In this document: positions 1 through 10,995 of the stretch, in pieces
Numbering within the stretch: the stretch's first letter is position 1
Layout of the letters: every line of letters starts with the position of its first letter
Origin: a virus
Taxonomy: Duplodnaviria > Heunggongvirae > Uroviricota > Caudoviricetes
Virus record (IMG/VR): IMGVR_UViG_2579778784_000010
Span: 1 to 10,995 of that record
DNA length: 10,995 nt
Direction: 5' to 3' (one strand)
Notes under the pieces: model-generated
Told to the model about the DNA's origin: nothing
Databases searched by the model: none
Seen by the model: only the letters and a program-made list of their open reading frames with translations
Position numbers and translations under genes: made by a program

Positions 1-420
1 ATGACGGATTATCAGCCATACAGGAAAGGAACTGTGCTTGCCCCAACAGGGCCATGCAATCATCTTCATGTGATTTGTAATGATCCTGTTTATTACCCCG
101 TTAACGATTGTTATTGTGTTTTAGTTGTTAATATTTCTAGTATCAAGGATGGTGTCCCCCACGATCCGTCTTGCGTCTTGAATTCTGGTGATCATCGCTT
201 TATCAAGCATCCAAGTTATGTTGTTTACGCTGAAGCTATAATTTGGCGAGTGGATAACATGGTTAGAAAGCAGCGATCGGGTGAGATTTCTGTTCATGAT
301 GATATGCCAGAAGCTACATTCAATAGAATTCTGGACGGTTTTGATATATCTGATGAAGTTACGCCAAAGAACCTTAAATTTAAAAATAAATATTGCGTAT
401 CATCTATTGATGATGAGTAA
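1..420 (+). CDS. AT-rich accessory gene; MazF/PemK-like (Kid/CcdB fold) putative endoribonuclease toxin, 139 aa
   Basis: ORF starts with ATG at window position 1 (true start or an upstream partner gene may lie outside the window); TAA at 418-420. By-eye alignment to E. coli MazF is colinear: CYCVLVV vs CLCVPCT, CVLNSG vs VVLSG, AIIWR vs SIAWR, C-terminal PEATFNRILDGF vs PEELQLIKAKINVLIG. Very AT-rich with rare codons (AGA, AGG, ATA), unlike neighbouring genes. No search run. Confidence 0.45.
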   Translation: MTDYQPYRKGTVLAPTGPCNHLHVICNDPVYYPVNDCYCVLVVNISSIKDGVPHDPSCVLNSGDHRFIKHPSYVVYAEAIIWRVDNMVRKQRSGEISVHDDMPEATFNRILDGFDISDEVTPKNLKFKNKYCVSSIDDE

Positions 421-459
421 ACAACAGGAATTTTTTCGGTATAGCTTCTGGAGTTTTCT

Positions 460-633
460 ATGGAAGATCAAAAAGCAACCAAGCCACAGGTTAAGTTCGA
501 CACAATGAAAGCATTCGCAGGTATGGGGGCTGCTGTTGAAGTTCTGATGAAGGCTGCTCCTAATGCGTTCACTCACGCTACTGTCTCTGGTAAAGAGCAG
601 CAGGGTAAGCTTCGTCGTCGCAAAGTAGCATGA
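460..633 (+). CDS. small hypothetical protein, 57 aa, basic C-terminus (KLRRRKVA)
   Basis: ATG at 460 preceded by GGAG (450-453) with 6-nt spacing; TGA at 631-633; host-like codon usage; immediately followed by a strong intrinsic terminator. Below the length cutoff of the supplied ORF track. Family not recognised. Confidence 0.45.
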   Translation: MEDQKATKPQVKFDTMKAFAGMGAAVEVLMKAAPNAFTHATVSGKEQQGKLRRRKVA

Positions 634-652
634 TCATAGCTGGTGCTTTTTG

Positions 653-681
653 AAAACCCGCCTTTAGGCGGGTTTTTTCTT
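653..681. terminator. bidirectional Rho-independent terminator
   Basis: Perfect hairpin AAAACCCGCC-TTTA-GGCGGGTTTT (653-676) followed by T-run on plus strand; the complement gives a UUUU run for the minus strand. Sits between convergent genes (stops at 631-633 and 681-683). Confidence 0.65.
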
Positions 682-962
682 TAGTGATGTTCTTTGCCCT
701 TCTGTTTGCCTGTTCTGACCTGTTCCCACTCGATACGTCCTTCTTCTCGTCTTTTGTCTATGTATTCCGCAAGATCCTGAATATTGATGCAACGTTTTGC
801 TTTTTGTGATGTGCCGATGCGATATGTTGGAACGGGCAACTTACAAGCGTTTGCTTTTGCTTCTGCCGTGGCTGGACTCATGCCAAAGTACTTTTGGCTA
901 ACTGCTGAGAGTTCAATGTTAGGGGTATTGAATTCAGCCATCAGTAAAAACAAGGTGTTCAT
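681..962 (-). CDS. PrtN-family (pyocin-activator-like) DNA-binding protein, possible excisionase/regulator, 93 aa
   Basis: ATG at 962 with GGAGAAAATT upstream; the ORF track extends to a GTG at 989 with no good RBS. Motif FGMSPATAEAKANACKLPVPTYRIGTSQKA...DLAEYID matches my recollection of the PrtN family. TAA at 681-683 abuts the terminator. Confidence 0.55.
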   Translation of the reverse strand: MNTLFLLMAEFNTPNIELSAVSQKYFGMSPATAEAKANACKLPVPTYRIGTSQKAKRCINIQDLAEYIDKRREEGRIEWEQVRTGKQKGKEHH

Positions 963-998
963 AATTTTCTCCATCAAAACCGGCTGCACCCGGGAAAA

Positions 999-1571
999 TC
1001 ATAATTCTGTGCTGGTGGCAGGAATTAATTTCTGCCAGATAGCGGAAACATATTTTGCCTGATGACGGGCATCGGCCAGGGCGTTGTGCCGTTCGCCATC
1101 GAAAGGCATGTCTATTTTGGGGTCGAATCCGATGGAACGCCCAAGCGTAACGATCGTGCGTACATCGTGGTCATTCCAGTATGCCCACGGGCAGATTTGT
1201 CCTGCTCGCTCATAAGCTCCACGTAAAATTACGTTGTCGAAGGTGGCCCCGTTACCCCAGACTTTTAAATATTTCGTATTGGCTGCGTGCCGGTTAATGA
1301 AATGATTTAGTTCTGAGAGAGCATCGCTGATCGACAAAGTATCATCAATACAGATTGCAGCTCGTGCTTCAGGGCTTTGTTTCAACCACCACAGGATGGT
1401 ATCGCCGTCAGGTGTAGCTCCTTGCCCCATAGCACTTTCCAGGCTAACAACCGTATAGAATTCTTGTCCGATGTCTCCGGTTTCTGGAGTGAAGAACACC
1501 GCGCCAATGGAAACGATCGGTGCATCCTTATTTTTCCCCATCGTCTCAAGGTCGATCATTAAGTTGTTCAT
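999..1571 (-). CDS. DnaQ-like DEDDh 3'-5' exonuclease, 190 aa
   Basis: Exo motifs: IDLETMG (Exo I), WGNGATFD (Exo II), HNALADARHQAKY (Exo III). ATG at 1569-1571 overlaps upstream TGA (ATGA coupling), with GAGGTG RBS; track alternative is GTG at 1574. Confidence 0.75.
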   Translation of the reverse strand: MNNLMIDLETMGKNKDAPIVSIGAVFFTPETGDIGQEFYTVVSLESAMGQGATPDGDTILWWLKQSPEARAAICIDDTLSISDALSELNHFINRHAANTKYLKVWGNGATFDNVILRGAYERAGQICPWAYWNDHDVRTIVTLGRSIGFDPKIDMPFDGERHNALADARHQAKYVSAIWQKLIPATSTEL

Positions 1572-2386
1572 CACTTCACCTCTTGTGATGGTTTTGCTGC
1601 AAAATACTCGATACCTTTATCCCAGATAGATTTTATGGTCGACCACGTGACTGGCACTTTAATTTCAATACGTCCGCTCCCGTCACAGGTATCGCAATCA
1701 TCATCGCCAAAGCATTCCAGGCAGCTTATAAACGTAGTTTCTGAAAATTCACCGGATAGCACCCCCTTAGCGCCGTTCTCGGCTGTTAGTCTCTTCGGCA
1801 CCATAACCCAACCATCCGGAGTTACCGGAGAGTTGCCAGACAGTGCGTTCTGCAATCGTTCCAGCTTAACGTATTCCTGAACCCTGTTTCCGTCGCACGC
1901 CTGAAGCCATTGCACAGCCTTTTGCGCATCAGTGTGAAAGGCACAAGTGCGACCGTCATCAAATTGCATTTCGTAGAGGTCAGCAACCTGTTTAAACTGC
2001 GTTTGTGGCAACTTGTAAGCCCGGCTTGCAGGTACGGCACTATAGAGCATGGCAGCGCGGCAGGCATTCCAGCCTGTAGCGTATGCAGCCGCTTTGCTGC
2101 TGCCTTCAACTGGCGCATCCTGCCAATACATTTCTTCCGGCACTACCGGCGCTGGAGGGACAGTGTAAAGCTGGTGCGTTCCATCAGGCAGCGAGTGACC
2201 TACATACTCACCGAACCCGTCAACACACATGCTCCCATCTTCAATAATGCATGACGCTACTGGCTCCGCTTCCAGCGATGCCAGAGCAATTTCATAAGCC
2301 CGGCGCTCAATATTGTCTCGAACGTCCAGGCTGCCTATGCGTTCTTTGATTTCTTTAATCATTTCTTTGTCGGTTAAAGTTGTCAT
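1571..2386 (-). CDS. hypothetical phage early protein, 271 aa, with C-terminal Cys cluster (possible zinc ribbon)
   Basis: ATG at 2386 with GAGGA RBS; C-terminus CLECFGDDDCDTCDGSGRIEI has CxxC...CxxCxGxG spacing. Coding-like codon usage; operon context. Confidence 0.6.
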   Translation of the reverse strand: MTTLTDKEMIKEIKERIGSLDVRDNIERRAYEIALASLEAEPVASCIIEDGSMCVDGFGEYVGHSLPDGTHQLYTVPPAPVVPEEMYWQDAPVEGSSKAAAYATGWNACRAAMLYSAVPASRAYKLPQTQFKQVADLYEMQFDDGRTCAFHTDAQKAVQWLQACDGNRVQEYVKLERLQNALSGNSPVTPDGWVMVPKRLTAENGAKGVLSGEFSETTFISCLECFGDDDCDTCDGSGRIEIKVPVTWSTIKSIWDKGIEYFAAKPSQEVK

Positions 2387-2389
2387 GTG

Positions 2390-2677
2390 TTAGTCCTCAT
2401 CCACTTCAACGCCATCTTTCAGCGTGATGCCGTGCCAATCATCAGCCCAACTGGTTAGCCCTGGCGCATCAATGCTAGGCATATAAACGCTTGCAGTGTG
2501 GTAGCCCTTATCGTTATCAATGCTGGCAACGTGCTCGCCGTTGTATGCGCTCAGCGTGTCCAGGACGCTATAAAACTTTCCTCCGGCTGCCCTGAAATCC
2601 TTTACAGCCTTCACAAGGCGATTCCACGCTTTTTCCTGTTCTGGCGTCAGGTCGATTAATTCCTGCAAAGTTGCCAT
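2390..2677 (-). CDS. hypothetical phage early protein, 95 aa, acidic C-terminus
   Basis: ATG at 2677 preceded by AAGGAG (8-nt spacing); TAA at 2390-2392; 3-nt gap to the next gene. Confidence 0.6.
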   Translation of the reverse strand: MATLQELIDLTPEQEKAWNRLVKAVKDFRAAGGKFYSVLDTLSAYNGEHVASIDNDKGYHTASVYMPSIDAPGLTSWADDWHGITLKDGVEVDED

Positions 2678-2678
2678 A

Positions 2679-3173
2679 TCACTCTCCTTTGATGCGAATG
2701 CCAGTGGTACTCATTCTCCTGATTTCCCAGAGCACACGAGGAACACCACCGTTTCCGACCGGATCGCGTTTACTCCGCAGGGCGACGCTTGATTCCGCCC
2801 AGCTTTTTCTTGGAGGAAGCTCTTTCACACGAACAAAACCAGCTGCGCGAAGAGATGCTCCTGATTCATCTGCCTGGGTGTACGTAATACAACGTTGATA
2901 ACCCATAGCCTTTGCTGCCCGCCAGACAGCACCATAAAGCGCGCTGTTAGCGTTGCGTTCTCCTGTGGTACATGTGCGATTTACTTCAAGCGTTAATCCA
3001 TCGTCCAAATGTCGTGCAACAGGTCGACCAGCTGTCGCCACACCTATCAATTCTCCGGCATTATTTCTCAGACCAATGCTGAATTTATGCCCCACTGGTG
3101 GTTTATTGTGTCGGTGGTGCTGTGCGATAAATTCCTGCGCCGCTTTCAGCGTTATAGGTGAAATGACCATCAC
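2679..3173 (-). CDS. hypothetical phage early protein, about 163-164 aa
   Basis: Start GTG 3173 or ATG 3170 (ATGA overlap with upstream stop), AAGGAGG upstream; TGA at 2679-2681. Family not recognised. Confidence 0.55.
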   Translation of the reverse strand: MMVISPITLKAAQEFIAQHHRHNKPPVGHKFSIGLRNNAGELIGVATAGRPVARHLDDGLTLEVNRTCTTGERNANSALYGAVWRAAKAMGYQRCITYTQADESGASLRAAGFVRVKELPPRKSWAESSVALRSKRDPVGNGGVPRVLWEIRRMSTTGIRIKGE

Positions 3174-3706
3174 TCAGACTCCTCCTTGATGCCAGCGGCG
3201 CGGGAATCATTCCATCGCTTTACTTCTTCACGAATTACGTCAATGCATTCTTTCGAATCCATTAGGTAATCTTCATCAAAAAGACGTTCCTGTTCGTTTT
3301 CTATCGCAACAATGATTGCTTCAACTAATTTTTGTGCCTGAGAATCACTTTCTAACTCTGCAATGCGCTTACTCCCATCCGAGATAACACCTTCGTAATA
3401 CACACGCTGCTCGTTGAGTTTTGATTTTGTCTCCTCAAGCTCAACTCTCAGCTTCCCTACCGTTAGCGCAATATCCTCGTTCTCCTGGTCGCGGAGTTTG
3501 ATGTATTGCTGTTTTTCGTCCAGCTCATCCAACAGCCCGGCGATAATGTCCACTTCCCGATGACGGATTTCTCGCTTAAACGCCGCTAAAGCTGCATCAC
3601 AATCCTGTTCAGCGTTTGGACTGTCTGGCTTTTCCTGATACCACGCCAGAGTCGATTGATAGTTTTGTGCTGCCTTACGCAACGCCTGATAGTCAATCTC
3701 GCTCAC
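3170..3706 (-). CDS. coiled-coil early-left protein, possibly Ead/Ea22-like, 178 aa
   Basis: GTG at 3706 preceded by AAGGAGG (6-nt spacing); the longer track ORF (to 4054) has a junk-like N-terminus overlapping two other genes. Sequence rich in E/K/L/Q heptad-like segments. Family assignment from memory only. Confidence 0.5.
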   Translation of the reverse strand: MSEIDYQALRKAAQNYQSTLAWYQEKPDSPNAEQDCDAALAAFKREIRHREVDIIAGLLDELDEKQQYIKLRDQENEDIALTVGKLRVELEETKSKLNEQRVYYEGVISDGSKRIAELESDSQAQKLVEAIIVAIENEQERLFDEDYLMDSKECIDVIREEVKRWNDSRAAGIKEESE

Positions 3707-3941
3707 TGGTGCCTCCTTTACGGATCTGCGCTGCGATGCACGAAAAAAAAGACTCTCGCGTATGACAGTTAAGAGCTGGTGCGAACGCCGCGTTAAGAAC
3801 GGCGGCATCACAGCCGTCATCAATATAGAGCGCAATTTTTTTCTCCAGGCGCGCTTTGGCTTCCTGCAACTGCATACCCCGGCACGCACGCGGGATATAC
3901 TCAGCAATTTGAGCGATAGATTTTTCGTTCTGTTTAAACAT
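3693..3941 (-). CDS. hypothetical small phage protein, 82 aa
   Basis: ATG at 3941 with GAGGTG RBS; good codon usage; overlaps the downstream gene by 14 nt; contains an A8/T8 homopolymer (3743-3750). Confidence 0.5.
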   Translation of the reverse strand: MFKQNEKSIAQIAEYIPRACRGMQLQEAKARLEKKIALYIDDGCDAAVLNAAFAPALNCHTRESFFSCIAAQIRKGGTSERD

Positions 3942-4137
3942 GCTTCACCTCGATAGGCTTGATGGTATCGATCAGCAGTCGGCGGCGAGTATTTTCTGCA
4001 AAGTGGCGGCGTCCGGTTTCTTTGTGGTAAAACTCGTTTTTTCCGACGACCCACATCCGCTTTGTCTGGTGCAGTTTTTTTACCTGCGGACCGTCTCGGG
4101 TGATAACAATTCCTGTATGAGTTTTTATCACGCTCAT
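3934..4137 (-). CDS. hypothetical small basic phage protein, 67 aa
   Basis: ATG at 4137 with GGAGAA RBS; 8-nt overlap with the next gene; operon context. Confidence 0.45.
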   Translation of the reverse strand: MSVIKTHTGIVITRDGPQVKKLHQTKRMWVVGKNEFYHKETGRRHFAENTRRRLLIDTIKPIEVKHV

Positions 4138-4496
4138 TTTTTATTCTCCGGTGCTTTCGGCATTACTGCCCAGTGAGTGATATTGACGTTTTCAAGGTCC
4201 CCGACCTGAAATGTCCACTGCCATTCTCCGGTTTCTTTTTGTCCCCAGGTGTACCAGAGAGAACGCCAGCCAATTAGCCAGCCTTCTCCGTTAGCATCAA
4301 ATAACAGAACACTTTCATTTGCTGGCGGCAGTTCAGCTGACACTGGTATTATTTTGTTTTCCAGTGCCGCACATTTAGCTTCAAGCGCATCGAATTTACG
4401 TACCAGGTACTCAGCATTTGTTTCATTCACTTTCAGATCTCGTGGTACACATTTCCCGCGAAGAAACCCTTCCATTTCGAAAACATTCATGCGCAT
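4134..4496 (-). CDS. yfdS: YfdS-like phage protein (DUF551-type as I recall), 120 aa
   Basis: Tryptophan-rich C-terminal segment (GWLIGWRSLWYTWGQKETGEWQW); length equals K-12 YfdS (120 aa) and it sits directly after the YfdR-like gene as in CPS-53. ATG at 4496 overlaps the YfdR-like stop. Symbol by recalled synteny and length, not by search. Confidence 0.6.
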   Translation of the reverse strand: MRMNVFEMEGFLRGKCVPRDLKVNETNAEYLVRKFDALEAKCAALENKIIPVSAELPPANESVLLFDANGEGWLIGWRSLWYTWGQKETGEWQWTFQVGDLENVNITHWAVMPKAPENKK

Positions 4497-5023
4497 GTGC
4501 GTAACTCCGATAACTCGTTAAAGCGCTCCATAAACATCCCGTAGGCATGGCTCGGAGCCAGTGGAATAACTTTGAACATTTCTGTTGCCGGGATACCTTC
4601 CAGTACTGGCCAGAAAGAGCCATCATCAAGCCCGAGATCGCGGCGTTCGGTTGCCAGCATGATGAGATCGGCATATTTCACAGGCGTGCTCATAACCGGG
4701 GGTAACCCGTATTTCTCACGGATTACGGCGTCTATTTTTTCTTCCATCCGTTTATAGTCAGGAAGAAGGCGTTTCAGTGGAGCGGGAATGTCCTGGCAAT
4801 ACGCTTCTGTTGCATCATGCATTAACGCTTCAAAAGCAAATTCCTGCGGCACCAGCTGGCTGCAAAGCACCGCATGCTGGGCGACACTGTAGAAGTGTGA
4901 AAGATGTCCTGCAAAGCGACAGATATTTGAAAGGGAAACCGCGATATCGTTAATCACGATGTCGTCTTTATTTATCTTGTCATAATAAAAATGCTTCCCG
5001 GAAAAAGTTTTAATAAATGACAT
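4487..5023 (-). CDS. yfdR: HD-domain phosphohydrolase, YfdR-like (5'-deoxynucleotidase family), 178 aa
   Basis: ATG at 5023 with GGAGAA RBS (the track ORF starts further upstream at 5086). HD signature (H...HDATEAY...D). 178 aa equals K-12 YfdR. Confidence 0.7.
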   Translation of the reverse strand: MSFIKTFSGKHFYYDKINKDDIVINDIAVSLSNICRFAGHLSHFYSVAQHAVLCSQLVPQEFAFEALMHDATEAYCQDIPAPLKRLLPDYKRMEEKIDAVIREKYGLPPVMSTPVKYADLIMLATERRDLGLDDGSFWPVLEGIPATEMFKVIPLAPSHAYGMFMERFNELSELRTCA

Positions 5024-5151
5024 TTCGTTCTCCACTTTATATGCGCTGCACCGCGCTGAATTCGGGTAAAAGGAATCCCGCACCATCCGGCGATTATTGA
5101 GTTAATTACGTTTCCATAAATGCCCCCGCAGGGGCATTTGCAGTAATGAAA

Positions 5152-5976
5152 TCAGGCGGTGAAAGTACCAATAAAGGTTTCTACTTTGCTGTCTTTGAAT
5201 TTCTCAACAAGCAGATCACGAAATTCGTTAGCCATTTCTTCCTGCACTGCTTCCAGCTGAATAATGCGCAGAACCAGTACAGGACGATCGCCAGTGATAA
5301 CGCTGAGGCGTAATTTAAATGGACGTTCTTTCAGACCTTCAAACGGAACGCATTTAAATTCAAATGCCACTGGCATAATATCTTTGGTTTTCGCTTCGAC
5401 AGACTCCATCAGGGAGCGTTTGCCGCTGAAGTCATTATCTTCAAAATCAGCGGTCTGGTTTGCTTCAATCGTGATTTTACGGACAGCCGCAGCCGCTTTT
5501 GTTGCCTGAATAGCGTCACCATTAGCATCAAAGCCCACAAGGTAGTCGGCCCAGTCTTCAATCCATTCTGCCAGTGACTTCTGGGAATGACGCTCGCCGT
5601 TAACAGACAACAGAGCAGAGAACGGTGCTGTCTTTTTCAGTTTGAGAGTGGCGGTGTTATCTGCGTGACCTGGTTCATCAATAGTACCCAGGTTAAGTAC
5701 ACTGACGGCACGCATATTATCAGCATCGATAAAGCAGCGGGTGCCTTCATCTGCAAGATCTTTAGAATAACGGGTAAAGTCATCGATGCTGGCAGTGGAA
5801 AGCGCACCACGGAAACGGAAGCGATTTAAATTAAATTTTTCCAGATCATGAATGAGGAAATTCTCGGGCAATGCCACAGCATCGGCACCAATCTTACTGA
5901 TAATTTCATTAACACCCTGAGCAGAAATAAGGGCATGGATTTGATTAATTGCGGTTGCGTCTAAGTTCTGAGACAT
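5152..5976 (-). CDS. yfdQ: YfdQ-like protein (DUF2303-type as I recall), 274 aa
   Basis: ATG at 5976 with GAGGA RBS; TGA at 5152-5154. 274 aa equals K-12 YfdQ; position between the YfdP-like and YfdR-like genes matches CPS-53. Confidence 0.7.
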
Positions 5977-6041
5977 AATAAGTCCTCACTATATAAAGAT
6001 ATTCAGTGATGAGATAAATAATCAGTTAATTAAGAACGATA

Positions 6042-6404
6042 TTAATGACCTGCTGCGCGTAGTTTTCCGTCAGGTTCACCGGCAAGAGTCAGTAATTGTC
6101 CCTGGTCTTCCTGCAGAATAGTCAGACGACCACCGCGATTGACATACATCGGCGTTTCGGTGGTGTCTTCTTCGGAAATTTTCCCGCGGTTAGTCGGGCG
6201 AACATATGAGAGTTTGTGTTTGATTTTCACACGGTTCTCATCAAATGGTTCGATTTCCAGGTTGAGTGAGACCTTACCTTTGGTTTTCGTGTTCATCACA
6301 CCGGAAGCGACTTCACTGAGAACTGCGCCGATTTTGGTTTCAAATACGCCGCCGTCCAGCTCCCCGATAAATGCCTGCACATCAGTACTGCGTTCGCTAG
6401 CCAT
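6042..6404 (-). CDS. yfdP: YfdP-like protein, 120 aa
   Basis: ATG at 6404 with GAGGAG RBS 7 nt upstream. The 226-aa track ORF extends upstream through GC-rich non-coding sequence and a terminator hairpin, so is rejected. 120 aa equals K-12 YfdP. Confidence 0.6.
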   Translation of the reverse strand: MASERSTDVQAFIGELDGGVFETKIGAVLSEVASGVMNTKTKGKVSLNLEIEPFDENRVKIKHKLSYVRPTNRGKISEEDTTETPMYVNRGGRLTILQEDQGQLLTLAGEPDGKLRAAGH

Positions 6405-6872
6405 TTTGCTGCTCCTCATCATATCGACCCTGCAAGGTCGGTTGGTTTCTCCACAAAACAGAGAAGAACACCTGCGGTGGCAGCCGCCCGGATGGATTGG
6501 GTTATGAGCCCGTCGTCCGGTGATGCTCTTCTCTGTTTTGTAAAAAGAGCGGTACCAGCCGGAAGCAAGGGTACAAGCTGGTACCGCCAGGACTACACAC
6601 AGCATAAAGTTGTGGTGCCGGGTGCCTCCCGGTGCCTGGCGAAGGTTGCACACCAGGCGGGTGGGTATCCACAGAAGGTCGACTGTCAGCCTCAACCTTA
6701 ACCCGCGTGCGCTGAGCCGCATTCACCACAACGCTAAGGATTCTCTCTGGTTGAAAATACTTAGCTGTTATGTGCCTGCTTTTAGCCACATCAGGCGAGG
6801 TGGGCCTGGTTATTCCCCAACAACAAGGATTCGGCTAATCTGGATGACTCTGTTCTTAGAGGGGATAATTAA
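6405..6872 (-). other. GC-rich structured untranslated leader of the early-left operon (candidate regulatory RNA region)
   Basis: No ORF with a credible start or RBS; open in several frames at once (GC-rich). Perfect 15-bp inverted repeat 6453-6467/6527-6541, 11-bp inverted repeat 6549-6559/6577-6587, and adjacent short hairpins at 6628-6660. Confidence 0.4.
6541..6587 (-). terminator. intrinsic terminator in early-left leader (tL-like)
   Basis: Minus-strand RNA: GCGGUACCAGC-(17 nt loop)-GCUGGUACCGC followed by UCUUUUUA; about 140 nt upstream of the YfdP-like start. Confidence 0.45.
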
Positions 6873-7385
6873 ATGGGAGCGATTTATGTTAAACGTTTGA
6901 TTCTGTCGGTAGCACTGATAATACCGATAGCATCCAATGCTTCTGATGCTTTGAACCAGCCGAGCAGTAGTCTAAATGATGGTGTTGAGACTTTTTTTAT
7001 TTCCTGCTTTGATATGCCTCAGGAAACAACTACTGATATGGACGCTTGTCAGAGAGTTCAGTTAGCTCAGGTTAGTTGGGTTAAGAATAAGTATTCGGTG
7101 GCCGCCCTGAATCGTTTGAAACAAGACAACAAGGATGATCCACAGCGTCTGCAGGAATTAACTGCTTCTTTTAACGCGGAAAGTGAAGCTTGGACAGAAT
7201 TAATTGAGAAAGCGTCAAAGTCCGTCCAGGTTGATTATGCAGGAGGAACTATAGCTGGCACTGCAGTTGCATCACGTCAAATTGGTCTTCTGGAATTACA
7301 ATCCCACGATATCTGGGAGCACTGGCTACGATTCGAGGACTCAACTCCTCCTCTTTTGCCAGAACCAAAGTTCAAATCTGAGTAA
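6873..7385 (+). CDS. secreted DUF1311/LprI-like (YecT-like) protein, 170 aa; opposite-strand moron
   Basis: ATG at 6873 with AGAGGGG upstream. N-terminal signal peptide (KR, hydrophobic core LILSVALIIPIA, ASNA/SDA cleavage-like site), two Cys, then W...Y...DYAGGTIAGTAVASR...DIW pattern I associate with DUF1311. AT-rich with rare codons; own terminator downstream. Confidence 0.65.
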   Translation: MGAIYVKRLILSVALIIPIASNASDALNQPSSSLNDGVETFFISCFDMPQETTTDMDACQRVQLAQVSWVKNKYSVAALNRLKQDNKDDPQRLQELTASFNAESEAWTELIEKASKSVQVDYAGGTIAGTAVASRQIGLLELQSHDIWEHWLRFEDSTPPLLPEPKFKSE

Positions 7386-7410
7386 TAAGTCATCCAGATT
7401 GTTAAAGAGC

Positions 7411-7436
7411 GAAGCGTCCTATAGGGCGCTTTTTTG
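7411..7436 (+). terminator. Rho-independent terminator of the moron
   Basis: Hairpin GAAGCGTCC-TATA-GGGCGCTT followed by TTTTT, about 25 nt after the TAA at 7383-7385. Confidence 0.55.
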
Positions 7437-7594
7437 TTGCTAACGAATCATCCTGGACTTCATATGCCCCAGGCGGCTACTTCGTGGTCGTCCTGACTGT
7501 TCGTTTTTGACATTTACTGACCGCTTACGACACATGCACCATGCACCGTGTTGCAACCAGATTTTGTTGTAATCCTGTAGTTGGTCTGGAACAA

Positions 7595-7623
7595 AAGATA
7601 AAATTAAAATGCGAGATGTGCAA
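7595..7623 (-). promoter_or_regulatory. PL-like leftward early promoter
   Basis: On minus strand: -35 TTGCAC (complement of 7618-7623), 17-nt spacer, -10 TATCTT (complement of 7595-7600); the -35 lies inside an operator repeat. Confidence 0.35.
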
Positions 7624-7646
7624 GCAATATTTTGCGAGATGTGCAA
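7609..7646. promoter_or_regulatory. OL-like operator pair
   Basis: Two copies of a 15-bp pseudo-palindrome, ATGCGAGATGTGCAA (7609-7623) and TTGCGAGATGTGCAA (7632-7646), sharing an identical 14-bp core and fitting TTGCG-N5-YGCAA; the same half-sites recur at OR. Confidence 0.5.
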
Positions 7647-7656
7647 AATGATGGGT

Positions 7657-7682
7657 GATAAAAAGCCACCTTTCGGTGGCCG
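7657..7682 (-). terminator. intrinsic terminator downstream of cI
   Basis: Minus-strand hairpin GCCACC-GAAA-GGUGGC followed by UUUUUA, about 20 nt after the cI stop (7701-7703). Confidence 0.5.
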
Positions 7683-7700
7683 ATGGATGGGATATTGAAG

Positions 7701-8393
7701 TTAATTATGTCTCTTAAGGGTTTGCGACTGACTGATTAAGACCTTTCCAAAGACCATGAATCGGTGTTCGTTTTCGCTAGTAATTCCCCATTCACGGTAA
7801 ATCTGGTTATCAGAAATCACCAGCAGTTTGTCAGGAATCATTTGAAGTCTTTTAACGTATATTTTGTCATCAAAACCAAAGACATATATACCATCACCAT
7901 CAAACTGATTGATGCTGACATCAACGAAGATGAGATCTCCTGGCTCAATGGTTGGACACATACTGTCCCCACGAACGTTGATAACTTTGATGTGATTGGC
8001 TGGTCGTCCGCCGAACATTGATACAGCATTATCAGTTCTGTATTCGATGGCATGAATCACATCAATGACATCACCGCCCTGGATAAGGCCATTTCCCGCA
8101 CTGGCACTGATATCCAGCATTTCAATACGGAACACATCCTTCACCTGCGCAACATCCTCATCATTACTGTTTTTATATACAGTATTACTTTTGAGGGCAG
8201 AGGTAAAGAGATCAGCAATATCAACACCTAAGCTCTTGGCAATATTACTCAGTGTTTGTTCGGTAAATTGTTTCTGCTTACCCGTTTCTAAGCGCGAGAT
8301 GTTCGCCGCATCTACTCCTATTGCTTCAGCGAGATCGGCGATTTTCATGTTCTTCGCTTGGCGAAGTTGTCTGACTCGGTTTCCTATGTTCAT
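7701..8393 (-). CDS. cI: cI-like prophage repressor (XRE-type HTH plus S24 LexA-like peptidase), 230 aa
   Basis: N-terminal HTH (IADLAEAIGVDAANISRLETGK); C-terminal S24 motifs GDSM (Ser) and YVKRL (Lys); Ala-Gly candidate autocleavage site (SASAGNG). Divergent from the cro-like gene with operators between. ATG at 8393 has no SD. Confidence 0.85.
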   Translation of the reverse strand: MNIGNRVRQLRQAKNMKIADLAEAIGVDAANISRLETGKQKQFTEQTLSNIAKSLGVDIADLFTSALKSNTVYKNSNDEDVAQVKDVFRIEMLDISASAGNGLIQGGDVIDVIHAIEYRTDNAVSMFGGRPANHIKVINVRGDSMCPTIEPGDLIFVDVSINQFDGDGIYVFGFDDKIYVKRLQMIPDKLLVISDNQIYREWGITSENEHRFMVFGKVLISQSQTLKRHN

Positions 8394-8399
8394 GCGTTT

Positions 8400-8428
8400 A
8401 TTACATTTCTTTATTGCGTGATAAGCAA
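8400..8428 (-). promoter_or_regulatory. PRM-like promoter for leaderless cI transcript
   Basis: Minus strand: -35 TTGCTT (complement of 8423-8428), 17-nt spacer, -10 TGTAAT (complement of 8400-8405) ending 6 nt before the cI ATG, so transcription would begin at or next to the start codon. The -35 overlaps operator 8414-8428. Confidence 0.4.
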
Positions 8429-8476
8429 ATCAACTTGCGCAAAACACTTGCGTGAAATAACATGCATAACGCGCAA
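8414..8476. promoter_or_regulatory. OR-like operator region
   Basis: TTGCGTGATAAGCAA (8414-8428), palindrome TTGCGCAA (8435-8442), ATGCATAACGCGCAA (8462-8476); same TTGCG/CGCAA half-sites as OL. Confidence 0.45.
8435..8463 (+). promoter_or_regulatory. PR-like rightward promoter
   Basis: -35 TTGCGC (8435-8440), 17-nt spacer, -10 TAACAT (8458-8463); followed by GGAGGG RBS and the cro-like ATG at 8491. Confidence 0.35.
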
Positions 8477-8490
8477 TATTTGGAGGGTAT

Positions 8491-8751
8491 ATGCAATCAC
8501 CATTACGAAATGTGCGTAAGGCGCATGGTTTCACTTTGCAGCATGTTGCTGCGGGTGTTCAAGTCAATCCAGCGACGTTGAGTCGTATTGAGAGGCTGGA
8601 ACAGATTCCATCTATCGAGCTTGCAGAACGTTTAGCCAATTTTTTTAAGGGTGAAATCAGCGAAATGCAGATTCTTTATCCGGCACGTTTTCAATCTAGC
8701 CAAAACCAGAATGGGTTTAAACCACAGGAACAGGAGGTGAACCGTGGGTAA
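8491..8751 (+). CDS. cro: Cro-like HTH (XRE family) regulator, 86 aa
   Basis: First gene rightward of the operator region, divergent from cI; HTH segment FTLQHVAAGVQVNPATLSRIER; GGAGGG RBS. Confidence 0.65.
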   Translation: MQSPLRNVRKAHGFTLQHVAAGVQVNPATLSRIERLEQIPSIELAERLANFFKGEISEMQILYPARFQSSQNQNGFKPQEQEVNRG

Positions 8752-9295
8752 GCATCACTGGAAAGTAGACAAACAGCCTGAGTGGTTCGTGAAAGCTGTC
8801 AGAAAAACTATCGCAGCGTTGCCTGGGGGTTACGCTGAAGCTGCTGACTGGCTGGATGTAACAGAGAACGCATTATTTAACCGCCTTCGTGCCGATGGCG
8901 ATCAGATTTTCCCGCTGGGATGGGCAATGGTTTTACAGCGTGCTGCTGGCACTCACTACATTGCGGATGCTGTCGCACAGTCTGCTGGTGGGGTGTTTGT
9001 ATCGCTTCCTGAAATTGAGGAAGTAGAGAACGCAGATATAAACCAGCGCCTGCTGGAAGTCATCGAACAGATCGGGAGTTACTCAAAGCAGATTCGTTCG
9101 GCAATCGAAGATGGGGTAGTGGAGCCACACGAGCAGACAGCAATTAATGATGAATTGTATCTGTCAATTTCGAAGCTCCAGGAGCATGCGGCACTGGTCT
9201 ACAAAATTTTCTGCGTTCCAGAAAAGAGTGACGCCCGCGAGTGTGCAGCTCCGGGCGTCGTGGCGTTTTGTGTCTGTGGAGAAACTAACGCATGA
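8744..9295 (+). CDS. CII-like regulatory protein (phage 186 CII / CP76 type), 183 aa
   Basis: GTG at 8744 with AGGAGGTGA RBS, overlapping the cro-like stop. Segment TENALFNRLRADGDQIFPLGWAMVL resembles my recollection of 186 CII (NVQTLRNKLNPEQPHQFTPPELWLL). Position after cro fits. Confidence 0.55.
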   Translation: MGKHHWKVDKQPEWFVKAVRKTIAALPGGYAEAADWLDVTENALFNRLRADGDQIFPLGWAMVLQRAAGTHYIADAVAQSAGGVFVSLPEIEEVENADINQRLLEVIEQIGSYSKQIRSAIEDGVVEPHEQTAINDELYLSISKLQEHAALVYKIFCVPEKSDARECAAPGVVAFCVCGETNA

Positions 9296-10128
9296 ACAGT
9301 TTAACGGCAAATAACCGTTTGTCGCAACAGCTGGTGGTCAGTGTCGCTGCACACCTGTTGTTACGGCATGAATGCAGATTACCAAATCACCTGGCTGTAA
9401 GTAACCACAGAGAACTTTACCTGACTGTGGGGGGCGAGTTGTGCAGGAACTTAACCGCTGGTTTCGTGACGGAAGAGGACTTTATGTTCATGTTATTCGT
9501 TGGGAGCCAGAAACACAGCGCGTTATCTATCTTCGCAAAGACTACCCGCATGAGTGCTTTAGTCCTTTGTGGAAATTCAGGCGTGATTTTGTTGAGTGTG
9601 AAGGACCACCAGCACATTGATTCTGCCATTCCGGGACGTTACACTGTTCAGGCACCTTATAAAGCGGGTGCCGGGATTGGCGTCCTGGAAATGTTATCGG
9701 CGATATATGACGCGCCAGCGTCTTTTTTATCGTCTGCGTCTGCGCACACCCAAATTATGGTGGGCTGGACGGGGGCACTGAAAGGTGCGCCGGTTTCCGA
9801 TAACGCCGGTTACGCCAACCCCGTTCAGTTCACCACCAGCGAAATTGGCGTTTCCGGTGGTGAAGGTAATTCACTGTTATCGGAGGCTGCCATCATGGCT
9901 ACTGTCCCAGCCCTCACTCGTCTGAATGATGAAGACTTACATAAACTCAGTTATGTAACAACTGCACTACGTGCTCTGCGCAAGGTAACTCTTTCGGATC
10001 CGCAGGCGCATCAGGTTCTGGTAGAAACCCTTCTTAACTTGCAGGCTGAACGTATCCGTTTGGCGGATAAGGCTAATTTTCATATTCACCGTCTCCTGAA
10101 TATCAGCGGAGGGCATCGTCATGCTTAA
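9292..10128 (+). CDS. hypothetical protein, 278 aa (N-terminal third of doubtful coding quality)
   Basis: ATG at 9292 overlaps the upstream stop (ATGA) with GGAGAA upstream. From about 9620 the codon usage is clearly coding-like; upstream of that it is poorer, and an alternative frame (9441-9620) is also open. Confidence 0.45.
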   Translation: MNSLTANNRLSQQLVVSVAAHLLLRHECRLPNHLAVSNHRELYLTVGGELCRNLTAGFVTEEDFMFMLFVGSQKHSALSIFAKTTRMSALVLCGNSGVILLSVKDHQHIDSAIPGRYTVQAPYKAGAGIGVLEMLSAIYDAPASFLSSASAHTQIMVGWTGALKGAPVSDNAGYANPVQFTTSEIGVSGGEGNSLLSEAAIMATVPALTRLNDEDLHKLSYVTTALRALRKVTLSDPQAHQVLVETLLNLQAERIRLADKANFHIHRLLNISGGHRHA

Positions 10129-10357
10129 TCCGTTGATCCTCAATATTTGCCGTTTGCTTCAGCGCAAAAAAACATCAATTCCTACAGTTGGGCAGTGGTA
10201 CACCACGCCTGCAGGGCATGTTCTACGTGTTAGCCTGGTTGACCGTGAATGTCAGAAGGTGGTTTGTGAACCGCTGGGCCGTAATTACCGCGTCAGTATG
10301 CCGCTTATAGCCTTTCGCTCCGGAAAAAACATGAAGCATCTCGGAGGTGCAGCATGA
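10121..10357 (+). CDS. hypothetical small protein, 78 aa (possibly DUF4222-like)
   Basis: ATG at 10121 with GGAGGG RBS, overlapping the upstream stop; its stop overlaps the next start (ATGA). Family guess is weak. Confidence 0.45.
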   Translation: MLNPLILNICRLLQRKKTSIPTVGQWYTTPAGHVLRVSLVDRECQKVVCEPLGRNYRVSMPLIAFRSGKNMKHLGGAA

Positions 10358-10995
10358 GTATGGAGCTGATGGTTAAAGCGATGAAAATTCGAGTGGGTAA
10401 TCCATTGCGAAAACTGGTTCTGATCAAGCTGGCTGATAATGCCAGCGATCAGGGTGAGTGCTGGCCCAGCTACCAGCATATTGCTGACCAGTGCGAGATT
10501 AGCAAACGTTCTGTGATGAATCATATTGCGGCCCTTTGTGAGTCCGGGCTGGTAAAAAAAGTCACCCGGAAAGGTGAAAAAGGTAACTCAAGTAATATCT
10601 ATCTCCTTCATCTTGATGGTGCAGGAGATTCACTAGGGGGTAGTGCAAATAATTCACTATCTGGTGCAGCAAATTCACCAGGTAGTGCAGGAGTTGCACC
10701 AGGGGGTAGTGCAGGAGATTCACCCAGAACCAGTCACTCTTTTGAACCAGTCAAAGAACCAGTCAATGAACCAATAGCTGTTGGTGCATCTGCTGATGAG
10801 TCTGTGCGAGTTCGTTCAAACCGACCGGAATACTCTCCGGAGTTTGAGCAGGCATGGCTGGCCTATCCCAAACGTGCTGGTGGCAATTCAAAATCTGCAG
10901 CCTTCAAAGCCTGGAAAGCCCGTTTGAATGAGGGGGTAAACCCCGAAACCATGCTGGAAGGTGTGAAACGCTACGCGGGCTGGGTATCTGCGATG
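10354..10995 (+). CDS. replication initiator, lambda-O-like (3' partial; continues past window end)
   Basis: ATG at 10354 with GGAGGTG RBS. N-terminal winged-helix-like segment (PLRKLVLIKLADNASDQGECWPSYQHIADQCEISKRSVMNHIAALCESGLV) resembles the lambda O N-terminus; Gly/Ser/Ala-rich linker is encoded by direct repeats, as with lambda ori in O. Confidence 0.65.
   Translation, partial: MSMELMVKAMKIRVGNPLRKLVLIKLADNASDQGECWPSYQHIADQCEISKRSVMNHIAALCESGLVKKVTRKGEKGNSSNIYLLHLDGAGDSLGGSANNSLSGAANSPGSAGVAPGGSAGDSPRTSHSFEPVKEPVNEPIAVGASADESVRVRSNRPEYSPEFEQAWLAYPKRAGGNSKSAAFKAWKARLNEGVNPETMLEGVKRYAGWVSAM
10618..10777 (+). repeat. iteron-like direct repeats inside the O-like gene (candidate replication origin)
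   Basis: About five imperfect 21-24-bp repeats with core GGTAGTGCAGGAGATTCAC (10618-10725), then four 11-bp repeats GAACCAGTCA(A) (10726-10777). Confidence 0.55.

Follow-up and report, generated by a model that had tools for sequence, protein, structure and literature searches.

A probable PanA-PanT toxin-antitoxin module, with a toxin of predicted MazF fold, in a variable cargo slot of a dusA-integrating Escherichia coli prophage

The window that we analysed, a stretch of 10,995 nucleotides of DNA from a member of the Caudoviricetes, opens on its plus strand with a gene for a 139-aa protein, which we call panT, followed by a small gene, orf57, and a terminator hairpin. Because the genes that follow lie on the minus strand, the panT-orf57 and xis-exonuclease units are convergent, as an earlier note on this DNA had described for the 139-aa and 57-aa ORFs and the prophage early operon. 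The gene directly upstream of panT, panA, lies outside the window except for its final bases. The features of the locus are as follows (negative positions are upstream of the window, and L001 is the longer sequence of the same locus):

-568 to 4 (L001 7432-8004), plus strand: panA, 190 aa, with a Panacea/DUF4065 antitoxin domain; its final bases are at window positions 1 to 4
1 to 420, plus strand: panT, a putative 139-aa toxin of predicted MazF/Kid/CcdB fold, PanT cluster T6
460 to 633, plus strand: orf57, a small basic phage-backbone protein of 57 aa (phrog_2741, E = 2e-35), with its own GGAG ribosome-binding site
652 to 677, no strand assigned: terminator hairpin, GC-rich, with an 11-bp stem followed by U6 on the plus strand
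681 to 962/989, minus strand: excisionase gene xis (PrtN/phrog_1300 family; PF11112, E = 4e-23; RefSeq), the first gene of the early-left operon
999 to 1574, minus strand: 3'-5' exonuclease gene
L001 7237-8446, no strand assigned: variable cargo cassette of 1,210 bp, delimited by blastn against loci L035, L036 and L037; its right part is window positions 1 to 446

Judged by its sequence conservation, the 139-aa ORF is a real gene. When 1.84 billion cluster representatives were searched with a profile, 2,974 members of its family (representatives of 50%-identity clusters) were found at E ≤ 1e-3, and 1,203 at the stricter threshold of E ≤ 1e-10. The family has no Pfam model, and PADLOC and NCBIfam gave no informative match for PanA, PanT or orf57. 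The panT and panA ORFs are intact, they are identical in phages SKA5 and Lys8385Vzw (inducible or sequenced), and in about 200 complete E. coli genomes the pair is conserved at 99-100%. All the family-invariant residues are present in the E. coli prophage PanT. In RefSeq the gene begins at a GTG codon at position 34, giving a product of 128 aa. The first 11 residues of the longer product are kept in homologs (for example, Pro6 and Gly10), and the overlap in which the panT ATG at positions 1-3 shares bases with the panA TGA at positions 2-4 (ATGA) is seen again at panA-panT loci of other genomes, so the evidence supports the ATG at window position 1 as the true start, rather than GTG 34. The earlier note had likewise placed the start exactly at position 1. 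It had also remarked on the AT-richness of this first gene and its unlikeness to its neighbours, and this is borne out by a GC content of 38.3% (GC3 0.31), compared to 47.7% GC in the remainder of the window. Other stretches of the window also fall to about 40% GC.

The earlier note saw no antitoxin gene and recommended looking for one upstream. Extension of the sequence showed that the missing antitoxin is panA, hidden only by the edge of the window: the gene overlaps panT by 4 bp, and RefSeq labels its product, which is 190 aa long and ends at window position 4, as a 'Panacea domain-containing protein'. The translated protein matches the Pfam model PF13274 (SocA_Panacea) with an E-value of 1.8e-18 (67.9 bits, cut-off 25.7) and contains the GPV motif, as 'KFGPVM'. 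Pfam finds no domain in PanA besides Panacea, and no partner of the MazE/PemI/Kis type (AbrB or RHH). The E. coli PanA begins with MFCEEKVAQ, and is 46% identical to the PanA of Pseudomonas phage Sirocco, whose N-terminus, MIFSEQKVAQ, is the same as that of the experimentally validated PanA of Pseudomonas moraviensis; Kurata et al. extended the P. moraviensis protein by this sequence (PMC8832971). The search for a promoter, which the earlier note had also advised, was less productive: upstream of panA there is a single promoter-like site that is no better than expected by chance, and we found neither inverted nor direct (operator) repeats there.

To describe the distribution of the pair, we collected 26 loci from a scan of GTDB species genomes, and more from protein look-ups. 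In all 32 loci that have upstream DNA, a panA homolog is located directly upstream of panT on the same strand. The pair is spread among Gamma-, Beta- and Alphaproteobacteria, and the junction between the two genes is a 4-bp ATGA overlap in most Gammaproteobacteria and a gap of 3-27 nt in Alpha- and Betaproteobacteria. The surroundings of the pair are unrelated in different genomes–for example, in Enterobacter it lies between the tail genes of a prophage, and in Shewanella on an integrase island. It is also carried by phages of Yersinia, Vibrio, Pseudomonas and Klebsiella. The panA-panT pair is thus a conserved, mobile two-gene module.

In E. coli this module occupies a slot whose contents vary among related prophages. 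Window positions 1-700 are found with 100% identity in six complete genomes, among them that of E. coli K-15KW01. Among 5,426 complete genomes, 565 match these positions; only 205 do so over 80% or more of the query, and partial-coverage genome matches to window positions 430-680 begin at positions 18-21 of that query. Comparison with phage mEp460 and the O157 prophages shows common backbone at L001 7159-7236 and again from 8447 (window position 447), and orf57 is preceded in mEp460 and the O157:H7 prophages by an unrelated gene, which codes for a 177-aa protein that has no family match. Because backbone homology flanks the 1,210-bp segment while mEp460 and O157 carry another gene in its place, the segment is swappable. 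It contains panA, panT and the region upstream of them, and its right edge falls between panT and the ribosome-binding site of orf57. With such sharp edges, and an unrelated gene in sister phages, the cassette upholds the suggestion in the earlier note that panT is independently acquired cargo. Phages Lys8385Vzw and SKA5 have an identical cassette, in the order int (minus strand), attP, panA, panT, orf57, terminator, xis (minus strand). In K-15KW01 the prophage is in dusA: a 5' fragment of dusA is read just to the left of the cassette, and the integrase gene and an intact dusA are located about 38.6 kb away. An equivalent dusA remnant is annotated in O157. A dusA-specific integrase family is known (PMC4482086), and the arrangement of the K-15KW01 prophage agrees with it. 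In this dusA-integrating prophage of roughly 38.6 kb, the variable slot that panA-panT occupies is thus bounded by attP on one side and by the orf57/xis end on the other.

On the other side of the breakpoint, orf57 is a backbone gene unrelated to the toxin-antitoxin module. It is found in 562 E. coli genomes, always beside xis, as compared to 205 genomes for panT; it is present without panT in phage mEp460 and the O157 prophages, behind a different cargo gene; and no orf57 homolog is located beside panA-panT in any of the 37 other loci examined. Its composition (48.3% GC, GC3 0.40) is like that of the phage backbone, and not host-like as the earlier note had read its codon usage, since GC3 in the flanking host genes is 0.48-0.60. 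A structural model made from the single orf57 sequence has three short helices, with low confidence (pLDDT 68). The terminator downstream is common to the panA-panT-orf57 unit and to the early-left operon, at its xis end. The hairpin can form on either strand (-19.6 and -18.1 kcal/mol, with z-scores of -3.4 and -4.6), so the description of it in the earlier note as a strong bidirectional terminator holds for the stability of the fold, but the U-tract is canonical on the plus strand only, and a terminator scan calls the plus strand only. In Rfam searches the hairpin region gave only sub-threshold terminator look-alikes.

We found no relationship between PanT and MazF in sequence searches, although the earlier note had described the two as colinear across four motifs. 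Neither PanT nor any of 38 close relatives matches the Pfam family PF02452; among 105 diverse relatives there is one match, which is not significant (E = 0.11). Searches with PanT HMM profiles against all PDB chain sequences found no MazF, and hhalign comparisons of PanT with E. coli MazF, Bacillus subtilis EndoA and a five-member MazF/Kid/ChpBK profile gave probabilities below 1%. At the level of the fold the claim fares better. An AlphaFold2 model of PanT, built with 38 homologs, has a pLDDT of 93.4 and a pTM of 0.86, and when it was used as a Foldseek query all the top 50 matches were MazF or Kid. Its structural score is higher for MazF and Kid than for CcdB, and its best viral fold matches (in BFVD) are PemK-like proteins. 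PanT is therefore predicted to have the CcdB/MazF SH3-like barrel fold, and the comparison with MazF, Kid and CcdB that the earlier note had proposed as a check places the model in the MazF/Kid fold. Because every sequence-level search was non-significant, the relationship to MazF rests on this predicted fold and on a published HHpred result, described below.

The catalytic arginine of MazF is R29 in the E. coli protein and R25 in the B. subtilis protein, and the catalytic threonine is T52 and T48, respectively. We examined residue conservation in 105 diverse PanT representatives that have 25-49% identity to E. coli PanT. Five residues are invariant or nearly so: His21 (105/105), Asp55 (104/105), Cys58 (102/105), His65 (103/105) and Tyr76 (104/105). 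Three further positions are occupied by Ser or Thr almost throughout, namely position 47 (103/105), position 72 (105/105) and position 117 (103/105). His23 and Cys26 are invariant in enterobacterial PanTs and not conserved across the whole family. By secondary-structure register only, His21 (strand 2, start) takes the place of the catalytic Arg of MazF, Ser47 (strand 3, end) that of its Thr, and Tyr76 that of its Gln77; Asp55, Cys58 and His65 have no MazF counterpart. The substitutions of Arg29 by His and Thr52 by Ser that were proposed in the earlier note are plausible in this register, and on this basis the PanT site would keep the MazF positions but with other residues. Since the substituted positions are strongly constrained rather than degenerate, their conservation suggests an enzyme that is active but works by an altered chemistry, and since the canonical Arg is absent and the Asp/Cys/His set is unmatched in MazF, this chemistry could differ from that of MazF.

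PanA/PanT systems were defined, and their toxins clustered, by Kurata et al. (2022, PNAS; PMC8832971). Their Dataset S1 lists in cluster T6 proteins from Salinivibrio socompensis (WP_025672779.1) and 'Yersiniaceae bacterium 2016Iso4' (WP_101821906.1), as well as entries from Proteus, Pantoea, Pluralibacter, Halomonas and Beggiatoa (PMC8832971). The first two match our panT family profile at E-values of about 1e-46 and 1e-59, respectively. The cluster also includes the PanT of P. moraviensis (WP_083201923.1), one of nine that were validated experimentally (PMC8832971), and the P. moraviensis BS3668 member of our family (SDU72800.1) shares 43% identity with E. coli PanT over 120 aa without gaps (E = 6e-34). 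The two accessions come from the same P. moraviensis genome and family, and are presumably the same record. On these matches, the panT toxin family is cluster T6. The P. moraviensis PanT showed toxicity in E. coli, which its cognate PanA neutralised; a PanT:PanA complex was recovered in pull-down; the toxin specifically inhibits incorporation of 35S-Met and not of thymidine; and HHpred grouped it with EndoA/PemK/MazF (PMC8832971). Phage Sirocco has an unannotated PanT homolog that is 48% identical to the PanT of the E. coli prophage. The earlier note had suggested a divergent toxin-antitoxin or abortive-infection module with a non-canonical partner; the partner is indeed not of the MazE type, but the system is not a new divergent type, as it belongs to a published cluster. 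The accessible part of the supplements of Kurata 2022 did not contain the E. coli accessions, and that of Ernits 2023 contained neither the T6 nor the P. moraviensis toxin accessions.

We propose, with a probability of about 0.8, that panA and panT form a type II PanA-PanT module that is carried as prophage cargo, and whose toxin has the MazF fold and blocks translation. The ATGA overlap would couple translation of panA to that of panT. By analogy with the 43%-identical P. moraviensis homolog, PanA would bind PanT directly and hold it inactive, and PanT set free would arrest growth by stopping protein synthesis. PanT would most probably be an endoribonuclease on a MazF/Kid scaffold, an activity that is read from the predicted fold alone, because no sequence-level link to MazF was recovered. 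The cassette appears to lie in the orientation expected for expression in the lysogen, with the shared terminator separating it from the convergent early-left operon. If other prophage toxin-antitoxin systems are a guide, the module may protect the lysogen from other phages, by abortive infection in which Panacea is the sensor, or it may stabilise the prophage; since there was no PADLOC match, we purely infer the defence role.

A different reading of the same active-site conservation is that PanT is not an RNase of the MazF type but a distinct enzyme on the MazF scaffold, acting in Panacea-sensed abortive infection, which we consider rather unlikely. If so, His21 and the Asp55-x-x-Cys58...His65 set might bind a metal or serve as a catalytic centre of the Cys/His type, PanT may act on a component of translation, and standalone Panacea may sense the incoming phage. 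Separately, the attP-proximal slot would be a hotspot for exchange of defence genes in dusA phages, and the alternative cargo gene of 177 aa another defence gene.

We regard it as unlikely that PanT is a CcdB-like poison of gyrase or replication, or some other non-RNase effector on the same fold. CcdB, a gyrase poison, does share the fold of PanT and MazF, but MazF and Kid outscore it and take all of the top 50 Foldseek places, and the validated T6 homolog blocks protein synthesis specifically rather than thymidine incorporation (PMC8832971). It is less probable still that the pair is a decayed or non-toxic remnant without a current function in the prophage. Several predicted PanTs were non-toxic in E. 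coli when assayed by Kurata et al. (PMC8832971), and the RefSeq product is shortened to 128 aa, which would suit a remnant, but intact ORFs, near-identity in about 200 E. coli genomes and retention of the invariant residues are not what decay would leave.

Even though the antitoxin SocA has the same Panacea domain as PanA, and Kurata et al. consider that both modes of action need not be exclusive (PMC8832971), we think it very unlikely that the system works like SocAB (type VI), with PanA handing the toxin over to ClpXP as a protease adaptor instead of acting as a stoichiometric inhibitor: PanA scores only 13.4 bits against the SocA equivalog model NF047745 (cut-off 190), PanT is unrelated to SocB, and the P. 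moraviensis proteins were recovered by pull-down as a stable complex (PMC8832971).

Least credible of all is the pairing implied by the earlier note, in which the 139-aa protein and orf57 would be the functional partners and orf57 a small non-canonical antitoxin or third component, because although panT and orf57 are on the same strand, separated by a 39-nt gap with no terminator (so that orf57 is probably co-transcribed with panT, and may be so with panA-panT as a whole), and although three-gene PanAT architectures exist (PMC8832971), the two genes differ in distribution (562 genomes as against 205), orf57 follows other cargo in mEp460 and O157 and is missing from the other panA-panT loci, and the boundary between backbone and cargo at window positions 446/447 splits them. 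We reject orf57 as an antitoxin because of this distribution and the cassette breakpoint.

Recognition of the module means that two 'hypothetical proteins', found in several sequenced phages and in about 200 complete E. coli genomes, can be read as a toxin-antitoxin system. It also corrects annotations, moving the RefSeq start of panT to the ATG of the 139-aa ORF and adding the toxin gene that is missing from the annotation of phage Sirocco. The exchange slot next to attP in dusA phages is a convenient place in which to seek defence or addiction genes borne by prophages.

Compared to known systems, PanT shares only 8-17% sequence identity with MazF, PemK and Kid. Its model differs from MazF by an additional long structured loop (residues 48-71), in which the conserved Asp55, Cys58 and His65 are located, and by two additional helices (residues 84-93 and 122-131). 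The antitoxins also differ: those of MazF are AbrB or RHH proteins with a disordered C-terminal tail, whereas that of PanT is a globular Panacea protein. CcdB, the gyrase poison of the F plasmid, has CcdA as its partner, which the panT locus lacks, and is structurally further from PanT than MazF and Kid are; it hits DNA synthesis, whereas the PanT homolog hits translation. With SocA-SocB, the type VI system of Caulobacter, PanA-PanT shares the Panacea (PF13274) antitoxin and not the toxin, and SocA-SocB acts by protease delivery, whereas the evidence from the PanT homolog favours direct binding. The closest system is PanA-PanT of P. moraviensis. Its locus is scored 'NotPhage', whereas the E. 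coli pair is in the cargo slot of a dusA-integrating prophage; E. coli PanT has 'HLHVIC' where Pseudomonas PanTs have 'HLHIVM', so that Cys26 is not conserved, and its C-terminus is 7 aa longer. The kind of system, its toxin cluster and a validated member are thus already published; what is new, though incremental, is the E. coli prophage member with its cargo-slot setting, and the corrected annotation.

The prophage is inserted in the 5' end of dusA and carries a mixture of lambdoid early genes and contractile-tail genes (sheath, tube and baseplate). The end with the panA-panT cassette (a Panacea-domain antitoxin gene followed by the toxin gene) is separated by about 38.6 kb from the end bearing the tyrosine integrase and full-length dusA. 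The features at the two ends, and the counterparts of the cassette's location in two relatives, are as follows:

K-15KW01 locus 7115-7190: short dusA-like reading frame (…RFSIAPMLD…), left of the cassette
K-15KW01 locus 7237-8446 (window -763..446): variable cargo slot between attP and orf57 in dusA-integrating E. coli phages
Phage mEp460 2685-3487: counterpart of the slot
O157:H7 prophage, about 2695-3497: counterpart of the slot
NZ_CP016358.1 3027213-3029436 (far-end locus 12214-14437): tyrosine integrase and full-length dusA

The slot is occupied by panA-panT in approximately 205 complete E. coli genomes, and by an unrelated 177-aa gene (mEp460_023 / WP_000956557.1) in mEp460 and prophages of the O157 type. 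The 177-aa gene has no match in Pfam or NCBIfam and could be a further defence or addiction gene.

On the right, the slot is bordered by a conserved gene:

Window 460-633 (+): orf57 (phrog_2741), coding for a basic 57-aa protein of net charge about +6

The orf57 protein is probably helical, and across 562 E. coli genomes its gene adjoins the PrtN-type excisionase gene (xis) in these phages without exception. This placement, next to xis and attP, might hint that the protein acts in recombination directionality or in lysogeny. A single hairpin (window 652-677), with a weak minus-strand U-tract, lies between the panAT-orf57 unit and the convergent early-left operon (exo and xis; 681-1574, minus strand). 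It is purely speculative that early-left read-through on induction would run antisense to orf57 and panT, and equally so that this could shift the balance between antitoxin and toxin.

Two start codons come into question for panT:

Window 1-36: panT start region, with ATG at 1 (139 aa) or GTG at 34 (128 aa)

The RefSeq product, WP_014640052.1, begins at the GTG, and many database entries for the family are likewise short at the N-terminus (108-aa and 128-aa forms). Conservation of residues 1-11, together with an ATGA overlap with the panA stop codon, indicates that the true start is the ATG.

Pseudomonas phage Sirocco (OR683410) has a related pair:

Sirocco 1486-1884: PanT homolog of 132 aa, 48% identical to E. 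coli PanT

This homolog is missing from the record's annotation, which instead gives a 44-aa antisense CDS (1741-1875). The N-terminus of Sirocco PanA, MIFSEQKVAQ, exactly matches the N-terminal extension published for the validated Pseudomonas moraviensis PanA (PMC8832971).

In an alignment of about 100 diverse PanT family members, His21, Asp55, Cys58 and His65 are invariant or nearly so, and conservation of His23 and Cys26 is limited to the enterobacterial subgroup. The first four resemble a metal site or a catalytic set of the Cys/His type, a pattern that MazF does not have.

Follow-up and report, generated by a model that had tools for sequence, protein, structure and literature searches.

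Positions 6405 to 6872 of the window, by which we mean the whole analysed stretch of 10,995 nucleotides, are non-coding and rich in RNA structures. These structures are conserved and covary in related elements, and the main module among them resembles a known family of prophage small RNAs. We suggest that the region is the promoter-distal part of an untranslated early-left (PL) operon leader of about 1.2 kb and that the module at 6762–6540 (minus strand) belongs to the STnc100/PasD family, of whose prophage sRNAs it would be a diverged form. Taken together as one explanation, we consider this probable. The host element is a lambdoid prophage of E. coli of the SfV/SfIV/ST64B type which has no N gene. 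Of 5426 complete E. coli genomes, 2790 have matches to parts of the leader.

The region between PL and yfdP

The early-left promoter had been presumed near position 7600, and operator repeats as well as promoter hexamers are found there. Two exact 14-nt operator-like direct repeats TGCGAGATGTGCAA are located at 7610–7623 and 7633–7646, a third copy (79%) lies between cI and cro at 8415–8428, and a hairpin resembling a cI terminator (7681–7664) is situated just upstream of PL. From these repeats, the hexamers and a layout homologous to PL of phiNP and ST64B we place the PL promoter and the OL operators at 7595–7650 on the minus strand, with a putative −35 box TTGCAC (7623–7618), a 17-nt spacer and a putative −10 box TATCTT (7600–7595). 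Downstream follows an antisense moron on the plus strand (6873–7385). Its product is an LprI-like protein of 170 aa for which a signal peptide is predicted; it matches phrog_7681 at 1e-120 and the Pfam family LprI weakly, and it is labelled as hypothetical protein in RefSeq. The PL transcript must traverse this moron untranslated before it reaches the region considered here.

The original prediction described the region as a GC-rich, structured non-coding leader without a credible ORF, and this description holds. The GC content is 0.55–0.58 over 6301–6750 compared to 0.41–0.46 on either side, and the minus strand of the entire stretch (6872–6395) folds strongly (z = −6.6, 0 of 100 shuffles). 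Mechanical translation lengthens yfdP in frame by 318 nt and yields two further ORFs, one of 95 aa starting with GTG and one of 49 aa starting with TTG. A Pfam search with the ORFs of the region gave no match, and the only PHROG match was that of the 49-aa ORF to the function-less phrog_33599. Between the window and ST64B all codon phases carry similar numbers of substitutions (19/16/20), the gaps are 1, 1, 19, 1, 2, 2, 1 and 1 nt long and thus break the frame, and the open in-frame stretch upstream of yfdP, 318 nt in the window, is only 15 nt in phiNP. The region therefore has no codon-phase bias, no frame-preserving indels and no conserved open frame.

Annotation pipelines have nevertheless placed genes here, and these could be taken for a decayed or real protein gene, possibly a 226-aa extended YfdP. 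PGAP annotates a frameshifted hypothetical-protein pseudogene over 6729–6419, ORFs are annotated in SfIV (SfIV_34/35 over the stretch) and in mEp460, and the 49-aa ORF has its PHROG match. However, the annotators picked differing strands and frames in different phages, and the even substitutions, the indel lengths and the non-conserved yfdP extension all speak against coding. In addition, the RNA helices are maintained by compensatory base changes and there is a significant Rfam match (see below). We regard a protein gene at this place as very improbable. That PGAP calls no RNA here is due to the Rfam score, which lies below the curated cut-off.

In lambda this interval between PL and the first early-left gene holds nutL and N, and the position of the region is the same. 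No N-like protein had been noticed here, and the searches bear this out also for the relatives. Pfam and PHROG revealed no N family among the ORFs of the window or among the first ORFs of six related phages, and the few ORFs with a basic N-terminal patch are not the same from one locus to the next. According to the SfIV genome paper, SfII, SfV and SfIV have neither N nor cII nor cIII (PMC3851460).

The STnc100/PasD-like module and the leader hairpin

In a permissive scan of 1.6 kb the minus strand at 6762–6540, the full extent of the match, aligned to model positions 1–206 of STnc100 (RF02076) with 45.4 bits and E = 3.3e-8, which falls short of the gathering score of 47 bits. A scan at the Rfam gathering thresholds did not list STnc100 and gave only C4 and isrK, both elsewhere. 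On the same model, close relatives of the module reach 35–41 bits, PasD1 37.7 bits and the canonical copies 81–208 bits. All parts of the full-length architecture are present, namely the closing helix, the penultimate hairpin, the CCGGGAGGCACCCGG hairpin and the terminator, with few non-canonical pairs, and intermediate forms in IMG/VR connect the window type with the canonical type.

The multi-helix 5′ domain (6732–6609, minus strand; −58 kcal/mol, z = −2.7) is composed of the closing helix 6732–6724/6617–6609 and two hairpins, H4 and H5. The latter are the two adjacent short hairpins predicted at 6628–6660. We could confirm both, H4 at 6658–6634 with 8 bp and H5 at 6632–6618 with the sequence CCGGG/AGGCA/CCCGG. 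In the comparison of related elements suggested with the original prediction, the stems proved to be conserved and to covary. The closing helix covaries between a GCAUGGUG/CACCAUGC type and a GUUGUGGUG/CACCACAAC type. Across 22 variants, 90.9% of the positions in closing helix and H5 are paired and 21 double changes occur, where shuffles give 9.9; these formal pair counts are limited to the two helices, the variable middle being out of register in the MAFFT alignment. H4 is present in all 22 variants with very different sequences, and H5 together with its flanks is nearly invariant across the family.

The 5′ domain is followed by a seed-like single-stranded stretch GCUGUGUGUAGUCCUGGC (6603–6586, minus strand), which is kept in the window, in ST64B, in phiES15 and in distant variants, whereas the terminators behind it differ. 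The PasD seed derived from RIL-seq can be aligned with it (UGUGAG-UUCUGGC in PasD, UGUGUAG-UCCUGGC in the window). At the position of the PasD seed UGUGAG, the window carries UGUGUAG with matching flanks and one base extra, and ST64B carries UGUGAAG. The module ends with an intrinsic terminator (6588–6542, minus strand), in agreement with the terminator predicted ahead of the first early-left gene. Its stem of 12–13 bp (6588–6548) is succeeded by CUUUUU (6547–6542), and with −23.7 kcal/mol and z = −4.8 none of 200 shuffles folds as well. ST64B and phiES15 likewise have a terminator at this position, whose stems are unrelated. The predicted loop of 15–17 nt is unusually large, and only for this reason did a consensus terminator scan miss 6588–6542.

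STnc100, known from E. coli and Salmonella, is a prophage sRNA present in multiple copies and overlaps the Hfq-bound EcOnc27 downstream of stx2B. EPEC E2348/69 carries the prophage sRNAs PasD1 and PasD2, which depend on Hfq (Pearl Mizrahi 2021); PasD1 is validated (PMC8550237). A common ancestor of PasD and STnc100 with differing seeds has already been argued for (Zhu, Shabalina and Storz 2026 preprint). With STnc100 the module shares the alignment over the full length, the closing helix UGGUG/CACCA and the invariant CCGGGAGGCACCCGG hairpin, which is preceded by a variable hairpin and followed by a single-stranded stretch and an intrinsic terminator; both are carried by lambdoid prophages and point in the same direction as an operon requiring antitermination. 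In contrast to STnc100, the first hairpin of the module is GCGGCU...GCGC and not CCCCC...GGGG, the seed differs, there is no TTGTTAAAAAAT box in front of the closing helix and no convergent AsxR/AgvB partner at the terminator. The usual context is also different, as canonical copies are located after stx2B, stx1B or a Q-tRNA cassette and the module is located between PL and yfdP. PasD belongs to the same superfamily, and seed and terminator start can be aligned. However, its body is shorter, it has a promoter-like sequence of its own (TTGACT-N18-TAAAAA), and its place is the late region, close to Q, lpxR and the holin gene; the window copy has the additional seed base and a different terminator.

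This context, unlike that of canonical STnc100 and PasD, which reside in late operons, counts against the explanation that we favor. Two other prophage RNAs were considered as identity of the region and rejected, since the map position of svsR (PMC12803456) is the cI 3′ end and that of HnrS (PMC13502914) the late genes, both outside the region. In CPS-53 of K-12 all RNA modules are absent.

How the module RNA is produced is suggested by its upstream sequence. No convincing sigma-70 promoter was detected directly upstream of the module. A conserved 32-nt block CCACCTCGCCTGATGTGGCTAAAAGCAGGCAC (6803–6772, minus strand) precedes it, which is retained beside differing left flanks, is followed in one contig by a different short body and terminator, and also occurs alone in Klebsiella and Hafnia phages; that this block could be a promoter is only a guess. 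As the A/T-rich −10-like box which precedes the closing helix in canonical members is missing, we infer that the module is the 3′ end of the PL leader transcript. Its RNA would mainly be made as the terminated or processed 3′ end of this transcript after induction. Once released, it could act in trans as a base-pairing RNA of the Hfq type.

The module could also work purely in cis, as an attenuator or terminator cassette (a "moron boundary" element) whose RNA has no function in trans. Such an element would shield the early-left genes from stray transcription and gate the read-through from PL. The missing A/T-rich box and the lack of a visible sigma-70 promoter of its own in the window type fit this possibility, and family members always lie within antitermination-dependent operons beside moron insertions, that is, in late operons behind stx or Q-tRNA cassettes or, in the present case, in the PL operon. 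Moreover, the terminator is the one feature that is kept in position while its sequence changes. A plain terminator, however, needs neither a conserved multi-helix domain of 120 nt nor a conserved single-stranded stretch, this stretch aligns with the PasD seed, and PasD and STnc100/EcOnc27 are abundant Hfq-bound RNAs (PMC8550237, PMC12711010, PMC5331693). We judge a purely cis-acting cassette to be considerably less likely than the divergent sRNA.

Transcripts which pass the terminator enter a second structure (6541–6444, minus strand), which starts at the last base of the terminator tail and ends 29 nt before the ribosome binding site of whatever first gene comes next. A perfect 15-bp stem enclosing 59 nt had been predicted here. 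The arms (6454–6468 and 6527–6541) are indeed perfect over 15 nt, but they enclose 58 nt. They extend to a stem of 20–23 bp around a conserved inner domain, followed by GGAGAAAC, with −49.1 kcal/mol and z = −8.8. In an alignment of eight divergent sequences 95.8% of the pair positions are paired and six pairs are compensatory; a U-G pair kept in seven of the eight sequences fixes the strand. From phage to phage, this leader hairpin stands before differing first genes. Lambda likewise has, in its N leader, a long duplex upstream of the ribosome binding site of the first gene, with an RNase III site. We suggest that the hairpin serves as a processing, stability or translation-control element for read-through transcripts, and possibly it is a substrate of RNase III. 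Between it and yfdP we find a small hairpin (6439–6424), the ribosome binding site GAGGAG (6415–6410) and the yfdP start codon (6404–6402), all on the minus strand. The small hairpin alone folds no better than shuffles (z = −0.5), and other phages have hairpins of different sequence at its position.

Candidate elements for read-through from PL

A terminator that is predicted to be strong, lying between PL and all early-left genes, means that read-through must be provided. Most likely this would happen upstream of the region, at an RNA element at 7504–7443 and at an rrn-type boxA at 7410–7399 (both minus strand).

The boxA sequence GCTCTTTAACAA (7410–7399) directly follows a hairpin (7432–7411) which on the plus strand is the moron terminator, a terminator-like site in our scan. 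It is the one exact match in the window (12 of 12 positions), whereas shuffles average 0.10 matches with one mismatch allowed. The leader transcript thus carries a putative CGCTCTTTAACAA-like site, and the arrangement of hairpin and boxA at 7432–7399 resembles the rrn boxB-boxA. StyR-44, an RNA of the rrn leader, weakly matches at this place. The window differs from the lambda and rrn systems in having neither an N gene nor a boxB-type hairpin with a GNRA-like pentaloop. The boxA is shared with SfIV and is restricted to the subgroup of the window and SfIV.

The element at 7504–7443 is 62 nt long and comprises three helices, P1, P2 with the loop AGGAC, and P3, an invariant linker CACGAAGUAGCC and AUGA after P3. 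It is conserved in SfIV, ST64B and phiNP and in phages of Klebsiella, Pantoea, Yersinia and Pectobacterium; it directly follows PL in at least 120 viral contigs and occurs at 99 sites in one-per-species genomes, mostly of Enterobacterales. We took its pairing from comparative data, as a single-sequence fold gives a different inner pairing. In a first alignment 100% of the pair positions are paired with compensatory changes in 10 of 13 pairs, and in a second one of 89 sequences the values are 95.1% and 11 of 14 pairs, which none of 500 shuffles reaches. A full-text literature search for its core sequence returned only unrelated primers. The original prediction had also allowed for an unrecognised structured RNA. 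This was correct for the leader hairpin 6541–6444 and for the element 7504–7443, neither of which matches an Rfam family, but not for the main module, which is a sub-threshold relative of a curated one.

Where a promoter-like site is present (score of at least 9 of 12), its −10 box ends 5–24 nt before P1 in 113 of 123 cases. Most phages thus begin the transcript with the element; in the window it lies at about +85. The density of strong sense terminators in the 1.2 kb behind the element exceeds that at 1.5–3.9 kb further on 8.6-fold, while the density of antisense terminators is unchanged between these intervals; under the strict criteria of this census only 29% of the loci have a strong sense terminator. 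The same order recurs in 66 loci, where the PL element is followed on its own strand, after 440–1130 nt, by an sRNA-like module, and in mEp460 and phiES15 the downstream modules are present without the element. Each phage carries a single copy on the left side with no counterpart in the rightward operon, unlike put and nut.

The RNA put of phage HK022 acts in cis on RNA polymerase, via the zinc-binding domain of the β′ subunit, and suppresses termination. Like put, the element is a folded RNA of about 60–70 nt made at the onset of PL transcription in an N-less lambdoid phage; both have many invariant unpaired bases, terminators downstream and the short words CGAAC and CAGGAUGA in common. But the element forms a three-helix junction and put two bulged stem–loops, and neither covariance model finds the other family. 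We recovered putL and putR from the unannotated HK022 record. A model built from both, run over 58 kb including the window (E ≤ 10, filters off), found only its own sites, and the model of the PL element had no match in HK022.

The original prediction had assigned a put-like role to the hairpins at 6628–6660, which would act in cis and allow RNA polymerase to pass the terminator at 6541–6587. The two hairpins do lie 30–70 nt upstream of a terminator in a phage without N, and the near-invariant H5 with its flanks would suit a contact with protein or RNA polymerase. Yet they are H4 and H5 of the STnc100/PasD-type fold, and the same hairpins normally belong to Q-dependent late operons, those of Stx phages, and to PasD, none of which requires a put-like function. 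The put model has no match in the leader. HK022 has one put site per early operon, putL beginning at +3 relative to PL and putR some 270 nt from PR (PMC9378689), whereas the hairpins are about 930 nt away from the PL start and the element 7504–7443 exists on the left only. We consider it quite unlikely that H4 and H5 function like put.

For the element itself, too, other roles are conceivable. It could stabilise the 5′ end, bind a protein in the manner of nut or CsrA sites, sense a ligand or form the body of a short RNA initiated at PL. Its location at the extreme 5′ end in most phages, a first strong sense terminator that often follows after no more than about 240 nt, which would yield a short RNA, the similarity of the invariant AGGAC loop to a CsrA-type GGA loop and the lack of a copy in the rightward operon point in this direction. 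But a stabiliser alone would not need about 25 invariant unpaired bases, and PL must express the recombination, kil and excision genes past those terminators. We dropped a CsrA site, because the second GGA belongs to a covarying pair, and likewise a hammerhead-like reading, as the junction lengths do not fit. A role other than antitermination appears unlikely to us.

By inference, then, the element 7504–7443, about 900 bases upstream and just behind the PL promoter, is the best candidate for an RNA antiterminator. A more far-reaching view is that it represents a new class of cis-acting processive antiterminators, analogous to put yet unrelated, which lets RNA polymerase initiated at PL pass the terminator 6588–6542 and similar ones, with the STnc100/PasD-like RNA arising from the terminating fraction. 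This would cover the prophages of the SfV/SfIV/ST64B type and many other N-less lambdoid prophages of Enterobacterales. We put this joint proposal forward only tentatively, as a possibility that is more doubtful than our assignment of leader and sRNA-like module.

Consequences for N-less lambdoid prophages

The annotation of this locus can be corrected, as the frameshifted pseudogene of RefSeq and the hypothetical proteins of the phage records are replaced by an RNA-coding stretch. An old gap, namely how the N-less SfII, SfV, SfIV and ST64B pass their early-left terminators, becomes testable, since a defined terminator and two upstream candidates, a covarying 62-nt RNA and an rrn-type boxA, are now available. 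Finally, the STnc100/PasD family would be extended from the late operons to the early-left operon. Given a PasD-like seed in an early-left copy, a prophage sRNA may therefore arise at induction and not in the lysogen.

An untranslated early leader in an SfV-type prophage

The window belongs to an E. coli prophage, and many RefSeq chromosomes match it at 100% identity. The immunity region, of SfV/SfIV/ST64B type, comprises cI (7701-8393, minus strand), cro (8491-8751, plus strand) and a CII-like gene (8744-9295, plus strand). Two exact 14-nt operator-like repeats (7610-7623 and 7633-7646; a third copy lies in the cI-cro gap) are accompanied by the promoter hexamers TTGCAC-17-TATCTT, as read from the sequence. 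These elements locate PL at about 7600, with leftward transcription, as had been presumed. To the left are yfdP (6042-6404) and yfdQ (DUF2303; 5152-5976), both on the minus strand; an antisense moron gene (6873-7385, plus strand) and the region 6405-6872 separate yfdP from PL.

The original prediction described this region as a GC-rich, structured non-coding leader standing where an N gene would be expected, and we find the same elements at the same positions. GC content rises up to 0.55-0.58 and the minus strand from 6872 to 6395 folds with z = -6.6. It contains two adjacent hairpins (6658-6634 and 6632-6618), an intrinsic terminator (6588-6542; -23.7 kcal/mol, z = -4.8) and an inverted repeat of 15 perfect bp within a stem of 20-23 bp (-49.1 kcal/mol, z = -8.8). 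The stretch is non-coding. There is no credible ORF, the mechanical ORFs being supported only by one function-less PHROG, and in comparison with ST64B substitutions are evenly distributed over the codon phases and indels are frame-breaking. The pseudogene that RefSeq (PGAP) places over the RNA modules as a "frameshifted hypothetical protein" (6419-6729, minus strand; L231 2432-2742) and similar ORF calls on differing strands (SfIV_34/35, mEp460 gp36) are best read as artefacts. An N-like ORF is likewise absent from the window and its relatives, in agreement with the missing N reported for this phage group (PMC3851460).

In the CPS-53 prophage of E. coli K-12 (L332 5586-6009, corresponding to window 6423-6000) yfdP and its ribosome-binding site are retained, and a search there for the leader RNA modules found none. 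K-12 transcriptomes are therefore uninformative on these modules.

In the SfV-like prophage NC-SV, according to a 2026 paper, the 3′ end of cI carries svsR, a C0293-like sRNA that limits infection by phages; a homologue may be located in the window at the cI 3′ end and the terminator hairpin 7681-7664 (region 7664-7780, minus strand). At 9652-9840 (plus strand) an Ash-family ORF (9292-10128) contains two Rfam RNAs back to back, isrK (63.7 bits) and the C4 antisense RNA (79.8 bits). ST64B and mEp460 also have this pair, and its arrangement is similar to P1 c4/ant and Gifsy-1 IsrK/AntQ.

A module related to the STnc100 and PasD small RNAs

In a permissive Rfam scan the minus strand from 6762 to 6540 aligned with all 206 positions of the prophage sRNA model STnc100 (RF02076) at 45.4 bits (E = 3.3e-8), slightly below the curated cut-off of 47 bits. 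Canonical STnc100 copies score 81-208 bits and are located in late operons, 3′ of stx or Q-tRNA cassettes. They are commonly followed directly by a convergent anti-sRNA, AsxR or AgvB, with a common terminator region (L014 2001-2260; L015 1490-1764), whereas no partner of this kind accompanies the copy in the window. Early-left copies from SfIV, ST64B, sal3 and phiES15 score 35-41 bits, and PasD1 of EPEC, an Hfq-dependent sRNA validated by Northern and RIL-seq (PMC8550237), scores 37.7 bits. By this measure the window copy stands no further from the family model than a proven member does. The link between PasD1 and STnc100 has already been drawn in a 2026 preprint, and among IMG/VR contigs we found forms that bridge the window type and the canonical one. 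Across 22 diverse variants the closing helix covaries (GCAUGGUG/CACCAUGC versus GUUGUGGUG/CACCACAAC), the CCGGGAGGCACCCGG hairpin is invariant and the hairpin preceding it is always present with unrelated sequences. We conclude that the central piece of the region belongs to a known kind, the STnc100/PasD-family prophage sRNAs, in a new context and with a PasD-like seed.

The closing helix is followed by the single-stranded stretch GCUGUGUGUAGUCCUGGC (6603-6586, minus strand). The window, ST64B, phiES15 and more remote variants all retain it, although the terminator stems 3′ to it are unrelated. The PasD seed with its flank, UGUGAG-UUCUGGC, lines up with UGUGUAG-UCCUGGC of the window. Hfq-type sRNAs usually combine a structured 5′ domain with a conserved single-stranded seed and a Rho-independent terminator, and mainly because the module has this anatomy it would be expected to act in trans.

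Canonical STnc100 copies and PasD carry TTGTTAAAAAAT or TTGACT-N18-TAAAAA directly 5′ of the closing helix; the window type has neither. From the lack of such a promoter-like box we infer that the RNA would be made from the PL leader transcript, through termination or processing. A 32-nt conserved block upstream of the module (CCACCTCGCCTGATGTGGCTAAAAGCAGGCAC; 6803-6772, minus strand) might be a promoter. The block retains its position beside differing flanks, and in contig L028 the sequence that follows it is another short body with a terminator. The GG-N10-GC spacing of the block is weakly similar to a sigma-54 -24/-12 element, and the RNA start would then be at about 6762.

Further arrangements were seen in other phages. 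In vB_EcoS-640R1 (L016 1018-1675) three tandem STnc100 copies (138, 30 and 132 bits) stand between Q-tRNA and the lysis genes, and the long PL leaders of phiNP (L006 ~2745-2760) and 118970_sal3 (L018 ~2415-2430) carry the tRNA T-arm-like GGTTCGATTCCAG 5′ of the sRNA-like module.

The leader hairpin

At the final base of the terminator tail begins a second module (6541-6444, minus strand), a long stem that encloses a conserved inner domain; the module ends in GGAGAAAC. Eight divergent sequences were compared: 95.8% of their pair positions are paired, and compensatory changes occur in six pairs. Seven of the eight retain a U-G pair, which assigns the RNA to the leftward strand. Further 3′ the hairpins vary in sequence and the first genes differ between phages, and Stx2c phages, cdtI and mEp460 retain the terminator plus leader hairpin and nothing else of the set; the hairpin is therefore an independent leader element. 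The length and perfection of the stem suggest a candidate RNase III site, and the lambda N leader contains an RNase III site. Judged by sequence, the CU-rich 3′ arm would be complementary to GAGGAG.

The PL element and read-through

A blast search of the whole leader against related phages revealed a second conserved island (7508-7444). It lies directly after PL, or after a promoter of the same orientation, in SfIV, ST64B, phiNP, SPN3UB and mEp237, and is equally promoter-proximal in phages of Klebsiella, Pantoea, Yersinia and Pectobacterium. This PL element (7504-7443, minus strand) consists of three helices (P1, P2 and P3), the linker CACGAAGUAGCC and a loop, AGGAC, that is invariant. An alignment of 10 sequences shows pairing at each of the 130 pair positions, with compensatory changes in 10 of 13 pairs. 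With 89 sequences, pairing holds at 95.1% of positions and compensatory changes are seen in 11 of 14 pairs; double changes number 295, versus 99±9 in shuffles. The core is present in at least 120 IMG/VR contigs and at 99 sites in genomes each representing one species, mostly Enterobacterales; the few sites in unrelated MAGs may be contamination. Each phage has one copy, never in the rightward operon, with the exception of contig L109, where a second, divergent copy (965-1040, minus strand; 44 bits) lies about 650 nt downstream of the first. No Rfam family matched the element even in the laxest mode, and a literature search with the core sequence found no paper containing it.

In 113 of the 123 cases with a good promoter-like site, the -10 ends 5-24 nt upstream of P1, so the element normally forms the transcript 5′ end; in the window it is shifted to about +85 by an insert of about 80 nt. 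The 1.2 kb after the element hold strong terminators on the sense strand at 8.6 times the density seen further downstream, with antisense density unchanged. At 66 loci the sRNA-like module is located on the same strand, 440-1130 nt 3′ of the element.

How might transcription pass this leader? The original prediction likened the hairpins at 6628-6660 to the cis-acting put antiterminator RNAs of phage HK022. This is wrong: they are H4 and H5 of the sRNA fold, and the HK022 putL/putR model run against the leader gave no match. Position, conservation and distribution of the upstream PL element fit, but do not prove, a cis-acting antiterminator, and we regard a put-like role for it as a tentative working hypothesis. 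The element may also be a 5′ stabiliser, a protein site, a sensor or a short RNA. Located 3′ of it are a hairpin, which read on the opposite strand is the moron's terminator, and, directly after this hairpin, a perfect rrn-type boxA (GCTCTTTAACAA; together 7432-7399, boxA 7410-7399, minus strand). The window and SfIV have both, and ST64B and phiNP do not share the boxA. From the known behaviour of Nus-boxA complexes, this boxA would suit protection of the 1.2-kb untranslated leader from Rho. Whatever their roles, the leader hairpin and the PL element are conserved, covarying RNAs of no described family.

What the first reader, a model, noticed from the sequence alone, without database searches (positions are those of the whole stretch)
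6873..7436. Opposite-strand AT-rich moron encoding a secreted DUF1311-like protein
A single gene with its own terminator, antisense to the early-left transcript, sits where lambda carries accessory genes next to the immunity region. The product has a cleavable signal peptide and resembles DUF1311/LprI (lysozyme-inhibitor-like) proteins. Its composition marks it as foreign. A periplasmic protein expressed from the prophage could affect envelope stress, lysozyme sensitivity or superinfection exclusion.
Basis: partly seen in the sequence, partly recalled or inferred. Interest (0 to 1): 0.45.

Follow-up and report, generated by a model that had tools for sequence, protein, structure and literature searches.

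The report
Prophage gene for periplasmic DUF1311-like protein
A real accessory gene next to the repressor of an E. coli prophage encodes an exported small helical protein, a divergent member of the DUF1311/LprI family; its job is untested, and "lysozyme inhibitor" is only the family's name.

Summary
Window 6873-7385 (+) is a 170-aa gene with a Shine-Dalgarno site, a Sec-type signal peptide (predicted cleavage ASNA|SD) and a terminator hairpin at 7411-7432. It lies between the leftward early genes (yfdP/Q/R) and cI of an SfV/SfII-type E. coli prophage.

dN/dS is 0.1-0.2, so the protein is under selection.

- The composition is not distinctive.
- The terminator and upstream region belong to a conserved cargo slot that other phages fill with unrelated genes.
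- The "lysozyme inhibitor" label is weak.

The best-supported guess is a periplasmic binder, an orphan immunity protein against an incoming cell-wall hydrolase. This is untested, and expression in the lysogen could not be checked.

Verdict: ordinary, a new member of a known kind. Interest about 0.3.

The parts
6873..7385 (+). Coding sequence of the 170-aa protein (stop codon included). It is identical to RefSeq WP_000500990.1 'hypothetical protein' and matches phrog_7681 over its full length.
   Evidence: dN/dS is 0.11-0.21 against the Klebsiella, E. albertii and metagenome alleles.
6873..6941 (+). Codons 1-23, the predicted Sec/SPase I signal peptide (MGAIYVKR-LILSVALIIPI-ASNA | SD).
   Evidence: Hydropathy and the -3/-1 rule. 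Residues 1-24 are unmodelled, with pLDDT below 50. Relatives all have N-terminal hydrophobic leaders. This is rule-based, not a SignalP result.
6859..6864 (+). Shine-Dalgarno-like GAGGGG, 8 nt before the ATG.
   Evidence: Read directly from the sequence.
6770..6848 (.). Conserved left scaffold of the cargo slot. It is shared with phages carrying other cargo and with an Erwiniaceae chromosomal copy. It contains the candidate promoter TTCCCC (6813-6818), a 17-nt spacer, and TAATCT (6836-6841).
   Evidence: Alignments. Identity is 87-97% against 75% for the CDS. TAATCTG and the TT of TTCCCC are invariant in all 8 loci, including the diverged chromosomal copies. Promoter function is inferred; the consensus scan found none.
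6837..6860 (.). Left arm of the inverted repeat that brackets the cargo (13-nt perfect core AATCTGGATGACT).
   Evidence: I2; duplex -30.5 kcal/mol against -9.3 +/- 3.1 for shuffled arms; paired in both the MFE and the centroid structure.
7377..7400 (.). Right arm of the inverted repeat (core AGTCATCCAGATT). It overlaps the last codons and the stop codon.
   Evidence: The arms are also present, with different extensions, around the unrelated cargos of PhiR29_1 and SfIV.
7411..7438 (+). Intrinsic-terminator-like hairpin plus T-run, part of the conserved right scaffold.
   Evidence: It is conserved downstream of unrelated cargos.
7390..7513 (.). Conserved right scaffold of the slot, shared by phages whatever their cargo. 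The immunity-type-specific sequence begins beyond about 7513.
7609..7646 (.). Two operator-like sites, (A/T)TGCGAGATGTGCAA, matching the pattern TTGC-N7-GCAA. This is the presumed OL, where the leftward early promoter would lie (context, not part of the gene).
   Evidence: The same pattern occurs between cI and cro (8414-8428, 8463-8477), and related sites occur in SfII, which has the same cI. Function is inferred.
6540..6762 (-). STnc100/PasD-like prophage sRNA element immediately left of the slot (context).
   Evidence: Rfam RF02076 scores 45.4 bits against a gathering score of 47, E 3e-8. The family is described as prophage-encoded in bioRxiv 10.64898/2026.05.13.724894.

Best explanation
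Shown:
- This is a genuine accessory gene under purifying selection. It sits in a conserved cargo slot between the leftward early operon and cI of SfV/SfII-type lambdoid prophages.
- Its product carries a signal-peptide-like N-terminus (rule-based call, no SignalP). The predicted mature protein is about 16.5 kDa and acidic (pI 4.6).
- The model shows a three-helix bundle of the DUF1311/LprI superfamily, plus a subfamily-specific N-terminal beta-hairpin and a C-terminal strand.
- Only one of the family's two cysteine pairs is retained.

Inferred:
- In the lysogen the gene is transcribed rightward from a weak promoter in the left scaffold (TTCCCC-17-TAATCT) and stops at the scaffold terminator. 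The leftward early promoter is repressed at that time.
- The protein is exported to the periplasm. There it acts with no enzymatic activity of its own, by binding and neutralising a peptidoglycan-cleaving protein that enters from outside.
- The most likely target is a muramidase-type type VI effector of competitors. A superinfecting phage's tail lysozyme is the alternative.
- On this reading it is an orphan immunity or defence protein that benefits the lysogen.
For: Identity:
- The family profile retrieves 241 representatives, and 38 of 40 sampled are PF07007.
- hhalign against canonical DUF1311 proteins gives 99.86%, E 4.8e-31.
- The C-terminal motif DSTPPLLPEP is shared with the family.

Export: signal-peptide features.

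Selection: dN/dS is 0.11-0.21 with dS of 0.95-1.6.

Accessory and mobile character:
- The gene is in the same slot beside different repressors.
- It is on 27 viral contigs and in at least 142 of 5426 complete E. coli genomes.
- Solo copies occur on chromosomes, a plasmid-like contig, and beside another S24 repressor.

Mechanism, from literature only:
- The DUF1311 protein Etsi4 rescues E. coli from the periplasm-acting effector Etse4 (PMC12981562).
- Signal-peptide LprI-domain proteins occur as predicted cognate or orphan immunity genes next to lysozyme-like T6SS effectors (PMC9796082; PMC12135965).
Against: - No toxin or effector gene is adjacent in any of the contexts examined, so no cognate partner is known.
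- There is no detectable pairwise similarity to the presumed Etsi4 (ECs_0213).
- There is no match in the defence-system library PADLOC.
- The second disulfide typical of the family is missing.
- No consensus promoter was found, and expression in lysogens was not examined.
- No DUF1311 domain has a solved complex with any target, and the only solved structure has no assigned function.
Confidence: 0.35

Rival explanations
1. ScwA-like role. The periplasmic protein modulates the level or activity of the host's own peptidoglycan hydrolases, such as lytic transglycosylases. This would alter envelope homeostasis in the lysogen rather than neutralise a foreign enzyme.
For: ScwA of Salmonella is a horizontally acquired, soluble periplasmic protein with a C-terminal LprI/DUF1311 domain. 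It controls MltD levels and had no role in lysozyme resistance (PMC7933661). The gene here has no toxin partner in any context.
Against: ScwA is 275 aa with an extra N-terminal region and four conserved cysteines, and the two proteins share only the domain. The profile search with this protein's family returned mainly proteins of about 140 aa. There is no evidence that this protein touches host enzymes.
Confidence: 0.2
2. Superinfection exclusion. The protein inhibits the cell-wall-digesting enzyme on the tail of incoming phages in the periplasm and so blocks DNA entry. This would work like T4 Spackle acting on gp5 lysozyme (comparison from my own knowledge of T4).
For: The gene is prophage-borne, sits next to the immunity region, and is oriented to be expressed while the lytic promoters are off. 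It is periplasmic. The family is associated with antagonism of lysozyme-like enzymes.
Confidence: 0.15
3. True inhibitor of animal (c-type or g-type) lysozyme, protecting the lysogen in the host.
For: The Pfam family name is LprI 'lysozyme inhibitor' (weak hit). Many carriers are human or urinary isolates.
Against: According to PMC7933661, LprI also carries an MliC domain that is sufficient for inhibition, the DUF1311 domain has no experimental support for this role, and ScwA gave no protection. This protein has no MliC, Ivy or Pli domain.
Confidence: 0.1
4. A passenger without current function: a silent or decaying gene carried along in a recombination hot spot.
For: No consensus promoter was found. 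The Erwiniaceae copy (L004) has an internal stop codon. Truncated versions exist in databases.
Against: dN/dS is 0.11-0.21 across alleles whose synonymous sites are near saturation. There are 55 invariant columns among 9 full-length homologues. The gene is kept in the same slot in several genera.
Confidence: 0.05

Closest known systems
DUF1311 / LprI domain family (Pfam PF07007), e.g. P. putida PP0307 (PDB 3gi7)
   Different: This protein scores below Pfam's gathering threshold as a single sequence. It lacks the second cysteine pair; the canonical cysteines align with A114 and S134. It adds about 25 residues forming a beta-hairpin (residues 31-43) that, in the model, is joined by a C-terminal strand. 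It is carried on prophages.
[not shown]
   Same: All are small DUF1311/LprI-domain proteins with a signal peptide. Etsi4 is reported to neutralise a periplasm-acting, cell-wall-targeting effector.
   Different: Those genes sit beside effector genes or inside T6SS islands, whereas this one is solitary in a prophage. There is no pairwise similarity to the presumed Etsi4, ECs_0213. I assigned ECs_0213 as Etsi4 by its position downstream of hcp and its weak LprI hit.
ScwA (SL1344_0490) of Salmonella Typhimurium
   Same: Both are horizontally acquired, soluble periplasmic proteins with an LprI/DUF1311 domain and DsbA-type cysteines.
   Different: ScwA is 275 aa with the domain at its C-terminus and two disulfides. 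It is chromosomal, not prophage-borne. Its described role is control of MltD levels.
Phage morons and lysogenic-conversion genes next to the immunity region (lambda rexAB/sieB; the moron concept from HK97/HK022 comparisons; from my own knowledge)
   Same: It is a single extra gene between blocks conserved among related phages. It is oriented against the lytic operon and is followed by a terminator.
   Different: The terminator and probable promoter belong to a conserved scaffold that is reused for unrelated cargos, and the cargo is bracketed by an inverted repeat. The composition is not deviant.

Membership tests
DUF1311 / LprI (PF07007) | The single sequence reaches the Pfam gathering score | tested here: not met
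   E 0.0062, 17.3 bits against a cut-off of 22. There is no hit at E<=0.001.
DUF1311 / LprI (PF07007) | Homology to family members at profile level | tested here: met
   The profile of 9 homologues hits 241 representatives, 63 of them at E<=1e-10. Of 40 sampled, 38 are PF07007. hhalign gives 99.86%, E 4.8e-31 over 117 columns.
DUF1311 / LprI (PF07007) | Fold of the solved family member (helical bundle of 3gi7) | tested here: met
   [not shown]
DUF1311 / LprI (PF07007) | Four conserved cysteines (two disulfides) | tested here: not met
   Only C45 and C59 are present. All four cysteines are invariant in 28 canonical members. The second pair is replaced in this subfamily.
DUF1311 / LprI (PF07007) | Exported (signal peptide or lipoprotein signal) | tested here: met
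   Rule-based analysis shows n-, h- and c-regions and ASNA|SD with no lipobox. No SignalP was available and there is no experiment.
Moron (independently expressed accessory gene of a temperate phage) | Present in some and absent from otherwise collinear relatives | tested here: met
   The flanks are shared with SfII, SfIV, SfV, Kati and PhiR29_1/PhiR49_1, which carry other cargo.
Moron (independently expressed accessory gene of a temperate phage) | Own promoter and terminator | tested here: inconclusive
   A terminator-like hairpin is present, but it is part of the shared scaffold. No consensus promoter was found. There is only a phylogenetically conserved weak candidate, TTCCCC-17-TAATCT.
Moron (independently expressed accessory gene of a temperate phage) | Deviant nucleotide composition | tested here: not met
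   GC is 43.5%, the 16th percentile of same-size windows, and cI is 42.1%.
Moron (independently expressed accessory gene of a temperate phage) | Expressed from the repressed prophage | not testable with these tools
   No transcript data were available, and no paper mentions WP_000500990.
Known proteinaceous lysozyme inhibitors (Ivy, MliC/PliC, PliG, PliI) | Carries one of those domains | tested here: not met
   No such Pfam or NCBIfam hit was found. The predicted fold is helical.
T6SS cognate immunity protein | Encoded adjacent to its effector gene | tested here: not met
   No effector-like neighbour was found in the E. coli, Klebsiella, E. albertii, Raoultella, Erwiniaceae or metagenome contexts. 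Only an orphan role remains possible.
T4 Spackle-type superinfection exclusion protein | Sequence or fold similarity to Spackle or other viral periplasmic inhibitors | tested here: not met
   [not shown]

The most novel reading that the evidence does not exclude
The prophage carries an orphan periplasmic immunity protein that protects lysogens from peptidoglycan-degrading weapons of rivals (T6SS muramidase-type effectors) or from the tail lysozymes of other phages. It is delivered through a conserved plug-in expression slot beside cI. In that slot, unrelated cargos share one promoter and terminator scaffold and are bracketed by a co-varying inverted repeat that may control their expression.
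Probability: 0.2. Interest if true: 0.55.

Novelty: new member of a known kind. Interest (0 to 1): 0.3.

Why it matters
If the protein neutralises an incoming cell-wall hydrolase, this would be lysogenic conversion that gives a gut or urinary E. coli resistance to bacterial or phage attack. It would also give the poorly understood DUF1311 domain a tractable, single-gene test case. The conserved slot beside cI, with its shared scaffold and bracketing inverted repeat, may explain how these phages swap and express accessory genes. As it stands, the gene is an uncharacterised but ordinary prophage accessory gene.

Tried and rejected
- Direct sequence search of PDB, with the single protein and with the family profile, gave only chance-level hits.
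- NCBIfam and PADLOC gave nothing meaningful.
- BFVD viral fold search found no match. The afdb50 library was unavailable.
- I looked for an "empty" slot, with the two inverted-repeat arms within 30 nt of each other, in viral contigs. One pattern gave zero hits. The looser one gave 14 unrelated chance matches.
- I looked for a toxin or effector partner next to homologues in 12 contexts and found none.
- Comparison with the presumed Etsi4 of O157 showed no similarity.
- Other cargos of the same slot (PhiR29_1 242 aa, SfIV_36, SfII_36, SfV orf33) have no informative Pfam or PHROG annotation, so the slot's contents do not point to a common function.
- A sigma-E promoter reading of the conserved TCTG(A/G) motif was considered by eye and dropped, because the -35 AAC core is not conserved in the chromosomal copies.
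- The 68-aa ORF at 7440-7646 (-) has no family hits and overlaps the operator-like sites, so I treat it as non-coding.
- A literature search for the protein accession found nothing.

Full report
**What is there**

The window is the early region of an SfV/SfII/CPS-53-type lambdoid prophage of E. coli.
- Reading leftward on the minus strand are yfdP (6042-6404), yfdQ (DUF2303), yfdR (5'-deoxynucleotidase), DUF551, Ead/Ea22, a Mom-like protein, an Rv2179c-like exoribonuclease and a PrtN-like protein.
- To the right lie cI (7701-8393, minus strand; HTH plus S24 peptidase), then cro, a CII-like gene and an Ash-family gene on the plus strand.

The region 6700-7700 is 100% identical to chromosomal prophages in many E. 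coli isolates. At least 142 of 5426 complete genomes carry 80% or more of it. RefSeq annotates the ORF as hypothetical protein WP_000500990.1.

The finding's ORF is exactly as described.
- It runs 6873-7385 on the plus strand and encodes 170 aa from an ATG, with GAGGGG 8 nt upstream.
- It is followed by a 9-bp GC-rich hairpin and a T-run at 7411-7438.

**Is it a real gene?**

Yes.
- It matches phrog_7681 end to end (E 1e-120).
- Homologues at 55-99% identity occur in Escherichia, Klebsiella, Raoultella and an Erwiniaceae genome.
- Nine full-length homologues share 55 invariant columns.
- Pairwise Nei-Gojobori dN/dS between the window allele and the Klebsiella, E. albertii and metagenome prophage alleles is 0.11-0.21. 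Synonymous divergence in those comparisons is 0.95-1.6. The protein is therefore under purifying selection.
- One copy, in the Erwiniaceae genome, has an internal stop codon.

**What the protein is**

Pfam alone is not convincing: LprI/PF07007 scores E 0.006 and 17.3 bits, against a gathering score of 22. Three independent lines settle the question.
1. An HMM of nine close homologues, searched against 1.84 billion representatives, returns 241 proteins at E<=0.001. Most are about 140 aa and match positions 51-166. Of 40 sampled, 38 are PF07007.
2. hhalign of the close family against 28 canonical members gives 99.86% probability, E 4.8e-31.

The alignment shows the family hallmarks.
- The first cysteine pair is present (C45, C59).
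- The TT motif, Y74, W107 and G125 are present.
- The C-terminal HD.W..WLR..DSTPPLLPEP motif is present.

It also shows what is different.
- This subfamily replaces the second, otherwise invariant, cysteine pair.
- It adds about 25 residues that the model folds into a beta-hairpin (31-43), next to a C-terminal strand (164-169).

**Export**

The N-terminus has the features of a Sec signal peptide.
- There is a basic n-region (K7, R8).
- There is an 11-12 residue hydrophobic core.
- There is a small-residue c-region, ASNA|SD, with no lipobox cysteine.
- There is no other hydrophobic stretch.

Residues 1-24 are the only part of the model below pLDDT 50. Essentially all relatives have comparable leaders. 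This is rule-based evidence; SignalP and experiment are still needed. The predicted mature protein is 147 aa, 16.5 kDa, with pI 4.6.

Related phages share the DNA on both sides of the gene but not the gene itself.
- Homology with PhiR29_1, PhiR49_1, SfIV and Kati runs up to about 6848 and resumes at about 7390.
- In between, those phages carry unrelated plus-strand genes of 242 aa (PhiR29_1) or 144 aa (SfIV_36). Neither has any informative annotation.
- SfII (a 63-aa plus-strand gene) and SfV (a minus-strand gene) also carry other cargo, but their left flank diverges earlier, at about 6778.
- The left scaffold (about 6770-6848) and the right scaffold (7390-7513, including the terminator) are 91-97% identical between phages. 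The alleles of the DUF1311 gene are only 75% identical, with nearly saturated synonymous sites.

The terminator is therefore a property of the slot, not of this gene.

The same gene occupies the same slot, in the same orientation, beside different repressor alleles. This holds in Klebsiella variicola, E. albertii and metagenome prophages and on 27 IMG/VR contigs.

The gene is also found elsewhere.
- The unit "left scaffold, gene, terminator" occurs, as a pseudogene, inside an opp-like transporter operon of an Erwiniaceae genome.
- More diverged copies (55-66% identity) are solitary chromosomal genes in Raoultella and Klebsiella.
- A 34%-identical relative (P0024) is on a Rep3 plasmid-like contig.
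- A 33%-identical relative (P0025) sits beside another S24 repressor and a lysis cassette.

The moron interpretation is thus well supported by distribution.

Composition does not support it. GC is 43.5%, the 16th percentile of same-size windows and similar to cI at 42.1%.

**Expression signals**

The consensus scan finds no sigma-70 promoter on the plus strand upstream.
- The best candidate is TTCCCC (6813-6818), a 17-nt spacer, then TAATCT (6836-6841).
- TAATCTG and the TT are invariant in all eight aligned loci. These include chromosomal copies whose synonymous sites are saturated.
- This is the conservation pattern expected of -35 and -10 elements, but the match to consensus is poor.

Two sites, (A/T)TGCGAGATGTGCAA, at 7609-7646 fit the pattern TTGC-N7-GCAA. 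The same pattern is present twice between cI and cro, and related sites are conserved in SfII, which has the same cI. I take these as OL, with the leftward early promoter there. This step is inferred, not shown.

**An unexplained feature**

The cargo is bracketed by an inverted repeat.
- In the window, the arms are AATCTGGATGACT (6837-6849) and AGTCATCCAGATT (7388-7400), extendable to 24 nt.
- The unrelated cargos of PhiR29_1 and SfIV are bracketed in the same way. They share the outer core and have different, still complementary, inner extensions.
- Duplex energies are -23 to -30.5 kcal/mol, against about -9 +/- 3 for shuffled arms.
- Folding the 615-nt RNA pairs the arms in both the MFE and the centroid structure.
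- One natural variant keeps the pair as G.U on the plus strand only.

If the transcript starts at the candidate promoter, most of the left arm would not be transcribed. It therefore remains open whether this is an RNA-level or a DNA-level feature. No empty site was found.

**Function**

Nothing here tests function. The family name is a weak guide.
- According to PMC7933661, M. tuberculosis LprI also carries an MliC domain that is sufficient for lysozyme inhibition, and the LprI/DUF1311 domain itself has no experimental support for that role.
- The same paper reports that the periplasmic DUF1311-domain protein ScwA did not affect lysozyme sensitivity but controls MltD levels.
- The window protein has no MliC or other inhibitor domain.

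The best experimental precedent is immunity.
- Etsi4, a DUF1311 protein of E. coli O157:H7, rescues cells from the periplasm-acting effector Etse4 (PMC12981562).
- Signal-peptide LprI-domain genes are predicted cognate or orphan immunity genes beside lysozyme-like T6SS effectors (PMC9796082; PMC12135965).

I therefore favour a non-enzymatic periplasmic binder that neutralises an incoming peptidoglycan hydrolase, acting as an orphan immunity protein.

The main caveats are these.
- No effector gene is adjacent in any context.
- There is no similarity to the presumed Etsi4.
- There is no PADLOC hit.

The rivals are a ScwA-like effect on host hydrolases, Spackle-like exclusion of phages, true lysozyme inhibition, and a passenger with no current function.

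**Verdict**

The gene is a bona fide accessory gene of a conserved cargo slot. The composition argument, the "own terminator" point and the lysozyme-inhibitor inference are weak. It is a new, divergent member of a known domain family on a known kind of element, and interest is modest.

Noticed in passing
window 6540-6762 (-): An STnc100/PasD-like prophage sRNA element lies here (Rfam RF02076, 45.4 bits against a gathering score of 47, E 3e-8), in the GC-rich stretch upstream of yfdP. RefSeq annotates a 'frameshifted hypothetical protein' pseudogene over the same DNA (window 6419-6729), which is probably a mis-annotation of the RNA gene.
   Followed up: partly
window 6837-6860 and 7377-7400; also L019 (PhiR29_1), L020 (SfIV), L022 (Kati): An inverted repeat brackets the cargo of the slot. 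Its outer core is shared, and its inner part differs between three unrelated cargos but stays complementary (duplex -23 to -30.5 kcal/mol against about -9 for shuffled arms). It could be a long-range mRNA stem next to the Shine-Dalgarno site, an RNase III site, or a DNA-level recombination feature. This is unresolved.
   Followed up: partly
window 6770-6848 and 7390-7513: The scaffold sequences flanking the slot are 91-97% identical between phages, while the alleles of the enclosed gene are only 75% identical with saturated synonymous sites. This suggests that cargo is exchanged by recombination in the flanks, or that the flanks are under strong constraint (divergent promoters for the sRNA and the cargo).
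   Followed up: partly
window 7609-7623, 7632-7646, 8414-8428, 8463-8477: Operator-like sites of the form TTGC-N7-GCAA occur twice left of cI (presumed OL) and twice between cI and cro (OR). Related sites occur in SfII, which has a 99% identical cI.
   Followed up: partly
window 1-420 (+): A 139-aa plus-strand ORF at the left edge, opposite to the leftward operon, has the lowest GC in the window (38.3%, GC3 30.7%) and no Pfam hit. It is a more compositionally deviant moron candidate than the gene under study.
   Followed up: no
L004 6911-9875 (Erwiniaceae bacterium CAU 1747): About 3 kb is inserted between two permease genes of an opp-like ABC transporter operon. The insert carries the left scaffold, a copy of the DUF1311 gene with an internal stop codon, the terminator, and other ORFs without Pfam hits.
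   Followed up: partly
window 6042-6722 (-): The mechanical 226-aa ORF here is an artefact of an open frame upstream of yfdP. Only the last 120 codons (6042-6404) match YfdP families and the RefSeq annotation.
   Followed up: yes
L067 6001-10283: A 33%-identical relative of the protein sits beside an S24-type repressor and a holin/amidase lysis cassette in an unrelated metagenome contig. The association with prophage immunity regions may therefore extend beyond Enterobacterales.
   Followed up: no

Follow-up and report, generated by a model that had tools for sequence, protein, structure and literature searches.

We analysed the interval between the CII-like gene and the replication initiator gene in a window of 10,995 nucleotides (the whole stretch of DNA studied here) from a virus of the class Caudoviricetes (IMG/VR record IMGVR_UViG_2579778784_000010). 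The features at this locus are listed in Table 1. A CI-like repressor gene, a Cro-like gene and ymfL precede the interval, and the replication initiator gene, which contains iteron-like tandem repeats at positions 10639-10724, follows it. This gene context fits a PR operon. Both open reading frames (ORFs) named in the preliminary description, of 278 and 78 aa, were found on the plus strand, and they are coupled to their neighbours as it had stated, through ATGA at 9292-9295 and at 10354-10357, the second of these shared with the replication gene, and through 8 shared nucleotides at 10121-10128. It was also right that, compared with lambda, the interval from the CII-like gene to the O-like gene contains extra material of a regulatory kind. 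It had overlooked the start codon nested at 9895, the pair of RNA genes within the long ORF and, at 9441-9620, a gene of 59 aa read in a different frame.

Table 1. Features of the interval and its surroundings (positions in the window)
Feature	Position	Strand	Details
S24 CI-like repressor	7701-8393	-	context gene
Cro-like HTH	8491-8751		context gene
ymfL, CII-like regulator gene	8744..9295	+	NCBIfam NF041471, E 2e-50; Pfam PF06892; RefSeq name ymfL
Eta-like read-through ORF, 278 aa (SfV orf37)	9292..10128	+	encloses every element from 9441 to 10128
DUF4222 small protein gene, 59 aa	9441..9620	+	GTG start, GGGGG 6 nt upstream; frame differs from that of the long ORF
Putative sigma-70 promoter	9617..9645	+	TTGATT 9617-9622, 17-nt spacer, TACACT 9640-9645
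IsrK/SeqA-like sRNA	9652..9728	+	Rfam RF01394, 63.7 bits (gathering score 50), E 4.5e-12
Target box a1	9677-9683	+	TTGGCGT, within the IsrK/SeqA-like sRNA
Target box b1	9692-9700	+	TGTTATCGG, within the IsrK/SeqA-like sRNA
Intrinsic terminator of the sRNA	hairpin 9709-9722, T6 9723-9728	+	terminator scan
C4/CI-type antisense RNA	9753..9840	+	Rfam RF01695, 79.8 bits (gathering score 45), E 9e-15, full-length
Downstream C4 target a2	9845-9851	+	TTGGCGT, complementary to ACGCCAA
Downstream C4 target b2	9875-9888	+	TGTTATCGGAGGCT; contains Shine-Dalgarno GGAGG 9882-9886
Nested 77-aa ORF	9895..10128	+	MATVPALTRLNDEDL...; frame of the long ORF; Shine-Dalgarno and ATG 9895
78-aa ORF (SfV orf38, phrog_1153)	10121..10357	+	stop codon overlapping the start (ATG) of the replication gene
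Replication initiator gene	10354..10995	+	Pfam HTH_36, DnaD_N; phrog_270, phrog_8540; runs past the window end

Neither protein had been assigned to a recognisable family in the preliminary description. The 278-aa ORF, however, scored above the Pfam threshold for Phage_ASH (PF10554; residues 117-210, 61.2 bits against a gathering score of 26), carries the RefSeq name 'ash family protein' and is labelled 'orf37: immunity region' in the GenBank record of SfV; the PHROG families that it matches bear the label 'transcriptional regulator'. It falls in a known regulatory family that is routine at this position: at least 80% of the segment 8400-10995 was present in 763 out of 5426 complete E. coli genomes, and the cassette described below was present in 72 of the 80 IMG/VR loci having this YmfL. 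A counter-defence role, which had also been proposed, is without support, as the PADLOC-DB models for defence and counter-defence gave no match for any of the four products.

The Phage_ASH match coincides with two RNA genes, an IsrK/SeqA-like sRNA and a C4/CI antisense RNA. The latter comprises a 17-bp outer stem, a first hairpin, a second hairpin with the specificity loop CCGAUAACG and a single-stranded box, ACGCCAA. Its minimum free energy structure (-45.2 kcal/mol, z -4.25) is identical to the Rfam structure. All 27 pairs (27/27) were held in 10 sequences, including that of P4, with both sides changed at 11 pairs; none of 500 shuffles equalled this result, and sliding the partners left about 40% of them paired. 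This covariation supports the C4 fold. The single-stranded box is complementary to the TTGGCGT boxes at 9677 (a1) and 9845 (a2), and the loop to b1 and b2; the Shine-Dalgarno sequence belonging to the nested 77-aa ORF lies within b2. The loop of hairpin 2 reads CCGATAAC in the window allele and CCTTGATCA in the SfV allele. A duplex search over eight alleles showed that the loop, b1 and b2, as well as the single-stranded box, a1 and a2, co-vary at all three places.

The IsrK/SeqA-like sRNA, which carries a1 and b1 and has its own terminator, lies upstream of the C4 RNA, and Rfam matches to both RNAs recur in 8/8 variant loci carrying the cassette. It is preceded by a putative promoter, from which transcription would start near position 9652. 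Both hexamers of this promoter are invariant in 54 variants. The putative -10 aligns with the -10 hexamer of the annotated P1 promoter P1c4/P51b, and also with a TATAGT in P4 that we take to be PLE.

The long frame had no stops in 54/54 distinct related sequences, in which the other two frames have 1-7. Within 9292-9440 alone, both other frames are already interrupted by 3-5 stops. Shuffling 9292-9894 20,000 times never gave an open frame, and the part of the frame that crosses the RNA region was open in 16 alleles, compared with 2.6% of the shuffles of that region. The openness of the long ORF therefore exceeds chance. Yet across the RNA genes the frame is kept open without amino-acid constraint. 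Variable columns over 9621-10120 number 44, 40 and 45 at the first, second and third codon positions, with no third-position bias, and the variants in this frame are 27 synonymous and 96 non-synonymous. The protein-level conservation expected of a Phage_ASH domain was not found over this stretch; the conservation beneath the match appears to be explained by RNA pairing, the 'domain' being conserved at the RNA level. We consider it highly improbable that the 278-aa product acts through its amino-acid sequence as a genuine regulatory protein, namely an Ash/Bro-type transcription factor or antirepressor, and that the RNA matches are incidental. Such a regulator would account for the above-threshold Pfam match, the PHROG labels, the invariably open frame and a C-terminus that is a real Rha domain in related phages. 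It is contradicted by the substitution pattern over the Ash 'domain' and by the fact that those same changes preserve every RNA base pair and loop-target duplex. In addition, in the window and in P4 alike, the Pfam match extends from the -10 of the promoter as far as the start codon of the nested ORF, and the search for solved-structure relatives of the 278-aa product returned none below E 0.4.

The DUF4222 gene overprints the N-terminal third of the long frame and is annotated by RefSeq at 9441-9620. Its 59-aa product matched Pfam PF13973 (E 9.5e-14, 51.1 bits against a gathering score of 27). Variable columns in this gene number 0, 1 and 6 by codon position, and in the overlap the variants are 6 synonymous and 1 non-synonymous in the DUF4222 frame, against 0 and 7 in the long frame. 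Comparison with e14 gave pN 0.28 and pS 0.90, and pN/pS was 0.09-0.18 among e14, a Klebsiella phage and mEp390 and 0.09-0.31 over all comparisons. These ratios indicate strong purifying selection on the 59-aa frame. The AlphaFold2 model of the protein is a small beta-barrel (pLDDT 83.6), and its comparison with the PDB returned generic small barrels (SH3/Tudor/KOW/DUF1653-like) without a functional lead.

That selection within the overlap sits in the DUF4222 frame agrees with the RefSeq gene model, in which the DUF4222 gene is accompanied by an 'ash family protein' that is shorter and begins at 9550. Under this model, there would be no translation from 9292, positions 9296-9440 would be an untranslated spacer, and the RNAs would act without an eta-like override. 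The variation of 9292-9440 in the long frame (5 synonymous and 6 non-synonymous) is uninformative and also compatible with it, as is the RefSeq annotation itself. We regard this model as unlikely, given that the frame from 9292 is open in every sequence and in none of the shuffles, with stops in the other frames of 9292-9440, and that a GGAG lies 9 nt 5' of its ATG, which overlaps the ymfL stop (ATGA). Moreover, an MNSL-initiated 112-codon ORF is kept at the corresponding place in e14, a Klebsiella phage and mEp390, and P4 eta provides a precedent. A structured RNA element was sought in 9296-9440 and none was seen (z -0.25).

The nested 77-aa ORF is placed as kil is in P4 and icd is in P1. Its ATG comes after SEAAIMAT, and the P4 context is likewise EAAIMAT. 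This ATG is the start codon of a Rha-type antirepressor in related prophages, and the long variants match Phage_pRha (E 4.9e-31). Among the 69 IMG/VR loci in which the two flanking anchors could both be located, 45 have the short, 77-aa form, which is the commonest. At least four specificity alleles (window, SfV, L035-type and L048-type) are associated with this form, and in each of them the loop, b1 and b2 are matched. Variable columns of the 77-aa ORF number 10, 2 and 11 by codon position, a moderate coding signal, and an exhaustive HMMER search with the tail found as relatives only near-identical proteins and two at 46% identity. Other matches, to long repetitive proteins, were spurious. 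This near absence of relatives, together with the moderate coding signal and the presence of Rha at the same start in sister prophages, could be read as the mark of a decaying remnant, in which a meaningless 77-aa tail has replaced the antirepressor and the RNAs are now useless. We find this quite improbable, since the short form predominates and decay would not preserve the matching of loop, b1 and b2 in at least four alleles; in P4, moreover, the same circuit gates replication genes rather than an antirepressor (PMC10111431). The 77-aa ORF was also considered as a homologue of P1 Icd and rejected: BLASTP gave no alignment, and NCBIfam NF033153, which matches P1 Icd itself at E 3e-14, gave no match.

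The 78-aa ORF consists of a variable N-terminal helix followed by a conserved core. Variable columns of the core number 5, 2 and 15 by codon position, with 17 synonymous and 7 non-synonymous variants, a pattern indicating that this is a real, conserved gene. Rha-type variants keep it intact, with a different N-terminus. The strand-strand-strand-strand-helix-strand order of its AlphaFold2 model coincides with that of DUF4222 in the hhalign register, and the core resembles DUF4222 in this predicted secondary-structure order only. Membership of the family by sequence was set aside, as Pfam DUF4222 gave no match at E up to 10, BLASTP gave E 0.022 and the hhalign probability of 2.4% was not significant. 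Comparison of the model with BFVD again returned generic SH3/Tudor/KOW/DUF1653-like small barrels without a functional lead. A replication-accessory role is possible on the sole basis of the conserved coupling to the initiator gene. The two ORFs are thus not simply a pair of uncharacterised protein genes.

The layout can be compared with three known systems. In the P4 immunity region (PLL/PLE, eta, seqA, cI RNA, seqC, kil), the same Pfam Phage_ASH and Rfam C4 and isrK matches were obtained as in the window. In both, the start codon of the long ORF overlaps the stop of the gene before it in an ATGA-type coupling (in P4, ATGATGATG spans the stop codon of ORF88), the RNA genes lie inside the long ORF and replication genes follow downstream. 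P4 also has a same-frame nested ORF, of 65 codons, after QEAAIMAT, which we identify as kil; the window's 77-aa product is unrelated to the product of this presumed kil beyond the first residues. P4 is a satellite, whereas the window belongs to a lambdoid prophage, the upstream partner is the AlpA-like ORF88 in P4 and the CII-like YmfL in the window, and only in the window does the long ORF also overlap a DUF4222 gene in another frame.

The P1/P7 immI region (c4 RNA, a1/b1, a2/b2, icd, ant) has the element order a1-b1-C4-a2-b2-ORF, as in the window, and in both b2 coincides with the ribosome-binding site of the ORF that comes first. From a2 to b2 the spacing is 30 nt in the window and 29 nt in P1 immI as annotated, and from b2 to the ATG it is 20 and 18 nt, respectively. 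The next gene encodes Ant in P1 and the 78-aa DUF4222-like protein in the window variant, and P1, going by its annotation, is without the long ORF through c4 that the window has. The Gifsy-1 isrK-orf45-anrP locus, which has been likened to P4 SeqA/CI (PMC4825925; Hershko-Shalev et al. 2016), resembles the window in that an sRNA of the IsrK family, which has a terminator of its own, precedes a C4-like RNA (STnc1160). There, an ORF is then coupled to an antirepressor, a layout matched by the Rha-type sister prophages of the window. The short IsrK of Gifsy-1 is a translation activator and orf45 is a separate ORF; in the window, unlike in Gifsy-1, the ATG at 9757 (the orf45 counterpart) shares its frame with the ORF downstream of it, and the antirepressor is absent.

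Taken together, the interval is probably an antisense-RNA immunity cassette of the P4/P1/Gifsy-1 type within the PR operon of an SfV/e14-like lambdoid prophage, flanked by two DUF4222-type genes. Several observations count against this reading: the putative promoter scores 8/12, below the scanner threshold of 9/12, and was not called; the thermodynamic stability of the isrK fold is not unusual (z -0.70); the full 278-aa frame is absent from the RefSeq annotation; and the 77-aa ORF has no similarity to Icd. By analogy with P4 eta/kil/CI, P1 c4-icd-ant and Gifsy-1 isrK-orf45-anrP, we infer promoter activity, RNA processing, Rho-dependent termination and translational override. The internal promoter near 9617-9645 would be active in the lysogen, and most of its transcripts would end at the 9709-9728 terminator as a short sRNA. 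Read-through transcripts would be processed to C4, which would pair with a2/b2 and block translation of the nested ORF; transcription would therefore not reach the 78-aa ORF or the replication genes. Upon induction, PR transcripts would bring ribosomes from ymfL directly into the long frame, and translation across the terminator and target sites would override the block, allowing expression of the replication genes. Immunity specificity would be set by the variable loop and its targets.

This kind of cassette is already known from P4, P1 and Gifsy-1, and SfV orf37 bears its immunity annotation. What the cassette would add is a second, RNA-based immunity layer before the replication genes of SfV-like lambdoid phages. 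In E. coli, Shigella and Salmonella, the prophage records that carry 'ash family protein', 'transcriptional regulator', 'antirepressor' or 'peptidase' at this place run into the thousands, and the conserved functional objects under those labels would be the two small RNAs with the sites that they target, and the hidden DUF4222 gene. With at least eight interchangeable specificities, the cassette would be a ready-made system for studying the diversification of RNA immunity.

The same overprinting is found in E. coli K-12 e14, where the annotated cell-division inhibitor gene ymfM (SfiC) overlaps the conserved DUF4222 gene, which has a TTG start there. BLASTP aligned YmfM with the N-terminus of the 278-aa ORF at 32% identity (E 3e-8), and the likeness is limited to the first 5 residues and the stretch overlapping DUF4222, where that frame has pN > pS. 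The N-termini of the e14 and Klebsiella-phage YmfM proteins show some constraint (pN/pS 0.43). An earlier view of the long ORF and of e14 ymfM as merely spurious frames was withdrawn in the light of this constraint, of the frame being open in every variant and of the translation of P4 eta. Each part of the stretch would be doubly used, by a drifting translated frame, a strongly conserved DUF4222 protein in a second frame and two RNAs with their targets. We tentatively suggest, as a joint reading that is still rather doubtful, that up to four kinds of information are overlaid here and that the filamentation assigned to YmfM stems wholly or partly from the DUF4222 protein. The latter could be the case because constructs and deletions, in the published descriptions accessible to us, leave both frames together; if true, a test specific to each frame may be needed to establish which product is SfiC, the SOS division inhibitor of e14. 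A DUF4222 domain has also been reported in RgdR (ECs1581), a prophage-encoded pleiotropic regulator with weak DNA binding, which shares this domain by description with the window protein and is 99 aa long, compared with 59 aa.

The window comes from an E. coli prophage of the lambdoid, SfV/e14-like type. Many E. coli chromosomes match positions 8400-10995 with 100% identity, at least 80% of this segment was found in 763 out of 5,426 complete genomes, and Shigella phage SfV is 96.6% identical across orf36-orf39. The preliminary description had presented two ORFs of 278 and 78 aa as uncharacterised insertions between the CII-like and O-like genes of a PR operon. Both ORFs were recovered at the coordinates claimed, the proposed overlaps are real (ATGA at both 9292 and 10354, and 8 nt at 10121-10128), and the neighbouring genes fit the operon setting. 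The longer frame is annotated in full in SfV records as orf37, with the label "immunity region" in the GenBank copy. RefSeq omits this frame; its gene calls here are the 59-aa DUF4222 gene, which uses a different frame, and an "ash family protein" that is shorter, starting at 9550.

Features of the window and the evidence by which they were assigned
Feature	Position (strand)	Evidence or remark
GC-rich hairpin	~650-676	AAAACCCGCCUUUAGGCGGGUUUUUU
STnc100 match	6540-6762 (-)	Rfam RF02076, full length; 45.4 bits (gathering score 47), E 2e-7
S24 CI-like repressor		opposite strand to the ORFs
Cro-like HTH		neighbour in PR operon
YmfL		CII-like; NF041471, E 2e-50
Long ORF (orf37)	9292-10128 (+)	278 aa
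DUF4222 gene	9441-9620 (+)	59 aa; Pfam DUF4222, E 9.5e-14
Putative promoter	9617-9645	TTGATT-17-TACACT
c4-a1b1	9639-9691	weak Rfam match
Phage_ASH	9640-9921	PF10554; residues 117-210 of long ORF
isrK	9652-9728	Rfam, 63.7 bits (gathering score 50)
a1	9677	TTGGCGT
b1	9692-9700	
C4 antisense RNA	9753-9840	Rfam, 79.8 bits (gathering score 45)
In-frame ATG in C4 5' end	9757-9759	AUUAUGG
a2	9845	TTGGCGT
b2	9875-9888	contains GGAGG
Nested ORF	ATG 9895	77 aa
78-aa ORF	10121-10357 (+)	
Replication initiator	from 10354	HTH_36/DnaD_N
Iteron-like tandem repeats	10639-10724, 10744-10773	periods 21-24 and 12

The long ORF encloses a C4-type RNA cassette. C4 and isrK were present at identical offsets in 8 out of 8 variant loci having the cassette, and the same Rfam search found neither in e14. 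All 27 C4 base pairs are kept in nine C4 alleles and P4 CI, with double-sided changes at 11 pairs, an outcome matched by 0 of 500 shuffles; sliding the partners left pairing in just ~40% of cells. Minimum-free-energy folding (-45.2 kcal/mol, z -4.25) gave the Rfam structure. An unpaired C4 box, ACGCCAA, is complementary to a1 and a2, and the hairpin-2 loop, CCGAUAACG, to b1 and b2, where GGAGG lies 8 nt upstream of the nested, in-frame ATG. The loop, b1 and b2 co-vary over eight alleles, and in one allele the single-stranded box, a1 and a2 are also altered in concert, which argues for a functional system. The ATG within the 5' end of C4 would give a 123-aa product matching phrog_4908 end to end; by estimate, the first orf45 AUG of Gifsy-1 falls at about the same place.

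The putative internal promoter is invariant in 54 variants. It scores 8/12, under the scanner's threshold. Its -10 aligns with two others: that of P1c4/P51b, an annotated promoter of P1, and a TATAGT in P4 that we take to be PLE.

We compared 80 IMG/VR loci with near-identical YmfL, 69 of which have both flanking anchors. Downstream of ymfL, 45 of the 69 carry the window's own 1066-nt form and 24 a form of 1370-1385 nt, in which a Rha domain forms the end of the same frame. Among the remaining loci, 8 (9 with K-12 e14 itself) represent a third form, which has only the DUF4222 block in common, as in e14. Variable sites among 1066-nt forms cluster at 9692-9892, a stretch that is hypervariable because the C4 loop and its targets change together. 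They are spread evenly over codon positions (44, 40 and 45; 27 synonymous versus 96 non-synonymous), a pattern unlike protein-domain evolution. The long frame nevertheless stays open in 54 out of 54 distinct sequences, through 16 RNA-region alleles, whereas the other two frames contain 1-7 stops; shuffling left it open in 2.6% of cases for the RNA region and in 0 of 20,000 for 9292-9894. Thus, openness is under selection, while the amino-acid sequence over the RNA genes is not. This fits an eta-like role for the long frame, the act of translation being what counts. In both the window and P4 (L084:8330-8704), Phage_ASH extends from the -10 of the promoter across isrK, C4 and their target boxes, and lacks codon-position bias; this "protein domain" has the look of an RNA region that is translated.

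In the annotated immI of P1, the elements follow the same order with nearly equal spacing: a2 and b2 are 29 nt apart (30 nt in the window), and b2 lies 18 nt from the ATG of icd (20 nt from the nested ATG). The old "cI protein" ORF of P4 matches Phage_ASH as in the window and overlies Rfam C4, isrK and c4-a1b1 matches; its frame reaches upstream to ATGATGATG, overlapping the ORF88 stop. A nested 65-codon ORF in P4, which we take to be kil, begins after "QEAAIMAT", while "SEAAIMAT" precedes the nested ORF of the window. P4 encodes CI inside eta, where a constitutive promoter also lies, and the resulting transcript is terminated via the CI and seqA sites; read-through yields Kil, a truncated form of Eta. 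Full-length Eta is expressed solely from a promoter located upstream, by coupling to the preceding gene, and its translation prevents termination (PMC10111431). In the isrK-orf45-anrP region of Gifsy-1, IsrK resembles SeqA and a downstream RNA resembles CI (PMC4825925). While these data show the anatomy, its dynamics are deduced by analogy with P4, P1 and Gifsy-1. The internal promoter would yield a short terminated sRNA in the lysogen, and read-through and processing would yield C4. Pairing of C4 with a2 and b2 would then hide the nested ORF's ribosome-binding site and let transcription end short of the replication genes. Upon induction, ribosomes arriving from ymfL would translate the long frame across the terminator and target sites, overriding the block.

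In sister prophages, the nested start yields a Rha protein (Phage_pRha, E 4.9e-31), an antirepressor that the same circuit would gate. The 77-aa tail in the window has a moderate coding pattern (10, 2 and 11 variable columns by codon position); its relatives are near-identical, apart from two at 46% identity, and it showed no similarity to P1 Icd.

The DUF4222 gene is overprinted on the long frame. Across 9441-9549, differences between close variants fall on third positions when read in the DUF4222 frame (6 synonymous, 1 non-synonymous); in the long frame the corresponding counts are 0 and 7. Between the window and e14, pN/pS was 0.31 in the DUF4222 frame (pN 0.28, pS 0.90) and 1.7 in the long ORF/ymfM frame (pN 0.44, pS 0.26); among e14, a Klebsiella phage and mEp390 it was 0.09-0.18 in the DUF4222 frame. 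Its start codon is GTG in the window, preceded by a G-rich Shine-Dalgarno, and TTG in e14, preceded by AAGGAG. AlphaFold2 predicts a small beta-barrel (pLDDT 83.6), for which Foldseek returned only generic SH3/Tudor/KOW-like matches. The sole studied member that we found, the prophage-encoded RgdR of EHEC, activates LEE1, represses motility and binds DNA weakly and non-specifically.

In K-12 e14, ymfM, annotated as a cell division inhibitor, overlaps the strongly conserved 59-aa DUF4222 gene in another frame (L003:4823-5181, corresponding to window 9292-9620). The stop of that gene overlaps the oweE start; K-12 annotation leaves it out, and the RefSeq annotation of UTI89 includes it and not ymfM. 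The library clones that first indicated the ymfM locus hold both frames, the ymfM preprint describes cloning of the whole ORF, and no frame-specific mutant was found in its text; the published ymfM clones and deletions examined do not separate the frames. The N-terminal half of YmfM is under weak to moderate constraint (pN/pS 0.43-0.92), so both products may be real, and filamentation may come from either.

The 78-aa ORF is a genuine gene. Variation in its core falls mainly on third positions (5, 2 and 15; 17 synonymous versus 7 non-synonymous variants), and Rha-type variants keep it intact with a different N-terminus. Searches of Pfam, NCBIfam and PADLOC gave no match, and all of its relatives come from Enterobacteriaceae. 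Both BLASTP (E 0.022) and hhalign (probability 2.4%) place it against DUF4222 in one register, non-significantly; in this register the two models have their predicted secondary-structure elements at matching positions. In the window, e14, the Klebsiella phage, mEp390, YeP2 and phiNP, the initiator start codon is overlapped by the end of a DUF4222 or DUF4222-like gene, and this recurrence makes an initiator-linked role plausible. The six early-operon architectures place this gene at window 10121-10357, L003:5002-5181 (e14) and, in the other comparison loci, L086:1501-1680, L087:1504-1686, L088:1468-1668 and L089:1501-1668. The tandem repeats lie within the initiator gene, the arrangement expected where an O-like gene contains the origin.

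This kind of cassette is well known, and the phage group has been loosely labelled ever since the SfV genome record. New here are its explicit anatomy within a lambdoid PR operon, the eight matched specificity alleles as a set, the conservation of the Pfam Ash "domain" as RNA and the overprinted DUF4222 gene.

Elsewhere in the window, the STnc100 match, just under its gathering score, sits in the early-left region, at a hypothetical gene that RefSeq marks as frameshifted. The strong GC-rich hairpin, flanked by A and U runs and weakly matching Rfam terminator-containing models, resembles a bidirectional terminator.
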